In this document: piece by piece, positions 1 to 64,000 of the stretch
Layout of the letters: every line of letters begins with the position of its first letter
Position numbering within the stretch: the stretch's first letter is position 1
Source: a virus
Virus record (IMG/VR): IMGVR_UViG_3300022539_000516
Direction: 5' to 3' (one strand)
Length of the DNA: 64,000 nucleotides
The notes under the pieces: model-generated
What the model saw: only the letters and a program-made list of their open reading frames with translations
What the model was told of the DNA's origin: nothing
The model's database searches: none
Position numbers and translations under genes: made by a program

Positions 1-138
1 ATGGAAGCTTTGCCGTCTGAAGCTGGAGTCGTCACTGTTCATGCTGAAAGGATTTTGGAGATGTACGAAGCCATTCGTGATAGCATAAGAGGGAAGTATC
101 ATCGTTTCTAGTGCTAATACAAGCACAAAGTTTGGAAA

Positions 139-789
139 ATGAATAAAACTTCGATAGAGTGGACAGATTATACTTGGAATCCTGTAACTGGTTGCAAAGG
201 AGCAAACGGTGACGGACTTTGTAGCTATTGTTATATCAAAAGACTTCGTAATTATAATATTAATCCTGAATTTCATCCTGAAAGATTAGAACAACCTTTA
301 AAGGTAAAAAAATCACAAAAAATCTTTGTTTGTTCTACAGCAGACTTATTTGGAGATTGGATTCCTGAAGATTGGATTAAAAAAGTAATAGATATAACAA
401 AAGAAGCAAGTCAGCACACGTTTCAGTTTTTGACTAAAAATCCCAAAAGATTTAGAGGATTTGTATTTCCTTTAAATACATGGCTTGGAACAACAGTAGA
501 AAAAGATGAATATGCTTATAGAGTTCTTGATTTAAAACTTTTTGCCAAAAATAAATGGTTTGTATCGTTTGAACCGTTAATGGGTGATATGAAATGGGTA
601 AATATATCTAGAATTAACTGGATTATAATTGGAGCTATGACCGGTAAAGATGCTGAAAAGTTTGCACCAAAAGAAGAATGGATTGATAAAATCTTAGTGA
701 GGGCAAAAAATTTAAATATACCTGTCTTTATGAAAGATAATCTCAAACCTAATTGGAGTAAAAAGTTAATACAGGAGTTTCCAGAATAA
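139..789 (+). CDS. DUF5131 / phage Gp37-Gp68-like protein
   Basis: N-terminal TSIEWTDYTWNPVTGC..CSYCY, FVCSTADLF, FLTKNP, SFEPL and WIIIGAMTG motifs typical of DUF5131. Confidence 0.9.
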   Translation: MNKTSIEWTDYTWNPVTGCKGANGDGLCSYCYIKRLRNYNINPEFHPERLEQPLKVKKSQKIFVCSTADLFGDWIPEDWIKKVIDITKEASQHTFQFLTKNPKRFRGFVFPLNTWLGTTVEKDEYAYRVLDLKLFAKNKWFVSFEPLMGDMKWVNISRINWIIIGAMTGKDAEKFAPKEEWIDKILVRAKNLNIPVFMKDNLKPNWSKKLIQEFPE

Positions 790-1943
790 GATGTATACAA
801 TAAATCTTAGATATGGCTATGCTTGGGCTATACCGCACGACATACGCAGGTCAGAAGAAGAAATAGAACAGATACGGAGAAGCGTAGGTGATGTTTGTTC
901 TTCTTGTATAACTCAGACTGTATGGGAGAGAGTTCTACATCCGTTACCGATGGCACAACTTATGCGGTGGGACTATTGGAATGACTATGTTGGGAATCGT
1001 TGGACTGGTCGTTATGTTGATAAGTTGGGACAAATGTGGGAGTATAGAACATTCAATATCAATGGAGAAAAACGTAAGATTAAGTGTGTAATTAACCTGG
1101 TTACAAAAAGAGATAAACAATATGAGATTATGTCAACTAAAAAATAAAAATTCATTTTTTCTAATTGAAGCACAAACAGGATGTACTTGTTGTTCTTCCG
1201 AAGACCATTTTCGAGGTCCGTATAAAAGTAAATCTGATGCAAAACGACGAATTGAATACTATCGTTCAAAAGATAGTAGATTTTGGCCTTTGGCATCGCA
1301 GTATGCAAGACGTGGTAGCTATAGTGTAAAAGAGATTTCATTTGAATTTATTTCAAAAAGACGTATAATTCTTGATGATAGATTTGTTGAAGACTTAAAA
1401 GATGTTCCAGAATTTATTAGAGTAAACGAAGATGGAACCGTAAAAGGTAATAAAGAATATTTCAACTGTATAGAGTTTTGAGGTCAATAATGATTGATAC
1501 AAATGAAGAATTTACGAAAAAATGTACGGTAAAAACAAAATCTTTAACAATCTATGCAAAAATAAAGACCTACGGTATTTCTGTTAAAGAAGTTCTTGTA
1601 CCAATTGTCATTCGAACAAATTTTCTTCAAAGGAGAAAAAATGGGCATATATGACACATACGCTGGAGAGATTCAACTGAAAGTCAATCTTTTGGCTGAT
1701 GAAATGAGAGATTTTGAAATAGGAGACAAAGTTCCTCTTGCAAATGGCGTATATCTTGGCTATGAAGGAATAGTAATAGTCAGAAACGGAGTATTTACAG
1801 ATTATTTTCCAGAAGAGTATTTATTTGATAAATATGGAGATAGAGTAGATGTAAAAGAAATACTTGATGAAGTAAGTCCCGTAGTTCAAGCTGTAAAGGA
1901 AGCAATAGAAAAAGAACGCACTCTATAAAAGTGGGGGTATAAA

Positions 1944-2411
1944 ATGTTCAATATTTTAGGGTGGATATTTACGTTTGTTGTTGTAATATTAATATATATT
2001 TTTATTTCCAAAATTAAAATGTTTAATCGTACTGGTAGAACCATAACTTTTGAACCAGAGGGAAAACATGTCCCTGATGAAGTAAAAGAGTTTTTGAATA
2101 ATCTTTCAAATAAGTGGAATGACTCAACTGAATTTGAAAAAATGACCGAGACTAATAGAAGAAATGCTCATATTCCTTCTTTTGAAGAAGAATCTGATGA
2201 AATGACTGTTAAAGTAATACATATTTATGTTCCAAAAGAAGCTTATCGTGCATTAAAAGCTCTTCAAAAAAGAGCTGGAGTTTCTTCAGAACAAGAGCTT
2301 ATAGGCAAAGCCTTCGCCTTTCTTGGATTGGGATATACCGTACTGGATAGTGGTCGTAAAATTGTTGCACTTGATGTAGAAGGACATTCTTACGATGAAA
2401 TAGATTTTTGA
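1944..2411 (+). CDS. hypothetical protein, N-terminal TM segment and C-terminal ribbon-helix-helix-like region
   Basis: hydrophobic N-terminus; VIHIYVPKEAYRALKALQKRAGVSS resembles an RHH strand-helix-helix. Confidence 0.4.
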   Translation: MFNILGWIFTFVVVILIYIFISKIKMFNRTGRTITFEPEGKHVPDEVKEFLNNLSNKWNDSTEFEKMTETNRRNAHIPSFEEESDEMTVKVIHIYVPKEAYRALKALQKRAGVSSEQELIGKAFAFLGLGYTVLDSGRKIVALDVEGHSYDEIDF

Positions 2412-3025
2412 TATGGTAGGTGAAAAATGTCTTCAACATGGGAAGAAGATGCTAAATATCGCCAAACAAAACGGATAGAAAAAGTATCTGAACTTTTGAT
2501 TAAGTTTATCGAGGATTCACCTGCGAAATTTCAGGATGCATTTAAGCATTATACAGAGAACGAAAAACTTATCAGAAAATTATTAAATGAACAAAAAGAA
2601 AATAAGAAACCTTAGAAAAAAGTATAACACCGAAAACATAGTTATACATTTGAAACTCAAAGCCACAAAGGGAAACTGGATTATATCCGATGATGGTAAA
2701 CAAATATTTATTTTTGACAAAAAACTCGGAGAAGTATCTTTACCAACAAGATATATTACTTGTATAAGAAGAATTAAAAACCGAAATAGGAGGATAACAT
2801 GAGTGAGTTTAGTATGGACGAATTGACAGCCATTGCCAAGAAAGCTGATGAAGCGTGTATTGAAAATGATAAGAAAGATGATATTTATTTCGCTTGGGCT
2901 TATGCAAGGTTAGCTGGTGCCGCTGATTCTTTGCATGCAATGATATGGCGCAGGAATAGCAGTATTGATTCTAAAGATAAAAAGTGTAATACATAAGAAT
3001 AGAATTTGGAGGATAAGAAAAAATA

Positions 3026-3484
3026 ATGTGTGAATTTCCATCCTGGATACGAAAATCAGGAAATAAAATCTTTTTCTTGATAGACAAGGATGCTGAAAAG
3101 TTAGACGTACCATACCAGGATGCTTCTAGTCATACAGCACTGGTTAAATTATTTGGTGAAGGTGAACATAAAGAAGGATATCCTGTTCCAAAAGAAATGG
3201 TAAGTGCAATTCAGTCCGGGAAGATGAAAAAAATTCTAGCAATTCATGGCTATAATAAAATGGTGTTTGACGAAAGTGGCTATTTACATGCAAAACATGA
3301 ATCTGCGTTAATCAAAGGTACAATAGGTTTCTGGTATAGACATGGGGTACTGCATCGCAAAAATGCCCCAGCTGTAGTATGGCCAAATGGCGAAAAATGG
3401 TTTTATGAGCATGGAAAACTATTGAAGAAGGAATCTATTGAAGAAGGAACCTTTTATAGCGGTAATGAAAAGGAGAATAAATGA
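3026..3484 (+). CDS. hypothetical protein with one LHRxDGPA-like repeat unit
   Basis: WYRHGVLHRKNAPAVVWPNGEKWFYEHGK. Confidence 0.55.
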   Translation: MCEFPSWIRKSGNKIFFLIDKDAEKLDVPYQDASSHTALVKLFGEGEHKEGYPVPKEMVSAIQSGKMKKILAIHGYNKMVFDESGYLHAKHESALIKGTIGFWYRHGVLHRKNAPAVVWPNGEKWFYEHGKLLKKESIEEGTFYSGNEKENK

Positions 3485-4081
3485 CTAGAGAAGAATTAGA
3501 TAAATTTGAGAATAAAGTTAGAGAACTATTGATTGAAACTGGAGTTGATTCAAATGACCCGATGCTTAAAAATGTAATAGATGTTTTTATTGTAGATGTA
3601 GAACAAAATTGGGTTGAATAGGAGAAGAAAGTGAAAATCATTCTTAATGCCGAATTTGACGATGTACCACATGGAGCATCGGACCTTTGTGGATTATTGG
3701 GAGCTTTAATTAGTAGAACCTGTTTGTACTACGGAGCATCTGCTCCAAAAGAGTTAACTTTTTCAGTCTATTGTGCGGGGGAAATCTATTCTATCACGAA
3801 ATCTCCAGGTTATATTGAAGCTGATGAGCATCCTCAAGATAAACGAATTCGTGAAATGGCAGAGGCTATTGAGGAAGAGAAGGGAAAAAAAGAGAAGTGA
3901 AAGATAATTGGACTAGGCAAAAAATATACGGTGTTTTTCTAGTCGCCAGAGAGACTGGTAAACAAATTGTAATTAAGCTATCACCACATGCAACATATCA
4001 TTTTACAGGAGGATTAGTTGAAAATATCCAACTTCGAGTTGAAGATATTGAAGTAATTGATATCGAGGAGGGCGATAAGAA

Positions 4082-4480
4082 ATGAAATGTTATAAAGTAG
4101 TATATATAGACAATGGTAAATTCTACAGTCTTTTTACTCCCATGAAAGGATTTGGTTTAGAATACCAATTAGGTAAAACCGTAAAAGCTAAAGTTGGAAA
4201 GTTATTCGTTTTTAAGACTCAAAAACAAGCCGAAGAATGGTGCGGATATTATGGAGCTATACTTGAATGTAAAACTAGAAGCATTGAACGTATTAATGAA
4301 ATAGCTTGGCCTCCAATCAGAGGTATGAGTTCAAATAATATTATAAAGTGGATGAAAGATGTTAAGTCTTTCTGGCAAGGACAATATAAAGGCACAATAT
4401 ATTTTCCACAGGGAACTTATGTAACCAAACAACTTACTCCGGTTAAAGTTGTATATCCAAAAAAGAGGAAAAATGAGTAG
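4082..4480 (+). CDS. YKVV paralog family member 1
   Basis: CYKVV, YQLGK, GKLFVF, ILEC, FW, PQGT, LTP motifs shared with 9 other ORFs. Confidence 0.85.
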   Translation: MKCYKVVYIDNGKFYSLFTPMKGFGLEYQLGKTVKAKVGKLFVFKTQKQAEEWCGYYGAILECKTRSIERINEIAWPPIRGMSSNNIIKWMKDVKSFWQGQYKGTIYFPQGTYVTKQLTPVKVVYPKKRKNE

Positions 4481-5461
4481 AAAGAAACGTCAAAAGGGAT
4501 GGTTAAAAGATGTGGTGTTACAAGCAAAGGAAGATGTAGAAAGTTGGCCAGTTTGGATGCAGGGTAAAGCTTGGAAGCAGGATAAAAAGAAAAAACCATT
4601 GAAAGAATATGTAAAATTACTTTATGCCCGTATATATTTAATGAGAAGAATTTCCAATTTGAAAGATGAAAGTCGCGGATGGGTATGGAAAAGAAAAGAA
4701 AAAATCGAAAGTTTAGAATATGCATTAAGTATACTCGATGCGGAATCTGAGCGAAGAGGAAAAGCTGAGAATGGCGGAGAATAATTTTGAATTGTCCATG
4801 CTGTGGAAAATTTATGTTACGAGAGGTAGATTTTGACGGACTTTGTATAATATGGAGATGCCCGGTTTATTTCGACGAATATCTGGACTATGAAGGTATG
4901 GATAAGGTTTGGGATGAAATAGATAAACAAAGAGGTCCGGAATGGCAAAAGATGGTAAATGAATTAGAACAATATCGTCAAAATCAAAACTGTAAAGGAT
5001 AAACAGTGAGCGAAGTTAACGGAGATTCTTTTATAATTTCTACAGAAAAACCGCAACAATGTGATTTTTGTAATAAAATAGCTGAATTACGACCCTATGG
5101 TCCAAATGAAGAATGTATTTGTCTTGAATGTATGAGGAAAAATCCTGCAATGGCAATTATACAGTTCTACAAACGAGTTGGAGATAAAACTGTATATAAA
5201 GATGGTAAGATTGTCGAAAAAATTCGTGACGAAGAAGGTTAATCATGGCACTAAATTTTATCATTATACTCCTTGGACATTTAATGTGGTGTTGTAAACT
5301 TATGGATAGACTTTTAAAAAAATTAGTAGGCCATAGTGGTACATGGCAAGGCGATATTGGAATGAAAATTGCTAAATTACTAAGACAATATATGTTTTGT
5401 GTAAAATATCTTGTATATAAAATTTCCTTCAAGATAACTGGAGAAAGAATGGAGGAGAAAA

Positions 5462-5614
5462 ATGAAAAAGTATTATTGTAAGAAGATTATTACTGACCTT
5501 GTTCTATGTTCCAGCACAACAGTCGCCACCAAACTGTTAAACCGTAAATATACTGGTATTGAAATCAACCTTGTTCATTGCAAGATAGCCGAGGAACGAT
5601 TGACACAGAAATGA
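5462..5614 (+). pseudogene. degenerate C-terminal remnant of an N4/N6 DNA methyltransferase
   Basis: translates to ...DLVLCSSTTVATKLLNRKYTGIEINLVHCKIAEERLTQK, matching the C-termini of the MTases at 21.6-25.2 kb with motif I (DPFxGSGTT) decayed; not in ORF track. Confidence 0.7.
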
Positions 5615-5999
5615 CAGAAAATGAACATAAAATACTGACGGTATTAAATGTTACTGGGGATATATCAATGGATAACCTTTTAACAGTAATAGGCAAAGAA
5701 GGATTAGATGAAGCTGAGGTACGCAAAATAGTAATGGGTTTGATAGATGAAGGTAAAATTATAACTACATGGAAAAGAGAATTAAGGGCAATAAGGAGAA
5801 TATAAAATGTTTGATACAGGGTCAGATGAAAAGCTGAACAGAATTATAGAGCTTCTGGAAACAAAGGTACATGACTGCAAATATAGAAAGATGTTGGATA
5901 GGTTGAAGACCGAAATGGGTACTTTCGGTACATCTACATTATTTTTTGAGGTTTTAGGCAAGATAGAAGCCGAGATGGAAAAAGAATAAAGGAGACAAA

Positions 6000-6401
6000 A
6001 TGTACGTTAATGCAATACAATGCGAAGAATGTGGTTGTACTGTATATTCCCGTGCAAGACACGACTTTAGAAGCTGTGAATGCGGAAAAGTCAGCATTGA
6101 TGGTGGATTTGATTATACAAAGATTAATTTTAAAACAAAGACAGCACCGGAACCATTTCCTCTTAGAATTGATGCCACTATATGTAAACTTCATACAGAT
6201 TGGGAAACGGAAACAAATAAATATGGATTGATTAAAGGTAAAGTTGAAAAAGAAAATGTTGTTGCTATACTTATACCGGTTCAACAAGTATATATTTATC
6301 CAGGGAAAGATAGCGGGCAAAGACCAATAATGGTATCATTCAACCATGCTCGTAAGATACTTAAAGAACTGAAGGAGTATTTTGAAAAAGATAATACTTA
6401 A
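6000..6401 (+). CDS. conserved phage zinc-finger protein
   Basis: CEECGCTVYSRARHDFRSCECGKVSIDGG. Confidence 0.6.
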   Translation: MYVNAIQCEECGCTVYSRARHDFRSCECGKVSIDGGFDYTKINFKTKTAPEPFPLRIDATICKLHTDWETETNKYGLIKGKVEKENVVAILIPVQQVYIYPGKDSGQRPIMVSFNHARKILKELKEYFEKDNT

Positions 6402-6734
6402 AATAACTGATGAATTGTTTGAGCAAATAAAAAGTGACCTGATAATACGAAAAGGAGTAGATGGTGGTATTTATACCAAGTTAGATGCAATGTTGTGGCT
6501 TATTGCCGGTTCAATAGAAAAAGGCAAAAAAGAAGTAGAGATAGGTTTTAAAAAGACAAAAAAGAAATAAAGGAGATATAACATGGTTGAAACAGAAAGA
6601 CTTATTCGTATCTCTGAAGCAGTTCACGCATTAGCAAATAAAGAAAAGGAAATAGGTGATATTCTTATTCAGACAGCTTCTTTTCTTTTAGACGAAGCAA
6701 AGTGTGATTGCGAGCAATGCAAAGAAAGAAGAAC

Positions 6735-7340
6735 ATGAGAATCAAAATATTTTTTGATACAGAATTTACTGGTATAAGTCAGGATGCTTCACTTATAAGT
6801 TTGGGTATGGTAAGTGAAAATGATGAAGAATTTTATGCAGAGTTTAATGATGTTAATTGGAACGGCCACAACGTCTGTACTCCGTGGGTTAAAGAAAATG
6901 TTCTTCCTAAATTGGAATCATTGAAACTCATTAGTGACAGATACGCAAATGGTAAGTTAAAACATTATTGGACTTCTGTACCAGTAATTAATAAAATGGA
7001 TTATATGACTAACAATTTCAGAATTTTTGCGGATACTTCCAAAATCAAGCATTACTTAAAAAGATGGTTGTCTACATTTGGCGCAGTAGAAATATGGGGC
7101 GATACAATGATGTACGATTGGGTATTATTCTGTGAAATATTTAAAGGAGAACAAAACATACCTAGTAATATCTTATATATCCCGTTTGACATAGCAACTC
7201 TGTTTAGAATAAGAGGAATAGACCCGGATATAAGTAGAAAAGAATTTGCTGGTGTAGATGGAAATGAACATAATGCTTTATGGGATGCAAAAATAATAAA
7301 AACATGTCATGGGAAATTGATGGATTTGGAGGGCCGGTGA
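6735..7340 (+). CDS. 3'-5' exoribonuclease (DEDDh, Rv2179c-like)
   Basis: IFFDTEFTG, YDWVLF, HNALWDA motifs; likely ATG at 6735. Confidence 0.85.
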   Translation: MRIKIFFDTEFTGISQDASLISLGMVSENDEEFYAEFNDVNWNGHNVCTPWVKENVLPKLESLKLISDRYANGKLKHYWTSVPVINKMDYMTNNFRIFADTSKIKHYLKRWLSTFGAVEIWGDTMMYDWVLFCEIFKGEQNIPSNILYIPFDIATLFRIRGIDPDISRKEFAGVDGNEHNALWDAKIIKTCHGKLMDLEGR

Positions 7341-7446
7341 AGAACATCGTAACGGCGGTAGGCGACCCGCTTGGTTGTTGGCGCTGAAAACACTTGATGT
7401 TGTAGGCGAACCGAGGCTTAAATGCAAACAAAGCTCAGCCGGCCCT
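7330..7446 (+). ncRNA. intergenic structured element A (GGCCGG-closed)
   Basis: AGGGCCGG 7330-7337 pairs with CCGGCCCT 7439-7446; internal AACATCG/TGATGTT and GGCGG/CCGCT stems. Confidence 0.55.
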
Positions 7447-7473
7447 TTGAACTACTATGAAAAGGAAATCATC

Positions 7474-7833
7474 GTGAAAGAGAAAGAAATAAAAATTACA
7501 AAAACTGTATGGGAATGTGAAACATGCAAAACTTACCACGAAGAAGATGGTGGTGGAAAATGGTTTGTATTTCACTGTCCTGAACATGGAGAATTTTGTA
7601 ATGATGGGGGAGGTCGTTGTGGTCTATACAGGCTTGTAGAAAAGGTTACCAATCATAGAATTTGTTGTCCAATTTGCGGTTGGAGTGTTTTTAAAAACTA
7701 CGCCGAAGAATATGATTCAAGAGAAGGTGCTAAGCCTGAAACAGCGAGGAAAAAGGAAAGTTTTTATAAAGAACAACAGTCCATACTAAAATACCCGCAA
7801 GCATATAGTGGTTGTACATCTTTTAAGAGATGA
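7474..7833 (+). CDS. Cys-rich hypothetical protein
   Basis: GTG 7474 after GAAAAGGAA; CETC, HCPEH, CCPIC; the 7375 start in the track runs through element A and is probably wrong. Confidence 0.6.
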   Translation: MKEKEIKITKTVWECETCKTYHEEDGGGKWFVFHCPEHGEFCNDGGGRCGLYRLVEKVTNHRICCPICGWSVFKNYAEEYDSREGAKPETARKKESFYKEQQSILKYPQAYSGCTSFKR

Positions 7834-7851
7834 TTGCATCTGGAATAAGGA

Positions 7852-8280
7852 TTGAAAATGGAAAAAAAGTTTAAGGTATGGAATACTGAGAGCAAGAAAA
7901 TGTGTGGTACATACACATTGACAGAATTACTATTACTTAATGCCAATGAAGCCTATGTTGCCGGTATTGTTGAAGCTTTACAACCTGTAAAGTGTAGAAA
8001 ATTAGAACCAAAAATAGAAGATTGGAATCATCTGATATTTCTAGAGTCTACTGGTCTTCCAGATAAAGATGGAACAGAAATATTTAAAGATGATATTTTT
8101 GAAACATCTACAAATAGAAGAGGTAAAGTTGTCTTTAAAAACGGAGGATTTGTTCTAGAATTTTATAAACCTTTAGAACAATGTCATCTAGTATACTTTA
8201 TTAAAAATGGTAAAGTTCTTGGTAATATTTATGAGAATCCTGAACAAGTAATGGAACTTCCCAACAGGAATATGGAATAA
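7852..8280 (+). CDS. YopX family protein
   Basis: KFKVWN, STGLPDKDGTEIFKDDI, VLGNIYENPE. Confidence 0.85.
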   Translation: MKMEKKFKVWNTESKKMCGTYTLTELLLLNANEAYVAGIVEALQPVKCRKLEPKIEDWNHLIFLESTGLPDKDGTEIFKDDIFETSTNRRGKVVFKNGGFVLEFYKPLEQCHLVYFIKNGKVLGNIYENPEQVMELPNRNME

Positions 8281-8281
8281 A

Positions 8282-8680
8282 ATGAACGCACCTAGAATTT
8301 GGGATAAAAAGAAGAAGATTATGTATCATCCAGACCAAGTGTGTCGTTTACACTTTACCAAAAGTAAACTATATGGGGTGGTTCTATGGGATGGTAGTAC
8401 ATTATTTAATAAAGATTTTATAGCTTTAAAACCTACCGGTCTTCCAGATAAAAACGGGACAAAAATATTCGAAGGAGATATTTGTAAAGATTATATGGGG
8501 TATTTACATAAAGTGATTTGGGATAAGAAATACCTTTCTTTTATGTTCGAAAGAGCTGATGGAACACTATTATCTGGCGTGGGACAGAATGCAGAGGGTT
8601 TTCAAGCAGAAGTCATTGGTAATATTTACGAAAACCCTGAATTTGAATTTAAACCCTTAAAACAAAAAAGGAGGAAATGA
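8282..8680 (+). CDS. YopX family protein
   Basis: TGLPDKNGTKIFEGDI, EVIGNIYENPE. Confidence 0.85.
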   Translation: MNAPRIWDKKKKIMYHPDQVCRLHFTKSKLYGVVLWDGSTLFNKDFIALKPTGLPDKNGTKIFEGDICKDYMGYLHKVIWDKKYLSFMFERADGTLLSGVGQNAEGFQAEVIGNIYENPEFEFKPLKQKRRK

Positions 8681-9216
8681 TGGAAATAACCATCACTGAA
8701 GCACTTGCTGAATTGAAAACAATCAGTAAAAGAGTAGAAAAGAAGGAACAATTTGTTTCTCGTTATCTATTGAGACAGGAAGCACTGAAAGACCCATTAG
8801 AAAAAGATGGTGGTTCATTTAATGCAATTCAGGAAGAACAACAGGCTATCCATGATTTGCAGGAGAGAAAGATTACAATCCGGAGAGCGATTCAGGAAGC
8901 TAACATGGAAGAATATATTGTACTTGGCAAAACAAAAAGAACTATTGCCGACTGGCTCGTATGGAGACGAGATGTTGCGCCATATACTAAAAACTTCTTT
9001 GATGTTCTGTCTTCTCAGATTGAAAGAACAAGAACTGAAGCAACAAGAAAAGGTTTAACAGTAGTAAGTGGGGAAGCAAGTAAACCAACTGATATTGTGG
9101 TTAATTTAAACGAAAAAATATTGTCAGAAAAAATAGAAGCATTAGAAGAAGTTCTTGGTACATTAGATGGACAGTTATCGCTGAAAAACGCAACGATTTT
9201 AATTGATGTTAAATGA
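8677..9216 (+). CDS. coiled-coil protein, DIP1984/DUF6847-like
   Basis: MEITITEALAELKTISKRVEKK N-terminus and LSLKNATILIDV C-terminus resemble this family (recalled, not searched). Confidence 0.5.
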   Translation: MMEITITEALAELKTISKRVEKKEQFVSRYLLRQEALKDPLEKDGGSFNAIQEEQQAIHDLQERKITIRRAIQEANMEEYIVLGKTKRTIADWLVWRRDVAPYTKNFFDVLSSQIERTRTEATRKGLTVVSGEASKPTDIVVNLNEKILSEKIEALEEVLGTLDGQLSLKNATILIDVK

Positions 9217-9240
9217 ATAAAATGTTCATTGAGAATTAAA

Positions 9241-9586
9241 TAGCCTTCGGCAACGAAGTGAGAGAAGAGTTTGGGATAAATTGTGGACTTGAAATCCACC
9301 AGCGAGCCATGTAAAAATGGCATGAACTAACTCTTAGAAAGCTCAGAGCTTAATTCTCAAAGATACTTCGTTCAAGTCTGAAAGCGCAAAAGGTAAAAGC
9401 TGGTCGAAATCCGTTGTAAACCTAGTCGTTGCAGAAATGTAACGAACATCCACCCCCAAATAGGATGTTCTCAGGGTAACGGCTGTTGTTTGGAGGCTTT
9501 TAGAAATAAAATAGGTCGGTTGCGCATCTTTATTGCGTCACTTCTCGTGAAGAAACCCGATGTACCTGCCGATTGCCAACCGGCCT
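9241..9586 (+). ncRNA. candidate ~345-nt structured RNA directly downstream of the coiled-coil gene
   Basis: no + strand ORF; stems AAGAGTT/AACTCTT, GTGGA/TCCAC, GCCAT/ATGGC, CGTTGCA-GAAA-TGTAACG, GAACATCC/GGATGTTC, AGGTCGGTTG/CAACCGGCCT. Confidence 0.65.
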
Positions 9587-9611
9587 GTTAAACTAATAGA
9601 AAGGAAGAACT

Positions 9612-9860
9612 GTGTCGAAAACACCATATATCGGTTTTGGTAATGATACTTTAGACCAACAACCGAGTGTAAAAAGGGGCGATTTAATTATATGTCCTAT
9701 ATGTGAAAATCGGCATAAGTTGGAAGGTACAGAATCAGAAGATGGAGTAAAAGACCTTATTTTGTTTTATAAATGTGGTGAAAAATTACGTCTTGGCGCA
9801 GTTGATGGAAAACTCGTCGCAAATCTTAAAGTTGATTGTTCTGGTGAAATTGAATTATAA
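9612..9860 (+). CDS. small zinc-ribbon hypothetical protein
   Basis: CPICENRH...FYKCG; GAAAGGAA RBS, GTG start. Confidence 0.6.
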   Translation: MSKTPYIGFGNDTLDQQPSVKRGDLIICPICENRHKLEGTESEDGVKDLILFYKCGEKLRLGAVDGKLVANLKVDCSGEIEL

Positions 9861-9861
9861 T

Positions 9862-10008
9862 GGGCCGGTTGTGGCGTGGTAGCCTAACAATGGTCTTAAC
9901 GGGAGACGCGACCTCCCACGCCGTAACTCGTAGGTATGGTTTCTTGTTGCGAGTGACAAAACAAAGAAAGCCCCACTTGTTGCAGACCAACTGCCAACCG
10001 GCCCTCCA
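9862..10008 (+). ncRNA. intergenic structured element C (GGCCGG-closed)
   Basis: GGGCCGGTTG 9862-9871 pairs with CAACCGGCCC 9995-10004; internal GGCGTG/CACGCC, GGGAG/CTCCC, ACTCGTA/TGCGAGT. Confidence 0.6.
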
Positions 10009-10028
10009 AACTGAGAGAAAGGAATTAA

Positions 10029-10283
10029 ATGAAACTAGCTAAGGATTCTTGGTATGAATTTAACAAATTCCTGCATGCAGGTAGGGGAATGTTGATTTAC
10101 TCGTTGATTCATATTTGTTTCCCCACTGTGTGGAATTGGGTGCCATTTGCTATCGCAGTCGTATTTGCAATTGTCTATGAATTCTATGATGCTCACAGGG
10201 GAGTCAGTTTCAGCTGGAAGGATGTTGTATGTGATATATTAGGTGCAGCGTTTGTCTTGGGACTATGGATGTGGAGAATGTAA
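10029..10283 (+). CDS. small membrane protein, VanZ/YfiM-like
   Basis: KFLHA, hydrophobic helices, YEFYD, FSWKDVVCDILG. Confidence 0.55.
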   Translation: MKLAKDSWYEFNKFLHAGRGMLIYSLIHICFPTVWNWVPFAIAVVFAIVYEFYDAHRGVSFSWKDVVCDILGAAFVLGLWMWRM

Positions 10284-10910
10284 AAAAATCTCAGGAGGAA
10301 AAATGAGCGCAGAAAGTGAAATTGATAGGCTGGCTGATTTTTTGCTAAAGAACTATCCTAGCGAACCTGGCAGAACAGGCGTATCTGAAAGTGCAGTTGA
10401 TGTAGCCATTCGGTTGTTGAGTAAAAAATGAAACCAAACAAACTTATAAATGTTCCGTGGCCTGAGTGTTCAATCGATTGTGAATGTATTAAACATCTTG
10501 GAGCAGGTGAATGCGAAAATGTATGTCCAGAAAAATTTAAAAAGGAAGAGAAATGCAAGAAATGCTTACAATTATAGGTATAGCTATCTTAGTTCAACTC
10601 AGTTATCTTTTAGGCTATATTGCCGGTCAACGCAATATAGCTGAATATTTCCATATAAAACTGCAACCACCACCGAAGGATTCTCCATGAAAGAACGTTT
10701 TCTTTTAGAAGACGATAAAAATTATTTGGAACAAATAATACCTAAAATGAGGGAAGAATCAATAAATCCTGATGGAAGTGAAACATCAAGAAGAGTAGCA
10801 ACAACCGTATTAGAACGAGCAATCATACAACTGGATAAGGTTAGAAAAGAATTGAAAGAATACGATACATCTTAAAAGGAGAAGTTCGGAAGTGATGGAG
10901 AGAATATAGT

Positions 10911-11357
10911 ATGAAAGAAATACTTGGGGACCTCTTTGAGCAAAAAGATGCTGATGCTATCTGTATAACTACTAATGGTTTTATCAAAAGGAATGGCGAA
11001 GCTGTTATGGGCAGAGGTTGTGCCAGAGAAGCCGATGAAAGATGGAAATGTGCTAAAGAAGTAGGAGACATTCTGAAAGAGTATGGTAATAATGTCCACA
11101 TACTTCGACATGGAATACCACATACAGTGGTAATTTTTCCGGTGAAATATCATTGGAGGCAAAAGGCTGATTTGATACTTATTAAGAGGTCTACTCAGCA
11201 GTTAGTGGAGTTAGCTGACCGTCTCCACTGGAAGAGAATTGTGGTTCCAAGGCCGGGGTGTGGTAATGGAGGTCTAAGATGGGAAGTGGTCAAACCTGTC
11301 CTTGAACCAATCTTAGATGATAGATTCTTTGTGATAACGAAGGTTAAAAAGAACTGA
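10911..11357 (+). CDS. macrodomain (ADP-ribose-binding/hydrolase) protein
   Basis: GDLF..ADAICITTNG..VMGRGCA, FPVKYHW, VPRPGCGNGGL. Confidence 0.8.
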   Translation: MKEILGDLFEQKDADAICITTNGFIKRNGEAVMGRGCAREADERWKCAKEVGDILKEYGNNVHILRHGIPHTVVIFPVKYHWRQKADLILIKRSTQQLVELADRLHWKRIVVPRPGCGNGGLRWEVVKPVLEPILDDRFFVITKVKKN

Positions 11358-11697
11358 AAGAAATGGAAGATTTAAAATAATGAAAGACTTTAAACTGGAA
11401 TTTTTATCCTCCGGTTCTATAAGGGGGAGACAAATTATCCTTGATTACTTTGATAAAATGAAACAGTTAAAAGGAGGAAAAATGATTCTAGATGATGCAA
11501 TTCTTGCTTTGCTAACTCAGAAAGTATGGAGTGAAAATCAAATAACTGCTTTACAGGAACTTTCATATGAGGACATTGATATAGAAGAAAAGGTGAATGG
11601 AGATATAAAGCGACTACGGGGTAGAATTGAAAGCTATAGCACAGCTATTGATATTTTGAGCAAACATGCAAAAAAATCCTTATAAGGGAGAGTTTAA

Positions 11698-12687
11698 ATG
11701 AAAATTATCAAAAATATTGTAGTACCAACTGGTAACATTTTAGTAGTCGAAGGTGAATATGGATTACTTGAAATGCTATCTTTGGGCGATTACGGAAAAT
11801 CTAACAATTTAATAATGCTTCTAAAACCGGAAGATAGATGTAAAGATTTTCCTTTAAAATCTGTAAAGCATACCAATTTATTGCCTCTCGAAACAAAGTG
11901 GGTCATTACTATTTCAAGCCAGTATGGATGTGGTATGGGCTGTAACTTCTGTGATGTTCCTGAAGTAAAATGGAATGGAAAAGATGCTTCTTTAAAAGAC
12001 ATGGTTCATCAAGTGCTTACAGGAATAAAATTGCATCCTGAAATAGTATTTACTAAAAGATTAAACATTCACTTTGCCAGAATGGGAGAACCAACATTTA
12101 ATCCTTATGTATTAGATGTTACTAAATGGCTTAAAACACATATAGACCCTGAGTATCATATCCATCCAGTCGTATCAACAATAATGCCTAAAAATCATAA
12201 ATGGTTAAAAACTTTTATCCATAATTGGATGAGAATAAAAAACAGGTTATTGTATGGAGAAGCAGGATTACAATTAAGCATTAATTCCACTGATGAGAAA
12301 GAAAGAGAAATAATGTTTAACAATAATGCTTGTAGTTTAGAAGAGATTGCAAAAATTATGGAAGGAATTATTCCCAATGGTCGCAAGATAACTCTCAACT
12401 TTGCGGTAGCAAAGTATACTATTGACCCACAAGTTTTGTTAAAGTATTTTGACCCTGAGTATTATGTAATTAAATTGACTCCGATGCATAAAACGACAAC
12501 GGCCAAAAAGAACGGAATAAAAACCCCCGGTGATTATACTACAATTTATCCCTATATAGAAATAGCTGATAGTCTTCGACAAGCAGGGTATGATGTGTTA
12601 GTTTTTATTGCTTCTCTTGAAGAAGATGAAAGTTCAATAACTTGTGGAAATACGGTCTTAACTGAAATGACTAGGGTATCTCCATGA
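11698..12687 (+). CDS. RlmN/Cfr-like radical SAM protein
   Basis: ISSQYGCGMGCNFC (CxxxCxxC), RMGEP, LQLSINS, C-terminal ITCG. Confidence 0.8.
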   Translation: MKIIKNIVVPTGNILVVEGEYGLLEMLSLGDYGKSNNLIMLLKPEDRCKDFPLKSVKHTNLLPLETKWVITISSQYGCGMGCNFCDVPEVKWNGKDASLKDMVHQVLTGIKLHPEIVFTKRLNIHFARMGEPTFNPYVLDVTKWLKTHIDPEYHIHPVVSTIMPKNHKWLKTFIHNWMRIKNRLLYGEAGLQLSINSTDEKEREIMFNNNACSLEEIAKIMEGIIPNGRKITLNFAVAKYTIDPQVLLKYFDPEYYVIKLTPMHKTTTAKKNGIKTPGDYTTIYPYIEIADSLRQAGYDVLVFIASLEEDESSITCGNTVLTEMTRVSP

Positions 12688-12925
12688 AATGTCCTTTGTG
12701 TAAAAAAGAAATAGATTATGTAGAGTATTTAATGACCGGGGAAATTAAATTGAATAGTACCAAACTTGATTGGATTTCAATGAAAGCTGATGAATACCGA
12801 CTACTTACGGTATTCTGCCCAGAATGTAAGAAAAAACTTGATGTTGACTCTGATGATAAAATAATTTTGTCAAAAAGAAACCTTCTACCTTAAACTAGGA
12901 CATTGTTTTTTTCCTTTTAATAAAC

Positions 12926-13073
12926 GAATCCGCAATTGCAGAGCTTAGAAAGGCTTCACCAGAGGCGTTGTAAGGCGATAGAATGAAATGGTGGGCTGTT
13001 GATATAGCTAAACAAAAAAGTCGTCACCACGAGCCTTATATGAAGCCATTTAAACGAAGGGATTAGCGGATTC
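12926..13073 (+). ncRNA. intergenic rod-like structured element
   Basis: nested stems GAATCCGC/GCGGATTC, GGCTTCA/TGAAGCC, TAAGGC/GCCTTA in an ORF-free gap. Confidence 0.55.
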
Positions 13074-13592
13074 AGGAGGTCACCGTGGCAGAAAAAGAAT
13101 GTCCTCTTGCGAGAATAGCTGTGATAATCGCTTATTTTAACTATAGAAATTCAGAACAATATAGTAGCAAAATTAAAACTCTTGAAGGCTTTATGGGTTC
13201 GGCTCTATGTCACAAAGAAAATTGTGAATTATGGGATATAGGAAATGATATGTGCAGTATAAGTAACAGGTTACTGACATAAAACTGCTGCTATGCTTTG
13301 CATTGTAAATATAGATGAAAGGTAAAAAATGAGAACTATCCAGAAATTTATTGTAAAAGCACAAAAGAAATATGGTATCTACTATTGGGATACTTTTGAC
13401 AATTGGACTACGTTAGTACATGAAACAGACGATTTAGTAGTTGCAGAGAAGTGGGTTCGAAAACATTTTGGAGATAGAATAAAAGCAAATGGAGCAGATA
13501 GATGTGAAATAGTGAAGTATCCAGAAGGTGATATCGTTGAAACCTACAGTATCGGTTAAGAATAAATTATTAGTCTTGAAAAGGAGGAAAAA

Positions 13593-14255
13593 ATGCCGAT
13601 GCCGAAGAGTAAAGTAAAAATATGGGTATACAGAAAAGAAGATGAAAAGGTTTATACTTTTCTAGCTTCTGATGAAAAAGGATTGCCCAAAGAATACAGA
13701 AAATTGCCTTTTCTCATTGCTTTTCTTATTGCAGGTGATTATAATAATGGTATATTAAAAAATGCAAATAAATGGAGATTGGAAGATTTTGATACTCTCA
13801 ATCCATCAATAATTAAACTAATTGATAAAAGAAATGAATGTAGAAAAGTTGCTACTATTGAAGAAATGTTTGCAATAGTAACACAATATACAAACTGGAC
13901 TCACTATGATATTGACCAACCTGAAATAATAACAAGACTTGTAGAAGCAGAAAAATTTGATTTGGCCTGTTTATGTAAAGGACAAGAAAATCGTTTCTAT
14001 GTAGATAAGGAAGTCTTTGAATTTGCAAGAGCCATACAAGACGAATACAATCATCACAAACCAGAAAAAGGTGAATCGTGGAAGGTAATGACAATTGAAG
14101 AACTTGAAGCGGAACTTTTAAAAATGATAATGCATTTATTATTGGCAAAAGATATTACAATATCTAGTTATACTTGTCAAACAAAAAGATTTCATAAATC
14201 AGTAGATGCTGGAGTTTATCTAATGATGTTATACAGTAAATACGAAGAGGAATAA
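13593..14255 (+). CDS. hypothetical protein, possible C-terminal all-alpha NTP-pyrophosphatase-like domain
   Basis: KGESWKVMTIEELEAELL...DAGVYLMML. Confidence 0.3.
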   Translation: MPMPKSKVKIWVYRKEDEKVYTFLASDEKGLPKEYRKLPFLIAFLIAGDYNNGILKNANKWRLEDFDTLNPSIIKLIDKRNECRKVATIEEMFAIVTQYTNWTHYDIDQPEIITRLVEAEKFDLACLCKGQENRFYVDKEVFEFARAIQDEYNHHKPEKGESWKVMTIEELEAELLKMIMHLLLAKDITISSYTCQTKRFHKSVDAGVYLMMLYSKYEEE

Positions 14256-14803
14256 AGGGGTGAAAAAATGGATTCCATAAAAGCAGAAATAATAGCATGG
14301 CGAGAAATTGAAAAACTGTCTTGGAAGCAAATAGAGAAAGAAATACAGAAACAACTTGCCAATTTTGAGCTATCAATGGACAATATCAAGAAAATGTTTG
14401 CTGATAGATGGGGTAAGGGTGTTTGGATTGAAGATGAAAATTGAAGAACGGATAAGGAGGAGGTTGTGAAACAAATCGTTATCAAAATGAGTGACCAGAT
14501 GTGTGAAATGTTTTCCACCGTTCTTCTATTTAGAAAAGACAGAAAAACCTTTGAAAAAGGACTTTTAGAAAAAACTTTCACCACAATACTTGATGCTATA
14601 AAGAAGAATGAAAAAGAAGTAACAATAGAATGAAACAAAAAGTTAAAGTATCTATAACTCCTATAATTATTCGTTGGACTTGTTCTAATTGTCAGATGAC
14701 ATGGACGGAGAAAAGATATAACATGCCGTCTCGGTGTTTTCCTCTCCATTGCGACGAATGTAGAGGATTTTTTGAAGGTGAATGGCCGGAAAGGAAAAAA
14801 TAA

Positions 14804-15238
14804 ATGATAGTCTATAAAGTTGTTCGTACAAAAGGAAGAATGGGACGTCTTGTTAGCCTTATAGTAATAGACAGGAAAGTAATTCTTAAATACCGTATTA
14901 ATAAAGAAACAAAGCCAAAAATTGGAAAAATATTTGCTTTTTCAAATCTCAGGGATGCAAAGCATTTTGCAGAAGCTTTTCAGGGATATCTTCCAAAGAT
15001 TCTTGAATGTAGTGCAGAAAATGTAAAACCTATAAAATTCCTTGCTGGATTTGCCTACCATGAAATAGTATCTCAAGAGTTTGAGCTTTTCTGGGAAAAT
15101 TATTTTCGTATACCTTTAAAGGATAGATTGACATTGAGTGATGCAAAAATACAAAAATACATTCCATGTTTTGTATTTGCGCCGGAAGGTTCTGTCTGCG
15201 TAGATAGTTTAACTCCGAAAAAGGTTGTAGAATGTTGA
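14804..15238 (+). CDS. YKVV paralog family member 2
   Basis: VYKVV, PKIGKIFAF, ILECSA, FW, PEGS, SLTP. Confidence 0.85.
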   Translation: MIVYKVVRTKGRMGRLVSLIVIDRKVILKYRINKETKPKIGKIFAFSNLRDAKHFAEAFQGYLPKILECSAENVKPIKFLAGFAYHEIVSQEFELFWENYFRIPLKDRLTLSDAKIQKYIPCFVFAPEGSVCVDSLTPKKVVEC

Positions 15239-15620
15239 CAAAAAAAAGAAGAGTAATAGATAATCGCATAACAAAATGTCCTGTATGTAATATCGAAGTA
15301 GAAAAAATAGGACACGGATATATATGTTCTAAGTGTAAATTCATGTGGCAAAATGATACTTCTTCCAAAATAGTTATGAAAATGTCAAGAATACATATTT
15401 TAATGGATATAAAAGCTAAAGACAGCGAAAAATTCTCAGATATGAAGAGACGAGTATTTAATTCATGCACAGAAATAAACTACCACAATCCCGGAGATTA
15501 TTTTCTTTACGGGCCTTTATATCTCTACGATAAAAAAGCTACTCTTGGAGACCTTACTATACCTGTATCTACTGAACAAACTGAGAGACTAATAACTATA
15601 TATCGTGGAAGGAAGATATA

Positions 15621-15830
15621 ATGAAAGAATCTATAATAATAAAAACAAAATCTCTCAAAGAAGCCAGAGAAGAATTTGAAGCAAGGTACATAAGGACATT
15701 TCTTCGTCTTTATAACGGTCATGTTTCCAAAATAGCAAGAAAATTAAAAGTCCCAAGACAAAATATGTATATTAAGTTTAGAAAATATGGAATAAATCCC
15801 AAGTATTATAGAAAAAGACTCAGGTCGTAA
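15621..15830 (+). CDS. Fis-type helix-turn-helix protein
   Basis: SLKEAREEFEARYI..YNGHVSKIARKLKVPRQNMYIKFRKYGI matches the Fis/NtrC C-terminal HTH. Confidence 0.85.
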   Translation: MKESIIIKTKSLKEAREEFEARYIRTFLRLYNGHVSKIARKLKVPRQNMYIKFRKYGINPKYYRKRLRS

Positions 15831-16033
15831 ACTAAATGAAAACTAAAGTAAGAAAACCATTCATAATAGCATTTGGATATACATTTGGTATAGCCAATTT
15901 TGGCGTCGCTATAGAAAGAGTAATAAAAACAGAAACAATAGGCATATATAGTATATTTAATATGTTACTTGGAACTTTTTTGCTTTTGATGTATACATAC
16001 TTATTGTTCAAAAAGATGTAAAAGGACATACAG

Positions 16034-16942
16034 TTGAAAAAAACATTTTCATTTCCAAGACTCGGTAAATATACTAAAGTCCTAGAAGATTCGTTTAAAG
16101 AAATTGGGCTAAATATTATAATTGCACCTAAAACAACTAAGAAAACCGTAGAACTCGGGGTGAAATATAGCCCCGAAATGCAATGTATACCCTTCAAACA
16201 CAACCTTGGAAATTTCATCGAGGTTTTGGAGAAAAATAAAGATAAGAAGATAACATTGTTGTACTTCGCAAATTGTGGAATGTGTAGATGTCATTCTTTC
16301 CATGTAATATTAAGAAGGATTTTAACAGATACAGATTATGATTTTGATATGAATGTAGTACATATGCAATCCGTAGTTAAAGATTTAAAAAGGATAACTA
16401 TGGCTTCATTATGGCAAATATTTAAGGCTTTAAGAAAGGCATGGACTACATTAAAAAGGATAGAGAAAGAAGAAGAAATAAATAATAAAGGAGATATTAA
16501 AATAGGAATCTTCGGTGAATTCTTTACAGTAAATACCCCGGAATGTAACTTAAATTTATTTGAAAAACTGAGAGATTTAGGTTGTTATATAGAGAATGGA
16601 ATCTCCATAAGTTGGCTTGTCAAAAATAGTTTGCATTTAAATATCTTAGATAAAAGGGCAATAAAAAGGAAAGCTAAAAGGCTATTTCCAGTGAAGATTG
16701 GCGGACATGCAAAAGAATCAATAGTTAGTATGATTGACTTCTGTGAAAGAAAATTTGATGGTTGTATTTTTCTTAAACCACTAACCTGTATGCCAGAAAC
16801 TAATATAGAACCAATAATCCTTCATCTGAGTAAAAAATATAGGATGAATTTACTTATCTTAAATTTTGATGAAAACAATTATGAAACTTTATTAGATACT
16901 CAATTAGATACTTTTTGTGAGATGATTAGAAGAAAAAAATGA
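16034..16942 (+). CDS. 2-hydroxyacyl-CoA dehydratase-like partner of HgdC-type activase (COG3580/3581-like)
   Basis: FSFPRLG, SPEMQCIPFK..LGNF, CGMCR, IGIFGEFF, GGHA, DGCIFLKPLTCMPE, LNFDE. Confidence 0.8.
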   Translation: MKKTFSFPRLGKYTKVLEDSFKEIGLNIIIAPKTTKKTVELGVKYSPEMQCIPFKHNLGNFIEVLEKNKDKKITLLYFANCGMCRCHSFHVILRRILTDTDYDFDMNVVHMQSVVKDLKRITMASLWQIFKALRKAWTTLKRIEKEEEINNKGDIKIGIFGEFFTVNTPECNLNLFEKLRDLGCYIENGISISWLVKNSLHLNILDKRAIKRKAKRLFPVKIGGHAKESIVSMIDFCERKFDGCIFLKPLTCMPETNIEPIILHLSKKYRMNLLILNFDENNYETLLDTQLDTFCEMIRRKK

Positions 16943-17886
16943 AAGAAGTATCATTAGGATTAGATTCAGGAAATGGTACGATTAAAATTGTATTAAATGA
17001 CAACAAAGAAGTTGTTGATTATGTTTATTTAAAAAACAATGGGGTTGTTGATACAATAAAGGAAGGAATCAAAATACTATGCAAAAGAAATCCAGATGTA
17101 AAAGTAACAGCTTGTGGAGTCACTGGAGCTGGTAGAAAATTTGCTTCAAGAGTTGTTGGAAGTGATATATGCAAAACTGAAATTATCTGCCATACAATAG
17201 GTACACAAAACTTTATCTCCGATGTTAAAACCATCTTTGATATTGGTTGTAATGATAACAAAATAATAATTATAATGGAAGGAATAATAAGAGACTTTGC
17301 TATGCAGAGTATTTGTGCCAGTGGAACAGGGAATTTCTTAGAAACAATAAGTACAAAACTAGGAATTCCTGTAGAAGAATTTAGCAAAATTGCCTTAAAA
17401 AGTCAATCTCCTGCAACAATTAGTGGTAAGTGTACTGTATTTGCCATGTCATCCTGTGTTAGTAAATTAAACAGTGGATGTAAAAAAGAAGATATACTCA
17501 TGGGTGTTGCTAAATCTTTAGTAAGAAATTATTTCGGTATGTTGGGTAGAAATAAAGAATTAAAACCTCCTTTTGTATTCACTGGCGGAGTAAGTCAAAA
17601 TAAGGTGGTTGTCAAATGTATCGAAGAAGAGCTTAAGACAAAAGTAATAGTTTTAGAATATTCAAAGGTTATGGGCGCAATTGGTGCAGCAATCTTAGCA
17701 AAAGAATATATAGAAAGTAACGGTCATAAAACTAAATTCAAAGGGTTTAAAATATCAGATTTTAAATATCAAACCATAAGCAGGATAGGAAACTGTGAAA
17801 ATCAATGTGAAATAACAGATATATGGGAAAACAACAATAGAATAGGAATTTTTGGCAATAGATGTAGTAAATGTGAGACAGAGTAG
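16939..17886 (+). CDS. acyl-CoA dehydratase activase (HgdC/BadF/BcrAD-type ASKHA ATPase)
   Basis: GLDSGNGTIK, GVTGAGR, EIICH, DIGCND, CASGTGNFLE, CTVFA, FTGGVSQN, MGAIGAA. Confidence 0.9.
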   Translation: MKEVSLGLDSGNGTIKIVLNDNKEVVDYVYLKNNGVVDTIKEGIKILCKRNPDVKVTACGVTGAGRKFASRVVGSDICKTEIICHTIGTQNFISDVKTIFDIGCNDNKIIIIMEGIIRDFAMQSICASGTGNFLETISTKLGIPVEEFSKIALKSQSPATISGKCTVFAMSSCVSKLNSGCKKEDILMGVAKSLVRNYFGMLGRNKELKPPFVFTGGVSQNKVVVKCIEEELKTKVIVLEYSKVMGAIGAAILAKEYIESNGHKTKFKGFKISDFKYQTISRIGNCENQCEITDIWENNNRIGIFGNRCSKCETE

Positions 17887-19383
17887 ATGTACAAACCTGC
17901 TAAATGGGAAATACTTGCAGAATACATAGCAACACTATGTATGTGTTATACTTATGGTGTAGTATTTTTCTTCTCTTTATGGTATGGAAAATCAACAATT
18001 GACCCGGAGGAGTTTAAATGATACGAGAACCTGATATAGATGCTGAAAAGATTAAGGAAAAAATACAATCCTGCATGAATGAACTTCTTGATATTGATAA
18101 ATCTTCAGAAAATAATGGATACGGTCAGATTTTTGGAAAATCTATAGCTTTAATGATATCGAAATTAACTGTTTTAGTTATTGAAGAAAAGATTAAAACT
18201 GCAGAATTTTTAATAAAGGAATTTGAGAGTGGTTTATTGAAATTTATCAAAGATAAATAGGAAACAATATGGCAATCAAAGAACCAGATTTTCTTAAGAA
18301 CAAAAGAGTATCCTGTGGTTTGTATAAAATAATCTCAGGTTTTTTGGAGATATTTTCAGGAGAAGACCTTGATAAAGTTATTAAAGAAGTAACTTCCAAA
18401 ATTAAACATAACGACTCTGAATCTTTTGAAGAAATTTCATTAGGAGAAATTGTTCCAGTACAAGCTAAGGATAAGTATTCGAAATGGTTAACTAAAAGTA
18501 CATCCAGATTTTCCAAAGACTATACTAGGGATATACGTTCGTTTTTGAGTTGTTATAGAATCTTTTATGGAGTTGCAAGTGTATGTAATACATGTTATGG
18601 ACAATATATATGTGAAGATTTGAATAAAGAATTTAAAGGAGGATAAGGAGGTGAAAAAAAATGAAAAAGCTAGAAAAGTTTAAAGGTCTTATCCCGGATG
18701 TAGGAAAAGAACTCCTGACAAGCTATTTAGAAGAAACAAGCATAACAAACAGAATGAGATTGAAAGCGCAAATCCGTTCTCTATTTGAATTCCTTGACCC
18801 GGAGACAACTACTGGAGACTTGAGAAAACTATTTGACCAACTTCCTCAATTCAAAGATACCATGCAAAACATACTCGGTGATTTGGGTATAAACTCCGGT
18901 CAAGGGATTCCATATCCACCTACATTTTCTACTGGCCCACCCAGAACATCTGGAGGAGAAAGAAGTATAAGAATACCAGATGAATTTCGGGATGAAATAA
19001 AAAGAGTGCTTGCTGAAGAAAAAGAAAAAGCAACCCAAGAAGGAGGGAAAGATGACACAAGTCCATCTACTGAGTAATCTAGGTGATATTGTCATGGACA
19101 TCACCGATAAAGAAATAATAATAGACCTCACCAAAGCATCTATTTCAGAAAGAGAACTTTTTGACGAAGCTCTTGGAAGAACAAAATGTGAAAGGAAGGG
19201 AAATAAAATAACTATCAGGACAAAAAATCCACACAAAAAGGCTATCCAGATATTAAAACTACAGGGAATAAATCAAAGACTCAATTTCTCACTCTCCAAA
19301 GACGGCAAGATAAAATTAGTAAAAGGAGAACTTATGTTAAAACAAGAAAAAAAGTATGTATCTGCCCCAAAACATACGGGTGG

Positions 19384-19842
19384 ATGTTGATGGACAATAA
19401 ATTACACTATGTTATAGTAACTGGAATCATTATAAAAGATGGAAAATTCTTAATAGCAAAGAGAGCTTCCTGGGAAAAGTCTTTTCCCGGCTACTGGACT
19501 GTTCCGGGAGGAAAATTAGAAACTAATGATTATATAGGCAGACAAAAAACTACTTCTACTCACTGGTATAATGTTTTAGAAAAAACACTACGTCGAGAAG
19601 TAAAAGAAGAAGTAAATTTAGAAATAAAAAATATAAGATATATAACAAATATGACACATATCCGCATAGATAATATTCCAGAAGTAATCATAAGTTTATT
19701 TTGCGATTTTGCTTATGGAGAAATAATTTTGTGCAATGCTCTTACAGAATATGCTTGGGTATCTTTAAATGAAGCTAAAAAATATGATTTAATAGAAGGT
19801 ATATACGAAGAATTAGAAATGGTGGAAAAAATTGTTTCTTGA
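19384..19842 (+). CDS. Nudix hydrolase
   Basis: PGGKLE...TLRREVKEEVNL Nudix box. Confidence 0.9.
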   Translation: MLMDNKLHYVIVTGIIIKDGKFLIAKRASWEKSFPGYWTVPGGKLETNDYIGRQKTTSTHWYNVLEKTLRREVKEEVNLEIKNIRYITNMTHIRIDNIPEVIISLFCDFAYGEIILCNALTEYAWVSLNEAKKYDLIEGIYEELEMVEKIVS

Positions 19843-20829
19843 CAAACTTTTTGCAGAACTTAATGCACTTTCACTACTCAGTAGATTTCTCTCGGATTAT
19901 GAACTTGTACAATTAATATTTCATAATCAGTTAAACGTAATCGGTAGTGAAGGAAATATATATCGCATAGAAAATGGACCGGGGGGAATACACTCCCATT
20001 TAGTTAATGGATTTGGAGAAAAATCTACTGAGGGGTGGTGTGTAATGCAAAAATGGAATGAAGGAAATCCCACTGACAACATACCTTTCATGGATGAAGT
20101 TTTAACACAGAAGTTATGGCTTGAATCGGATGAAAGTGATTATATGAGTAATGCTCATCATCATCTATCATAAATGTCATTCTTTAATTTAAATCAAATA
20201 AAAACGAGAGTAACCTGTACTTATCCTTCTCAATGTAATTATTGGGATGAACAACTTGAGAAATGCACTATACCAGAAGATAAACAATGTCCTCTTGATG
20301 AAGAAGAAAATGAGGGAAAAAAGTAATGCCAGAAGATTTTTTATATGATACAATTCGTCTTACAAACAGTTTTAAAGATAAACTTCTGGCTATTTGGGGT
20401 TGGCAACGAGATAAAATGGAGGAAAATACAATGACTGGAGATGTTATTTATGGTTACGATAAATCAGTTCTTGCAGAAAAACAAGAATGTAAATGTCCAA
20501 AAGCAGCGAGACAAAAACTTATTTCATTAAAATGTGGAAATTGTAATAACAGAATTCATATACATGGCGGAAATACAGCAAAAGATATTGATGTAATTGT
20601 ATGTGGTGAATGTGGAACAAAAGGAGATTGGTTTATATAGTTATGCGTATCCGTATAATTAAAGAAGAAATCAAAGCTCTAATTCAATTTATCGACGCAA
20701 AACCGTCAGAACAAGACAAATATTTACTTACTCAAAACAAAGCTTCGTTAATAAGTTTAGTCAGGCAATTATGTGGATATATAGAAGCCCGTGAGTATCT
20801 TATAAAAGAATTGAGAAAGAAGGTAAAAG

Positions 20830-21258
20830 ATGAAAGATAGAATAGTAAAACCCGACGCAACAGTCTATAAAGTTGTAGAAGTAAAATCAAACCTAACTCC
20901 CAAATATACAATGTACAAAATCTCTTCTAGCCTAAAGAAAAGTAAACATAGATTTTGCAGTTGTGTTGTATATGATATAGATTGTGCAGTAAGTTATGAA
21001 ATAGGAAAAACGACAAAACCTAAGTTTGGTAAACTATTTGCATTTGAGTCATTGGATGCAGCAAAATATTTTAAAAGCAGAAAACGAATAATTTTAGAAT
21101 GTAAAGCAAAAAATGTAAGACCTAAATCTAATATGTGCATAGTATTTGATTATCAAATCTTTGAAGATTTTTGGTCTAAGTATGAATATAGAACTGGTAC
21201 TACTCCATCGGGAACAGTAACCTGTGATTCAATAACTCCTATAAGGATAGTAAAATGA
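20830..21258 (+). CDS. YKVV paralog family member 3
   Basis: VYKVV, YEIGKTTKPKFGKLFAF, ILECKA, PSGT, SITP. Confidence 0.85.
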   Translation: MKDRIVKPDATVYKVVEVKSNLTPKYTMYKISSSLKKSKHRFCSCVVYDIDCAVSYEIGKTTKPKFGKLFAFESLDAAKYFKSRKRIILECKAKNVRPKSNMCIVFDYQIFEDFWSKYEYRTGTTPSGTVTCDSITPIRIVK

Positions 21259-21659
21259 AAGACTTAGTAATTTTTCCAGAAATTGAGTATCCTTTTGTGA
21301 ATACAGGTGAAGGTGGTATGGCAGTATTTTTTGTTCTTTTGAAAAACTTCCAAAAAGATAGACAAAAATGTTCTGGAGGAAACGGATTGTGGCCTGTGCA
21401 AGATGTAGTAGTATGGCCGCCAAAATATATGGATATTAACTCAAAAGGATTTAGAAACCCTGTCGACCTGATAATGCTTGTCGCTTCTACAAAAATGTCG
21501 TTATGGGACGAAAGAAAAAAATGTTACTGGCACGCAACAGAAAAAGATTTAATAGAAGAAGGAAAAATATTATTTGACATGATAGAAAGAATTTATGGAC
21601 AAAAACCAGATATAGTAACTTTGCTGGATACATAATTTAGCTCAGGAGATTTCGCCTTT

Positions 21660-22310
21660 GTGAACTACCCAGAAGATTTCATTAACAAAATAATATGTGG
21701 AGATTCAAGGGTAGTTTTAAAAGATATTCCAGACAATGTTATAGATGGAGTAGTTACAGACCCACCTTATGGTTTTGGTAGATTTGAAGGAGATGAAAAA
21801 GAAACATTTATAGAATTAATTAGAGAAGTATTTGTAGATGTAAAAAGAGTATTAAAAAATGGTTCATGGGCGTTTGTCTTTTCTGGAACAGGACAAACTA
21901 AAGAACTGTTAAACGCAATAGACTTAGATTTTCGAAGATTATTGTGGATGTACAAACCTCAAGACGAATCGTATCCTTGGCGTGGTTGGATTTTAAGTTC
22001 AGAATGTATAGCATTATTTTCGAAAGGAAAACCAAAACCTCTTGTAGAAAGACGACCTTACAAACATGATTGTTATGTTTTTACAAAAGTTGGACAAGAA
22101 GGCGTTGAAGGACATCCAACAGTAAAACCTTTAGTTATAGTAGGAGATTTATGTAGAAGAATAGATGGAATTATTCTTGACCCGTTTGCAGGTTCAGGAA
22201 CAACAGCATTGGGTTGCAAGAGATTAAAAAAAGATTTCATAGCAATAGACATAAAACCTGAGTATTGTAAAATAATTGAAGAAAGATTATTACAAGAAAT
22301 ATTATTATAA
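21660..22310 (+). CDS. DNA methyltransferase, beta class N4/N6
   Basis: TDPPY, HPTVKP, DPFAGSGTT; GTG start. Confidence 0.93.
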   Translation: MNYPEDFINKIICGDSRVVLKDIPDNVIDGVVTDPPYGFGRFEGDEKETFIELIREVFVDVKRVLKNGSWAFVFSGTGQTKELLNAIDLDFRRLLWMYKPQDESYPWRGWILSSECIALFSKGKPKPLVERRPYKHDCYVFTKVGQEGVEGHPTVKPLVIVGDLCRRIDGIILDPFAGSGTTALGCKRLKKDFIAIDIKPEYCKIIEERLLQEILL

Positions 22311-22576
22311 AAAGGAGGAAACATGGAAACCGCAGAAGAAAAAAATACCGAGGAATTGGTTGTAGATTTAGAAGAACTATCTGGGAGATTAAAATTCAGT
22401 TTCGATAAAGACTCTGGAATAATGTATATTGTTAAATCACCTTATGCATTATCAAGCCATGTCTATAATTGGGGGGATAATATTCAAGTTATGGTAGAAA
22501 AGGATTCTAACAAGATTATCGGGTTGGTCTTTCTAAATTGTGAAGAATGTGAAGAAATTGAAAATGGAGTTATGAA

Positions 22577-22948
22577 GTGAAAGTATATAAAGTTGTTCAC
22601 AAAACTAAAGATGGTTACTTTAGTGCCGTAGTAAAATTTACTTATAGACTCTATTATAAAATAGGGAAAGAAACTATACCAATCATCGGTAAAATATTTA
22701 TATTCCCCAAACTTACCGATGCTATTACATGGTATAATAATTCACGGAGACTTGTAATATTAGAATGTGAAACAGATGATATAGAAGAAGCTGTCAAAAT
22801 GAGTGTATCAGCATTGACAGATAATATTAAAAACTTCTGGACTAATCCCAAATATTTTGTATTTAAATGTCCCGTAGTATACGGTACAGCTTTTGTATCG
22901 AAGTTAACTCCTATTAGAGAAGTAATTATTGACTTAAAAAAGGAATAA
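22577..22948 (+). CDS. YKVV paralog family member 4
   Basis: VYKVV, YKIGK, GKIFIF, ILECE, FW, YGT, LTP. Confidence 0.85.
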   Translation: MKVYKVVHKTKDGYFSAVVKFTYRLYYKIGKETIPIIGKIFIFPKLTDAITWYNNSRRLVILECETDDIEEAVKMSVSALTDNIKNFWTNPKYFVFKCPVVYGTAFVSKLTPIREVIIDLKKE

Positions 22949-23118
22949 TAGATTTTGTGGGAAACCATAATAATATATATCATTATGGGAACAATGGTGA
23001 TACTCTTTATAATCCTAGCTATATGTGGATTTATAAACGGATATAATGATGAAATGCCAGTATTTTCTGATAAATGGTGGAATTGTTTATTGAAAAATTT
23101 ACATCGCACGGACAGAAA

Positions 23119-23802
23119 TTGAACTATCCTGAAGATTTTTTAAACAAAATAATATGTGGCGACTCTTTAGAAATCTTGAAATTAATTCCGAAAGGAGTTA
23201 TCGATTTAGTTTTAACAGACCCACCTTATGGATTAGGAAAATCTAATTTAAAATGGGAAGGAAGGTCATATAAGAGAATATCAGAAGATTGGGATGAAAA
23301 AGCTATAGTTGAATGGCTGGAATTAGTCGATGCTCCATCTATTTTATCTTTTTGCGCTTGGGGTTCAATAGAAAAATTTTTAAATGAAGGAAATCGTTTA
23401 GGTTTAAAAAGAAATGCTGTTATTGTCTGGGATAAAGTAAACCCTGTACCTAATATAACAGCAAGAGGTTATCAATTCTCATATGAATTTGTAATTTGGT
23501 GGACAAGAGGAACAAACTGGACATGGAACACAGAAAAACAACAAATTGATATTTTAAGACTTACCTGGAGCGAAGAAAAAGGTCAAAGAGTTCATCCTGC
23601 TCAAAAACCTGTAAAATTGTTAGAAAATTTGATATTGCGACACAGCAATCCTGGTGATGTAGTTCTTGACCCATTTGTAGGTTCTGGTTCAACAGCAGTA
23701 GCCTGTAAAAACTTGGGAAGAAAATATATTGGTATAGATACAAGCAGAAAATATTGTGACATAGCACAACTTAGATTAGCACAGGAAGTTTTGCAATTTT
23801 AA
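23119..23802 (+). CDS. DNA methyltransferase, beta class N4/N6
   Basis: TDPPY, HPAQKP, DPFVGSGST; probable TTG start at 23119 (NYPEDF as in paralogs). Confidence 0.93.
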   Translation: MNYPEDFLNKIICGDSLEILKLIPKGVIDLVLTDPPYGLGKSNLKWEGRSYKRISEDWDEKAIVEWLELVDAPSILSFCAWGSIEKFLNEGNRLGLKRNAVIVWDKVNPVPNITARGYQFSYEFVIWWTRGTNWTWNTEKQQIDILRLTWSEEKGQRVHPAQKPVKLLENLILRHSNPGDVVLDPFVGSGSTAVACKNLGRKYIGIDTSRKYCDIAQLRLAQEVLQF

Positions 23803-23820
23803 AAACAAATAACTGAGGAA

Positions 23821-24276
23821 ATGATGCAAGTAATTGACCTATTTTGTGGTGCAGGAGGATTCAGTAAAGGATTTGAATTAGCAGGTTTTGAAAATGTATT
23901 AGGTTTGCAAACATATCTTCCAGAATATTTGCCGAGGTTTAAGTTAAAAGCATCAGATTTTGGATGCGAAACAGGTAGAAGAAGGCTTTTTATTGGAAAT
24001 ATACCAAAACCACGATTGCAATTAACTGATGTAAACCCTAATCCGAAAAGAGTTTTAATTGCAATTGATAATAGAAATAAAAATAAACCATTGCCTCCAG
24101 TCTTAGATTTGGATGAAATGAAATTTGAAGGAACGACTAAAGAAATGCGACAATTACAAGCAAATTGTGTTCCTCCATTAGTTGCAAAAGCGATAGCAAA
24201 AAGTATATTAGAAAATGAAGGTAGGTGTTACAAAATAACAGAACAGAGATTGGAACAGGAGACTTTGCCGTTATGA
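23821..24276 (+). pseudogene. internally deleted C5-cytosine methyltransferase
   Basis: motif I DLFCGAGG, motif VIII-like ASDFG..RRRLFI and motif X ANCVPP present; catalytic PC (IV) and ENV (VI) region absent; ORF still open. Confidence 0.7.
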
Positions 24277-24468
24277 TTATATTTGTTTTATTTACAATAA
24301 CTATGTTGATTGCAATACCACGTGTGGCAATATTAACTTACAAAGCATCGCAATCGCTGGATTTATTCGATATGGTTTACCTGCGAATAATAATTAGTAT
24401 TTTGCTTCTAATCTCTACAATTGTAGCCTATGAACAAGTTATATATTTTTTAAACTAATTGGAGTAAA

Positions 24469-25227
24469 TTGAAATACCCTGACGATTTTCTTAACAAAAT
24501 AATCTGTGGAGACTGTTTAAAGATTTTGCCGTTCATACCAGATAATACTATTGATTTAATAGTAACAAGTCCACCATATAATCTTGGAATAGACTACGGT
24601 ATCTATAAAGATGATTTAGAATGGGATAAATACTACAACTGGTGTAAACTATGGCTTGCAGAAATATTTAGAATTCTAAAAGAAGATGGAAGATTTTGTC
24701 TTAATCATTATTTGTCTATAGGGCAAACTGGTAATAGACAATCTCCTTTGATGAACTTAAATACTTTAGCTCTGGAAGTAGGATTAAAACATCATGCACT
24801 TGCAATATGGACAAATAGTGAAATTACAAAACTAACTGCATGGGGAAGCTGGTTAAGTGCTTCAGCACCTCATGTGAATTTGCCGTATGAGGGGATTTTA
24901 ATACTATACAAACACTTTTGGAAAAAACAATATGATGGAATTTCAACTATCGGCAGAAAAGAGTTTATGGAATCATGTTCGGGGATATGGGATATACAAC
25001 CATCGATACATCAACCTACTCCGAGCAATTTTCCTATCCAGTTAGCTGCAAGATGTATAAAAATGTTCAGTTTTGAGAAGGATATTGTGGGAGACCCCTT
25101 CGTAGGCTCAGGCACAACAGCAATAGCAAGTAAAAATCTAAGAAGAAAATATTTTGGTATCGAAATAAACCCTGACTATTGTAGAATTGCAAATCAGAGA
25201 TTAGCTCAGGAGATGTTATTTAAATAG
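24469..25227 (+). CDS. DNA methyltransferase, beta class N4/N6
   Basis: TSPPY, FP..LA.RCI, DPFVGSGTT; TTG start. Confidence 0.93.
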   Translation: MKYPDDFLNKIICGDCLKILPFIPDNTIDLIVTSPPYNLGIDYGIYKDDLEWDKYYNWCKLWLAEIFRILKEDGRFCLNHYLSIGQTGNRQSPLMNLNTLALEVGLKHHALAIWTNSEITKLTAWGSWLSASAPHVNLPYEGILILYKHFWKKQYDGISTIGRKEFMESCSGIWDIQPSIHQPTPSNFPIQLAARCIKMFSFEKDIVGDPFVGSGTTAIASKNLRRKYFGIEINPDYCRIANQRLAQEMLFK

Positions 25228-25243
25228 GAGGAAAAATAAACAT

Positions 25244-25513
25244 ATGAATGGAAAAGATGTAGAATTTATATGTAATTCGTTTGGTATGTCTCATAAAGAC
25301 CTTGCAAAATCTTTGAACATACCTCTATTTACAGTTACAAGATGGATAAATGAATCATGCGCCCCTACAGGAATACACATAGAGGTACTGAACGGCCTCC
25401 ATAATATATTATTAAAAGTTAAAGATAAACAAAAACTATATGAAATAGGAATTAAATTAAAACTGGGCATAGGAGCGGTTATATATCTAGGATTAAAAGA
25501 CCTTTATTTATAG
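25244..25513 (+). CDS. XRE-family HTH protein
   Basis: GMSHKDLAKSLNIPLFTVTRWIN. Confidence 0.75.
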   Translation: MNGKDVEFICNSFGMSHKDLAKSLNIPLFTVTRWINESCAPTGIHIEVLNGLHNILLKVKDKQKLYEIGIKLKLGIGAVIYLGLKDLYL

Positions 25514-25874
25514 ACAGGAGGATAAATGCAAAGATTTGATGCCAATATAGCAATTATAACTTATGACCGAAACCACACAGAAGAAGAAATGAAAAGACTA
25601 TTTAAAATATTCTTCTCATCTTTTCCTTACAAAACAACAATAGAAGTAAATGAAGTAGATTTAAAAATACCGAGAACATAAAAGGAGTATAATATGGAAA
25701 AGGTGATAATAAAATTAAAACCGATAACATTTACATGGTCTTGTCCAGAATGCAAGACAACACATGTAAAAAGAAGATACAGTTTACCATCAAACATAGC
25801 TCTCATACAATGTCCTGCATGCAAACAAAAGTTTGAAGCAGAATACATATTAGAAGAAGGAGCAATTTACTGAA

Positions 25875-26276
25875 ATGAAAGCACCTAAAATCTGGAATAT
25901 TAAGAAAAAAGTGATGCATAAACCAGAAGAGATAGCCAGTATTCATTTTAATCAAGGTAAAATATACGCAATAACGCTATGTTATGTTGGAATTCTACTT
26001 ATAAAAGATATGAAGGTTTTAAGACCTACAGAACGCAAAGATAAACATGGAAAAGAATTGTTTGAGGGTGATTTAGTTCAACTACAAAATTGTCCAGAAA
26101 CGCTTGGGGAAATACGATGGGCTACAATTACCAGTAAGTTCTGGATTGACTGGTCTATAGGTAAAAATATCTGGAGTAGTAAAGAATTATGGCCGGGAAT
26201 ATACCTCAGTGAAATGCTCAAAAAAGTTGGTAATAGTTATGAGAATCCAGAATTATTACAGGAGAAAAACAAATGA
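25875..26276 (+). CDS. YopX family protein
   Basis: KDKHGKELFEGDLV, VGNSYENPELL. Confidence 0.8.
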   Translation: MKAPKIWNIKKKVMHKPEEIASIHFNQGKIYAITLCYVGILLIKDMKVLRPTERKDKHGKELFEGDLVQLQNCPETLGEIRWATITSKFWIDWSIGKNIWSSKELWPGIYLSEMLKKVGNSYENPELLQEKNK

Positions 26277-26620
26277 AAGCACCTAAAATCTGGGATATTA
26301 AGAGAAAGATAATGCATGAACCAGAAGAGATATGCCGTCTTAGTTTTGACAAATGTGAATTATACGCAGTTTTATTTTGGGACGACAGAATCTTGTTTAA
26401 AAAAGACATGGAGGTTTTAAGACCCACGGAATGTAAAGATAAGTATGGAAAAGAAATGTTTGAAGGTCACATAATTACTGATGGAGTTACAACAGACAGT
26501 ATTGAATACAATGATAAAATGGGAGTATTTTTCTGGAGCGGAGGAGAAGATTGGGGCGAGATAGACTCTGCTTACGTATGGATAGTTGGTGATAAATATA
26601 GAGGAATATATGAAAAATGA
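26273..26620 (+). CDS. YopX family protein
   Basis: KDKYGKEMFEGHII; paralog of the preceding ORF. Confidence 0.75.
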   Translation: MKAPKIWDIKRKIMHEPEEICRLSFDKCELYAVLFWDDRILFKKDMEVLRPTECKDKYGKEMFEGHIITDGVTTDSIEYNDKMGVFFWSGGEDWGEIDSAYVWIVGDKYRGIYEK

Positions 26621-26621
26621 T

Positions 26622-26708
26622 GGAGAGATGGCCGAGTCTGGATTAAGGCAACTGACTGCTAATCAGTATGGAGGATACTCCACCCAGGTTCAAATCCTGG
26701 TCTCTCCG
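26622..26708 (+). tRNA. tRNA-Ser(GCT)
   Basis: acceptor GGAGAGA/TCTCTCC, anticodon arm ACTGA-CTGCTAA-TCAGT, long variable arm, T-arm CCAGG-TTCAAAT-CCTGG; CCA not encoded. Confidence 0.95.
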
Positions 26709-27679
26709 TTAAAACATAGGATTGTATTATGAATCTAAAGAAAGCAAGAAAAATAAGAACAACTGCTCGTCTTTCAAAAGAATTGGAGAAAATTAGAAAA
26801 CATATAAGTTCAATACTGGACTATTCTCCCTATAATTTATGTCTTGGTGGAGAAGATGCTAATGAACTAGAAGGAATTATGTGGAAAATAGAAATAATCC
26901 TTGCAAATACAATGAGGAAACAATTACAATGACAGAAAGTTACATTAAAAAAATAGAAAAAGCAGAAGAATTAAATAGAATATTTCTTGCATCTGGACAA
27001 TATGGATGGTGTGTTGAACACCAGACAGAACTTGAAGTAGACGAAGATGGAATGTGTTGTCCGGTAGCATGGGCAAAATTTACTGACGAAGGTGATGATG
27101 TGCAATGCGAAAATGCTTGGATAGAACTCTTACCTTCCAATTTTCTTTTAGAAATGATACCAGTTAGTCCGGGGTATGAAATCAGAATACGAAAAACAAA
27201 TGTAAAAGGTGAATATATGTGGAAGGTTGAACTATTAAAAATAGAAAAAGTTCAAGCTTCTTTGCCAAATAAAGACCATACTCCATATATGGGAATCCAG
27301 GAATCTTTAATAGATGAAACTGATTCATTCGATTCTCCAGAAGAAGCTCTTATTGTAATGTTGTATTTCGTAAAATACGGAAAAGATTGGGACAAAAAGA
27401 AATTAGATTGGATAAAAATAAATGCTTGAAAGAAAAAACAAGATAGGCTTCAAAGCAAAATTCTGGGATTTTTCATTCTCCCATATACTTTTAGTTTGTA
27501 GAATTCTTATGCACATAAATCCTTATCAAGCTACTGAATACTGGTGGCACCAAAACATATGTGATTGGTTCTGTGCAAAATATTACGGAGTTCCTGTAAC
27601 AAATTTTACCACATGGAAGAAACGACCTCATTTCTGGACTTGTTTAATTGATATTTTGTGGGAAGAAAAAATCTAATAA

Positions 27680-28381
27680 ATGTCCCTAGAAAGCTATACT
27701 GAAGAACTTTTTTATAAAAATATAAATATCTCACATAGAGAATTAATAGAATCTCTGAGTAAATTTTTTGAATTATGTGATAGATTGGTATATACAGAAA
27801 TTGGATTAATATGGGGTGTAGCCGATGTGTTTACAATCAATAAAAGCTGGAGAGTTCCACTTCCATCTATATATGAAATTAAAGTAAGTAGAGGAGACTA
27901 TTTCCAAGATGTTAAGAAAGAAAAGTATAAAAAATATTTAGATTACTGCTCAAGATTTTATTTTGCCTGTCCAAAAGGAATGATAAAAAGAAAAGAAGTT
28001 CCAAAAGAAGCTGGATTAGTAGTCTTAGGAAAAAATGGATGGTATGTAGTAAAGGGTTCTCCAAACAGAGATTGGAAATATGATACAAATACATTATTTG
28101 CTTGCCTGATGCATGGATATGAAAATCATATTATAGAAAGTAGAATTAAAAATATAGAGAACGCAAAACAAAATATTCGCTATCTACAGTATATGCCCAA
28201 TATGAGAAAACTCGTAGCCAAAAAACTTGAATTGGTAGATGAAGCAGAAAATGATATAACTTCAATACACCGTATTTTATGTGAATTATTGAACTTAGAC
28301 CCGAAAAAAACAGATAGAGAAATATTTAGTCTTGCATACGATGTTCAAGAAAAAATAAGGGAATTAGAAAAAATGAGTTAA
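27680..28381 (+). CDS. MmcB-like PD-(D/E)xK nuclease
   Basis: ADVFTI..YEIKVSRGDYFQD..YCSRFYFACP. Confidence 0.75.
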   Translation: MSLESYTEELFYKNINISHRELIESLSKFFELCDRLVYTEIGLIWGVADVFTINKSWRVPLPSIYEIKVSRGDYFQDVKKEKYKKYLDYCSRFYFACPKGMIKRKEVPKEAGLVVLGKNGWYVVKGSPNRDWKYDTNTLFACLMHGYENHIIESRIKNIENAKQNIRYLQYMPNMRKLVAKKLELVDEAENDITSIHRILCELLNLDPKKTDREIFSLAYDVQEKIRELEKMS

Positions 28382-28395
28382 ACAAAGGAGGAAAA

Positions 28396-28623
28396 ATGAG
28401 CGTTGATTTAGCTAAAAAATATGGTATAGAAGAAAGAATAATAAAATCCAGAGGTTCTCTCTTTAAAATAAAAAATGCTCCTATTTGGAAAGGACACACT
28501 GGAGAAGTTTTAGAAATATGGGAAAATGCCGGTGGAATTCCATTCGTAACAGGACTAATGGATAATGGTTCTGTCGGCGAATGGCGTTTATCTTCTTTGG
28601 AATTTCTAAAAAGAAAAAAATAA
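28396..28623 (+). CDS. small SH3-like beta-barrel protein
   Basis: WKGHTGEVLEIW...VTGLMDNGSVGEWRLSSLEFL pattern. Confidence 0.4.
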   Translation: MSVDLAKKYGIEERIIKSRGSLFKIKNAPIWKGHTGEVLEIWENAGGIPFVTGLMDNGSVGEWRLSSLEFLKRKK

Positions 28624-29387
28624 CATGAATGATAGAAGTGGTTGTTGTGGTTGTTCAATAATAATCGGTATAGTTATAATAGTTATTTTACTTGTTAAAA
28701 TTTTAGACAAACTGTAGTAAAGGAGTAAAAAATATGAATATCTTTAAAAGATTTTTAAGAAGAAGAAAATTTACAAAGAAAGAATATTCGACTAAATGTG
28801 AGTATATAGAATGTTGTCCATGCAACCCCAATAAAAGTAGTTATAACCATTGTAAAAATTGCGTTTATTATAAATGGATAGATAGTGGATACGGTACTTG
28901 TATAGCTCTGCCAAAAATAGAAGTAGTTCCATGGTGTAAAATAAGTTGTAGTTTATATAAAAGGAAATGATGACTAAAAAGAGATACAAAAGAAACAAGC
29001 CGAGCATAAGATAATAAGAAACAAAAAAATACTAGAAATTCTAAAAAAGCATGGCCCATATCAAGGATTAACAGACATTTATAACGAAAAACCAGATATG
29101 TTCTTTGAAATATTCGATGCCGGATACCAGAAATGCTTTGATGATTACTCAGGATTAATAATCAGTCATGGTGGAGTGTATATAGAAGAAGGTAGATTAA
29201 AATGTGAAATATGTGCCTCTGCTACATGGGTTGAAACAAGTGATATTCCAGATGCAGTAGCTAAAGTCCAGTACGAAACAGACGGACAATGGTTTGGAAT
29301 GTGCAAAAAACATCTAGAACAAATAAAATATAGAAGACCACTTACAGTAGAATATATAGAAGAAGAGAAAAAACCGTAGGAATATAT

Positions 29388-30149
29388 ATGACTTCTGAAT
29401 TTCAGCAAATTCTTGGAGAAAAAGCCGAATCTGTAATTCTTGCCGGTTACATAGGAAGTATAGCACATGGAACAATTATCCCCGGTGGTACAGATGACAA
29501 AGATGTAGTATCTGTTTCTATTGGTTCAGTCAATAATTACTTTGGTCTATCAAATTTTGAGGGATTCAGAATTCAAAAGGACGAATGGGATATATGCGGT
29601 TACGAATTAAGGAAATTTTTTCGATTGCTTTTAAAACAGAATCCAAATGTACTCGGTCTTCTTTGGCTCAGACGGGAACATTATATACATTTAACTGAAA
29701 TTGGACAATCCATTATTGATAGCAGAGATTTGTTTTCCTCGAAACAGGCATATAAATCGTTTACAGGATACGCCTACGGTCAGTTACATCGCATGACTGC
29801 TTTTAAAAAATATGAAGGATATATGGGGCAAAAGCGAAAAGCAGTTGTAGATAAATTTGGATTCGATGTAAAAAATGCAAGTCATTTGATACGTTTACTA
29901 AAAATGGGAATAGAATTCATGTCTACTGGAGAGTTAAATGTAATGAGACATGATAATAATATGCTTATAGATATAAAACGTGGAAAGTGGTCACTAGAAA
30001 AAATTAAAGCAGAAGCTCAACGATTGTTCGCATTAGCAGACGAAGCACTTGTCAACTCACATTTACCCAATAAACCAGATAGCAAAGGTGCAGAAAAACT
30101 ATTAATTGGAATATTAGACAAGCATTTTTCAAACAAAGGAGGTGAATAA
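29388..30149 (+). CDS. Pol-beta superfamily nucleotidyltransferase (RlaP/YcgL-like)
   Basis: GSIAHG...DDKD, YELRKFFRLLLKQNPN, YDxK-like FDVKNASHLIRLL. Confidence 0.85.
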   Translation: MTSEFQQILGEKAESVILAGYIGSIAHGTIIPGGTDDKDVVSVSIGSVNNYFGLSNFEGFRIQKDEWDICGYELRKFFRLLLKQNPNVLGLLWLRREHYIHLTEIGQSIIDSRDLFSSKQAYKSFTGYAYGQLHRMTAFKKYEGYMGQKRKAVVDKFGFDVKNASHLIRLLKMGIEFMSTGELNVMRHDNNMLIDIKRGKWSLEKIKAEAQRLFALADEALVNSHLPNKPDSKGAEKLLIGILDKHFSNKGGE

Positions 30150-31319
30150 AAATGATTGAGAAACAAGGAGCTTTATTGCAAAGTCAGAGTCAAAAAAGAT
30201 TCAAGGAAATTCTTGAAGAACATGGTGCGGATTCAATGCCATACCCGTGTCCTATTTGTAAAGGTACAACTCTAGTGCCGAAAGGTTTTTATGATAGAGT
30301 AATTAAAGCAGGAGAAGTTTATCTATCGAAAGTAGAATTCAAAGGTGAAGATACTGAGAAATGCATAGCTTGCAAAAATGGCGTAGTATGGTCTCCTGTT
30401 GATGTAGAGGTACGGTTAAATCTCAAGGTAGCCTATATAACAAAAAAGCATGCACAAAAGGTAGTTAAGAAAACAACAAGAAAAAAGACTAAACATAAGA
30501 AGGTAAAGTAAATCAAAAAAAGGAAAAAATTGATGGCAGAAAAACATCGTGACCCTTACAGACCTGGATATGGACCACTTGGTATTCAATCACCAAAAAT
30601 AATAACAAATATGCAGAAAAATACACCGTTTAAAAAAATGACCATAAAAGAAAAAGAAGCAATCTGTAAAGTTTTGAACATACTTGTATGGAAACTACCA
30701 GTAACAGAAGATATGCGTTATAGTATTAATCTTCAACACTTTATTATCGCAGAACTTTCTGATAAAGATATTATTGTCTATTGGGATTTAGATAAAGAAA
30801 AATTTATACCGTAGGAGAAAAATTATGGATTCTGATAAGGCATTACTGCTCGATATTCTAGATGATTTTATGGGATATTTTAAATATATTCGTATTTATT
30901 GTTCCTATGAATTTTTATCAAAAGAAGAAATAGACCGAAAGGAGAAACAACTGAAAACTTTGCGAGATAAATGGGAAGATATGTATTGAAAATCAAGATA
31001 TTTCTTGCATGGTATGATATGTGGATAGGATTTTACTGGAATAACAAAACAAAAACCTTATATATATGTTTACTTCCATGTTGTGTTATTCAAGTATCAT
31101 TTAGAAAAAAGGAGGAATAAATGAAATGTCCTAAATGTGACCAAGAAATAAATGTTGTATCTGTACATAAAATAGTTGATGGTACAATACAGATTGAAAA
31201 GAATACAGGAATTCTCGATACTTTCATACCATCAACTTTACCTCACTATAGTCTATTTTGTATAAATTGCAAACATGAAATAGGAGATATAATTAAACTA
31301 ATATCATAAGGAGGAAAAA

Positions 31320-31775
31320 ATGCCAACTACTATCGTCTATAAAGTAGTAAAAGAAGTAAATGGTAAATATTACAGTTGCGTAATTACAAACCCTAGATTA
31401 AAAATTAGATACGAATTGGGTAAAGAAATATTTCCAAAAATAGGAAAGATAATCGCCTTCAAAAATCTCGGTTCTGCATTACATTTTGCAGAACTTCGAA
31501 CTCGAATATTGTATCAAACTGGATATATTAAACTAAAAATATTAAAATGTAAAGCAGAAAATATAAAAACAATTGACATACTTTACCATACTGTAGATAC
31601 TTTGACCAAAAAAGATGCTATCAATTTCTGGAATAAATTTTTTACTATTTCAGTGAAAGCTAGAAGATTATATAATGTAGTTGCAAGTAAAATGAATGGT
31701 GAAGAAAATATAATGCTAATACCAGATAATTCAGTATATGTTGATAGTCTTGTACCTATTGAAATTGTAGAATAG
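31320..31775 (+). CDS. YKVV paralog family member 5
   Basis: VYKVV, YELGK..PKIGKIIAF, ILKCKA, FW, SLVP. Confidence 0.85.
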   Translation: MPTTIVYKVVKEVNGKYYSCVITNPRLKIRYELGKEIFPKIGKIIAFKNLGSALHFAELRTRILYQTGYIKLKILKCKAENIKTIDILYHTVDTLTKKDAINFWNKFFTISVKARRLYNVVASKMNGEENIMLIPDNSVYVDSLVPIEIVE

Positions 31776-32067
31776 TTTTGAATGAAAGGAGGTGAAAATT
31801 GTGGACAAAGGACAAGCTATAACAGAATGGGAAAATATTAAGTCTCTTGCTAAAGACATAGATGAAAGACTCCGCTCTAAAGTAGGCTATCAAAACGCAT
31901 TCTATAGAGGAATTACTAGCAACATGAAACTGATGGAAGGATATATTAAGGCAATACGAGAAGCTATATTAGAAGAATTTAGAAAAAGCTAATTCAAATA
32001 TTTCGACAGTCTTATACCTATTGAAATTGTAGAATAGTTTTGAACGAAAGGAGGCAAAAATTGTGGA
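31743..32067 (+). repeat. 63-bp imperfect direct repeat (31743-31805 and 32005-32067) flanking a 66-aa ORF
   Basis: GAyAGTCTTrTACCTATTGAAATTGTAGAATAGTTTTGAAyGAAAGGAGGyrAAAATTGTGGA in both copies. Confidence 0.9.
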
Positions 32068-33196
32068 TTTGACATCTAAAGATAGGAAAATTCTTGAAGA
32101 AACGGTAAATAAACTAAAAAAAGTAATAGAGTTTATGAATAATAAAAACGAAACTCTTGCTTTATCTTATGCTGGACTGAGAATGATTTTCAAAAATGCC
32201 CAAGCAAAAGTAGAAGAAGCTGAAGATTATCTAAGAACAGAACTTGAAAAACCAAAATCTTGGAGGAGGTAGAAATGTCCGAAGTTAGCATGATGCAGAT
32301 TCAGCAAGCCTTTGACGAATTAGTCAAAGCAAATGCAAAATATGCTGAGTTTGAAGCTGATATAATAAAACAGAGTGATAGATATAAATGGGTAAGACAT
32401 GCTCCGCATGCAATAACGACGGAACAAGCACTACAAGAATGTTTAAAAGAAAATGAACTTTACGAAGATGAAGGATGGCATAGAGACAGAGAAAAAGAAT
32501 TCCAGGAATTAAACAAAGTATTGTCTGAAGCTAAAAAGAAACTGATGGATACTATACCATTTCAAAATTGTTATTTTAAAGTCTCCGCAAATGGTCAGGA
32601 TTATGCTGTAGGAAGATATGTTACTCTTCACGGAATAAATTCCAAAAATGAACTATTTATTGAATTGTGGAGAAAAGATTTGCCAAGATTGAGAGACCTG
32701 CGGTTTTGAAAGGAAGACAAAAATGCGTAAAACAGAAAAAAGAGAAGTAGAAGTTAACTACTGTGATTTTTGTGGTAAAGAAGCACCTCAACTCTACCAA
32801 TGTGTTATTTGTGGAAAAGAAGGATGTTTAGAAAACCACTGGAGATTCAGTTTTGAAATGCGAAAAGAAATACGAATAAAAGGAACACCCTTCGAAAAAA
32901 ATAGTGGCTTAGTTTGCATAGAATGTGCAAACAAACCAATTATGCTAGATAGACTAATAGATACACAATTTGGAAGTAAATGGTCTGATATAAAATAGAA
33001 TAAAAAGGAAAGACAAAATGCAAAAAACTAAATGTCTAATATGTAGAAAAGAATTTGAATGGAATGATAGTATGTATCGTTTTTGTGATGATTGTCTGGA
33101 TGTAATAGATACTCTAGGTGTTGATTGGAATGAAGCAGAAAAGAAATTGATGTTATGGAGACATAATAAAGAATTGAAAAAAGAAAAAGATAATCC

Positions 33197-33225
33197 TTGA
33201 CAAGTAAACTCTGAAATGATATACT
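33197..33225 (+). promoter_or_regulatory. sigma70 promoter
   Basis: TTGACA-17 bp-TATACT with extended TG. Confidence 0.8.
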
Positions 33226-33405
33226 CGGGCTTGTCCTATATAATAATAGAAGCAACTCGGTAGCCCTTAGACTCGATTCTCATAAGTTCTTTTATATCAT
33301 AGACTTAGCAAACTCACTACAGGCTCGTGGTGCGCTTTTCTCGCCCTAAGTCAAGCTATACCCTTGACTTAGAACGAATATCGCCTGCAATGCGCTGGAA
33401 AGGGG

Positions 33406-33434
33406 TTGACATAATTGGAGTCGCTGAATATGGT
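33406..33434 (+). promoter_or_regulatory. sigma70 promoter
   Basis: TTGACA-17 bp-TATGGT. Confidence 0.6.
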
Positions 33435-33543
33435 TGAAATAGGCCGTAACAGGCCACATAACTGTAGAAATCAGCAAAAGGCGATTGTTAGCCTAAGTCG
33501 TTATACCACAACGACTTGTGGGGTGAGGCCAAAACAAGGCCAC

Positions 33544-33568
33544 TCTCTATAATATAGTATTATAGAGA
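33544..33568. repeat. perfect 11-bp inverted repeat
   Basis: TCTCTATAATA-TAG-TATTATAGAGA. Confidence 0.85.
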
Positions 33569-33627
33569 CTATAGCTAAGTCCTTATACCACAACAACTTA
33601 CGGCGACAAAAATAATGATAAAAAGAC

Positions 33628-33656
33628 TTGACATTGTATCCTGTCCGTGTTATAGT
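33628..33656 (+). promoter_or_regulatory. sigma70 promoter
   Basis: TTGACA-17 bp-TATAGT with extended TG. Confidence 0.85.
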
Positions 33657-33665
33657 GTTACTGAG

Positions 33666-33700
33666 GATTAAAGTAGTAATCTGTAGTCGTTCTTTGAAAA
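33666..33700 (+). promoter_or_regulatory. candidate rrn-type boxB hairpin plus boxA antitermination signal
   Basis: GATTA-AAGTAG-TAATC hairpin 33666-33681 then GTTCTTTGAAAA 33689-33700. Confidence 0.5.
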
Positions 33701-33733
33701 GTTAGGGCAAGGGCAAGAGAGGAGAAGACTATC

Positions 33734-34066
33734 ATGTTGAAAACCCTTACAGAAGAGCAAGCTCTTGCAGGAAGCGGCTCGCAACTTCCAGCGGCAGAAC
33801 TTAGCAAAGTTTTGCAAGCTTGGGACAAAAACACCATCATCACGCCAGCGACAGTTATGGACTTTTTGGTGCACGATGTCAGAAAGTCCCACGACAATGC
33901 GAAAGCGATGGAACAAGAAGAGAGAGATGCACTTCGCAAGGTGGTGGTAAACACCTTGACCGGACTTGTCAAGTCCGGAATCTGCACAAAAAACATCGGC
34001 GGCGAAAACCGCCGGGGGAAGTACAAGAGAGTCAAGATGACGAACTCCGCAAGGAGTAGAAGGTAA
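33734..34066 (+). CDS. hypothetical basic protein, possibly winged-helix DNA-binding
   Basis: strong RBS GAGAGGAG, own promoter, GC-richer codons than neighbours, basic C-terminus. Confidence 0.7.
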   Translation: MLKTLTEEQALAGSGSQLPAAELSKVLQAWDKNTIITPATVMDFLVHDVRKSHDNAKAMEQEERDALRKVVVNTLTGLVKSGICTKNIGGENRRGKYKRVKMTNSARSRR

Positions 34067-34137
34067 AGTAACAAACCATCTGTGATTCTCGATGTTAACT
34101 GTCAAACCTAGATAGGCCGCTTGCCCTAACTGGCACA

Positions 34138-34164
34138 TACCCCTTGCAATGTCTGCAAGGGGTA
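34138..34164 (+). terminator. 11-bp hairpin downstream of the 33734 ORF
   Basis: TACCCCTTGCA-ATGTC-TGCAAGGGGTA; U-tract weak, so terminator role is uncertain. Confidence 0.45.
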
Positions 34165-34185
34165 ATTGCTTGCATAAAAAGTATA

Positions 34186-34235
34186 ACAGACAAGGGAGTA
34201 AAAAAGAAATCTTCTCCTCTCGCTTCCTTGTCTGT
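34186..34235. other. 13-bp hairpin
   Basis: ACAGACAAGGGAG / CTTCCTTGTCTGT (one G-U pair). Confidence 0.6.
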
Positions 34236-34271
34236 ATCTCCCCTGGATAAAATGAAATCAAAAAACAAAAT

Positions 34272-34343
34272 AGGATACAGAAATAATCTTGACATATCTT
34301 CTATCGGCGAATAGAAAAATACGATGGAAAATTTCTGTATCCT
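34272..34343 (+). promoter_or_regulatory. sigma70 promoter bracketed by a perfect 13-bp inverted repeat
   Basis: AGGATACAGAAAT 34272-34284, TTGACA 34289-17 bp-TAGAAA, ATTTCTGTATCCT 34331-34343. Confidence 0.6.
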
Positions 34344-34720
34344 TTTTTATTTTGTAAAAGAAAGGAAGATAAAATGTCTTTAAGTAGAATAGTCGAAACT
34401 GAAAAAATATCTGTATTTACTTTCGGAGAAACTTTTGTAGTAACTCCAAACAAAAATATTCAAAAATTAATATCTAGCTGGCATTATTTTATAACTGATA
34501 TACAAGAAAGAATGGAAAAAGATTTTGGTTTAGAAATAATAGACAAAGAATTATGCGAAGAATTAATTATGAATTGTATATTTGACAAACATTGTGAAAA
34601 AGAAACTCTGGGTTCTATAGTAGAATATATTAAAAAATCTGAAAAAATAGCAGGATATTCTGTAATAAAAGTAGTGAAATAAAATTTGTATCCTTTTTAT
34701 TGTACAAAGGAGAATAAGAA

Positions 34721-35050
34721 ATGATTTGGAATCTTTTATATCTTGAAATACGGAATTTCTTTAGAAGAATTAAATGGAAGATTAAACAAACAATATGTAG
34801 AAAAAACTTTGCTTTCATCATAGATAGAGAAAAAATTCAGCAAAAAGCAAAAAACATATCTGGGAGAGAATTCTCCAAAAAAGAATTAGAACAAGTTTTT
34901 GAAAATATGCAAACTGTATTTAATGATTGGCAAAAAGACGAAATGCTTACAGCAATAACAAAATTTCTTTTAGAAACTTACGGAAATATGTATGGTATAC
35001 CTGATTGGCAATTCCAAATTTTAAGTCGGAGTAAACGAAATGTTGTATAA
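34721..35050 (+). CDS. hypothetical protein, paralog of the next ORF
   Basis: FAFIIDREKIQQKAK..ELEQV..DWQKDE. Confidence 0.7.
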   Translation: MIWNLLYLEIRNFFRRIKWKIKQTICRKNFAFIIDREKIQQKAKNISGREFSKKELEQVFENMQTVFNDWQKDEMLTAITKFLLETYGNMYGIPDWQFQILSRSKRNVV

Positions 35051-35067
35051 AATATAAGGAGAATAAA

Positions 35068-35301
35068 ATGAATAAAGTCCTACAGAGAATATTGAACAGA
35101 GATTTTGCTTTTATTATAGCCCGAAAAGAAATTCAAGAAAAAGCAAAAAATATGATTGGAAAAAAACTATCCAGAAAAGAATTAAAACAAGTTATTGGAA
35201 ATCTACAAACTTTATTTGATGATTGGAAAAGAGACGAAATAAAAAACACGATAGGCGGAACATTAGCAGTCGATGGAGATACATACGGCATACATCTTTA
35301 G
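35068..35301 (+). CDS. hypothetical protein, paralog of the previous ORF
   Basis: FAFIIARKEIQEKAK..ELKQV..DWKRDE. Confidence 0.7.
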   Translation: MNKVLQRILNRDFAFIIARKEIQEKAKNMIGKKLSRKELKQVIGNLQTLFDDWKRDEIKNTIGGTLAVDGDTYGIHL

Positions 35302-35564
35302 TAAAAAGGAGAGAAAATAAAATGAACAAAGCTCTGTTAACTATAACTCCGGAAGAAAAAGCTCGACAAAAACAACCATGCAAAAATTGCAAACACTTTG
35401 GGAAAAAACCAAAAGGATGGGAAGATATACCAATGATGATAAATGGAGTAGCAGTAAACTCTTTAATATGCGCCAAAGGCCAAATTGTAGCATTTCCTGA
35501 ACTAACTAAACCGTCGGGGTGTAAACATTTTAAATTAAGAAAGTAACAAAACAAAGAAAAAAAG

Positions 35565-35975
35565 ATGAAAGATACAACAGTTTATAAAGTAGTAGAAGAC
35601 AAAAAAACTATTATAGATGAACAATTGTTATATAATCCTAACCTAAAAAGAAGTAAACGAAGATTTTGTAGTTGTGTAGTATATAATATGGAATTTGTTG
35701 CCGTAAGTTATGAAATAGGAAAAACGACAAAACCTAAGTTTGGTAAATTACTTGCTTTTTCTACTTTAGCTAAAGCAAAAGCCTTTTGTGGACTTGGTCA
35801 AATAATATTAGAATGTAAAGCTAAAAATGTAAAAAAACAAGAATGGGTTAGTTTGGTTTTTACCAATTCGATAATACTTAAAATGTTCTGGGGAAATCAG
35901 CCTGTTATACGCAAAGTAGCTCCATCGGGAACAGTAACTTGTGATTCAATAATCCCAATAAAGATAGTATCGTAA
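35565..35975 (+). CDS. YKVV paralog family member 6
   Basis: VYKVV, YEIGKTTKPKFGKLLAF, ILECKA, PSGT. Confidence 0.85.
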   Translation: MKDTTVYKVVEDKKTIIDEQLLYNPNLKRSKRRFCSCVVYNMEFVAVSYEIGKTTKPKFGKLLAFSTLAKAKAFCGLGQIILECKAKNVKKQEWVSLVFTNSIILKMFWGNQPVIRKVAPSGTVTCDSIIPIKIVS

Positions 35976-35986
35976 AAGAGAAAAAA

Positions 35987-36394
35987 ATGGAAGACGCAAC
36001 AGTTTATAAAGTAGTAGAAGAAAAAACTTATCTTGAAAAATATTTCAGAACAATAAGTTCTTCTTTAAGAACAAGTAAACGTAGATTCTGTAGTTGTGTA
36101 GTATATCATTTAGATTGTGCGGTAAGTTATGAAATAGATAAAACTACCAAACCAAAGTTTGGAAAGTTGTTTGCATTTAACTCACTCCAGCCAGCAAAAC
36201 AGTTTGCGGGGAGTTTCAGAATTATTTTAGAATGTAAAGCTGAAAAAGTAGAAGAACAAAAATTTATTTGTCCAGTTCTTCATTCTTTAGAAAGATTTAA
36301 AGAATTCTGGGAAAATAAGTCTGTTGCACATAAAATGGCCCCACAAGGAACAGTAGTTTGCGATTCAATAACTCCAATAAAAATAGTAAAATGA
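35987..36394 (+). CDS. YKVV paralog family member 7
   Basis: VYKVV, PKFGKLFAF, ILECKA, PQGT, SITP. Confidence 0.85.
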   Translation: MEDATVYKVVEEKTYLEKYFRTISSSLRTSKRRFCSCVVYHLDCAVSYEIDKTTKPKFGKLFAFNSLQPAKQFAGSFRIILECKAEKVEEQKFICPVLHSLERFKEFWENKSVAHKMAPQGTVVCDSITPIKIVK

Positions 36395-39078
36395 AAAACT
36401 TTATTTTTTCCTATTCCTATATATTTTTTCTCCTTAATATGTGTTTACTAATTATTAATAGTATTTATTTCTTAGTAACACAAAAGAAGGTCAGTAAAAA
36501 ATGGAAGTAGAAATTTATTGGAATACTCAGCTAGAACCTGTAAAAGAAACTATAAAAAATGTAGTTAAAGTTATAGAAGCTCAATATAGTGGAACATATA
36601 TAAGATTAATTGTAAAAGAAAACAATGAAAGAAAAGAAATTGTAATATCTGCTTTTTCTTTTAGAAAGTTAGTATATAAATGGGATAATTGAAAAAGGAG
36701 AAAAGATGAAACAGGATAGAAAATTGTCAGTCGAAGAAATTGTAGAAAGATGGGATTTTTATTTTGGAAAATTTCTGGAAGATATAGAAGATTGCGCAGA
36801 AGCAAAAATAGCAGATAAAAATAGACTTGAAAAAAAGTTATTAGAAAATGTTTTAGGTACAGTAGGCATAGAATGTATAGAGTTGCAATTATATTCATTT
36901 ACAGAAGAATTTAAAAATAAACTCGAAGAAGCTGGATTAAAATCAATTACAGAATCTTAGGAGGAATTTATGGTAGAAGCATTGTATTCGTATTCAACAA
37001 ATGAAACTGGTAGTCAATCTGCACTCGGACATATTGGGTATTTCCCTACACTTAGCGAAGCAATGCATAGCCTTAGAGGATTGTGTTGTTGGGATTTTAG
37101 TAATATGTGGGGATATGAAGACTTTAAAGATATACATGGTTTTCAATTTAAAGAAATACCAGCAACATTAGATAAGAATTATGATATGTCAAAAAGAGAT
37201 AATTTTATAGAAAAAGCAAAAAAACATGCAAAAGAATACAAAGGTTCATGGCATAGACGTTCTCCAGATGATTAGGAAAAGAAAGAATAAAAATGACCAA
37301 AGTAGATAAAAACTTAGTAATAGAAATACCGAAGAAATACAAAAAACAACTAATTAGTAGATTCAGTCCTTCTAATCTACATGATGGAGTAACAAAAGTT
37401 GAATGTCCTTTATGCAAAGATTTTAGAGTTAGTTGTAATAAATGTCCTTTTGGCAAATATCTTATTTGGTATATGCGTAAATTTAAATACTATGATGTAT
37501 TTAGTGCCTTAGGATGTATGAATTGGATGTATACAATAAATCCCGCAATAAAAAATATTTTTAATTTCGCTGACGACTATGTTAGAGTTATAAAAAAGTA
37601 TGAAGATAAAACATCTTTTGCCAAAAAAGTTCTGAAAGAATTTAAGGAAAAGGCACTGAAACATATAGTCTGGAGTTAAATTGAAACTAAAAGATAAACT
37701 TTTTTGGCTTGCAGTAATGGTTTTTTGTTACTGTTTTGGTATCTGGACATATTCAACAATGGTAGTATTTCTTTTGGGATTTAACAAGTGCAGTATTTCC
37801 TCGAATCTTGTTGGTTCTACATTTTTAGGAAGTGTAGTTGTTATGTCTATATGCCTTGTCTATATAGTCGGAAAAGCTTGGAAATAAAATGAAACTCAAA
37901 AAAGACGAAACAGTTTGTGGACTTTGTAGAGAAATAGTGAAAACATCTGAAACAAAAGAATACATAGACAGTTACACATGGGGTAGTTTTAGTGGAACAG
38001 AAAACTATGAAAGATGTTGTTCTAAATGTGCAAAAACAAAGCTGAAGAAAAATGGAGATGTTATCGGGAGAGTTTATGCATAAAATGAATAACATAATTG
38101 AAGAAGAAAACATAAAAATAGATAGAAAATGCCCTAAATGTGGAGCATCTCTGATTGCTATATATGGTGGATATATGATAGTCTGCACAAAATGTAATTT
38201 CGAGGAAGAAAGTATCGACAATTGGTTTTTCTAGAAAGGAGAAAAATCATGGCTACAAAACTTGATGAAAATTGTATTGTTGTATCCGGCAAATTGTGGA
38301 ATACCTGTTTTAGAAACAAAATAATTGCCGGAGCAAGATTCAAAGAAGTATCAGAAGAATTCGGGGCAGAGAAAGAACCAGAGAATAAAGATATATCCTG
38401 GTGTGGATATATAAAATGGCGAGATTCAATATGGACTGTGATTGGATGGAAAAAAAGAAATGGAAGAAGTGCATTCGTAGAAATAATCCGCACAAGTCTA
38501 ATCACGGTGCTTGATAAAAAAGAAGTGGAACTCAGAGAATTAACTCCAGTAGTAGAAGAAAAACTACCAATGAAGTACAAAGATACTTTTTCAAAAATCG
38601 GAGTACTTTCGGAAAGTCAGAGATTATAGAAAAATGAATACACCTGAACCATGTTGTTATTGTAAATATTGTAAATTCGATCCTTTATTCGAAGATGACC
38701 CGAATGAATCAGCTTATTGTATAAAACATCCTGAGTTATGGGGAAAAGGTTGTAAAGATTTTAAATGTTGGCAACAAAATGAAAAACGAGTAGAAAGTCA
38801 AAGACTATAAGGAGAAAAATGCAATTAATCAAAACCATAAACGAAAATATATATTTCTTATACTTTGCATTAATAGTAGCAACAATATGTATTATATGGA
38901 TAATAACGGTAAGTTTTATTCTTTTAAAAATAGAGAAAAAAATATCTAAATTAAGTATTGTCAAAATGAGCTTTTGTTTTGTACTATTATCTCTTTTGAC
39001 ATCTTCTTGGTTTAATACGCTAAATTTACTTATAACCAAAATATGTAAATGGTAATACGATAGTCGAAAAGAGAAAAA

Positions 39079-39501
39079 ATGAACGACATTTATTATACAA
39101 AAAGTTGCATAGGAATCAAAATCCCATATAGTAAACTATTCAAAATAAAAACAAGAGGATGTTCTCACTCTTTACCTACTCAGAAAAAAGCAAAATTTTG
39201 TATGTTTTGTGGAAAACGGTTATGGATAAACAATAAAGAATTAAATGAAAAGGATAATAAATTATATGGATTTGACTTTTTTACTAATTCAGCTTTTTTT
39301 GAAAAAGGAAATCCAAAATATGCTTTTATTGGAGTAATAATAAAAACTTTTTATGGAAATCCACCCACGGTACAAAAACTTCCAGATTTGTATATAAAAA
39401 ATATGAAATCAATAAAATCTGATTTAAAAAGAGCATTAACTCCCCTAAAATTATGGAAAGAAAAAGACTTCGGTGTATGGATTGTCATGTTAACAGAATA
39501 A
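39079..39501 (+). CDS. hypothetical zinc-binding protein, gene A copy 1
   Basis: CIGIKIPYSKLF, CSH, FCMFCG, LTPLKLWKEKDFG. Confidence 0.7.
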   Translation: MNDIYYTKSCIGIKIPYSKLFKIKTRGCSHSLPTQKKAKFCMFCGKRLWINNKELNEKDNKLYGFDFFTNSAFFEKGNPKYAFIGVIIKTFYGNPPTVQKLPDLYIKNMKSIKSDLKRALTPLKLWKEKDFGVWIVMLTE

Positions 39502-39512
39502 AAAGGAGAAAA

Positions 39513-39794
39513 ATGGACTCAACAGAATCTTACACACCTTCTTTGCAAGGGAAAATTAAGGTAACTGCTTGTAATTCTTTCAACTGTTCCCACAAAGAAG
39601 AATGTATTGGTAAATGGTTTAGAATAGATACAACAAAACTACCAATACAATATGGCAAAGACTACGAAAGACATTTTATAACACCTTGGAGAACATGTTG
39701 TATATGGAACTCAGGAGATGGAAAATGGTCTTACGAACTCGAAAAAGATACGTTACAATGTAAATGCCCAAAGGCTGCAAAACAAAAGAAATAA
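39513..39794 (+). CDS. Cys-rich hypothetical protein, gene B copy 1
   Basis: KIKVTAC..NCSHKEECIGKW, CCIWNS; ATG 39513 after AAAAGGAG. Confidence 0.7.
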   Translation: MDSTESYTPSLQGKIKVTACNSFNCSHKEECIGKWFRIDTTKLPIQYGKDYERHFITPWRTCCIWNSGDGKWSYELEKDTLQCKCPKAAKQKK

Positions 39795-39805
39795 GGAGGA
39801 GAAAA

Positions 39806-40228
39806 ATGAGTACCAGTTATTATGCAATAACCTGTATAGGAGCTAAAATTCCCTACGACAAATTATTCACAAAAACAAAAATAAGAGTATGTAATCACCC
39901 TTTACCAAAACAGAAAGAAGCAGAATTTTGCATGGAATGTGGAAATCCATTATGGAGAACCAAAGAGAAACCAATAAAAGAATACAACGAACCAAATGAT
40001 AAATTATGTGGACTTAATCTTTGTATTGTGGATAATCGCCTTGAAGATACAGAATATGTTTTTGTTGGAAAAATAGCAAAAGCTTCTCAGGAAGAACAAT
40101 TTATAATGACGAAATCTTTAGATTCAGATACAAAATGTCTAAAGTCTGTTCTTAAAAATGCATTAACACCTTTAAAGCTGTGGGAAGAAAAAGACTTTGG
40201 TATGTGGACTGTTTTGTATGCAATGTAA
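39806..40228 (+). CDS. hypothetical zinc-binding protein, gene A copy 2
   Basis: CIGAKIPYDKLF, CNH, FCMECG, LTPLKLWEEKDFG; ATG 39806. Confidence 0.7.
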   Translation: MSTSYYAITCIGAKIPYDKLFTKTKIRVCNHPLPKQKEAEFCMECGNPLWRTKEKPIKEYNEPNDKLCGLNLCIVDNRLEDTEYVFVGKIAKASQEEQFIMTKSLDSDTKCLKSVLKNALTPLKLWEEKDFGMWTVLYAM

Positions 40229-40242
40229 AATAATAAAGGAAA

Positions 40243-40584
40243 ATGATGATTAAGACAAAATCTTCTATCTCTCAAGAAAAAATTAAAGTAACTGCCTGTG
40301 CTAATATAAATTGTCTCCACAAAAAAGAATGTATTGGTAAATGGCATAAAATAGACCAAACAATTGAAACATATATACTCAAAAACGGTCATAAAATATA
40401 CCAAATACATTTTGTGGCTCTATGGAAAAGATTAAAAAGTTGTTGTATATGGAACTCAAAAGATAAAAAGTGGTCTTATGAACTTGAAGAAAATAAATCT
40501 TATTGGAGCCGAATGAAAAAACTAACTGGAGTATTTCTGGTATCACATGCAAAAAGACCCATGTACGGTAGCCTTTTTGTTTGA
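40243..40584 (+). CDS. Cys-rich hypothetical protein, gene B copy 2
   Basis: KIKVTAC..NCLHKKECIGKW, CCIWNS. Confidence 0.7.
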   Translation: MMIKTKSSISQEKIKVTACANINCLHKKECIGKWHKIDQTIETYILKNGHKIYQIHFVALWKRLKSCCIWNSKDKKWSYELEENKSYWSRMKKLTGVFLVSHAKRPMYGSLFV

Positions 40585-40650
40585 AGTAGATTGCCAGTTT
40601 GTATCTTCAACATTCGGCTCTTTATTTAAAATAGAAAGGTGGTGAGAAAA

Positions 40651-41025
40651 GTGAAAAAACTATTACTTATCTCCTTACTCGTATTTGCTGTTTGCTTAGT
40701 AGGATGCGGAAAGAAATCGGAACCGACTGCACCTACCCCGACAAAACATGCAAATGTAACATTCGTCGGAGACCCTGAGCTTGAATTGTTATCTCCAGGA
40801 TGGAAGGCTACAGGAAAAGTAATAAATCAGGGAGATGGTTCAGCTTTGTATACTACAGTAACAATTAAAATCCTTGACGAAAATGGCAACGAAAAAGAGC
40901 AACAGAATTCCAAAACTTCCCCACAGAACATCGCACCCAATGCCACGGCAGAATATACAGTAACAGGAAATATACAAATAGAACCTGAATGGCTGTATGG
41001 ATGGTCTGTAAAGTGGGATGAATAA
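40651..41025 (+). CDS. lipoprotein with FxLYD-like Ig-fold domain
   Basis: KKLLLISLLVFAVCLVGC lipobox; ATGKVINQG..IKILDENG..IAPNATAEY. Confidence 0.75.
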   Translation: MKKLLLISLLVFAVCLVGCGKKSEPTAPTPTKHANVTFVGDPELELLSPGWKATGKVINQGDGSALYTTVTIKILDENGNEKEQQNSKTSPQNIAPNATAEYTVTGNIQIEPEWLYGWSVKWDE

Positions 41026-41038
41026 AATTAATAAAAAT

Positions 41039-41148
41039 GGAGTCGGATGAAAAATTGTTTTCACGGGGAAACATTTTTGAATTCATGAAGTTTGCTCCTT
41101 TGGTGTTCAATTTGTAACCCGTAGAGATAATTTTCTTCGTCCGGCTCC
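41039..41148 (+). ncRNA. intergenic stem-closed element
   Basis: GGAGTCGGATGAA 41039-41051 pairs with TTCGTCCGGCTCC 41136-41148 (13 bp, two G-U). Confidence 0.45.
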
Positions 41149-41157
41149 TTCCCAACT

Positions 41158-41523
41158 ATGAAGAAAAAAAAGATATATATAATATGTCCGGTAAGAAAAA
41201 TAATGTCCGAAGAAAAGAGAACTATAGACAACTATGTATTTAATCTTGAAAAAGACGGATATGAAGTATTTTTACCATACAGAGATGCTCCGCAAGAAAA
41301 TCAAATATGTTGTAAAATTGTCGTTCCAGAAGTTAAAGCAATTTCTGAATCTGATGAAGTCCATATATTTTGGAATGAAACAAGTAAGGGAAGTCACTTC
41401 GATTTAGGAATAGCATTTTATTTGAAAAAACCTTTGGTGCTAATAAATAACCCAGAAGATGTTGAAGGAAAATCGTACTTAAAAGTTATTAAAGAAACTA
41501 TAGAAAAACAGAAGGAGCAATAG
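41158..41523 (+). CDS. nucleoside 2-deoxyribosyltransferase-like protein
   Basis: IYIICP, GYEVFLPYRD, SDEVHIFW..SKGSHFDLGIAFYLKKP. Confidence 0.7.
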   Translation: MKKKKIYIICPVRKIMSEEKRTIDNYVFNLEKDGYEVFLPYRDAPQENQICCKIVVPEVKAISESDEVHIFWNETSKGSHFDLGIAFYLKKPLVLINNPEDVEGKSYLKVIKETIEKQKEQ

Positions 41524-42594
41524 TTAAAATGGGAAAAGAAAAACTAAAAATACAGAGTGCATTTGGATTCTATAATCTCCAGAGATTGTGGGGAGATATT
41601 AATGACCATAATAAAGATATACGCTTTCCGCAAGAACTTCTCGAAAAAGAAATCTACAAATTAAAGGAAAAAGGCTCTACTGACATAATGCCCGAACTTG
41701 CCAAACAAGCCAGAGATGAATTGATAAAAATACTATCTGGTAGAAAATTATTTTATGAACCAAATGTCAAAAGTGTAGAAATAGCTATAAAGGTAGAATT
41801 GATTACTTTCTACTATAAAGAACATATGTATCTTACTTCGAAAGTAATAGATAATAAAGTACCGGATTTACGGAATTTAACTTCCAGACTCGATGCTTAC
41901 CAAGCATTATCATCTGGAACAATAGATAGAAGTAGTTTATTATTTATAAATGCAGATACTTTCAAAAAAATAATTGGAGATAAATTAACCGAAGAAATTA
42001 AACAAGCAATAATAGAAAAGGAGGAATAAATTGATAATAGACTGTGGTGCAAGTCTAGGAACTCCACAATCCCACGCTAGAAAAGAATATCCAGACATGA
42101 GTATTCCTGCATTAAAATGTATTTTAATGACAGAATATATAAACGGAAAACTACCTGTCAATTGTGATGATAAAAATGTCGTATGGGGTTATGTTAAACA
42201 TAGCAATGGAGAAACACATTTTATGATTGTAGATTCTGGTGGAATAATGAGATTTGAGTTTAAAGTATTAAAAACAAAGGAGGAATAATGGGCCTCGAAA
42301 CTATAAAAGAACCAGAAGGGGATGAACTTTTCGATATTCCCAAAAGACAACTTAGTGTTGAAGAAAAAGAGTATGTTGATGGTCTTAACAGAATGGTAAA
42401 AATAATATTTCGTATATACAGAATATACGAAGTAAAAGACCCCATTGTAGTACAGAGATATCTAATAGAAAAAAAGAATCTTCCAAAAACATTATGTACA
42501 TTGTCAATAATTCAACGATGGATAAATCTTTTTGAAAAAGAATATCCTATCGGGAAAAAAATAAACGATAAGTAAAATAAATGGTGCAGATACC

Positions 42595-44361
42595 ATGATT
42601 GAAATTGATTCTTCAGTAGAAATAATGCATGCCTCCACTCGAAACGGAGAAACAGGAACAGTTGTTTCCGGATTAGACAGTGGCGACTGTTATATGATAG
42701 AATTTGCGGATGGAGAAAAACAAAGATTTTACAAAAGTTATGTAAAACTCGTTCCACTTCGAATAGGACAAGAAATAATAATAGCAAAAGATTTCCATAG
42801 AGAAGGGAAAATTGGAAAAATAAAAGATATTTGCGGTAGTGACCCCACCTGCAGAATTGTAATTCTTAAAGACGGAACAGTAGACCATTATCCACTAAGT
42901 GCATTACTCCCCTATAAAGGCAAAGGACTAAAATCTTCTAAAGAAGAACCTCATATTTTATTAAAAATAAATATTGGAAATCAAGAACTAGAAAAGTTTT
43001 TAGGAAAAGACAAAATAGCATATAATTGTGCCAGAACTTTTCTCTATGACATTATTATGAATTGTAAAGAAGATAAATATGGTCAACAAATAAAAATAGA
43101 TAAGGAAGGAGTTAAAAAATTAAGAGAGATTTTTCCATTATCTTTAGAAGAGGATAACGTATTTACAATTGATACTGGAATTTATCTTATGGGAGAAAGG
43201 TCTTATGTATCCGGTCTTTATACATCGAATAGAATGAAATTTTTTGAAAGATTTTTTAAAATAGCTCTTTCTTTAAATAAAATAAAAAATATATTTAAAA
43301 ATAAAGAAATATATATAAAATTTGAATTTGATGGAGTCTCTTTGAGAGATATCGTTGGAAATAGTAGACTTTTAGGAATGCAAAATTCTTTAATAATAGT
43401 CTTTCACGGAAGAAATAACTATACAAACAATATATTTCCTGTAGAAGATCGATATTCGTGGTATAAACCAACATGGGGAAAACCTATAATCTATAACCAA
43501 ATTGTGGGAGGAACATCAAAAATCCAAAACGGAATAACTGTAATTGAATTATGTATAAACACTATATTCTATATGGCCAACAGGTCTGAAGAAGAAGCAG
43601 AAAAACTTTTACATATTATTTTAGAACTAGCTTATAAAAAAGACCCTGCAATACAAATTGATTCCGAAGAAGCAGAAAAACAATTAAAAGAATTTTTTTC
43701 TTCAAAAAATAGAAACATCAAGGATAATATATCTACTGCACATATAGTGATTGCAGACTCAATGTGTAAGATAAAACAACAATATGATAAAATCTCAGAA
43801 ATGGCATTTCAATTGACAAGATTGGAATCTAAAACTGACGAAATAAAAACACTATCAGAAGTAAATGGGGTAAAACATGTATTCCTATCCGAAGAAAAAA
43901 TCCTTATTATAACAAAAGATATAGTTTTTGGACTCGAAAACTTTGAAGGAGAACCCCTAGAACTACCTATGGGTCCATATCTAATCTCAATAGATGTCAG
44001 GAATACGCAAATAAGTGTCATTCCTTACGCAGATAAAGTAATACATCCATTTCATCCTTATATAACACGTAACGGGAAAGCATGCTACGGTAATTATAAG
44101 GAATTTATTATCGAAGCTTTAGGAGAAATGGATTATCATAATCTTGTCGGTTATCTTTTGGAGTGGTTGGAAAAAAGTTATAACACTACCGAAAGACCAG
44201 AAAATGACCTTCAAATCTTTATAAAAAGAGCTACAAGAATAAGAAAAAAACAGCCAGAATTAACTCAACGAGAAGAAGACAGTATAAGAGATGGTATTTC
44301 TACTGATGAAGAAGAGGAAGAGGAAGAAGAAGAAAATACTTCGGAGTCCGACAACTCTTAA
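42595..44361 (+). CDS. prokaryotic E2 (ubiquitin-conjugating-like) protein with N-terminal tandem SH3-like domains
   Basis: HPYITRNGKAC has the exact spacing of the UBC HPNIxxxGxIC motif (Cys497, codon 44083-44085); acidic tail. Confidence 0.75.
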   Translation: MIEIDSSVEIMHASTRNGETGTVVSGLDSGDCYMIEFADGEKQRFYKSYVKLVPLRIGQEIIIAKDFHREGKIGKIKDICGSDPTCRIVILKDGTVDHYPLSALLPYKGKGLKSSKEEPHILLKINIGNQELEKFLGKDKIAYNCARTFLYDIIMNCKEDKYGQQIKIDKEGVKKLREIFPLSLEEDNVFTIDTGIYLMGERSYVSGLYTSNRMKFFERFFKIALSLNKIKNIFKNKEIYIKFEFDGVSLRDIVGNSRLLGMQNSLIIVFHGRNNYTNNIFPVEDRYSWYKPTWGKPIIYNQIVGGTSKIQNGITVIELCINTIFYMANRSEEEAEKLLHIILELAYKKDPAIQIDSEEAEKQLKEFFSSKNRNIKDNISTAHIVIADSMCKIKQQYDKISEMAFQLTRLESKTDEIKTLSEVNGVKHVFLSEEKILIITKDIVFGLENFEGEPLELPMGPYLISIDVRNTQISVIPYADKVIHPFHPYITRNGKACYGNYKEFIIEALGEMDYHNLVGYLLEWLEKSYNTTERPENDLQIFIKRATRIRKKQPELTQREEDSIRDGISTDEEEEEEEEENTSESDNS

Positions 44362-44372
44362 TAGGAGAAAAA

Positions 44373-44966
44373 ATGACAGAAAATCAAGATTTTAAAATAC
44401 CAGACTTGAGAGCAAGAAGAAAAATGAACAAAAATGCGACAGAGAAATTAATATCTAAAATGAGTACAATGGCAAAAGAATTAACGCCCAAAGTAGTTGC
44501 AATAGACGGAGATAATAAAGAAGTTATTAAAAAAAATAAACATTATATTGAAGCCCACAAAACACTTCCAGAAAACTATCAATTACTTTCAAATCAAGAA
44601 TTAACTCAATTAGGAAAAGAATTACTAAATACAAAAACATCTATTAGAAGAAAAGAAAAGATACTTTTAATTCTTGCCCACAATGGAAACTGGAAAGCTC
44701 TCCGTCCACTAGAAATGTATGTTAAAAATCCAGATAAAGGAATGCGTATTTTGGCAGAACTTGCATTTGAAGAATGTAGATTCTGGTTTGACAAAGACCC
44801 ATACGAGAGAAATCCGGAAGAACAAGTTTATCTAGGGTTTGAAGCTAAAAAACCTTGTCCATGTGGTAGTAAAAAATTGTTCAAGGAATGTCATGGAAAA
44901 CTTCCGTATGGACCGCCTGCGGAACAACCAAAATGTAAATTACAAGTCAAAAAGGAGAAAAAATGA
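44373..44966 (+). CDS. SEC-C zinc-motif protein
   Basis: KKPCPCGSKKLFKECHG. Confidence 0.8.
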   Translation: MTENQDFKIPDLRARRKMNKNATEKLISKMSTMAKELTPKVVAIDGDNKEVIKKNKHYIEAHKTLPENYQLLSNQELTQLGKELLNTKTSIRRKEKILLILAHNGNWKALRPLEMYVKNPDKGMRILAELAFEECRFWFDKDPYERNPEEQVYLGFEAKKPCPCGSKKLFKECHGKLPYGPPAEQPKCKLQVKKEKK

Positions 44967-45982
44967 TATTGTGGATAAAACCTTTTGCGCTCAAAAAACT
45001 AGAACTTTTTTATGAAAAAGCTGATGGAGAAATAAGTGGTTTTGGAGTAGTAAAAAAAATTAATGGAGAATTAGTAGTATATGATGTTTTCATATTCAAA
45101 CAAGAATGTGGTAGAGCAAGTACCGAAGTAGACCCTTCAAAAACATTGGATTATATAGAAGAACACCCCGATTCTTTAGAAGATATAAAATTGTGGTGGC
45201 ATACGCACAAAAACTTTGACGCTTCTTGGAGTAGAGACGATGAAGAAACAATAGAAACCCTTATTAGTATCCCTGATTGGTTTATAAGTATAGTTATAGG
45301 TAGAGATGAAACTCTTGCAAGATTTGATATGTGTAATCCATTTAGAATTACAGAAGGCGATATCGAAATTAGACCAAGAATAATCTTTTCTGAAGATATG
45401 CTTAAAAGGATAACTAAATGGGTTGAAAAAGAAATAGAAGAAAAAGTAGTAGAAAAGAAATATGGTCTTGCGACAGTGGATTATGAACATCTTGGATTTA
45501 AAAGAACCGATTTAACTCCTGCAGAAATTGCAGAAATTCCTGTATGTCACTCAATTGAAGAATTTAATAGACGCCAGAAAGAATTATTTGGTTCTGCTGC
45601 ACATTTAGTAGACAAGGATGCTATTGATTTAGCAAATTTTCCACGAGAAGATTGCGAGGAAGAAGAAAAAGAGGAAGAAAAAAAAGAAGAAGGAAAAGAT
45701 GGGGGAAAAAAAGAAGGAAAAAACGAGAAAAACGATAAGAAAGAATACAAATTTGGAAACGAAATATATTATAAAAAAGGAAAAAACGAGAAAAACGATA
45801 AGAAAGAATACAAATTTGGAAACAAAATATATTATAAAAAAGAAAAAAAAGAGAAAAACGATAAGAAAGAATACAAATTTGGAAACAAAATATATTATAA
45901 AAAAGAAAAAAAAGAGAAAAAAGACGATAAAGAAGAAAATAAGCAGGGATACATATTACCCGGAAGGATAAAACGAGCATAA
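44963..45982 (+). CDS. JAB/MPN+ (JAMM) metalloisopeptidase
   Basis: EISGFG plus HTH-x7-S-x2-D (HTHKNFDASWSRDD), a complete JAMM motif. Confidence 0.88.
   Translation: MILWIKPFALKKLELFYEKADGEISGFGVVKKINGELVVYDVFIFKQECGRASTEVDPSKTLDYIEEHPDSLEDIKLWWHTHKNFDASWSRDDEETIETLISIPDWFISIVIGRDETLARFDMCNPFRITEGDIEIRPRIIFSEDMLKRITKWVEKEIEEKVVEKKYGLATVDYEHLGFKRTDLTPAEIAEIPVCHSIEEFNRRQKELFGSAAHLVDKDAIDLANFPREDCEEEEKEEEKKEEGKDGGKKEGKNEKNDKKEYKFGNEIYYKKGKNEKNDKKEYKFGNKIYYKKEKKEKNDKKEYKFGNKIYYKKEKKEKKDDKEENKQGYILPGRIKRA
45725..45913 (+). repeat. 63-bp tandem repeat x3 (plus a partial copy) in the JAB tail
   Basis: units start at 45725, 45788, 45851, partial at 45914; encode EKNDKKEYKFGN(E/K)IYYKK(G/E)K(N/K). 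Confidence 0.95.
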
Positions 45983-46003
45983 TGGTGAAGTAAAAAAACA
46001 AAT

Positions 46004-46759
46004 TTGATTAATATGGACTTAACCAGACAAACAGACATAATCCATCGAAATAAACTCTGTACACCTTGTACAGTAGTAGGTGCTGGAGCAATTGGTAGCT
46101 TTGTAGCATTAACCTTAGCAAAGATGGGAATACCAAGAATAGATATATTTGACAAAGATATAGTAGAAGAAGAAAATCTACCAAATCAGTGGTTTAAACT
46201 TGATGCTATTGGAAAAAAGAAAGCCTATGAAACAGAACGTTTAATCAAACAATTTTCTGATTCGACAATATTTGGGCATGCAAGGAATTTAGAACCAGAA
46301 AATTTTGGAAAACTAAAAGAATTTATTCATCCAATAGTAGTATCATGTGTAGATAGTATGAAAGTGAGAAAAGAGATTCTTGATTTTTTAAAGAAAAAAA
46401 TAGAACACAAATTATTCATTGATGCAAGGATGGCAGGACAAGTAATAAATGTATTAACAATTAACCCAAAACTAAATAGTGATGTATGGTTTTATGAGCA
46501 ACATTGGTATTCTGATTCAGAAGCTGTACAAGAAAGATGTACCGAAAAAGCAATAATATATACCAGTACAATAGCAGCTGGCCTTATTTGTAATCAGGTC
46601 AAGAAGTTTCTTAACGGAGAAAAACTTAATAGAGAAATTATCTTTGATGCACAAACTTTAGAATTTATTATAGAAGAAGATATATCTCCAGAAACCCCAG
46701 CGCAAACCCCTGAAATACCAGACTATGAAGTTGAAGAAAACGAAGTATACCAAGAATAA
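46004..46759 (+). CDS. ThiF/E1-like adenylyltransferase (Ubl-activating enzyme)
   Basis: VVGAGAIGS, DKDIVEEENLPNQ, GKKKA, CVDS, DARM, candidate catalytic Cys in QERCTEK. Confidence 0.92.
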   Translation: MINMDLTRQTDIIHRNKLCTPCTVVGAGAIGSFVALTLAKMGIPRIDIFDKDIVEEENLPNQWFKLDAIGKKKAYETERLIKQFSDSTIFGHARNLEPENFGKLKEFIHPIVVSCVDSMKVRKEILDFLKKKIEHKLFIDARMAGQVINVLTINPKLNSDVWFYEQHWYSDSEAVQERCTEKAIIYTSTIAAGLICNQVKKFLNGEKLNREIIFDAQTLEFIIEEDISPETPAQTPEIPDYEVEENEVYQE

Positions 46760-46792
46760 ATTGCCATTTTTGAACGAAAGGAGGTGAAAATA

Positions 46793-47002
46793 ATGGAAAT
46801 TTCTGTAACCATCTCTACCCTTGGAAAGGGTACGATGAAGCAAAAAGTGCGTCAAGGTTCGACTGTAGCAGATGTTATCAAGAAGATTGGTGGAGCACCA
46901 GCTAACTTCACTGCCAGAATAAGGGGCAATACGGTTCCTCTGGAAACGAAGCTGAAAAAGGGAACAAAAATCATCTTGGCGCCAAAAGCAAAGGGTGGTT
47001 GA
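46793..47002 (+). CDS. ubiquitin-like beta-grasp protein with C-terminal Gly-Gly
   Basis: 69 aa, GSTVADVI...LKKGTKIILAPKAKGG-stop; AAAGGAGGTGA RBS. Confidence 0.88.
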   Translation: MEISVTISTLGKGTMKQKVRQGSTVADVIKKIGGAPANFTARIRGNTVPLETKLKKGTKIILAPKAKGG

Positions 47003-47008
47003 AAAGAC

Positions 47009-47048
47009 TAACACCCTCTACGGATTTCAAAATTCGTAGAGGGTGTTA
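47009..47048. terminator. 14-bp hairpin after the Ubl gene
   Basis: TAACACCCTCTACG / CGTAGAGGGTGTTA; no + strand U-tract. Confidence 0.55.
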
Positions 47049-47106
47049 AAAACAAGCTAACTGAAAAAATTGGACTTAATCAATAAACATAAAAAGGTAG
47101 ATAACT

Positions 47107-47607
47107 ATGAAAAAACTAGGTATTATATTTGTTCTTTTTCTTATCTTTTGCAGTTGTCCTTCAGCAAAAAACCTATTAAACACTTCGTATTCTGAATTAG
47201 GTATAACTCTTGGAACTCCATGCGGACTAAATCTGGCTGCCGGAAATTGGCATGGTAGATTTGGAATAAAAGCAACAGGGATGTTTTATGCACCTGGTGT
47301 ATATGGACTCCAAACCACTTTGGGATTTAAATTATCAGACAGCCATAAAATTCGTCATGGTGTAGGACTTGCTTTTGGAAGTATGCAATTAGAATATACT
47401 GACTGGATGTCCGCAGGAATTGTTTACAATATGAATGTAAAAGGATTCTTTTTTGAAGCTGGACTTGCAGTAGGAAGATTCACAGAAGAATCCTTTTATA
47501 TTCATGGAGATTATTTTTATTCATGTTCAAGTAGTTCTACATCTCCACATCTTCTTCTTCAAATTGGCTACATACACCGTCTTCTTCCAGAAGTTGGAGT
47601 AAATTGA
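47107..47607 (+). CDS. exported/lipoprotein, outer-membrane beta-barrel-like
   Basis: signal peptide with FCSC; alternating Gly/aromatic beta-strands. Confidence 0.55.
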   Translation: MKKLGIIFVLFLIFCSCPSAKNLLNTSYSELGITLGTPCGLNLAAGNWHGRFGIKATGMFYAPGVYGLQTTLGFKLSDSHKIRHGVGLAFGSMQLEYTDWMSAGIVYNMNVKGFFFEAGLAVGRFTEESFYIHGDYFYSCSSSSTSPHLLLQIGYIHRLLPEVGVN

Positions 47608-47642
47608 TGAAGATAAACCCGGTTAATTAGCAAAAGTCGATA

Positions 47643-48503
47643 ATGCGATATAGAATAACAGAATTAAGAGAATACGCTAACTGTCCTAAAAAATACCAAA
47701 TTAGAAAAATCTGGAATTTTAAACCAGATTTTGTAAAGCCAGAATTGTTATTTGGTACAATTTGTCATAGATTGATAAAAGAATTACATACAAACAAAGA
47801 ATTCGACTTAGATAATCTTGGAACACTATTTGAATTTTTGTGGAATTCAGAAGAAACAAAGAGAGACATACCTATAGCCTATAAAAATAAATGGAAAGAA
47901 ACTATTGAAATATATAAAAAACAAGTAGTTGAAATCTTTACAAACTATTTAACAAAAGACTATAATAAGAATTCAGAGTTTATATTTTCAGAAAAAAGAT
48001 TTGAAGTAGATATTGACCAATTTCAATTTGAAGGTACTATAGATGAAGTAAGAAAATTTGAAAACAAACTTATTCTTGTCGACTATAAAACTGGCAAAAC
48101 TAAACCCAAAATAGAAGTTTTGAAAAAAGATTTACAACTGAGATTTTACGCATATGCTTTAAAGTACGGTAATTTGGGAATAAATAGAATACCAGATGAA
48201 ATGTGGATTTATTTTTTACCTAATCACATTCCATATAGACGAAACACAAAAGACGCCAAAAAAGGTGACGAAAGAGGAGACCCACGATACATTGTAGAGT
48301 GCTCAGAATGGGATATACATTATCTTCCAGAAGATATAATACCAATATGTCAATCAATAGAAAAAGGAACTTTTTTTAGAAATCCCGGAGCTTTTACTTG
48401 TGGAATGTGTCAATATATAACCATGTGTCAAGAAGATATGCAACCACCAATAATCTCAAAAGCAATAATTGAAAAGGGGAAAGAATTAATATTGGAAGAA
48501 TGA
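47643..48503 (+). CDS. PD-(D/E)xK RecB/Cas4-like exonuclease
   Basis: NCPKKY, GTID, LVDYKTG, QLRFYAYA, C-terminal CGMCQYITMC. Confidence 0.9.
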   Translation: MRYRITELREYANCPKKYQIRKIWNFKPDFVKPELLFGTICHRLIKELHTNKEFDLDNLGTLFEFLWNSEETKRDIPIAYKNKWKETIEIYKKQVVEIFTNYLTKDYNKNSEFIFSEKRFEVDIDQFQFEGTIDEVRKFENKLILVDYKTGKTKPKIEVLKKDLQLRFYAYALKYGNLGINRIPDEMWIYFLPNHIPYRRNTKDAKKGDERGDPRYIVECSEWDIHYLPEDIIPICQSIEKGTFFRNPGAFTCGMCQYITMCQEDMQPPIISKAIIEKGKELILEE

Positions 48504-48793
48504 AAGGAGAAACTATGCTGAAAATTCATAAATATACACTAGGAGAAAATGCTTCTCAAGCTATAGAAATACCACATCTAACAAAAATTCTATCTGTTGC
48601 AGAACAATATGATAAAATCGTTCTATATGTTCTTGTAGATGATGAAAATAACCAGTATAAAAAAATTACCGTATACATTTTGGCAACCGGAGAACAATCT
48701 TCTTGTCTTTCTTACGATAAAATTGACTTCATTGGAACCGTAAAACTCTATAATGGACAAATGTTTTTTCATGTCTTTGTAAAGAAAGATTAA
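48500..48793 (+). CDS. conserved phage hypothetical protein
   Basis: IHKYTL..ILSVAEQ..LYVLVD..TGE..FIGTV..FFHVF, a common phage family. Confidence 0.6.
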   Translation: MKGETMLKIHKYTLGENASQAIEIPHLTKILSVAEQYDKIVLYVLVDDENNQYKKITVYILATGEQSSCLSYDKIDFIGTVKLYNGQMFFHVFVKKD

Positions 48794-49012
48794 TCATATG
48801 AATACAAAAGAACATACCGTACAAACATCCTCAGCAAAAGCTCGTCTGAATGATGCTCATAGAGCTATTGTAAACTTTAGAGAACTAAATAAAGACTATG
48901 TATTAAGATATAAAATGCTATCTTCTAATTCTTAACTTAGTTGAATCTTGGTTGAAATTGCTTTGTCAAGATATTAAGTAATTTCTATTCTAAAAAGAAA
49001 GGGGGTGAAAAA

Positions 49013-49807
49013 ATGCCAAAGATAGACGAAACAGCGGAAGGAACTGTTGCCAAAAGAGAAGAAACTCCAACTCCTGCAGAACTTGGAATAGACGGATTGA
49101 AAGAAAAAATGGAGACTCTTAAAAAAGACGGACTGACACCGGATGAAAAAGATTACGAAGGATTTCCACCAGAAGCACCCGCTATTACTCATATACTGAT
49201 TCGTCAAAAGAATCAAGAAGACGAAAGCGGAGAAATTGAAATAAAAGCCGGTGGATTCAAATACCATGGAACTGAAGAAGATGATGATGTAGAATTGAGC
49301 GCAGTAATGCTATATGGAACTCCAGGAAGATTCTACTACAAAGACCAATCAGCAATTTCTGGTCACACGCAACCTGATTGTAGAAGTTGGGACGGAATTA
49401 CTGGAACTTCTTTTGGCTCATGCATAAATTGCGAATTCAGCAAATGGCCCGAAGGAAAACCGTCAGATTGCAAAGAGCAAAGACGAATATTAATATGGAA
49501 TCTCGATAGAGAGGAGCCTTTTGTTCTGGTAATAGGACCATCCGGACTTGGAGTATGGCGACGACTGGTACGAGAAGTAAACAAAAGTAAAATCCCAATG
49601 TACTATATAATCTTTAAAATTGGGACAAAATTCTTCAAAGACCCTGCGTCTCACTATAAACCGACATTTCTTGCGACTGGACTTCTCAAAAAGGATGAAA
49701 TCCTACAACTGAGTAAACTGCGAGAACAGTACGAAGAAACTGTAATTGCCCTTAATCAGAGATTTATTCCAACGGCTGATGAAGCAGCTACTGAAGAATT
49801 GGGATAA
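49013..49807 (+). CDS. putative ssDNA-binding protein
   Basis: PDCRSWDG..CINCEFSKW..DCKEQRRI..LVIGPSGL; acidic termini; next to the exonuclease. Confidence 0.5.
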   Translation: MPKIDETAEGTVAKREETPTPAELGIDGLKEKMETLKKDGLTPDEKDYEGFPPEAPAITHILIRQKNQEDESGEIEIKAGGFKYHGTEEDDDVELSAVMLYGTPGRFYYKDQSAISGHTQPDCRSWDGITGTSFGSCINCEFSKWPEGKPSDCKEQRRILIWNLDREEPFVLVIGPSGLGVWRRLVREVNKSKIPMYYIIFKIGTKFFKDPASHYKPTFLATGLLKKDEILQLSKLREQYEETVIALNQRFIPTADEAATEELG

Positions 49808-50179
49808 AAAAGATATAGGCACAGTCAGTCTAATTTTCGTGTCTATGTCTTGTCAACATATACACTCCCATCGCTGGCTGTGCCTTATACCTCTAAGGAA
49901 AATTATGAACGGAAAACTTTTTACGGTAATAATATTACTATTAATAATACTATTTTTCTTTTTAGTAATTTCTTCTAGAAACAAAAATGTAACTATGCAT
50001 ACCTATAAAACAGAATTATGGAAAGAAATGAAAGAAAATTCCTGTAATATTGTAATAGATAGTATAAAAACTCCTTTTGTATTTATCAGTTTTGAAGATT
50101 CAATAAATGGAATTAAAACTCAAATAACTTTTGGCGTAGATGTTTTCATAAAACAGACAACATTAAAGAAAGTCTCCAG

Positions 50180-51262
50180 ATGACTCTTCTTAAAATAAAA
50201 GAAGTAGTTAAAATTCTCGAAGAAGCTGGCTATAAAGTAAAAAGTGAAAAGAAACATCTTAAAGTAAGCGGTCCAAATATAAATACTGGAGAATATGTAG
50301 CAGCCACTCTTCGTCATGTTGGTGGGAAAACAGGAGCAGAAATTCCAGAACATATAGTATTTCAAATAAGAAATGAATTAGGAATAGACTTACGACACGC
50401 AAAAGGATTGAAATTGAAAGTTGTAGAGTTAAACAAAACTGAAAAACTAAAATATCTTGGTGTAAATAGAATTGTAAACAGAAAATGGATTGCAAAAATA
50501 ACTCCTGACAAATCTTTAGCTGAAGGAGAAAAAATGCCAGAAGAAAGTTTATTCAAAACTATAATCTTGCTTGCTGAAGTTATTCACAAAGGAAACATTC
50601 ACGAATCAGTTGTAAAATCTTTAAGAGAACAACAAAGAAAAGGAGAAAAAAAAGAAGAAGAACTTCTTTTTGAAAAGGATATAATAATCGAAAAATTGCA
50701 ATCTGAAATAAAAGTTCTTAGAAAAGATTTAGAAAAAACAGAAGTTAGAAAAGGTTTAAAAAAGAAAATTGAACGAGGCAAAAGATTTACCCATGATGAC
50801 AAAAGAGAAATATATGTTAGAATAATGAGAGGAAAAGAACTCGATGCAAGACAAAAAAACTATTTAAGATTACGTAGGATAACTGAAGAAGAAGTTAAAA
50901 AATTAAAAGGATTTGAAGAATTCCTTGCTATAAAGTGTGTTTCATGGTCAAAATGGAAAGAAGAAGATAAAAAGAAAACAGAAGTAAAAAAAGAAGAAGG
51001 ACGTACTGAAGATAAAAAAGGAGGACAAAAAACGATTAAAATGTGGACAGAGCAAGAAAAGCGAAGATTATTTGAAAAAATAAAAATGGGTTCAGAATTA
51101 GACAAAAGAGAAAGAAAGTATCTTCAAAATCGTGGACTTCCAATTGCTAAAGCAAAAGGTTTAACATGGCTGGAATTTTTAGCTGTACCTACATTTTGGA
51201 GTAGAAAATATTCAGTTAAAGCTAAACAACAAACCGGCGCGGACAATAAAGATAATCAATAA
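50180..51262 (+). CDS. multidomain protein: N-terminal HicA-like domain, coiled coil, two C-terminal repeats
   Basis: ILEEAGYKVKSEKKHLKV...EIPEHIVFQIRNELGI; repeated ~50-aa unit. Confidence 0.5.
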   Translation: MTLLKIKEVVKILEEAGYKVKSEKKHLKVSGPNINTGEYVAATLRHVGGKTGAEIPEHIVFQIRNELGIDLRHAKGLKLKVVELNKTEKLKYLGVNRIVNRKWIAKITPDKSLAEGEKMPEESLFKTIILLAEVIHKGNIHESVVKSLREQQRKGEKKEEELLFEKDIIIEKLQSEIKVLRKDLEKTEVRKGLKKKIERGKRFTHDDKREIYVRIMRGKELDARQKNYLRLRRITEEEVKKLKGFEEFLAIKCVSWSKWKEEDKKKTEVKKEEGRTEDKKGGQKTIKMWTEQEKRRLFEKIKMGSELDKRERKYLQNRGLPIAKAKGLTWLEFLAVPTFWSRKYSVKAKQQTGADNKDNQ

Positions 51263-51281
51263 TTAAGTTGATTATCTAACC

Positions 51282-51755
51282 GTGGAGGTAAAGATGTTGA
51301 AGCAATTTAGAGAAGACGAAGAAAACCCGGAATCTGGTTCTTTTCAAATTTTAAATTCATCAAATAAGGGTAAAAAAATGAAAGACTATACTGAAAAATA
51401 TACTAAAAAAATACAACACTATCAAGAATGTAGAAAAATATTACGAGAATGTGAAGAAGCAGTAAAAGAAGAAGCCCGTGCTGAAAAAAAACGTCGTAGA
51501 CTTGAAGCCCGTTTAACTAAAATGGAACATATTGTCGAATTTAAACATAAAAGAACACACAGACATTATGCTGATAATGAAATACAAGAAATCTGGGAAA
51601 GAATGACCTCAGACTGTATTTTAACTCCAAGAGAGTATAAATATTTTTATACCCGAGGATATAAAAAAGATGAGGCAAAAAAGTTAAGTCTTGAAGAAGC
51701 TCTAAATATCAAGAATAAAAAAACAAGCAACCGCCGTACAAAAAGTAATGACTAA
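51282..51755 (+). CDS. hypothetical protein sharing the ~50-aa repeat of the previous ORF
   Basis: YADNEIQEIWERM..LTPREYKYFYTRG..AKKLSLEEAL. Confidence 0.55.
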   Translation: MEVKMLKQFREDEENPESGSFQILNSSNKGKKMKDYTEKYTKKIQHYQECRKILRECEEAVKEEARAEKKRRRLEARLTKMEHIVEFKHKRTHRHYADNEIQEIWERMTSDCILTPREYKYFYTRGYKKDEAKKLSLEEALNIKNKKTSNRRTKSND

Positions 51756-51784
51756 CTGAATATCAAATCTAACTCATACAAAAA

Positions 51785-52789
51785 TTGACCATACTATTAA
51801 TAAATCCCCACAAACGAGTATTCCCTATTGCCCTGCATAGGTTTGAGAAATTTTTTAAGGATAAAGGTCACGAAGTTTTCTGGCATTCTTATTTTGAGAA
51901 AAAAGTAGACCTAATTATTATTTCATGCTTGTGCACATGGCAATGGTACGATGTTGAGAAAAAAATGCAAGAAATAAGATTATTTTATCCAGACGCAAGA
52001 GTTTGGATTGGAGGAATTTATCCTATACTTTTACCAGAACATGCACGGAAACTTCAGAACGAGAATGTAAAAATATGGGAAGGCAATTTTCCTTTTTCAG
52101 TAGATATTCAGGATAAATTAGTACTAGATGGAGTTCAACATGTAAAGGCTTCTATAGGATGCCCAAAGAAATGTGATTTTTGTGATTCATGGAGAGTAGA
52201 ACCAAAATTTATATTAAAGAAAAATTATTCAATAATATCGGAAAGAATATTTATATGGGATTATAATTTTCTTGGACACCCAGAAGCATTAGATATTTTA
52301 AAAAAAACTAATCGGGTAGTTAATATAATACAGGGCGTCGATGCTTCAAAATTAACGAAAGAATTAGCTGATGAAATAGTTAGAACTTATGATAGCTCTT
52401 TCACATTAAAAATGGCATGGGATATCGTTCCGCAAGGTAAATATGTACGAAGGTCTCTAGATTTTATAAATGGAAGAATAGATAGCTTTCGTATTAAAAT
52501 CTTTATGATGTATAATTGGAAAGAAGATTTTGATACAATGATGTTAAAAATGGAAAGATGCAAAGAATGGGAAGTGCTTATTCACCCAGAACCTTATCAC
52601 GAAAGCCGGTCAACAAGATTTTTTACCGGCCTACATTTTGGGTGGACAACAGAACAAATGAGGATTTTTGCAAAAACGTGTAATGATTATAATACAAAAA
52701 TGAGATATAGAAGAAAAGCAACAATTGAGGATGATGCTCCAACAATAGACATAGAAACAACAGAGGAAATCTTTAATGCATGTAATTAG
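51785..52789 (+). CDS. radical SAM protein with B12-binding-like N-terminus
   Basis: ILLINP..PIAL, WIGGIY, ASIGCPKKCDFC, DYNFL. Confidence 0.8.
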   Translation: MTILLINPHKRVFPIALHRFEKFFKDKGHEVFWHSYFEKKVDLIIISCLCTWQWYDVEKKMQEIRLFYPDARVWIGGIYPILLPEHARKLQNENVKIWEGNFPFSVDIQDKLVLDGVQHVKASIGCPKKCDFCDSWRVEPKFILKKNYSIISERIFIWDYNFLGHPEALDILKKTNRVVNIIQGVDASKLTKELADEIVRTYDSSFTLKMAWDIVPQGKYVRRSLDFINGRIDSFRIKIFMMYNWKEDFDTMMLKMERCKEWEVLIHPEPYHESRSTRFFTGLHFGWTTEQMRIFAKTCNDYNTKMRYRRKATIEDDAPTIDIETTEEIFNACN

Positions 52790-53093
52790 AGACATTGAAG
52801 GTGATTTTGGATTACAAGTATTGCTTTTATTGCTAGAAAATAATGATTGGAATGTTCCTAAACTTTGTAGACAGTTAAAACTAAATAATAGGGGTAAATT
52901 ATACTCAATGTTCAAAAGCAGAGGTTCTACAGTAAAAAATCTAAGAAAAGGAAAAGGAGCATCTTCTACTAAAATAGTAAAATACTCATCTAGAGATAGC
53001 GTAATTGAAATGACATTTGTTAGAAAGGAAAATGTTTTGAATGTTGAAGTTAAAATTCTAAAAGGAAAGGCGGAGCAATCATCCTACCATTAA
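52776..53093 (+). CDS. Fis-like HTH protein
   Basis: LENNDWNVPKLCRQLKLNNRGKLYSMF. Confidence 0.55.
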   Translation: MHVIRDIEGDFGLQVLLLLLENNDWNVPKLCRQLKLNNRGKLYSMFKSRGSTVKNLRKGKGASSTKIVKYSSRDSVIEMTFVRKENVLNVEVKILKGKAEQSSYH

Positions 53094-53466
53094 TAGTAAT
53101 TTATCACACCACAACCATGAAACACCACAGGTTGCTCCGCTTTTAAAAAGGAGAAATCATGGAGAAAACCGTAGGAGAAAAAATATCTTCCGTAATAGTT
53201 ATAATAGTTATTGTACTTATCGTTACCTCCATACTTATATTGTTTGTTAGATATTCAATTTTTATTGAACCTTACATAAGAGAAGATTGGAAAATAGTAT
53301 ATACAGACGGAACTGTGGAAGAATTTATAGGTTTAAAACATAAAGAATACGGATTAAAATATTTTATTGTAAGAGATGCTAATGAAAAAGAAATTAAACG
53401 AATACACAATACTGCTATACAAAGTGCTAGTAGAACTAAAAGATATAATTTAAAATGGGAGAAAAA

Positions 53467-53895
53467 ATGACAGTATATAAAGTTTGCAGGAAAACTAAGG
53501 ATAAAAAGTATATAAGTGCGATAACTGAAAAAAAATATCAAATAAGTTACCGTCTCGGAAAAACAATAAAAAGAAAATTAATGCTTCCTCTTGTATTCGA
53601 AACTATTGAAGATGCAAAAATTTTTATCGGTATATATGCAAACCCTAATAATTGTTTTGTCATTCTAAAATGTAACGCATATGGCATACAAAAAATAAAT
53701 TATATAGTTGGATGTTTTGATTGCACTCTATTCCGAAAATTCTGGAATCTATTTGGGAAAGATAAAGTTTTTGTAGAAACTGGTATAACCGGTAAAAAAG
53801 ACAAAGACTACATCAACAAAGAATACATACACACTTATATCGTACCATCAGGAACTTTAGCTGTCAAAGAATTAACACCAATAGAAGAAATATAA
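53467..53895 (+). CDS. YKVV paralog family member 8
   Basis: VYKVC, YRLGK, LVF, ILKC, FW, PSGT, LTP. Confidence 0.85.
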   Translation: MTVYKVCRKTKDKKYISAITEKKYQISYRLGKTIKRKLMLPLVFETIEDAKIFIGIYANPNNCFVILKCNAYGIQKINYIVGCFDCTLFRKFWNLFGKDKVFVETGITGKKDKDYINKEYIHTYIVPSGTLAVKELTPIEEI

Positions 53896-53916
53896 TAATT
53901 TACAAAAGGAGAAAAA

Positions 53917-54330
53917 ATGATAGTATATAAGGTCTGCAAAAAAATTGAAGATGGAAAATACAAAAGCGCCATAGTAACAAAAAAATATGTAATAATCTAC
54001 GAATTGGGAAAAACTATATGTAGAAAATTAATGCTCCCTCTTATATTTAAAACTATTGAAGATGCAGAAAGATTTTCATATCTAGCTTTTACTCGTCGTT
54101 CAACTGACATCGTTATTCTAAAATGCAAAGCATCTGGTTTGGTAAAAATAAACATTCTAGTTGACTTTATGAACGAAGAAAAATTTCGTAATTTCTGGCA
54201 TATTTATAAAAAAATGAAGTATGATAGAACAACCGTATCATTCCGGGAAAATAATCTGTATACATATAACGCTCCGATGGGTACTTTCGGAGCAGAAGAA
54301 CTAACGCCGTTAGAAGAAATATCCTGCTAA
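53917..54330 (+). CDS. YKVV paralog family member 9
   Basis: VYKVC, YELGK, ILKCKA, FW, PMGT, LTP. Confidence 0.85.
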   Translation: MIVYKVCKKIEDGKYKSAIVTKKYVIIYELGKTICRKLMLPLIFKTIEDAERFSYLAFTRRSTDIVILKCKASGLVKINILVDFMNEEKFRNFWHIYKKMKYDRTTVSFRENNLYTYNAPMGTFGAEELTPLEEISC

Positions 54331-54366
54331 ATGGTAGAATATAACAATTTGTGAAAAGGAGAAAAA

Positions 54367-54789
54367 ATGACAGTATATAAAATCTGTAAGAAAATTGGTG
54401 ATGGAAAATATAAAAGTGCTATAGTAACACAAAGATGTGCAATAATTTATGAGTTAGGAAAAACTATACATAGAAAAGTAATGTTTCCTCTTGTGTTTAA
54501 AACTATTGAAGATGCAAGAAAGTTTATGCTTCTAAATCTAGGTAGTCATTCAAGCTATACCATTTTGAGATGCAAAGCATCTGGTTTAATAAAAATAGAT
54601 TTTATAATGGATGCTGTAAATGAAGAAAAGTTTTGTATGTTCTGGAATATTTACAAAAAAATAAACTATGATAGAGAAACAGAACTATTTTGGAAAAATA
54701 ATTTGAATACATATTCACCACCACATGGTACATTTGGAGTAAAAGAACTTACACCATTAAACGAAATACCCTTTAATCAGAAATGGTAG
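54367..54789 (+). CDS. YKVV paralog family member 10
   Basis: VYKIC, YELGK, ILRCKA, FW, PHGT, LTP. Confidence 0.85.
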   Translation: MTVYKICKKIGDGKYKSAIVTQRCAIIYELGKTIHRKVMFPLVFKTIEDARKFMLLNLGSHSSYTILRCKASGLIKIDFIMDAVNEEKFCMFWNIYKKINYDRETELFWKNNLNTYSPPHGTFGVKELTPLNEIPFNQKW

Positions 54790-56432
54790 AATATAACGAC
54801 TCTCAAAAAGAATGTATACGACTAGCAAAAGAAGGTAAAGACCTCAAGATTTACGGCCCGCCTGGAACTGGTAAAACAACAACTCTTTCTGGCATCTTCT
54901 CTGAATTATTAAAGGGAAGAAATATAAACAGAATTGCTGCATTGGCTTTCAATGTACCGGTAGCAGACACAATCGCTCAATTTTCTTCGGATATAACTAA
55001 CATACCTTACGAGATGTTGAGAAAAAAGAAATGGTGTTGTACTTTTCATGCCTTTTGTAAACGACTGCTTCGTTTCTATGGTGTAGATATTAAATATATT
55101 TCACCTTATGAAATGGCAGAACTTTTTGTAAAACAAAAATTTCCAAAATTAAGAGAAGAAGATTTAAAAGTATACAATGAATCAGTTAATTTTATTTTAC
55201 AAAGTTTTGAAATACTCGAAGAAAGATGGAGAAAAATTCCAACCAAACAGGATATATTTAATTATGTATTGTCGTATTCTCAAGAATACTCTATAAACTT
55301 GACCAGACTTTCAGCTATTTTGAAAGACTTAGAAATAGAAGATATTTTTATTTTCAGAGAAAAAAGATTTTCAGAAATCCCTCCACAATTATCATTTTAT
55401 GAATTTATGGTATATCTAGAAAATTTTATATCAGATACACAAGTTGAAGATAATTTTGATATAATCATAGTCGATGAATGTCAAGACTTGTCTCCCATTC
55501 AGTGGAAAATCCTAGATTATTTTAACTGTCAAAAAATACTTATCGGAGACCCAGCACAAAGTATTTATGGTTGGAGAGGAGCAAAACCAAAATATTTTAC
55601 TACAAAGAGTGGAATAGAAAAAACATTAACTCCATCATATAGATATGATACTGCATTTGCTGAAAAAGTAGAAAAGGGTATTCATTCATTAATACCGTCA
55701 TTAAAAAGAAAAATATATGAAGGAATTGGAAATAAAGTAAATATAATATTACAATCGTTTTCTGTAGAACAAATAAATGACGGAGTAATCCTTTCAAGAA
55801 CAAAACGAGGACTTAGTGAATTAGCAGTACAACTGGATGCTCTGTATAAACCGTATGCTATTTCAAAAGATTCTATATTTGGACCAACAACAAAAGAAGT
55901 GCCTATGGCAAATAGGTTAAAAAAAGTATTATGTTTTATAGAAGCAGAAGACAGCGTAGAAAAATTCGCCGAAAACATTTCAGCTGGAAATCATATAAGA
56001 AAAAAGGAATTTAAGGGATTACTAACCAGAGAAAAAATTTTGTACTTAACAAAAAACAATCTTAATCTTATGAAACTTTTTGATGCAACTTGTAAATTAT
56101 CTATAAACGACAAAATAAAAGTTTTCAAAAATCAGAAATTGGATAAAACAGTCAAACGCCAAGCAAGATTACTTGTTGTACCAGAATCAAGAATTAAGGA
56201 ATATCTAGAAGACTTAGAAAATCCCCCAATATTGTTATCTACAATCCATAAATTTAAAGGACTAGAATCAGATAAACTGTTTATACATAAATTTCGTCCT
56301 CTTACAAGAGCAGGAGTAGATTTGGATGAAGAATATAGATTAGCTTATGTTGCCCTAACCAGAGCATCTGGAAATCTTACAATAGATTATACTGATAATG
56401 AACTTGGAGTATTCTTTTCCGGTGCAAAATAA
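54783..56432 (+). CDS. superfamily 1 helicase (UvrD/Rep-like)
   Basis: GPPGTGKTT, TFHAF, IIVDECQD, GDPAQSIY, STIHKFKGLE, YVALTRA. Confidence 0.93.
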   Translation: MVEYNDSQKECIRLAKEGKDLKIYGPPGTGKTTTLSGIFSELLKGRNINRIAALAFNVPVADTIAQFSSDITNIPYEMLRKKKWCCTFHAFCKRLLRFYGVDIKYISPYEMAELFVKQKFPKLREEDLKVYNESVNFILQSFEILEERWRKIPTKQDIFNYVLSYSQEYSINLTRLSAILKDLEIEDIFIFREKRFSEIPPQLSFYEFMVYLENFISDTQVEDNFDIIIVDECQDLSPIQWKILDYFNCQKILIGDPAQSIYGWRGAKPKYFTTKSGIEKTLTPSYRYDTAFAEKVEKGIHSLIPSLKRKIYEGIGNKVNIILQSFSVEQINDGVILSRTKRGLSELAVQLDALYKPYAISKDSIFGPTTKEVPMANRLKKVLCFIEAEDSVEKFAENISAGNHIRKKEFKGLLTREKILYLTKNNLNLMKLFDATCKLSINDKIKVFKNQKLDKTVKRQARLLVVPESRIKEYLEDLENPPILLSTIHKFKGLESDKLFIHKFRPLTRAGVDLDEEYRLAYVALTRASGNLTIDYTDNELGVFFSGAK

Positions 56433-57109
56433 TTACTGAAAGGAGGAAAATAAAATGATTTTATAATAAATTACTAGACGAATAAGAATATCAACCTTAA
56501 ATCAAAGGAGGATAAAAACATGGAAGAAAAAGAAGAAAATGTCGCTCCAGAATTTATTATGGTAATAGATTTCAAAGACGATGGAAGTCGAGCACTGTCA
56601 ATACATCTTCCTACTTCTCCGAAACTTATTCCAGAAATAGTGTATTATCTCGAAATGTTAAAAACACAATTCATCATGCCCGATGTTATTAAGAATCTGC
56701 AAACAATGCAACTTAAACCGAAAATTATGACCGCAAGCGAAATGAAAAAACGTTATCCCGGTATTAATAAAATAAAAATCAATTAAAAGGAGAATCTGAA
56801 ATGAAAGACAGAATTGTTTCAAACGAAGAAATAAGAAGACCAATACTACGAGTATATATACAAAAAGCTATGTTAGCCGGTATTGCAAGTCAAAAAGTCA
56901 CAGAAAATGGTGTATCTGTTACAAACAAAGAAGCTCTGGAAGCAATCCTTGTTGAAACAACAAATGAACTTAACGAAATGCTAACTTCTCTTGAAAAAAT
57001 TGTACTTCCGGAAAAAGAAGAGGTTGAACCAGAACAGCCTCCCGTAGAAGAAGCTGAAGAAAAGAAACCAGTAGAGGAGTCTAAATAATAGAATAAGAAA
57101 TATTATAAA

Positions 57110-58717
57110 ATGACAATAGATGATTTCAGAGACATTTTTGTACCCGAAAATGCCTCATGGACTTATTTTATACCAAAAGCTCCTTCCTCTCCAGAGGGTA
57201 GGTACAGTATAGAGCCTCATGTTTCAGGGGAAGTGACAAACGAAATAATCCAAAATCATCTTGATGGAAAAGAAGGAATTGTTCTTTCCCCGTTTTGCTC
57301 AGAATCGGAAGTAAAGTGGGCAGCATTGGATATTGACGATGGTTCTTTAGAAACAGTAAATAAAATATATGATGAATTACGGAAAAGAAATATAACACCG
57401 GATATATTTAGAAGTAAATCGAAAGGATATCATGTATACATAATATTAGATGACATAATAAAGGCTGAATTTATAAGAATATTTCTCAGAGATGTCCTTA
57501 GAAATGCTAAAGTATCCTGCGAAATCTTTCCAAAACAAAACACAATAACCGAAAGGGGAGGCTCAAAAATCCACCTTCCCTTCTTCGGTGAAATAAGAAA
57601 ATATGTAGATATAGACGGAGAAGATTTAGGCTATCTTAAAACCAAAAATACCGCAAAAGAAATAGTAGTAAGCGAAGATGTATTAAAAAAAGAAAAAGAG
57701 ACAGAAAAAAAAATCCCTGGAGGAGAGTGGTTTCCATGTTGTGCTACAGTTTATGAAGATGGAGTAAACAAAGGACAAAGAGATGAATGGGCAATCGAAT
57801 TAGCAACCATAATGCGTCATACTGGAACTCCAGATGCTAAATTATCTATAGACTTAATCAGTTGGAATAAAAAGAATAAACCTCCACTAACGGATATTCA
57901 ATTAAACAAATGTCTGGAACAAAGTAAAAAATATGATGGAAGAAATTATCCGAAGTGTGAAGAACCCGCAATAAAGACATTCTGCAAAGAAGACTGTCCA
58001 AGACTGAAAGATAAAGGAGAAAAATTTTCTGTCCAAGTAAGTAAGTTTCCTAACATATGGAAATTTTCTGATAAAGCAGGATATTTTTTATTAGAAGATG
58101 GAAAATACAAACAGCGAACTAACTATATAATAAATATATTAAAAACCGTATCTGATGTAAAAGGCGCATTGGGTATAAAAGATATATCAATGATTATTCA
58201 TGCTGAAGGTATAGAAATTAAAATAACTGTGCCTTTTTCAATAACTTGGAAAGAATTTCGTGCAGAATGTGCTTTGCAAAATGTGGCACTGACAACAATA
58301 CCATTTATTGGAAAAAGCGATAGCAAATCGTTTGAACATTTATTAGTACACGAAGTAGCAAAAATCCCTAAACAACTAAGGGAATATGTTGATTTAGAAG
58401 AAATGAGACTAGATGGCATATTAAACGAAATAATGACATATGTTACGCAGTATACAATCATCAATTTAGATGAATTAGAAGAGGAAGAAGAAGTATTAAG
58501 AGTGTCTTGTAAAATTGGTTGGAAGAAAAAAAACAAAGTTTATCTAAAACTAGCAGCATTTTGTGATAAAGCAAGACTCCCTCTTGAAAAAACATTAAGT
58601 ACCCTTAAAAAGTACCCCAAAATAGCAAAACCAAGCTCTGCAAGACCACCCTATGATAAATCGAAAACCGAAAGAGTCTGGATTATAAACATAGAGGGAT
58701 TAGAGGAAGAAAAATAA
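57110..58717 (+). CDS. archaeo-eukaryotic primase-polymerase with PriCT-like domain
   Basis: WAALDID, RSKSKGYHVYI, EIFPKQ, IHLPF; GQRDEW..WNKKNKPPL. Confidence 0.85.
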   Translation: MTIDDFRDIFVPENASWTYFIPKAPSSPEGRYSIEPHVSGEVTNEIIQNHLDGKEGIVLSPFCSESEVKWAALDIDDGSLETVNKIYDELRKRNITPDIFRSKSKGYHVYIILDDIIKAEFIRIFLRDVLRNAKVSCEIFPKQNTITERGGSKIHLPFFGEIRKYVDIDGEDLGYLKTKNTAKEIVVSEDVLKKEKETEKKIPGGEWFPCCATVYEDGVNKGQRDEWAIELATIMRHTGTPDAKLSIDLISWNKKNKPPLTDIQLNKCLEQSKKYDGRNYPKCEEPAIKTFCKEDCPRLKDKGEKFSVQVSKFPNIWKFSDKAGYFLLEDGKYKQRTNYIINILKTVSDVKGALGIKDISMIIHAEGIEIKITVPFSITWKEFRAECALQNVALTTIPFIGKSDSKSFEHLLVHEVAKIPKQLREYVDLEEMRLDGILNEIMTYVTQYTIINLDELEEEEEVLRVSCKIGWKKKNKVYLKLAAFCDKARLPLEKTLSTLKKYPKIAKPSSARPPYDKSKTERVWIINIEGLEEEK

Positions 58718-59196
58718 TGAGGCTAAGTTTGTGTTACCCAAAGAGTTACGGCGATGTCGTCTCTAAAACGAATGTATCCCTATATACTGTATTTTCAGAG
58801 AAAAGTTTTTCGATTTCGTTGTCGGGAATCGAAAATGGTCTGTATACACGCATACAAAAATCTAAGTATATATATACCTTTGGTTTATCTGATTTATTTG
58901 TATACGTTCTGTTTGTATACAACGTATACTTTTGGCTTTTATTTAACCAAGTGGTTGTGGTTCAGTTAGTTAGGTCTGTATACATTTGTAAGTGTTTGTT
59001 ATATATTCAGTTACAGGCACCGGTATCCGTAAGTCATTATTTTATATATAATTAACATTGATTAGTAATAGGGCGTAACGGCCACGATTTTTTCCGTGTA
59101 TATTCCGGACACCTTTTAAATTATTTTCTATGAAAAATACACCTACAAGGTATGCTAACAAAGAGATTTCGGCTAAAGAGTGAGAGCATTTAATGA
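58718..59196. other. T-rich non-coding region after the primase, candidate replication origin
   Basis: strand bias flips to T-rich; five GTATAC (58842, 58900, 58915, 58924, 58978) and a GTATATATATAC palindrome. Confidence 0.4.
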
Positions 59197-59542
59197 ATGG
59201 AGGAGAAAATGTTTGCTAAATCGGAGTATCAACAGCTAAACGAAAAGCTGGATAAAATTATAAAACTTTTGGAAGTACCAACACAAGGGCTAGAGAAGCA
59301 TAAAGAGATGTGGGAAGAGCTAGAGAAAACTTTTAGAAAAGGAATGGTTTTGAACGACTGGCTTAAATCCCAAGGGTATACGGTAATGAAAAGAATAGAA
59401 CGAGATATACCACCAACAAGGAAGTTATATGAATATAAGACCTTGTGGGAAAATTTATTAATATATTGTAAAAATAGAATGTATACATACTCTTTTGTTG
59501 TCGTTATGATGAACAAGATAGAAGCTAAAAAGGAGAATAAAG

Positions 59543-59722
59543 ATGACTGAAAAGATTTGTCCATTCATGTCAGGAATTGGTAGCGAAGGTTTATTGTTTA
59601 TAAACCCGGCAATTAAAGTAGTTTATTGTAAGAGAAGAGAATGTGAGATATGGGATGCTTTTAATTCTCGTTGTAGTTTGAAACTGTTGCACAAGACTGA
59701 AAAGGAGGATAAAGATGACTGA
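59543..59722 (+). CDS. small Cys-rich protein (CP..C..C.W..C)
   Basis: MTEKICPFMS..YCKRRECEIW..RC; not in ORF track; paralogous to the N-terminus of 59715..60149. Confidence 0.7.
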   Translation: MTEKICPFMSGIGSEGLLFINPAIKVVYCKRRECEIWDAFNSRCSLKLLHKTEKEDKDD

Positions 59723-60149
59723 GAGAATCTGTCCATTTATGTCCAGTTTTTGTACTATCACAACACCGCTTTTATTTAGTAGATATGATACGCATTTTAA
59801 AAATTATTATTGTCTGCAATCTGAGGAATGTCAAGCATGGTCAAAAGAACTTCAGGATTGTAAACTTTTCAAAGACGATGGGTTGAAGGATTCGGATAAA
59901 GAGCATATTAAAGACCACGCCGACCTCTGTGCTGGAATGGCTCAACTATGGGAGGCAATAGCTCTTTTAGAATGGAATAAATCAGATATACACAAGAAGA
60001 TGTGGGAGAAGGCCAAGATAGCTATAGCGAGATATGTTAAGGAGCACTGGAATAAGGAATCGGACAATTACTATTTAGGAATGAAACTCGCGCAAGAAAA
60101 AATGGACAAGATAGAATCCGAGATAAAGAATGAAAAAAGACGCAACTGA
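59715..60149 (+). CDS. Cys-rich hypothetical protein
   Basis: MTERICPFMS..YCLQSEECQAW..DC. Confidence 0.7.
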   Translation: MTERICPFMSSFCTITTPLLFSRYDTHFKNYYCLQSEECQAWSKELQDCKLFKDDGLKDSDKEHIKDHADLCAGMAQLWEAIALLEWNKSDIHKKMWEKAKIAIARYVKEHWNKESDNYYLGMKLAQEKMDKIESEIKNEKRRN

Positions 60150-60385
60150 AGCAATTCTAACAAACCATCGCAAAGAGTATATGGAGCAACAAATGTCTCA
60201 TTATGTATACAGAGCAAGAGGTTCAAGTCATAGATTACATAGATGCTGTGTTTGGTGGAGTACAAGAGGTAAGAAAGGTAACGTATTAGCCTATTGTTTT
60301 GATTGTGAAGAAAGATTTATTGCTGTAGGAAGGGCGTTTAGGAAGTTAAGTAATCTTTTTGAGAAAAAAAGAGAAGGAGATTGAA

Positions 60386-60667
60386 ATGCGTAAAGGAATG
60401 AAACAAGCCAAAGGTCTGATGGGACAAGGTGGAGATCGTTTTCTTAATCAGTTGCGTCAATTTGCGGAAGATGCCGTATGTAAACATTTTGATTGGCCTA
60501 CCGACTTATTACATGCAATGGTTTTGATTGGTGAAGAAGTAGGTGAAGCTCAGCAAGCAGCATTTAATATGCAATACAATGACGGTGATGTACTTGCCGT
60601 AAAGAGAGAGTTGTATCATGTTGCCGCTGCTGCTATGCTTTGTATTGTAAATATGGAGGAAGGGTGA
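60386..60667 (+). CDS. MazG-like NTP pyrophosphohydrolase
   Basis: LIGEEVGEA..KRELYHVAAAA. Confidence 0.7.
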   Translation: MRKGMKQAKGLMGQGGDRFLNQLRQFAEDAVCKHFDWPTDLLHAMVLIGEEVGEAQQAAFNMQYNDGDVLAVKRELYHVAAAAMLCIVNMEEG

Positions 60668-62244
60668 GATAGAGGAGAAGAAAAATGTCTGATGGTATTC
60701 TATGTTGTGTAGAAGAGTGTAAGATTGAGGCCGAGATAGAAGTGATACGGTCAGGAGCAACGCTTTGGATATGCAATAAACACTACAAATTATTTATTAA
60801 GGAGTCTGTCCATAAAGGTAAGGAGGAGAAGTGAGTTTGGTGAAGTGTAGTATGGGGAATAAATGCCATATAGCCAATTATCATTATTGTGCTCATGCAA
60901 GGATACATACTAGAAATAAGAATTGTCAGAGAGCTTGTTACGATTCTCCCGGCGATTGGGGAGGAGTTTGTCGAAGTATCAAAGACATTCCGAAAAAAAG
61001 GATAAAGGAGGAGAAATGAGCGAAATAAAAGTTGGTTTGACAATAGGACAACAAGATGCCCTTGAAGGATTGGACGAACTCAAAAGGTATTATGCTTGGA
61101 AGGTCGTTGATTTTTTGAAGACTGTACCAACTGAACATCAACAGATAGTATATTACCAAGCATCCAATGTCATGTATGAAATCGCTGATGCAATTGGGAA
61201 AGACGCCATGAAGCGGGCTGGGAAACTTGGTGAAATTCAACTTGCCGAAATAGAACTTGAGAGAAAGGAGCCTATCTATGACAAGGAGGGGGAATGAGCA
61301 ACAAGTGCATTTGTAGCAATCCGCTGAGGTTCGATAGAAGTAGATATATGACAAATAGATGGAAAGCAAGGTCTTGCTGTGGATGTGAGTATCTACATAT
61401 TGGGCGAAGAGTAGACCATAACCATTGTGATTATGCGCATGATGACTCTTGGATAGAACCCGACAAGAAGTGCGCGAATTTCAAACTCAAACCTCAGTGT
61501 CAACCAAAGGAACCCACCCATAAGAAGGAGAAGTGGTGTCTCTCATGCCACATGAGAGACATTGCACTTGACCGTATTAAATCGTTAAGAGATAGACTAG
61601 AAAATGCAGAACTGTTATGTCGTACATACAAGTCAGACCTGCGTAGATAGCGTTAATTGTTATGGTAAATAGCCAAAGGAGTCCACCAATGAAACCAAAT
61701 GAGCTAAAGGAGTTTTGTGAGAAGCATAAAGGAGAGAAGATAAGGATGCTTGTAGAGATAGAGCCAGGCGAGAAGGCAACCGGAGAGCCGACAAATGCTG
61801 ATAGAGGTTGGTTGTATCAGCGGGACGGTTGGCTGGATGTCGGTAATGCCTATGACTGGATTTCGTTCTACTGTAAAGAAATCTCATCTCTGACAGTGGA
61901 GAAGAAGTGAACAAATGTAAGTGTGGTAATTCTCTCCGAGAGGATGAGAGGGAGTGTAATAAATGTGTGATGAGGAAATATCACCTTGACCCAACTGCCC
62001 CAGTTTGGGGAACGCTGGTAGGCGAAGTATTGGCAAACTATGTCGCCAAAGCCCTGCGGATGGCGGAGTCTCACAACGAACCGCATGAATTCCGATATGA
62101 CGAAGATGGCAATTTGGTAGACGATAATGGAAATATTTTGTTACAGAGGGGGGATATTCTACGGGGAAGATTGAATAAAAAGAAATAAAAATTTTATCTT
62201 CATATACCTTATATACTTACGCAGAATTGATAAAAAATCAGCAC

Positions 62245-62272
62245 TTGACATATATTAAAATAGTAGTATTAT
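62245..62272 (+). promoter_or_regulatory. candidate sigma70 promoter
   Basis: TTGACA-16 bp-TATTAT in an AT-rich gap. Confidence 0.5.
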
Positions 62273-62599
62273 ATAGATAGTGAGCAAGGCGACAAAGGAA
62301 CAAGAGGAGTCTAATATGAACCTGTTAGGAATAAATAGAGGTAAGTTTTCTCATATAGAAATAAGGATATTAAGCGAAATAGATAAGAAAAAGTTTAAGA
62401 TTCCTTTGCCAAAGTCAATGGTTGGTACAATATTGAATCCTATTTTAAAGGATGATAGCAAAATTTTTCAATTTGTGTCGGCATTTATTGAAGAAGACAA
62501 TGTGAAAGAGTATTTAAAGAATATTGTTTTAGAAAAAATAAAAGGACAGTATGTTCAAATAAAAGTCATTTTTGAAAAAGGTCAGATGGAGTTCTATCT

Positions 62600-62821
62600 T
62601 TGCGTAAAAAAGGAAGACCAGGCCTCAGAGTAATTGAAAATAGATGGCCACCAAAAAGAATAGAAGAATTGAGGATGAAGACTGGATTAAGCCAGAGACA
62701 ATTTTCATTTAAGGTAGGAATAACTCCAATAACTTATTACGGATGGATGACCGGAGCACATATTCCTTCGCCACTAAGCCAAAATGCTTTAGATGTAGTA
62801 GAAGAAGAATTCAATAAATAG
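62600..62821 (+). CDS. XRE-family HTH regulator
   Basis: IEELRMKTGLSQRQFSFKVGITPITYYGW..HIPS. Confidence 0.85.
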   Translation: MRKKGRPGLRVIENRWPPKRIEELRMKTGLSQRQFSFKVGITPITYYGWMTGAHIPSPLSQNALDVVEEEFNK

Positions 62822-62829
62822 GAGTATTT

Positions 62830-64000
62830 ATGCTTAAAGATTTCGAAAGAGAAGAAGAACCCGGCCCAGAAGAAGGGCTTGAACCGGGTGCCGAAGATTT
62901 TCAGATTGGCAAAAGAGGTCTTGCAAGAGAACCACATCAACCTGTTGGTAGAAAAATAAGGGCAGTCGAAGTGGCAAGAGTAGTTAAAGAGTTCAAAGAT
63001 TATACTGATGCGTATGATATTCTTACCAGTCTTGTTGGAAAAGAAGCTCAAGTTTCAATAACTAAATTAAATCAGGAAACCAATAACTTTGCAACTATTC
63101 CTTCTTTGTCAAATGTAACTTTAAACATACGAGATGTAAATTCAATATTCGAAGACTTGAACGGATTATTTAAAAGAATTTCTAAAACAAAAGGGGCTGG
63201 TGGCGGATTTTATAAAATAAGAGTATTTCCTAAAGATTATCAGCACGGTCCCGGTATATTTGAATTTCATCAGGAAATTTCAGTACCAGAAGAAGATGAG
63301 GAAAAGAGACCTACATCTGACACATTGGAAGTTATTAAACAACTTGGGGATTTAATAAGAGAATCCAATCAACGAACATCTGATGTTATTACTAAAATGA
63401 GTCAGGATAATATGAAAAGAGATATGGATTTTAAACTGATAATAGAAAAGGCTACAGCTGAAAGGGGTCAAAGTAGTACAGATACAATGATTGTGGGATT
63501 ATTGGGAGTTCTTGGAGATGTTATTAAAAATCAGGGAGGAGCTAAAGAAAATCCATTGCTTAGTAGTATGATGCAAAATATGACATCAATGGTAAATTCC
63601 GTTGCTTCAAAAAGAGAACCTAATAATCAATTACAAGCATTTGACCAAGCAACAACTATGTTAGAAAAACTTTTTGCTCTTGGAAAAACAGTAGGAGTGG
63701 TTCCGTCAGCGGCTCCTGCGGTAACTTCTGCTCCTGCTGCAACTGCTGTAGATGCAGAACCAAAAGGAAGATTTGATGCAATATTAGAAAAGATATTTGA
63801 CAATGCAGCACCGAAGATAGGAGATGCAGTCGGAGAAATTGCAACAGGTTTTATAAAGCAACAAGCCGGAAAAATTCCTCCGATTGGGCAACCAGCGTCA
63901 CAAACGCAAATACAACAGCCTGCGCAGCAACCACAAGCTCAAACTTTTGGCAAGGTATCAGAAGAATATAATGTAACTACAATAAAGGGATTAATTCAGT
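62830..64000 (+). CDS. large hypothetical protein, at least 390 aa, truncated by the window end
   Basis: AGGAG RBS, ATG 62830, no stop to 64000 when translated by hand; absent from ORF track; acidic N-terminus, helical middle, A/P/Q-rich linkers. Confidence 0.85.
   Translation, partial: MLKDFEREEEPGPEEGLEPGAEDFQIGKRGLAREPHQPVGRKIRAVEVARVVKEFKDYTDAYDILTSLVGKEAQVSITKLNQETNNFATIPSLSNVTLNIRDVNSIFEDLNGLFKRISKTKGAGGGFYKIRVFPKDYQHGPGIFEFHQEISVPEEDEEKRPTSDTLEVIKQLGDLIRESNQRTSDVITKMSQDNMKRDMDFKLIIEKATAERGQSSTDTMIVGLLGVLGDVIKNQGGAKENPLLSSMMQNMTSMVNSVASKREPNNQLQAFDQATTMLEKLFALGKTVGVVPSAAPAVTSAPAATAVDAEPKGRFDAILEKIFDNAAPKIGDAVGEIATGFIKQQAGKIPPIGQPASQTQIQQPAQQPQAQTFGKVSEEYNVTTIKGLIQ

Follow-up and report, generated by a model that had tools for sequence, protein, structure and literature searches.

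The leader of T7 gene 10 is composed of a 5' stem-loop, an epsilon motif and a Shine-Dalgarno sequence. The RNase III sites of T7 are single irregular hairpins of ~20 bp, and RNase III substrates usually offer a helix of about two turns. Integron attC sites are 57-141 bp in size, carry R'' (RYYYAAC) at the 5' end and R' (GTTRRRY) at the 3' end, and form a palindrome by L''/L' pairing with extrahelical bases. The put RNA of HK022 has two hairpins in ~70 nt, its copies agree in interior sequence and structure, and it is located just 3' of a promoter and 5' of the terminators that are suppressed. The ops site, at which RfaH is loaded, shows the 12-nt GGCGGTAGnnTG in every member. MITE, REP and Correia-type repeats occur in many copies with a common interior and often with a target-site duplication.

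The epsilon motif of the T7 gene 10 leader is UUAACUUUA (PMC9590205). In Cluster K mycobacteriophages, the SAS is a 13-bp sequence (GGGATAGGAGCCC) that lies 3-8 bp 5' of the start codon, with 11-19 copies in each genome, and the ESAS consists of 17-bp inverted repeats with a spacer of 4-13 bp; both occur in one orientation, and their role is thought to be translational (PMC3203893). In T4-type phages, the promoter-early stem-loop (PeSL) is a strong sigma70 promoter with a terminator stem-loop, and the similarity of these repeats allows a role as recombination joints in modular shuffling (PMC2839356, PMC4122927).

Anatomy of the three elements

In this study, we analysed a window of 64 kb from the 134.5-kb genome of an uncultured, AT-rich phage, in which the genes are tightly packed on one strand and otherwise lie 0-20 nt apart or overlap. 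Three elements, E1 (7330-7446), E2 (9513-9586) and E3 (9862-10004), with lengths of 117, 74 and 143 nt, occupy gaps between small plus-strand genes. The arms were located from the pair table, and the parts of the locus are as follows.

6735..7340, plus strand: 3'-5' exoribonuclease gene, Rv2179c / RNase T-like, 201-aa form (PF16473, PHROG 2259)
7328..7337, plus strand: E1 5' arm, GGAGGGCCGG
7338..7438, plus strand: E1 interior, 101 nt, GC-rich, unrelated to the other two
7439..7448, plus strand: E1 3' arm, CCGGCCCUUU, with three wobble pairs to the 5' arm at its outer end
7449..7473, plus strand: E1 leader, GAACUACUAUGAAAAGGAAAUCAUC, up to GTG 7474
7474-7833, plus strand: gene of a 119-aa Cys-rich protein downstream of E1, GTG start
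9217..9509, plus strand: non-coding stretch 5' of E2, with stem-closed domains at about 9226-9362 and 9377-9505
9510..9522, plus strand: E2 5' arm, AAUAGGUCGGUUG, with wobbles U9516-G9583 and U9512-G9587
9523..9576, plus strand: E2 interior, 54 nt
9577..9589, plus strand: E2 3' arm, CAACCGGCCUGUU
9590..9611, plus strand: E2 leader, AAACUAAUAGAAAGGAAGAACU, up to GTG 9612
9612-9860, plus strand: gene of an 82-aa zinc-ribbon-like protein between E2 and E3, GTG start (family alignment)
9862..9871, plus strand: E3 5' arm, GGGCCGGUUG
9872..9994, plus strand: E3 interior, 123 nt
9995..10004, plus strand: E3 3' arm, CAACCGGCCC
10005..10028, plus strand: E3 leader, UCCAAACUGAGAGAAAGGAAUUAA, up to ATG 10029
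10029-10283, plus strand: gene of an 84-aa membrane protein downstream of E3, ATG start

The GC contents of the elements (55.6%, 54.1% and 55.9% for E1, E2 and E3) stand against 32.7% across the window, which bears out an earlier note in which they stood out as islands of high GC content in otherwise AT-rich sequence; few other GC islands lie in the first 33 kb, and all of those are coding. The hexamer CCGGCC/GGCCGG was found 10 times in the window against 2.5 expected, a number reached by 0 of 100 shuffles, and half of these copies fall in E1-E3. The elements are real and not a product of chance.

The exoribonuclease gene matched Pfam PF16473 (E 5.6e-11) and PHROG 2259 (E 3e-44), and the 119-aa protein showed no Pfam or PHROG match. 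Alignment with nine homologues indicated that this exoribonuclease family ends in ...KLMxL, and the protein of the window has an extra EGR. These last three codons (E-G-R) and the TGA stop (7338-7340) are provided by the 5' arm of E1. E3 begins 2 nt past the TAA (9858-9860) of the 82-aa gene, so that two elements do start at or just after an upstream stop codon, as had been remarked. E2 and E3 are both preceded by A(A/T)TA(A/T)AAT.

All three elements are closed by GGYCGG/CCGGCC, and the stems described by the earlier note were located in each: G7328-G7337 with C7439-U7448 in E1, A9510-G9522 with C9577-U9589 in E2, and G9862-G9871 with C9995-C10004 in E3. The E1 stem had a base-pair probability of 1.0 in the context fold of 7180-7620, and with 7325-7327 its 5' arm enters a helix of 13-14 bp. 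The E2 stem was present in the minimum-free-energy fold of 9217-9611 (-108.1 kcal/mol, z -3.14). The shared GGYCGGTTG...TGCCAACCGGCC of E2 and E3 was also recovered, with 12/12 identity on the 3' side. The arms are conserved in sequence as well as in pairing. Four wobbles, U9516-G9583, U9512-G9587, G7328-U7448 and G7329-U7447, would become A-C mismatches on the opposite strand, and for this reason they point to a single-stranded plus strand, most simply mRNA, as the form in which the arms pair.

The arms also pair across elements. The 3' arm of E3 with 10005-10010 is a perfect complement of 7325-7338 on the 5' side of E1, giving 14/14 Watson-Crick pairs (blastn, minus strand; pair table), and the 5' arm of E3 forms 14 bp with the 3' arm of E2 versus only 10 bp with its own 3' arm. 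Between the 3' flanks of E1 and E3 there are only three transitions, and those of E1 keep the pairing to its 5' flank as wobbles. This cross-pairing suggests an exchange of partners. At equilibrium, a nested fold (5' E2 with 3' E3 and 3' E2 with 5' E3) is predicted to be ~5 kcal/mol better than two local hairpins, and therefore the local hairpins are not the sole possible structure.

Each element is followed by the leader RAACU-N4/5-GAAA(A)GGAA, which leads to a start codon 27, 25 and 24 nt past E1, E2 and E3; the distance of 24-27 nt claimed before was thus correct. In the window, CCGGCCYNNNRAACT matches exactly in E1, E2 and E3 only and AACTNNNNGAAAGGAA in E2 and E3 only, the E1 variant being one base longer. 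GAAAGGAA was found in 8 copies, which is the chance level, and this genome does not use it as its general ribosome-binding site. E2 and E3 are identical in blocks (the arm at 12/12, AAACU and GAAAGGAA) with diverged positions between them, which suggests constraint rather than uniform decay after duplication. The predicted accessibility of the ribosome-binding sites was ordinary (the downstream genes stand at the 63rd, 26th and 86th percentile of 145 genes), and therefore an insulator effect is not supported.

The whole elements folded better than shuffles (z -2.2, -4.0 and -2.6 for E1, E2 and E3). The plus strand was favoured over the minus strand in E1 (-44.9 vs -36.9 kcal/mol) and E2 (-28.8 vs -22.7 kcal/mol), and in E3 the minus strand was slightly better folded. 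As the earlier note stated, the interiors differ in length and sequence: they range from 54 to 123 nt, their local alignments scored no higher than those of 1000 dinucleotide shuffles (p 0.28, 0.64 and 0.26), and no motif common to all three was found. Excess folding of the interiors over shuffles was not found (z +0.18 for E1, -1.16 for E2 and -0.30 for E3), and therefore the filler is not demonstrably an evolved structure.

The three known copies all lie inside 2.7 kb of one uncultured genome. The motif search that had been proposed gave no further copies in the 64-kb window, in 596 Gb of genomes or in IMG/VR, with GTDB genomes, INPHARED phages and homologous loci among the sequences searched. 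In a gathering scan of the window with Rfam 15, whose families cover riboswitches, ribozymes, put-like leaders, Y RNA, group I introns and tRNA, the only match was tRNA-Ser at 26622-26708, outside the elements; this tRNA, at 26621-26709, has 52% GC. At E<=10, the region 7200-10100 yielded two matches of chance level, both outside the elements, and ARAGORN detected nothing inside them. The non-coding stretch 9217..9509 has no Rfam match either, and its two domains are taken as context and not as family members because their closing stems differ. Another stem-closed non-coding domain is predicted at 12926-13070.

Possible functions of the elements

Taken together, the best explanation, with a rough probability of 0.4, is that E1-E3 are lineage-specific intercistronic RNA modules, each with a stability/processing clamp and an independent ribosome-binding leader, and with ends that also act as cassette recombination joints. 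The steps of processing, stability, translation and recombination are what we infer from the anatomy described above. The modules would act at the level of plus-strand mRNA, within an operon that is very long and poor in promoters. Since no promoter of the strong sigma70 type (TTGACA-N17-TAnnnT) was found on the plus strand of 1-33197, the elements would be placed deep inside one long transcript; promoter-like sites in 6000-11000 were fewer than the shuffle expectation. The first part of a module would be a GC-rich clamp of 10-14 bp, GGGCCGG(UUG)/(CAA)CCGGCCC, that encloses a non-conserved GC-rich filler of 54-123 nt and begins at, or within, the upstream stop codon. The second part would be the single-stranded leader, with its Shine-Dalgarno sequence 7-9 nt before the next start codon.

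We presume that the clamp terminates translational coupling and acts as a 3' exonuclease barrier for the upstream message, for which it is probably also a double-strand-specific processing site. The clamp helices are shorter than the helix of a usual RNase III substrate, and we identified no nuclease or RNA-binding protein that is specific for E1-E3. The downstream cistron would be left with a uniform purine-rich leader for an independent start, in a layout like the stem-loop, epsilon and Shine-Dalgarno order of the T7 gene 10 leader. Repetition of the arms and leader may also offer homology for recombination, and by that route small cassettes may have been inserted or exchanged between them, much as PeSL cassettes behave. 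The 14/14 match of E1 and E3 and the 14-bp pairing of the E3 and E2 arms are in favour of this step, and so is an unrelated phage (L082) in which the 82-aa gene has a homologue with a 27-nt direct repeat of its intergenic leader on either side.

The same observations bear on a possible, though unlikely, alternative in which E1-E3 act mainly as DNA cassette-boundary or recombination sites, and the fillers and the likeness of the leaders are by-products of repeated insertion. The arms would be attC-like substrates of a recombinase acting on folded single strands, or they would provide PeSL-like microhomology. Conservation of arm sequence beyond pairing around unrelated interiors without excess folding is consistent with this explanation, as are the exchanged partners, the position of the 82-aa gene between E2 and E3 and of its homologue between direct repeats, and the upstream stop codon overwritten by E1. 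The sizes of 74, 117 and 143 nt overlap the attC range, and like attC sites the elements have a variable centre and lie between plus-strand genes. However, there are three sites only, and among about 80 ORFs of the window we found no tyrosine recombinase (IntI included) or serine recombinase, HUH enzyme or transposase. The one-sided conservation of a leader with a Shine-Dalgarno sequence points to a role in expression. Moreover, the arms GGYCGGTTG...CAACCGGCC have GTT at the left and AAC at the right whichever strand is read, which is the reverse of the attC order, and only 10-14 bp pair, leaving the centres unpaired, whereas attC is an imperfect palindrome over the whole site.

It is improbable that the clamps are processing stalks that free the fillers as three small RNAs, in the way that rRNA intervening sequences or precursor rRNAs are excised at conserved stems. 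This role would suit elements in which unrelated GC-rich interiors are framed by one and the same stem and downstream leader; stable RNAs typically show up as islands of high GC when the genome is AT-rich, the tRNA here being an example, and stem-closed non-coding domains are located nearby (9226-9505 and 12926-13070). On the other hand, the interiors lack excess stability, Rfam and tRNA matches and conservation elsewhere in the collections searched, and own promoters or terminators were not found.

A decayed, functionless mobile palindromic element at gene ends, similar to a MITE or a mitochondrial GC cluster, is quite improbable. In favour, the elements have the look of GC-rich insertions with terminal inverted repeats amid AT-rich sequence; the end of a gene is overlapped by E1, and the sequence A(A/T)TA(A/T)AAT before both E2 and E3 may be read in the same way. 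But MITE, REP and Correia-type repeats have a common interior and many copies, whereas these three have unrelated interiors, no target-site duplications, no copies in IMG/VR or the 596 Gb of genomes, and one-sided conservation outside the inverted repeats.

A highly doubtful extension is that a large phage captures genes in the manner of an integron, with E1-E3 as the recombination sites. Plus-strand hairpins with GGGCCGGTTG/CAACCGGCCC ends and free centres would be cut and exchanged by a recombinase whose gene lies elsewhere in the 134.5-kb genome, and with each capture a gene would acquire a ready-made ribosome-binding leader. The 14-bp match between E1 on the left and E3 on the right would then be the insertion scar of a former single site, since filled by 2.7 kb of cassettes.

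Processive antitermination or pausing for the transcription unit of >33 kb, by a put-like RNA or an ops-like DNA signal, is very improbable: the long operon without internal strong promoters would be suited to it, GGCGGTAG in the E1 interior (7354-7361, then GCGA) equals the first 8 of 12 ops bases and is the sole exact copy in the window, and GGCGATAGAATG in a nearby structured spacer matches the ops consensus at 11/12, but the motif is absent from E2 and E3, ops-pattern matches in the window are at chance frequency (12 vs 11 expected), the scanned ORFs yielded neither a NusG nor an RfaH-like gene, and conservation lies in the closing stem and the Shine-Dalgarno leader rather than in an interior motif. 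The general idea of the earlier note, a cis-acting RNA family or cassette-boundary elements, fits the block-wise conservation, the wobbles and the cross-pairing. Its analogy to HK022 put is not supported, with no strong sigma70-type promoter on the plus strand of 1-33197, no plus-strand intrinsic terminators 3' of the elements, whose 3' flanks (CUUUGAACU, UGUUAAACU and CUCCAAACU) are not U-tracts, and interiors that are unrelated, with only the closing stem in common.

Comparison with known systems

Large uncultured phages place hundreds of small genes on very long transcripts, and how single genes are expressed and swapped is little understood. The weight of our finding is limited because it concerns a three-copy feature of one metagenomic genome.

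Similar to SAS and ESAS, E1-E3 show a conserved asymmetric ribosome-binding leader before the starts of some non-structural genes (PMC3203893). Unlike ESAS, they have arms of 7-13 bp, a GC-rich spacer of 54-123 nt, unrelated sequences and three known copies. They do not belong to SAS/ESAS, as the leader sequence and the spacer differ and the architecture alone is alike.

Similar to PeSL, they repeat a short, presumably regulatory module in the gaps between small accessory genes (PMC2839356, PMC4122927). Unlike PeSL, they have no sigma70 promoter and no terminator stem-loop with a U-tract, and show instead a clamp around a long filler with a Shine-Dalgarno leader, which excludes them from that class. 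The cross-paired arms, together with the direct repeats of the unrelated phage, suggest by analogy a PeSL-like recombination behaviour. With integron attC sites they share conserved inverted ends, a variable centre, promoterless genes in one orientation and folding as a single strand.

The T7 early RNase III sites and gene 10 leader have no sequence homology to E1-E3, but in both arrangements an intercistronic structure of a long phage transcript precedes an A/U-rich leader and a purine-rich Shine-Dalgarno sequence, and the E2 leader GUUAAACUAAUAGAAAGGAAG resembles GUUUAACUUUAAGAAGGAG of the gene 10 leader. If our proposal of clamp and leader modules is true, they would be a compact natural part that splits neighbours on one message and gives a standard start to the next gene. 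Such a part could then be compared with SAS/ESAS, PeSL and the T7 leaders, and might in addition be of use for moving gene cassettes.

Structure of the elements and their setting

The earlier note had described three GC-rich intergenic elements, E1 (7330-7446), E2 (9513-9586) and E3 (9862-10004), and all three were found in the sequence with the features it gave. With a GC content of 54-56%, they stand out as clear islands in a window of 32.7% GC. CCGGCC/GGCCGG, the core of the closing stem (the clamp), occurs in 10 copies against 2.5 expected, and half of these lie within E1-E3. The pattern CCGGCCYNNNRAACT has exact matches in the window only at the three element 3' ends, and AACTNNNNGAAAGGAA is exact only at E2 and E3, the E1 version being one base longer. 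The next start codon follows the element end after 27, 25 and 24 nt (E1, E2 and E3), in agreement with the spacing first noticed, and this phage does not generally use GAAAGGAA as its ribosome-binding site. As whole units the elements are more stable than shuffles (z -2.2, -4.0 and -2.6). E1-E3 are a genuine, non-chance and lineage-specific repeat family of three in the window.

The interiors had been said to differ, and this was borne out: pairwise Smith-Waterman scores were at the level of 1000 dinucleotide shuffles (p 0.28, 0.64 and 0.26). The interiors alone also folded no better than shuffles (z +0.18, -1.16 and -0.30). Because of these two results, a by-eye impression that E3 is a mosaic, with an E1-like 5' half, an E2-like 3' half and compensatory pairs, was withdrawn. 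Only the arms of the stem and the leader, the fixed stretch up to the start codon, are common to E1-E3; the unit is therefore an arm, an unrelated GC-rich filler, an arm and a leader. The 5' arm measures 7-13 nt, the filler 101, 54 and 123 nt (E1, E2 and E3) and the leader, after the 3' arm, about 22-25 nt. E2 and E3 are identical in blocks, TGCCAACCGGCC (12/12), AAACT and GAAAGGAA, with diverged positions between the blocks. Elsewhere in the window, where two genes overlap (14781-14806), GGCCGG runs straight into AAAGGAAAAAATAAATG, so that the hexamer of the arms adjoins a ribosome-binding site like that of the leader; it may be a collapsed element or a coincidence.

About 146 ORFs lie on the plus strand of the window, tightly packed, with gaps mostly of 0-20 nt or overlaps. 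The genes around the elements are as follows.

6708-7340, plus strand: ORF of a 3'-5' exoribonuclease of the Rv2179c / RNase T type (201-aa form from 6735)
7474-7833, plus strand: 119-aa Cys-rich protein
9612-9860, plus strand: 82-aa zinc-ribbon-like protein
10029-10283, plus strand: 84-aa membrane protein
Near the elements: two YopX proteins
Near the elements: 179-aa coiled-coil protein
Near the elements: macro-domain protein
Near the elements: radical-SAM protein

The exonuclease gene takes its final three codons (E-G-R) and its TGA from the 5' arm of E1, and the exonuclease homologues end three residues before the window protein. E3 starts 2 nt past the stop of the 82-aa gene, whose protein ends in GEIEL, the family consensus. 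A foreign origin of the genes flanked by the elements was rejected, as their GC and GC3 are unremarkable, the 84-aa gene excepted. An intron dividing the 179-aa and 82-aa genes was also rejected, since the 82-aa family has a common start (M..PYIGFGN) and its own ribosome-binding site in at least 30 loci, and in one phage locus (L087) the homologue comes after a different gene. Among the N6/N4 methylase genes farther on (21660, 23074 and 24469), a 151-aa ORF (23821-24276) matches the C5 cytosine DNA methylase profile over the first 26 positions only (E 2e-10); it is perhaps a truncated methylase or part of a split one.

The roughly 290 non-coding nt before E2 (9217-9509) hold two more stem-closed domains, one at 9229-9360 (closing stem UUGAGAAUUAA/UUAAUUCUCAA) and one at about 9377-9505 (UCUGAAAGC/GCUUUUAGA); for 9217-9611 the fold has z -3.14, and Rfam gave no match. 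Between genes at 12926-13070 lies an RNA-like element of 145 nt, likewise closed by a stem (GAAUCCGC...GCGGAUUC); AGGAGG and a GTG start come directly after it. The fold of this gap has z -3.4, and the element holds GGCGATAGAATG, 11/12 to the consensus of ops, the 12-nt RfaH loading site.

Search for copies in other genomes

The elements had no match to Rfam families, tRNA-like elements or group I introns. Pattern searches of IMG/VR gave chance matches only, in GC-rich contigs, and no element copies; in GTDB genomes there were at least 120 matches, all chance among the matches listed. By blastn against INPHARED the RNase gene was the sole match, with no element copy, and five related phages, searched over their whole records, yielded a single AT-rich chance match and no copy. 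As a flank query the RNase T-like protein found zero loci in IMG/VR, and it was missing from the five phage records with a radical-SAM homologue. Synteny was absent from the radical-SAM relatives, and no relatives of the 119-aa protein were found. All 33 fetched loci with an 82-aa homologue were without an E-like element, and a tie of the elements to this gene family was rejected. The 82-aa protein itself is also encoded on a Logan contig of 32.6 kb.

In one of these loci (L082), a 27-nt direct repeat of an intergenic leader, GCCTTTTTTATTGAGGTAAGRAAATGA, at 3590-3617 and 3867-3894, flanks the 82-aa homologue; this looks like the signature of a cassette insertion by recombination at the repeated leader. 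In another phage (L087, L089 and L102), a different GC-rich spacer of 315 nt precedes the homologue, after an RlaP gene, and the leader, TAATAGGAAAGGAAATAATG, resembles that of E2. The RlaP homologue lies directly upstream of this spacer and the 82-aa homologue (L087 1369-2688), and the window has its own RlaP-family nucleotidyltransferase (RNA-repair-associated, PF10127) at 29388-30149. The adjacency hints at a putative link between the 82-aa small protein and RNA repair. L087, a related AT-rich phage contig, also carries a HEARO RNA (IscB omega RNA) at 7874-8102 on the minus strand (120.7 bits, E 2.9e-24); the 453-aa ORF that accompanies it is probably IscB. The record of L102 (G006) has non-coding GC-rich islands at 73873-74009 and 74107-74198, which may be tRNA-like RNAs; the first includes GGTTCGACTCC, which is T-loop-like.

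Folded molecule and possible exchange of arms

The arms contain wobble pairs in E1 (G7328-U7448, G7329-U7447 and U7327-G7449) and E2 (U9516-G9583 and U9512-G9587), which the opposite strand would turn into A-C mismatches, and in E1 and E2, though not in E3, the plus-strand fold beats the minus-strand fold. With arms 54-123 nt apart a cruciform cannot form in duplex DNA, and therefore the folded form is the single-stranded plus strand. The folded molecule is mRNA or, less probably, single-stranded DNA.

Every 5' arm is able to pair with every 3' arm, and the extensions past the core are specific. The 5' arm of E1 forms 14 bp with its own 3' arm, three wobbles included, and 14 bp with that of E3, Watson-Crick throughout (blastn also matches 14/14). 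The 5' arm of E3 forms 14 bp with the 3' arm of E2 against 10 bp with its own. The 3' flanks CUUUGAA (E1) and CUCCAAA (E3) differ by three transitions, and pairing with UUUGGAG is kept as wobbles. This cross-pairing fits partner exchange between the elements over their history. The repeated ends have probably also acted as recombination joints, and recombination as their primary role is the main rival to a function in the RNA.

Cross-pairing also bears on the fold itself. In an equilibrium fold of 9480-10180, nested pairing of 5'E2 with 3'E3 and of 3'E2 with 5'E3, with the 82-aa gene looped out, has a probability of about 0.8, and when imposed on 9500-10035 it gains about 5 kcal/mol over the two local hairpins. 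Pairing of the E2 filler with the E3 filler is slightly above that of shuffles (z -2.1, p 0.04). The cross-pairing would also allow a functional long-range E2/E3 fold; in vivo, co-transcriptional folding and ribosome traffic would be expected to favour the local hairpins.

Proposed function and known systems

No strong sigma70-type promoter was found on the plus strand before 33197, and in our scan sites resembling promoters or terminators were at chance level around the elements; therefore the elements lie inside a very long polycistronic transcript. A promoter in or before the elements was rejected: TAAAAT and TATAAT stand immediately 5' to E2 and E3, yet a good -35 is missing, the predicted transcription start would fall within the arm, and the scan gave chance level. 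Downstream, a non-coding gap of 533 nt (33197-33660) has three perfect TTGACA-N17 promoters (33197, 33406 and 33628) and three similar CUAAGUC...UAUACC...GACUUAG-like hairpins (near 33345, 33495 and 33577), and is followed by a GC-rich 110-aa ORF (33734-34066) with no Pfam match. This region resembles a regulatory hub or the start of an operon.

On the best-supported reading, the elements are cis-acting RNA modules between cistrons, with a stable clamp at the end of one cistron and then a leader for the next. The clamp would break translational coupling and block 3' exonucleases or act as a processing site, and the leader, conserved, unstructured and with its own Shine-Dalgarno sequence, would allow independent initiation of the next cistron. 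The predicted accessibility of the ribosome-binding site is ordinary, on which ground insulation of this site was rejected, and the helices are short for RNase III. Besides recombination, weaker rivals are the release of small RNAs and antitermination. For the latter, GGCGGTAG, which makes up bases 1-8 of ops, has a single exact match in the window, in E1, but it is missing from E2 and E3, and the ops pattern occurs at chance frequency. A decayed mobile palindrome is likewise a weaker explanation than the intercistronic module.

In layout, E1-E3 come nearest to the leader of T7 gene 10. The epsilon enhancer of that leader is described in PMC9590205. In architecture the nearest are the SAS/ESAS repeats of Cluster K mycobacteriophages (PMC3203893), and in genome behaviour the PeSL cassettes of T4-type phages (PMC2839356). 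E1-E3 are outside all three families, and a membership test rejected them as attC sites of integrons. They belong with the phage intercistronic regulatory or cassette joints, a kind already known, and their function is putative.

What the first reader, a model, noticed from the sequence alone, without database searches (positions are those of the whole stretch)
8677..9586. Coiled-coil protein followed by a ~345-nt structured RNA with an (A)AAG-repeat linker
Seen: after the stop there is a 5' multi-stem domain (AAGAGTT 9265-9271/AACTCTT 9329-9335 enclosing GTGGA-CTTGAAA-TCCAC and GCCAT/ATGGC). It is followed by an A-rich stretch with seven AAAG-like units (9337-9400), a GNRA hairpin (9427-9444), an 8-bp hairpin (9444-9470) and a 10-bp closing stem (9513-9586). 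Long-range GAAGTGA 9255-9261/TCACTTC 9538-9544 pairing is also possible. Inference: a protein-ncRNA pair in which an oligomer of the upstream DIP1984/DUF6847-like protein binds the repeat linker. I recall similar gene-plus-gap arrangements in other genomes but cannot cite a characterised function.
Basis: partly seen in the sequence, partly recalled or inferred. Interest (0 to 1): 0.7.

Follow-up and report, generated by a model that had tools for sequence, protein, structure and literature searches.

The report
Phage protein-RNA pair with tRNA slot
Right behind a small helical-protein gene, this large phage encodes a real, knotted 257-base RNA with nine evenly spaced 7-base units; gene and RNA travel together in about 70 unrelated phages, often with a whole tRNA built into the RNA, and they match no described RNA family, so they are probably an undescribed protein-RNA particle.

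Summary

- **Extent:** the conserved RNA is 9242-9498 (+), about 257 nt, not about 345 nt.
- **Fold:** a 13-bp closing helix, a pseudoknot (UGAGA 9259-9263 with UCUCA 9469-9473), a variable domain, nine heptads of consensus AAAGNUN (9338-9404), and a four-helix 3' domain with a GNRA hairpin.
- **Support:** on 48 distinct relatives, 92.7% of cells pair (66.9% shuffled, 39-46% slid). 36 of 38 pairs show compensatory changes.
- **Outside the conserved RNA:** the 9513-9586 stem and the GAAGTGA/TCACTTC pairing.
- **Linkage:** 71 of 74 usable loci carrying the protein hit the RNA model at E<1e-5, and the other 3 hit it more weakly. No other neighbouring gene is conserved.
- **tRNA:** 20 of 70 loci have a complete tRNA (13 anticodons) nested in the variable domain. 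Others have circularly permuted tRNA-like modules.
- **Protein:** it has the DIP1984/DUF6847 fold (3KDQ) and is predicted to self-associate.
- **Catalogues:** no Rfam family matches, and no paper found mentions the pair.

Function is unknown. The best reading is an RNP in which the protein oligomer binds the heptad array.

This scan has already noted DIP1984-like gene plus heptad-RNA pairs on other DNA (at least 8 notes). The nested tRNAs appear to be new.

The parts
8677..9216 (+). Gene for the 179-aa partner protein (ATGATG start; a 178-aa form from 8680 is also on record). Four long helices forming two helical hairpins on a small beta base; DIP1984/DUF6847 fold.
   Evidence: ORF. More than 1150 homologs, the best 120 listed at 54-84% identity. 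Alignment A1. AF2 pLDDT 87.6. 3KDQ match. Predicted self-association.
9242..9498 (+). Whole conserved structured RNA (about 257 nt), probably co-transcribed with the gene. No promoter-like site lies between the stop codon and the RNA.
   Evidence: nhmmer. RNAalifold. Pair counts. Window coordinates. 3' border from L105. Promoter scan.
9242..9254 (+). P1 5' strand (AGCCUUC GGCAAC). Pairs with 9485-9498 with one bulged U.
   Evidence: 13 pairs, 11 with compensatory changes, 90.4% of cells paired.
9255..9266 (+). Conserved junction GAAGUGAGAGAA. Its UGAGA (9259-9263) is the 5' strand of the pseudoknot.
   Evidence: MI/APC pairs 20-164, 22-162 and 24-160. 95.4% paired, with all 5 pairs showing a double change.
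9265..9335 (+). Variable domain. Here it is two hairpins inside AAGAGUU/AACUCUU, one with an anticodon-loop-like CUUGAAA loop. In relatives it is 47-160 nt and often a tRNA or a tRNA-like module.
   Evidence: The enclosing helix is not conserved.
9338..9404 (+). Array of nine heptads, consensus AAAGNUN. Four units, then one irregular 8-nt unit, then four units. The first and last units are AAAGCU. No covariation, so probably single-stranded.
   Evidence: Periodicity. Logo. No covarying pairs in this stretch.
9412..9481 (+). 3' domain. P3 9412-9415/9478-9481; P4 9420-9423/9474-9477; P5 9426-9433/9438-9445 with GAAA loop 9434-9437; P6 9447-9450/9464-9467. The pseudoknot 3' strand UCUCA is 9469-9473.
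   Evidence: Every pair of P3-P6 shows compensatory changes; 88-100% of cells paired per helix.
9485..9498 (+). P1 3' strand (GUUGUU U GGAGGCU).

Best explanation
A self-contained, horizontally mobile two-part cassette of phages: a DIP1984-fold helical protein and a dedicated structured RNA that work together as a ribonucleoprotein.

**Shown**
- The RNA is real and folds into a closed, pseudoknotted scaffold (P1, PK, P3-P6).
- It holds two exposed modules. One is a single-stranded array of nine AAAGNUN heptads of nearly fixed length. The other is a size-variable slot that, in relatives, holds a tRNA or a tRNA-like module.
- Gene and RNA are almost never found apart, and they share no other conserved neighbour.

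**Inferred**
- The protein self-associates, and its subunits read the heptads one per unit. The model is TRAP on G/UAG repeats, or HutP on NAG-N4 repeats, which also have a 7-nt period.
- The knotted core fixes the geometry.
- The tRNA/tRNA-like slot couples the particle to tRNA or translation biology, or serves as an expression slot for phage tRNAs.

The cellular role is not known. The cassette sits among early and accessory genes, so my best guess is host take-over or counter-defence.
For: **RNA is real**
- 92.7% of cells pair, against 66.9% shuffled and 39-46% slid. 36 of 38 pairs have compensatory changes, and 0 of 500 shuffles reach the observed values.
- An independent hmmalign-based count agrees.
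- RNAalifold finds 30 of 42 pairs with double changes.

**Linkage**
- The RNA model hits 71 of 74 usable loci at E<1e-5 on the gene's strand, and the other 3 more weakly.
- No other ORF family is shared by more than 8 loci within +-3 kb.
- An RNA-first pattern scan returned only loci that also carry the gene.

**The RNA acts in trans**
- The RNA lies upstream of the gene in L037 and L056.
- In L002, L020 and L026 the RNA lies about 400-560 nt beyond the stop codon, and an ORF of 84-147 aa starts within 20 nt of the stop.

**Heptad array**
- The 7-nt period and the 4+1+4 logo.
- No covariation inside the array.

**Protein**
- AF2 pLDDT 87.6.
- 3KDQ is the top match over the full length.
- Conserved basic and aromatic residues include W93, W96, R97 and R98.
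- Self-association model, with 4 copies: score 0.62 against 0.01 for the best of 3 controls.
- That mark was reached by 20 of 30 proteins solved as pairs of one chain, and by 1 of 23 solved as single chains.
- The runs agree in at least 91% of contacts, and the partner's pLDDT is at least 81.
- Caveats: my own alignment and four copies differ from the calibration. A 4-chain crystal of a 17%-identical relative exists, so likeness may contribute.

**tRNA slot**
- 20 of 70 loci have an ARAGORN tRNA between the stop codon and the array.
- 18 of 48 variable domains have a canonical T arm, against 0.04 expected.
- 10 of 48 have a CYUGAAA hairpin, against 0.015 expected.

**Generality**
- DUF6847 genes in 20 of 401 genomes sampled from one bacterial phylum have their own covarying downstream RNA.
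- T5.085 plus a 363-nt gap holding heptads.
Against: - There is no direct evidence that the RNA is expressed as a discrete species.
- There is no evidence that the protein touches RNA. No tool here models protein-RNA contacts.
- The protein has no known RNA-binding domain.
- PHROGs files its nearest family as 'tail fiber protein'.
- Helical-hairpin folds match many unrelated proteins at Z about 8-9.
- The heptads could be read by a host factor instead.
- Co-occurrence alone would also fit an RNA that regulates the protein, or one that neutralises it.
Confidence: 0.6

Rival explanations
1. tRNA-centred device. The scaffold exists to express, protect, present or process a tRNA or tRNA mimic. It could be a decoy or spare for host anticodon nucleases. 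It could also be a tmRNA/YrlA-like molecule whose tRNA-like domain engages the tRNA or translation machinery. The protein would act as its chaperone.
For: - Complete tRNAs of 13 anticodons are nested inside P1/PK in 20 of 70 loci.
- Circularly permuted tRNA-like modules (T arm, acceptor stem closed by a loop, D arm) occur in L019, L060, L064, L065 and L068. This was read by eye.
- T arms and CYUGAAA loops are far above chance.
- T5's distant copy sits at the edge of the tRNA and stable-RNA region, on the same strand.
Against: - The window's own RNA, like most of the 70 (50 have no ARAGORN tRNA), has no tRNA by ARAGORN or Rfam. Yet it keeps every core helix and the heptads, so the tRNA is optional.
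- The tRNA identity is not conserved.
- No tag reading frame is evident, and a 7-nt period is incompatible with coding.
Confidence: 0.15
2. Toxin-antitoxin-like pair (type III logic). The helical protein is harmful, for example membrane-active like other helical-hairpin proteins. The repeat RNA sequesters it until a trigger releases it.
For: - A tight two-gene cassette that moves between genomes.
- A repeat-bearing RNA next to a small protein.
- Weak fold likeness to ESCRT-III, PspA and YaxB hairpins.
- The family is historically mis-labelled 'septicolysin' in annotations.
Against: - The repeats are 7 nt long and not tandem processed units of about 36 nt.
- There is no nuclease fold.
- PADLOC has no match for the window protein or for two of three relatives; the third gave only a weak, unrelated JetD hit at E 0.0025.
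- Type III antitoxin RNAs lack an elaborate pseudoknotted scaffold.
Confidence: 0.1
3. Cis-acting element of the protein's own mRNA: a 3' stabiliser, a processing site or an autoregulatory operator, rather than a trans-acting RNP component.
For: - In most loci the RNA starts 3-26 nt after the stop codon, on the same strand.
- No promoter-like site lies between them in the window.
Against: - The order is inverted in L037 and L056.
- In L002, L020 and L026 the RNA lies about 400-560 nt beyond the stop codon, with an ORF of 84-147 aa starting just after the stop.
- About 260 nt with a pseudoknot, nine heptads and a tRNA slot is far more than a stabiliser needs.
Confidence: 0.08
4. Stand-alone ribozyme or ligand-sensing RNA whose link with the protein is only regulatory.
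For: Unpaired junction nucleotides are highly conserved (GCGAAG, AAANCC, GGCUG), and the fold is pseudoknotted.
Against: - No Rfam ribozyme or riboswitch matches even at E<=10.
- Downstream genes differ between loci, so there is nothing to regulate.
- This reading does not explain the heptad array.
Confidence: 0.05

Closest known systems
DIP1984 family / Pfam DUF6847 (PF20935; crystal structure 3KDQ), function unknown
   Same: - Same overall fold over the whole length (Z 10.9, 151 of 152 residues; Foldseek probability 0.99) and similar size.
- The sampled bacterial members also have a covarying RNA of about 200 nt right after the gene.
   Different: - Sequence similarity is below Pfam's cut-off.
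- The bacterial RNAs do not match this RNA's profile.
- I saw no heptad array in the bacterial RNAs.
TRAP with trp-leader G/UAG repeats, and HutP with hut-leader NAG-N4 repeats (own knowledge)
   Same: A protein oligomer reads a single-stranded row of short, evenly spaced purine-rich units. HutP's NAG plus 4 spacers also gives a 7-nt period.
   Different: - Those proteins have unrelated folds.
- Their RNAs are mRNA leaders that control termination. They are not closed pseudoknotted scaffolds with a tRNA slot.
- Binding is not shown here.
Ro60/Rsr with bacterial Y RNAs (YrlA), and tmRNA with SmpB (own knowledge)
   Same: - A dedicated protein plus a non-coding RNA whose ends form a closing stem.
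- The RNA carries a tRNA-like module. The permuted modules in L019, L060, L064, L065 and L068 have the tmRNA/YrlA topology, in which the anticodon stem leads into the rest of the RNA.
   Different: - There is no Ro or SmpB gene nearby and no Rfam Y RNA or tmRNA match.
- The window's copy has no tRNA-like module by any tool.
- There is no tag ORF.
Phage T5 gene T5.085 and the unannotated 363-nt gap behind it (AY543070 43142-43504)
   Same: - A distant protein match to the family profile (E 4.3e-5).
- Same strand, with a run of AAAG heptads.
- A closing helix and the AAACC...GG-CUG frame, read by eye.
   Different: - The matches are weak: the RNA profile scores E 0.0026, over the heptads only.
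- The protein is longer (212 aa).
- Homology of the whole RNA fold is not established.

Membership tests
DIP1984 / DUF6847 (PF20935) | Match to the Pfam model above its gathering score (27 bits) | tested here: not met
   The window protein has no hit at E<=0.1. 5 of 25 relatives hit only sub-threshold, best E 0.0022. NCBIfam gives nothing.
DIP1984 / DUF6847 (PF20935) | Fold of the family's solved member 3KDQ: two helical hairpins on a small beta base, about 150-180 aa | tested here: met
   Foldseek probability 0.99. VIA Z 10.9 over 151 of 152 residues, the top of 48,161 chains. Atlas DUF6847 clusters at TM 0.63-0.77.
Any Rfam 15 family, including RAGATH-27 (RF03100) | Covariance-model match | tested here: not met
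   Nothing at gathering score in the window except a tRNA elsewhere. Nothing inside 9217-9611 at E<=10. RAGATH-27 is absent from T5 and from three family records.
tmRNA / SmpB | tRNA-like domain with a chargeable acceptor end, plus a tag reading frame | tested here: not met
   ARAGORN finds no tmRNA in the window or in 75 downstream regions. The single-stranded part has a 7-nt period, not a 3-nt one.
Y RNA (YrlA) / Ro60-Rsr | Ro/Rsr gene beside the RNA, and a Y-RNA model match | tested here: not met
   No conserved neighbour besides the 179-aa gene. No Rfam match.
Y RNA (YrlA) / Ro60-Rsr | tRNA-mimic module with a closed acceptor stem | tested here: inconclusive
   Seen by eye in L019, L060, L064, L065 and L068, with canonical T arms in 18 of 48 domains. 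Absent from the window's copy.
TRAP / HutP-type periodic binding arrays | Evenly spaced short purine-rich units in single-stranded RNA | tested here: met
   Lag-7 autocorrelation is 0.41, against about 0.2-0.25 at neighbouring lags. The logo is AAAGNUN x9, with no covariation.
TRAP / HutP-type periodic binding arrays | Partner protein of the TRAP or HutP fold, binding shown | tested here: not met
   The fold is a helical bundle of the 3KDQ type. Binding is not testable with these tools.
Type III toxin-antitoxin (ToxIN-like) | Tandem repeats of about 36 nt upstream of an endoribonuclease toxin | tested here: not met
   The units are 7 nt and lie downstream of the gene. There is no nuclease fold. 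PADLOC has no match for the window protein or two of three relatives; the third gave only a weak JetD hit at E 0.0025.
Prefoldin | Coiled-coil hairpin on a beta-hairpin base that oligomerises through the beta strands | tested here: inconclusive
   Residues 2-79 align to filamentous gamma-prefoldin 6VY1 at Z 9.1, within the range common for helical hairpins. The predicted self-interface runs along helices 2 and 3, not the strands.

The most novel reading that the evidence does not exclude
A widespread ribonucleoprotein class, so far undescribed, shared by phages, bacteria and (per earlier notes of this scan) archaea. A DIP1984-fold oligomer is laid out on a heptad 'ruler' in a knotted RNA. In the phage branch the RNA carries a tRNA or a tmRNA/YrlA-like tRNA mimic. 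The particle would then act on the host's tRNA or translation machinery, for instance as a decoy or shield against anticodon nucleases during infection.
Probability: 0.2. Interest if true: 0.9.

Novelty: categorically new. Interest (0 to 1): 0.8.

Why it matters
- The RNA is as well supported by covariation as many riboswitches and is present in dozens of unrelated phages. It has no Rfam entry, and its partner belongs to a protein family that no paper in the searched library mentions by name.
- Dedicated protein-RNA particles are few in bacteria and phages (RNase P, SRP, tmRNA-SmpB, Ro-Y RNA, CRISPR and OMEGA effectors). Each has turned out to be mechanistically important.
- The nested tRNAs and permuted tRNA mimics give a concrete, testable hint at the function.
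- The probable distant copy in phage T5 would make the question experimentally accessible in E. coli.

Tried and rejected
- **Rfam:** gathering and E<=10 searches found nothing in the region.
- **Phage GenBank BLAST:** neither the DNA nor the protein found anything.
- **Covariance model:** I used nhmmer profiles and my own pair counts instead.
- **Family-wide P2 helix around the variable domain:** not supported.
- **Loop-array kissing:** pairing of CUUGAA (loop) with UUCAAG (array, 9371-9376) is possible in the window but not in the other CYUGAAA-bearing relatives I looked at, by eye. I treat it as coincidence.
- **Coding reading of the gap:** no + strand ORF of 40 aa or more lies in 9217-9611, and the period is 7, not 3.
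- **Riboswitch or leader for the next gene:** downstream genes are not conserved.
- **PADLOC:** no match for the window protein or two of three relatives; the third gave only a weak JetD hit at E 0.0025.
- **PDB sequence search:** only noise.
- **PF20935 in eight MAG and virus records carrying the cassette:** no match.
- **Literature:** searches for DUF6847, DIP1984, PF20935, 3KDQ, T5.085 and descriptive terms found nothing relevant.
Full report
**Setting**

The window is AT-rich (G+C 0.33) and packed with small same-strand ORFs. Around the finding lie:
- two YopX genes and an RNase H-like exonuclease upstream;
- zinc-ribbon ORFs, a macro domain and a radical-SAM protein downstream.

The protein of ORF 8677-9216 is on record from a 134.5-kb contig. 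Its relatives come overwhelmingly from IMG/VR viral contigs and from phage-like contigs in MAGs. This is the early or accessory region of a large phage.

**The observation**

The 395-nt gap folds better than shuffles on the + strand (z -3.1) but not on the - strand (z -1.0). Rfam has nothing there, at gathering score or at E<=10. ARAGORN finds no tRNA or tmRNA there.

**Relatives**

- The 179-aa protein has more than 1150 homologs; the best 120 listed are 54-84% identical.
- I fetched 78 loci with a profile of 25 of them.
- The window's gap, used as an nhmmer query against the 700 nt behind each homolog's stop codon, hit 41 loci at E<=0.004. These loci span G+C 0.34-0.69.
- Profiles built from a first alignment (A3) then found the 3' two-thirds of the element in 71 of 74 loci with enough DNA, at E<1e-5.
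- The other three loci hit at E 1.2e-5, 0.0096 and 0.12. All hits are on the gene's strand. The window has a single copy.
- No other ORF family is shared by more than 8 loci within 3 kb. The gene and the RNA therefore form a two-part cassette that moves between otherwise unrelated phages.
- An RNA-first pattern scan of the viral collection returned three true RNA loci, each with the gene, plus seven chance matches.

**Structure**

RNAalifold on 14 sequences predicted 42 pairs, 30 with double changes. I aligned 48 distinct sequences to the profiles and ranked column pairs by mutual information. That recovered all helices and an unexpected pseudoknot between the conserved 5' junction and the 3' domain.

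| Element | Window coordinates |
|---|---|
| P1a | 9242-9248 / 9492-9498 |
| P1b | 9249-9254 / 9485-9490 |
| Junction GAAGUGAGAGAA | 9255-9266 |
| Pseudoknot | UGAGA 9259-9263 / UCUCA 9469-9473 |
| Variable domain | 9265-9335 |
| Heptad array | 9338-9404 |
| P3 | 9412-9415 / 9478-9481 |
| P4 | 9420-9423 / 9474-9477 |
| P5 (GAAA loop) | 9426-9433 / 9438-9445 |
| P6 | 9447-9450 / 9464-9467 |

On an independent MAFFT alignment of the 48 sequences (A5):
- 92.7% of cells form standard pairs, against 66.9% in shuffles and 39-46% when partners are slid by 1-3 columns;
- 36 of 38 pairs have compensatory changes;
- no shuffle of 500 reaches any observed measure.

The closest relative, L105 (protein 84% identical), keeps the RNA up to about 9506. 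After that it is unrelated. So the window's 9513-9586 stem, and the GAAGTGA/TCACTTC pairing that reaches into it, are not part of the element.

**Heptads**

Between the variable domain and P3 there is no covariation. There is a clear 7-nt period: identity autocorrelation is 0.41 at lag 7 and 0.36 at lag 14, against about 0.2-0.25 at other lags. The 3' domain is flat.

The column logo reads as four AAAGNUN units, one irregular 8-nt unit, then four more units. The first and last units (AAAGCU) are almost invariant. The array's length is nearly constant across the family.

**Variable domain and tRNAs**

- This slot is 47-160 nt long.
- In 20 of 70 loci, ARAGORN calls a complete tRNA between the stop codon and the array, on the same strand. 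There are 13 different anticodons, and L023 has two tRNAs.
- Where the 5' profile also hits, the tRNA is nested inside P1 and the pseudoknot.
- In L019, L060, L064, L065 and L068 the order is T arm, acceptor 3' strand, a short loop, acceptor 5' strand, D arm. The flanks form the anticodon stem. This is a circularly permuted tRNA-like module with the topology of the tmRNA or YrlA tRNA-like domain. I read this by eye; it is not model-scored.
- Canonical T arms occur in 18 of 48 variable domains, against 0.04 expected.
- Hairpins with a CYUGAAA loop occur in 10 of 48, against 0.015 expected. The window has one at 9285-9301. L105 has the same loop on its second hairpin.
- A helix enclosing the slot, as in the window, is not general.

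**Protein**

- No Pfam or NCBIfam family reaches threshold. PHROG 1491, labelled 'tail fiber protein', matches at E 3e-13.
- The AF2 model (pLDDT 87.6) has four long helices forming two hairpins, plus short strands at their base.
- Its best solved match over the whole length is 3KDQ, the DIP1984 protein of Corynebacterium diphtheriae: Foldseek probability 0.99, and VIA Z 10.9 over 151 of 152 residues.
- Atlas clusters carrying DUF6847 follow at TM 0.63-0.77. DUF6847 appears sub-threshold in 5 of 25 relatives.
- A four-copy model supports self-association: score 0.62 against 0.01 for the best of three controls.
- That mark was reached by 20 of 30 proteins solved as pairs of one chain and by 1 of 23 solved as single chains.
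- The runs agree in at least 91% of contacts, and the partner's pLDDT is at least 81.
- The interface runs along helices 2 and 3.
- Caveats: my own alignment and four copies differ from the calibration, and a distant relative has been crystallised with four chains.

**Beyond this family**

- Bona fide DUF6847 genes occurred in 20 of 401 genomes sampled from one bacterial phylum.
- The 200 nt behind them are conserved and non-coding. They contain T-arm-like hairpins and long-range helices, with double changes in 18 of 23 predicted pairs.
- These RNAs match neither my profiles nor Rfam.
- Earlier notes of this scan describe DIP1984-like gene plus heptad-RNA pairs in at least eight other genomes. 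One note names phage T5.
- I tested the T5 claim. The family profile hits T5.085 at E 4.3e-5.
- The 363 nt behind T5.085 are unannotated. They hold a run of AAAG heptads, a closing helix, and the AAACC...GG-CUG frame, the last two read by eye.
- My RNA profile hits the T5 heptads only weakly, at E 0.0026.
- T5.085 lies at the edge of T5's tRNA and stable-RNA region, on the same strand.
- The same note's nearest family, RAGATH-27, matches neither T5 nor three members of this family.

**Interpretation**

Shown:
- a real RNA with a defined pseudoknotted fold;
- near-obligate linkage with the gene;
- a periodic array with no covariation, so probably unpaired;
- a slot that often holds a tRNA;
- a partner protein of the DIP1984 fold.

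Inferred:
- The two form a particle.
- The protein oligomer reads the heptads. I take the cognate protein as the most economical reader because it is the only constant companion.
- The tRNA slot ties the particle to tRNA biology.

Inverted or interrupted gene-RNA order in five loci argues for action in trans.

Rivals that remain open are a tRNA-centred decoy or carrier, a type III toxin-antitoxin-like sequestration, a cis-acting mRNA element, and a stand-alone ribozyme or sensor. None is excluded. Each fits fewer of the observations.

**Novelty**

Searches of the paper library for DUF6847, DIP1984, PF20935, 3KDQ and T5.085 found no relevant paper. Descriptive searches gave nothing comparable.

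The pair has been noted repeatedly by this scan on other DNA. The nested and permuted tRNAs, the pseudoknot and the exact borders are worked out here.

Noticed in passing
window 9507-10003: Between the RNA and the next conserved gene lies a window-specific stretch. It holds a strong stem (9513-9586), a small zinc-ribbon-like ORF (9612-9860) and a G+C-rich foldable segment (9861-10003, z -2.3). TGCCAACCGGCC occurs at 9573 and, with one mismatch, at 9991, and its reverse complement GGCCGGTTG lies at about 9863. The closest relative lacks the stem. This may be a small inserted element.
   Followed up: partly
L079-L100 (genomes sampled from one bacterial phylum), about 200 nt after each DUF6847 gene: True Pfam DUF6847 genes carry their own conserved downstream RNA. 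It has covarying long-range helices (GGUAG/CUACC; GAGYRC/GYRCUGA), a T-arm-like hairpin and a 3' GUGAGGGUGGG motif. It has no Rfam match and no match to the phage RNA profile.
   Followed up: partly
L104 1143-1505 (- strand) = phage T5 AY543070 43142-43504: The unannotated gap behind T5.085 holds a run of AAAG heptads, a possible 12-bp closing helix and an AAACC...GG-CUG frame. T5.085 matches the family profile weakly. The locus borders T5's tRNA and stable-RNA region.
   Followed up: partly
L019, L060, L064, L065, L068 (variable domain of the RNA): Circularly permuted tRNA-like modules: T arm, acceptor stem closed by a 7-nt or longer loop, D arm, with the flanks forming the anticodon stem. 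This is the topology of tmRNA and YrlA tRNA-like domains. Read by eye only.
   Followed up: partly
L065 3866-4612: A second, 44%-identical paralog of the protein follows the RNA directly (protein, RNA, paralog). No second RNA copy was detected.
   Followed up: no
L037 2137-2297 and L056 2786-2944: In these two viral contigs the RNA lies upstream of the protein gene, on the same strand, instead of downstream.
   Followed up: partly
window 7852-8680; L106 188-1778: Tandem YopX paralogs sit directly upstream of the cassette: two in the window and several (three Pfam-annotated) in the closest relative's contig.
   Followed up: no
window 10911-12687: A macro-domain protein (10911-11357) and a radical-SAM protein (11698-12687) lie a short way downstream, in the same orientation. 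They are typical phage accessory genes.
   Followed up: no

Follow-up and report, generated by a model that had tools for sequence, protein, structure and literature searches.

A phage gene cassette with the predicted parts of a ubiquitin-like protein conjugation system

In an uncultured marine-sediment phage (record IMGVR_UViG_3300022539_000516), of which we analysed a stretch of 64,000 nt (the window), five genes on the + strand form a tightly packed block at positions 42595-47002. As shown by an ORF check, all five are present, co-oriented and adjacent, as the original prediction had claimed, with intergenic gaps of 11-33 nt; the second and third overlap by ATGA and are translationally coupled. 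The block encodes, in order, an E2-like conjugating enzyme with a predicted UBC-fold C-terminus (42595..44361, 588 aa), a SEC-C motif protein recognised by Pfam SEC-C (44373..44966, 197 aa), a JAB/MPN+ (JAMM) metalloprotease assigned by family profile and active-site residues (44963..45982, 339 aa), a minimal E1-like adenylating enzyme recognised by Pfam ThiF (46004..46759, 251 aa, TTG start), and a ubiquitin-like modifier (Ubl) with a SAMP2-like profile match (46793..47002, 69 aa; ORF 46784/46793-47002). A GGAGG precedes the ATG at 46793 by 8 nt, which makes a Ubl of 69 aa the likely reading. Directly 3' of the Ubl stop codon, a perfect 18-bp stem-loop was found on the + strand (47009..47048; dG -27.7 kcal/mol, z -9.2), and none of 200 shuffles folded equally stably. 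No U-tract lies 3' of this hairpin and a consensus terminator scan gave no flag there; it probably marks the 3' end of the operon, as a terminator or an RNA-stabilising hairpin. The end coordinate of the original prediction, 47048, coincides with its end. Elsewhere in the window, PHROG matches pointed to genes for a helicase, a primase, an exonuclease, an RNase H and a methyltransferase, and the operon belongs to the early/replication part of the phage. The 64-kb window contains neither a capsid nor a terminase gene, so the assignment to a phage rests on the replication-module genes and on relatives in IMG/VR and in cultured phages, which support the earlier description of the genome as phage-like.

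The E1 consists of one ThiF/MoeB-type adenylation domain, without a separate catalytic-Cys domain, and matched Pfam ThiF (PF00899) with E=2.4e-22 (79.7 bits; cut-off 28.1). Its profile matched Uba1, ThiF, UBA3, UBA5 and MccB at about 1e-13 to 1e-12. Over 98 sequences, the three Gly of G26-x-G28-x-x-G31 together with D50, D52, N58, Q62, K73, D117 and R122 are 98-100% conserved, and Cys179, which sits in a (P/R)-C-T motif, is 100% conserved. The GxGxxG motif and candidate thioester Cys expected for this protein are both in place; the thioester itself is inferred, and by analogy Cys179 could equally serve ThiF-like acyl-disulfide or persulfide chemistry. The window Ubl ends in PKAKGG followed by the stop codon and would, from its sequence, be already mature, with GG exposed. 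On its own it gave weak Pfam matches (TGS, ThiS, SAMP2). A 20-member Ubl profile, in turn, aligned end to end with P. furiosus SAMP2 (5lda_B), terminal GG included, at E=1.2e-10, followed by PF1061, H. volcanii SAMP2 and ubiquitin. This family profile upholds the proposal of a 69-aa beta-grasp protein with a terminal GG. In relatives, most Ubls end in KGG plus 0-3 further residues, and about ten related loci encode head-to-tail di- or tri-Ubl precursors, polyubiquitin-like, which make sense only with proteolytic release of the reactive Gly.

The E2-like protein has several regions. Residues ~1-110 gave weak signals of a tandem SH3/KOW/Tudor-like region, a reading that is itself weak, since only weak matches and a low-confidence Atlas model support it; the middle region is an orphan, residues ~357-422 form a long coiled-coil helix, and residues ~403-550 a predicted UBC-fold domain with H487-P488-Y489...C497-x-G499. 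The motif HPYITRNGKAC spans residues 487-497, with an H-to-C spacing of 10, the same as in UbcH5/UbcH7. Taken alone, the window protein had no match to Pfam PF00179 (UQ_con) at E <= 0.1, did not pass its gathering threshold, and had no Prok-E2_A-E matches; among sampled relatives, 2 of 18 and 3 of 38 matched UQ_con weakly (best 2.4e-4). An exhaustive search of 1.84 billion representatives returned 16 relatives, all aligning to residues 316-580. The family profile aligned over its full length with UbcH7 at E=3.7e-5, and the HPN and Cys positions superposed. Across 91 family members, C497 and G499 are 99% conserved, the Pro 93% and the His 80%, and 18 of 61 members carry Cys-rich C-terminal tails.

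AF2 models of the E2 region reached pLDDT 83 and 86. Compared with 48,161 PDB chains by VIA-align, the best 50 matches were all UBC/UEV/RWD folds and, among the matches listed, the best 19 were E2 enzymes, headed by Ube2S (Z 7.5, rmsd 3.9, 128 aa aligned of 151). The Z-scores were middling (7.2-7.5), and the top Foldseek matches were E2s but weak (E 0.03-0.04, TM 0.51-0.54). A standard UBC core has four strands ahead of the active-site loop; the model has six, and the two additional strands are read, on the model, as an extra beta-hairpin. The fold search and the alignment of HP..C497 to UbcH7 agree with the predicted E2-like domain of exact UBC spacing, and on these models the C-terminus is taken to be a UBC-fold E2.

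The JAB catalytic domain covers about residues 1-140, with the metal-site residues E23, H80-x-H82, S90 and D93; its C-terminal tail is low-complexity and Lys/Glu-rich and contains 21-aa repeats, encoded by a 63-nt tandem repeat (3.4 copies) at 45710-45921. The window protein alone matched Pfam Prok-JAB weakly (E=0.002, 18.3 bits), under the gathering value of 25 bits. A 12-member family profile matched Rpn11-like 6fju best, at 1.4e-12, followed by Rpn11, CSN5, AMSH and PfJAMM1 (the last at 7e-5), and the E/H/H/S/D site is 97-100% conserved in 95 sequences. The intact E..HxH-x7-S-x2-D motif reported earlier is thus real, and the protein is predicted to be an Rpn11-like JAMM metalloprotease with an intact E/HxH/S/D site. 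Pairs of Ubl and JAB are known from phage tail modules (PMC1779556), a precedent for a non-conjugating assembly or processing device (lambda TAPI/TAPK-like) in which the E1 and E2 would be structural or inactive. We give this reading hardly any credence: no tail genes lie nearby, the block is in the replication region, and the invariance of the E1 nucleotide-binding/Mg residues and of both catalytic Cys argues against inactive scaffolds.

The body of the SEC-C protein is helical (HEAT-like), and its C-terminus carries a CPCGSKKLFKECHG zinc motif, which scored above the Pfam gathering value (22.5 vs 20.4 bits, E=1e-4); its nearest Atlas cluster is 'SecC family' (score 0.91). A SEC-C-like ORF was absent from all 100 related loci examined. 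The original prediction had counted this gene as part of the operon: the ORF and its motif are genuine, but the gene is a window-specific accessory outside the conserved module.

We also collected relatives of the E1. IMG/VR gave 84, whereas a set of about 186,000 species genomes gave only 16, every one of these in a MAG; viral contigs, of 10-200 kb, make up about 84 of roughly 100 occurrences. In 86 scanned sources (the window and 85 fetched loci, of which one is a duplicate and some are truncated at contig ends), the E2-like partner was found in 73, the JAB in 82 and the Ubl in 74. The order Ubl-E2-JAB-E1 was seen at 46 loci and E2-JAB-E1-Ubl at 10; in six further loci the E2 of this second order is doubled. 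Because about 80 independent viral contigs share the four-gene core, a synteny that the original prediction had proposed looking for in viral databases, its co-occurrence is far beyond chance. Apart from the core, no gene family was common to more than 12 of the scanned loci. The exception to this ceiling is an antisense shadow ORF within the E1 gene in 18 loci. The E2-JAB-E1-Ubl core is a conserved mobile module that behaves as a self-contained unit moving between unrelated backbones. Among cultured phages, the one Xanthomonas jumbo phage examined carries Ubl, E2-like and E1 genes together, and for the E1 alone there were also matches in one Erwinia and two further Xanthomonas jumbo phages; Xanthomonas phage PhiXhv-15 is one of the cultured carriers, and GenBank labels the phage homologues 'thiamine biosynthesis protein'. 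Flanks were examined for five cellular relatives: one cassette (L089) has the surroundings typical of ICEs, with TraG/TrwB, DUF932 and methylase genes, one (L094) adjoins KwaA/KwaB-like genes of the Kiwa type, one is decayed, and two lie among ordinary cellular genes. No paper describing an E2-JAB-E1-Ubl phage cassette was found in a literature search.

Archaeal SAMP2-type Ubls serve both as sulfur carriers and as modifiers. The E1 might thiocarboxylate the Ubl for phage-directed nucleotide, tRNA or cofactor modification, in the manner of ThiS/ThiF, MoaD/MoeB or SAMP2/TtuB. The best Ubl matches (SAMP2, ThiS, MoaD) and the best NCBIfam matches of the E1 (ThiF models) are of this type, as are the GenBank labels, and one locus (L002) adjoins QueD-like and radical-SAM genes. 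Against this, the E1 fell under every NCBIfam equivalog cut-off (best PRK08644 ThiF, 64.9 vs 159 bits; MoeB models, 31.8-40.3 bits vs 266-377; UbaA, 34.8 vs 450) and lacks a rhodanese domain. The block is free of genes for thiamine, molybdopterin or tRNA thiolation, and none of the first two kinds lie nearby, in agreement with the earlier observation; no conserved sulfur-acceptor enzyme lies nearby. The conserved partners are instead an Rpn11-like isopeptidase and an E2 whose Cys is 99% conserved, and poly-Ubl precursors exist among relatives. We rejected the ThiF/MoeB sulfur-carrier equivalogs on the sub-cut-off scores and the absence of thi or moa genes from the block, and regard a sulfur-carrier role as very improbable.

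The cassette was further compared with known conjugation systems. BilABCD (ISG15-like anti-phage systems of bacteria, Type I/II) consists of Ubl, E2, JAB and E1 without an E3; its JAB matures and deconjugates the Ubl, and its E2 is thought to pick targets itself (PMC10557695; bioRxiv 10.1101/2023.09.04.556158). The phage cassette has the same four parts, likewise without an E3. In contrast, the E1 BilD, at about 500 aa, has several domains (inactive and active adenylation domains, a mobile Cys domain and a PF14459 N-terminus), and BilB lacks an HPN motif and uses a Cys and a downstream His (PMC10557695; bioRxiv 10.1101/2023.09.04.556158). The cassette E1s have a single adenylation domain of 220-250 aa (251 in the window), the E2 has a eukaryote-like HP(H/N)-x7-Cys, a long coiled coil and a variable N-terminus, and the carriers are mainly phages. 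Bil structures 8TZ0/8TYZ were not among the best 60 E1 profile matches, and 8tz0_C ranked 20 for the E2 model (Foldseek TM 0.17-0.24). Membership in BilABCD was rejected on the one-domain 251-aa E1, the lack of a PF14459 match and the HPx motif of the E2.

The SAMP2/UbaA/JAMM1 system (PDB 5LDA complex) is similar in that the Ubl profile fits SAMP2, the JAB profile matches PfJAMM1, and the E1 is small and MoeB-like. Archaeal sampylation is E2-independent, whereas a UBC-fold E2 is a conserved partner here. With UBC E2s (PF00179; UbcH7/UBE2L3, Ube2S) the cassette E2 shares the fold, the HPx...Cys spacing and the helix after the Cys; it differs in that the Asn of HPN is usually His in the family and Tyr in the window, helix 1 is lengthened to a coiled coil about 65 residues long, and the N-terminal regions are big and variable. 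PRTRC of plasmids and ICEs (NCBIfam TIGR03734-03742) is likewise a mobile-element cassette with a small ThiF-family E1, and the surroundings of L089 are ICE-like and include DUF932; PRTRC was rejected, as TIGR03736 scored 37.7 bits for the window and 36.8-47.3 for cellular relatives against a cut-off of 144.75. No cassette protein matched the other PRTRC models at E <= 0.1, and there is no ParB.

In CBASS, Cap2 combines E1 and E2 in one fused protein, and its target is a CD-NTase. Both Cap2/Cap3 and Bub resemble the cassette in E1, E2 and JAB-type chemistry within conflict systems. Cap2/Cap3 was rejected: E1 and E2 are separate genes, and the block neither contains nor adjoins a CD-NTase gene. 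PADLOC E1-E2 models align to the Rossmann part of the E1 only (residues 23-116), and five PADLOC CBASS 'E2' models match the SEC-C motif only. Bub uses poly-Ubl precursors, as do some cassette relatives. Its intermediates are Ser oxyesters, its E1 has no catalytic Cys, and BubE is a serine protease (PMC11601596); it was rejected because E2 Cys497 (99%) and E1 Cys179 (100%) are conserved and the protease is a JAMM metalloprotease. The likeness to Bil/Bub and Cap2/Cap3 suggested originally holds for the E1/E2/JAB/Ubl chemistry, but not for kinship with Bil or Cap2/3. Failing the Bil, Bub, CBASS Cap2/3, PRTRC and ThiF/MoeB tests, the cassette is best called a separate family, a new and mainly virus-borne variant among the prokaryotic Ubl conjugation systems.

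From homology, the minimal, homodimer-type E1 would adenylate the C-terminal Gly of the 69-aa Ubl. UBA5 is a small E1 that carries its Ubl on Cys, and the Ubl would probably move in a similar way onto Cys179. The thioester would then be handed to Cys497 of the E2, which may place the Ubl on lysines of target proteins. No E3 is encoded in the block; target choice is probably built into the long, family-variable N-terminal extension of the E2 (here the putative tandem SH3/Tudor-like barrels), and the SEC-C zinc protein, encoded between the E2 and JAB genes in the window only, may assist it. The Rpn11-like JAB would strip the tag from targets and, in relatives, would also mature Ubl precursors with 1-3 extra residues or tandem poly-Ubl. 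The conjugation chemistry is well supported by inference; the thioesters and conjugates, and the existence of targets, are deduced without experimental data.

As the operon lies in the early/replication region, action during infection on host proteins or competing elements is expected. We consider it probable, without being certain, that the cassette is a phage-encoded Ubl conjugation system acting in this way, in host takeover or counter-defence, and this purpose is the least certain step of the proposal. Its biological role, be it counter-defence, competition or self-modification, is inferred only, as the original prediction had also put it. A part in defence would suit the ICE-like and Kiwa-adjacent relatives no less than one in counter-defence. 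Every characterised bacterial E1/E2/JAB/Ubl operon acts against phages (PMC10557695; bioRxiv 10.1101/2023.09.04.556158). Bil tags the tail fibre of the invader. With the same chemistry, the cassette could be a defence or exclusion module against competing phages rather than a tool against the host, as its movement between unrelated backbones and the settings of L094 and L089 would also allow. The mainly viral occurrence, which includes cultured jumbo phages (lifestyle unchecked), speaks against this, as do the position of the window cassette outside any lysogeny or moron region and the single defence-island adjacency, whose KwaA match is under the NCBIfam cut-off (49.5 vs 100 bits). We regard defence as unlikely, yet far from negligible, and prefer action by the phage on host proteins or competing elements.

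A bolder form of this preferred reading is possible, and we put it forward only tentatively, as rather doubtful: tailed phages, from 40-kb marine to jumbo, would carry a complete eukaryote-like ubiquitination pathway (HPN-type UBC E2, Rpn11-like isopeptidase, polyubiquitin-style precursors), used early to tag proteins of the host or of rival phages, and in the window the E2, through its own SH3/Tudor-like targeting domains and with a private SEC-C zinc adaptor, would work as an E2-E3 hybrid. If this is true, both sides of the phage-bacterium conflict would use Ubl tagging as a weapon, and phages would be a possible viral reservoir of UBC-type E2s.

The predicted conjugation operon lies at 42595-47002, where five ORFs follow one another on the + strand, separated by 11-33 nt except at a single ATGA overlap, in keeping with the original prediction of five adjacent, co-oriented genes at this place. 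They encode an E2-like protein (gene A, 42595-44361, 588 aa), a SEC-C protein (gene B, 44373-44966, 197 aa), a JAB protein (gene C, 44963-45982, 339 aa), an E1 (gene D, 46004-46759, 251 aa) and a Ubl (gene E). Gene E ends at 47002 and could begin either at GTG 46784 (72 aa) or at ATG 46793 (69 aa); the ATG is more likely, because GGAGG sits 8 nt ahead of it. The Ubl C-terminus reads ...PKAKGG, followed by the stop. Directly 3' of this stop we found a perfect 18-bp hairpin (47009-47048; dG -27.7 kcal/mol, z -9.2), which has no U-tract on the + strand and may be a variant terminator or serve to stabilise or process RNA. Promoter and terminator consensus scans gave no more sites than shuffled sequence did, and hence we claim no promoter. 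The surrounding 64 kb are AT-rich (~32% GC), with nearly all genes on the + strand. The first ORF after the operon (47107-47607) has a lipoprotein-like signal sequence at its start (MKKLGIIFVLFLIFCSC) and had no family match in Pfam or PHROGs. Tandem duplicate gene pairs were also seen (39079-39501 with 39764-40228, 39453-39794 with 40243-40584, and 53455-53895 with 53917-54330); the duplicated genes at 39079-40584 and 53455-54330 have no relatives in the other loci.

Single-sequence searches with the E2 region (Pfam, PHROGs, PADLOC, PDB) returned nothing useful, and family profiles alone worked. When 1.84 billion representatives were scanned exhaustively with HMMER, only 16 relatives emerged, each aligning to residues 316-580 of protein A. 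Family alignments revealed an invariant Cys within HP(H/Y)-x7-C-x-G-N, and over 91 sequences C497 and G499 were conserved at 99% and P488 at 93%. UBC E2s ranked top when an 18-member profile was compared with the PDB, yet E was about 0.05. With 38 members, the profile matched UbcH7 over the full domain at E=3.7e-5, superposing HPN and the catalytic Cys, and the best 60 PDB matches were E2s without exception (60/60). Among sampled family members, five gave weak matches to Pfam UQ_con and none matched the Prok-E2 families. AF2 models of residues 330-565 (pLDDT 83) and 400-565 (pLDDT 86, pTM 0.79) contained a long helix, six strands, the HPx-Cys loop and C-terminal helices. Foldseek E values for these models were weak (0.03-0.04), but mostly E2s were listed, with TM up to 0.54. 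In an unbiased VIA-align comparison with 48,161 PDB representatives, the top 50 were all UBC, UEV or RWD folds, the best being Ube2S (Z 7.5, 128/151 residues aligned). Combined, the sequence-profile and structural evidence establish a predicted UBC fold for the C-terminus of protein A at the level that computation allows, as had been proposed from the sequence alone. In motif and fold, this E2 comes nearer to eukaryotic UBC enzymes than do the described bacterial Prok-E2 families.

The N-terminal extension of the E2-like proteins is highly variable, with the catalytic Cys at positions 53-1327 (median 314). In the window protein, residues 1-110 gave weak matches to DUF4926 (E 0.002) and L21e (0.014), and their structural neighbours in the Atlas were Spt5 KOW, KIN17 SH3 and RapA Tudor; on this weak evidence they look like tandem SH3/KOW/Tudor-like barrels. 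Long, CxxC-dense C-terminal tails are present in 18/61 E2-like proteins (e.g. P0006, P0012, P0014, P0015 and L104:1816-4494) and are possibly zinc-binding E3-like modules. In contrast to these relatives, the window has a separate SEC-C zinc-motif gene behind the E2. Its product scored above the Pfam SEC-C gathering threshold at residues 160-176 and resembles small helical HEAT-like bacterial SEC-C proteins (Atlas score 0.91). The gene is thus adjacent and co-oriented with a genuine SEC-C match, as first described, but it is missing from all other loci examined: it is an accessory gene unique to the window rather than a member of a conserved operon. Its product could serve as an adaptor in trans, but this is speculation. 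Five PADLOC CBASS 'E2' models match this protein only at the zinc motif (residues 157-177, best E 1.4e-4), and because the matches are confined to that motif, some CBASS E2 models seem to have a SEC-C-like motif at their end. The E2-CBASS paper mentions neither SEC-C nor a zinc motif.

The E1 matched Pfam ThiF at E=2.4e-22 and consists of a single adenylation domain only. It fell far under all NCBIfam equivalog cut-offs, reaching 64.9 bits against 159 for ThiF, 34.8 against 450 for UbaA, 37.7 against 144.75 for PRTRC_ThiF and 43 against 320 for 6A-MBL cap2_3, and it was likewise under that for MoeB. A five-member E1 profile found Uba1, ThiF, UBA3, UBA5, MccB and PaaA at near equal strength (~1e-13 to 1e-12) and Cap2 more weakly, with no Bil E1 among its best 60 matches. 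On these scores, we place the E1 on a branch of its own within the E1 superfamily. A ThiF-type E1 beside a small protein ending in GG could also belong to a sulfur-carrier system; this reading is unlikely, and the cassette did not meet the defining features of ThiF/MoeB or UbaA. Nor did it meet those of Cap2/3, Bub or PRTRC, each of which was tested, or those of Bil, although BilABCD has an equal architecture. Over 98 E1 sequences, C179, G26, G28, D50, N58 and K73 were conserved at 100%, G31, D52, D117 and R122 at 99% and Q62 at 98%. Cys179 lies in a (P/R)-C-T motif, at a position which we take to correspond to the reactive Cys of canonical E1s and ThiF.

By itself, the JAB protein gave only a weak Pfam Prok-JAB match (E=0.002). 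A 12-member family profile found a Caldiarchaeum Rpn11-like protein best (1.4e-12), followed by Rpn11, CSN5, AMSH and PfJAMM1. E23, H80, H82, S90 and D93 were invariant in the 12-member alignment, and over 95 sequences E23 was kept at 97%, H80 at 98%, and H82, S90 and D93 at 100%. The C-terminal tail of the JAB protein contains a 63-nt tandem repeat (45710-45921; 3.4 copies, 97% identity), which encodes 21-aa KEYKFGN-type units and appears to have expanded recently. Only one further assembly has this gene, and that assembly breaks off inside the gene. The Ubl showed weak TGS, ThiS and SAMP2 matches. A 20-member Ubl profile aligned with P. furiosus SAMP2 from end to end, including the terminal GG (E=1.2e-10), and further matched PF1061, H. 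volcanii SAMP2 and ubiquitin. The original prediction of a ThiF/E1 with GxGxxG and a candidate thioester Cys, a JAB protease with an intact motif and a 69-aa beta-grasp protein with an exposed GG was therefore supported on all three counts. In related loci, the Ubl typically ends in KGG plus 0-3 residues, and some variants have KGN or KGA. Head-to-tail di- or tri-Ubl fusions, resembling polyubiquitin genes, occur in about ten loci, and every unit of these ends in KGG or KGN (tandem polyproteins at L055:1884-2516, L025:6888-7298, L040:7925-8338, L060:6690-7103 and L072:3447-3863). Such precursors imply a need for proteolysis to free the reactive C-terminus.

Relatives were sought in IMG/VR with the E1 profile, since no stretch of the E2 alignment was conserved enough, and 84 were found, of which 80 were retrieved. 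Gene content was then compared in the window and 85 loci (these 80 and L001-L005; L006 duplicates L001), using HMMs from seed loci iterated over six-frame ORFs. The E2-like gene was present in 73 of these sources, the JAB in 82 and the Ubl in 74. Ubl-E2-JAB-E1 is the order in 46 loci, whereas 10, the window among them, have E2-JAB-E1-Ubl; six further loci show the latter order with a doubled E2. The biggest family beyond the four core ones was an antisense shadow ORF within the E1 gene (18 loci), and no other flanking family was common to more than 12 loci. We therefore regard the cassette as a self-contained module that occurs on varied backbones, and its core recurs among viral contigs, where the original prediction had proposed a search for synteny. 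Blastn of the operon against GenBank phages gave no match and an exact 42-mer of it was absent from IMG/VR, so the window's own contig is not in those collections.

The window is metagenomic, from marine sediment, and protein A is on record in one contig of 50-200 kb and one 10-kb Logan contig. Phage-type genes of the window include a helicase, a primase, a PD-(D/E)XK exonuclease, RNase H and NUDIX, along with three genes for DNA methyltransferases and one for a conserved PHROG whose function is unknown; the 64 kb contain neither a capsid nor a terminase gene. Flavobacterium phages were the most frequent matches of the helicase, and the closest cellular E1s were from Bacteroidota and Ignavibacteriota MAGs, from which we infer a likely host in this group. 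A search of 185,579 species, each represented by one genome, gave only 16 loci; all lie in MAGs, and most have the full cassette. Five of these were inspected for flanks or state. In L089 (242-3706 and 8037-8993), on a 4.5-Mb chromosome, the cassette adjoins a TraG/TrwB T4SS coupling protein, a DNA methylase and DUF932/TIGR03299, an ICE-like setting; L090 and L092 have ordinary cellular genes around it. In the Ignavibacteriota MAG locus L101 (3803-6631, 1.1-Mb contig), the E2-like gene and the E1 gene have both broken into two ORFs, which makes this a decaying copy. In L094 (2132-3600), the cassette adjoins KwaB-like and weak KwaA-like (Kiwa) genes. That the cassette is a defence or exclusion module is the main rival to the reading that we favour, in which it acts early in infection, on proteins of the host or of competitors; its purpose is not settled.

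Cultured phages also carry these genes. Tblastn with the E1 detected 74 GenBank phage records; E1 homologues of GenBank phages carry the label 'thiamine biosynthesis protein'. HMMs identified a Ubl ending in ASGG, an 892-aa E2-like protein and an E1 in Xanthomonas jumbo phage PhiXhv-15; for Xanthomonas jumbo phages PhiXhv-12 and PhiXhv-16 and Erwinia phage Ep032, the evidence is a tblastn match to the E1 only. Among Bacteroidota phages, a JAB-E1 pair lies between primase and exonuclease in Flavobacterium FpV4-group (FpV4, gp50-gp53) and crAss-like Kehishuvirus phages ('tikkala', 1240-5645), preceded by a ~420-aa protein with a GYMHSH...C motif and a protein whose Ubl-like N-terminus ends in KSGG or KSGA and is followed by a long extension. 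We do not assign the ~420-aa proteins as E2s; hhalign against the E2 family covered the active-site region without significance (P 0.004, probability 8%).

By computation, the E1, E2, JAB and Ubl have intact, selected active sites and their genes travel together; function as a conjugation system is inferred. From family knowledge, the E1 would adenylate the Ubl Gly and, like the small E1 UBA5, probably take up the Ubl as a thioester on Cys179, since canonical E1s and ThiF have their reactive Cys at what we take to be the corresponding position. The Ubl would then pass to Cys497 of the E2 and next to target lysines, and the JAB would remove the tag and, in relatives, also mature Ubl precursors. 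The absence of an E3 from the cassette, the highly variable N-terminal extension and the Cys-rich tails of some relatives suggest that the E2 itself recognises the targets.

The catalogue of Iyer et al. (2006) covers bacterial E1/E2/JAB/Ubl operons and Ubl-JAB pairs of phage tails, but not this cassette. It also goes unmentioned in a comparative paper on jumbo phages; the nearest precedent, an Asgard-virus paper, has E1-like genes only, and our full-text literature search turned up no account of a phage E1/E2/JAB/Ubl cassette. Collectively, our results identify a variant of the prokaryotic Ubl conjugation systems that is new and borne mainly by viruses, in the window with a unique SEC-C gene, and support the original prediction of a phage-borne protein-tagging operon, with function inferred. 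This function is directly testable, as cultured carrier phages exist and many family Ubls end in K-G-G, so that trypsin should yield the Lys-epsilon-GlyGly remnant enriched in standard ubiquitin proteomics. Prokaryotic Ubl conjugation is currently seen as a weapon of bacteria against phages (CBASS Cap2, Bil, Bub). A separate family that is carried mainly by viruses and keeps its catalytic residues intact would mean that phages themselves employ Ubl-conjugation chemistry.
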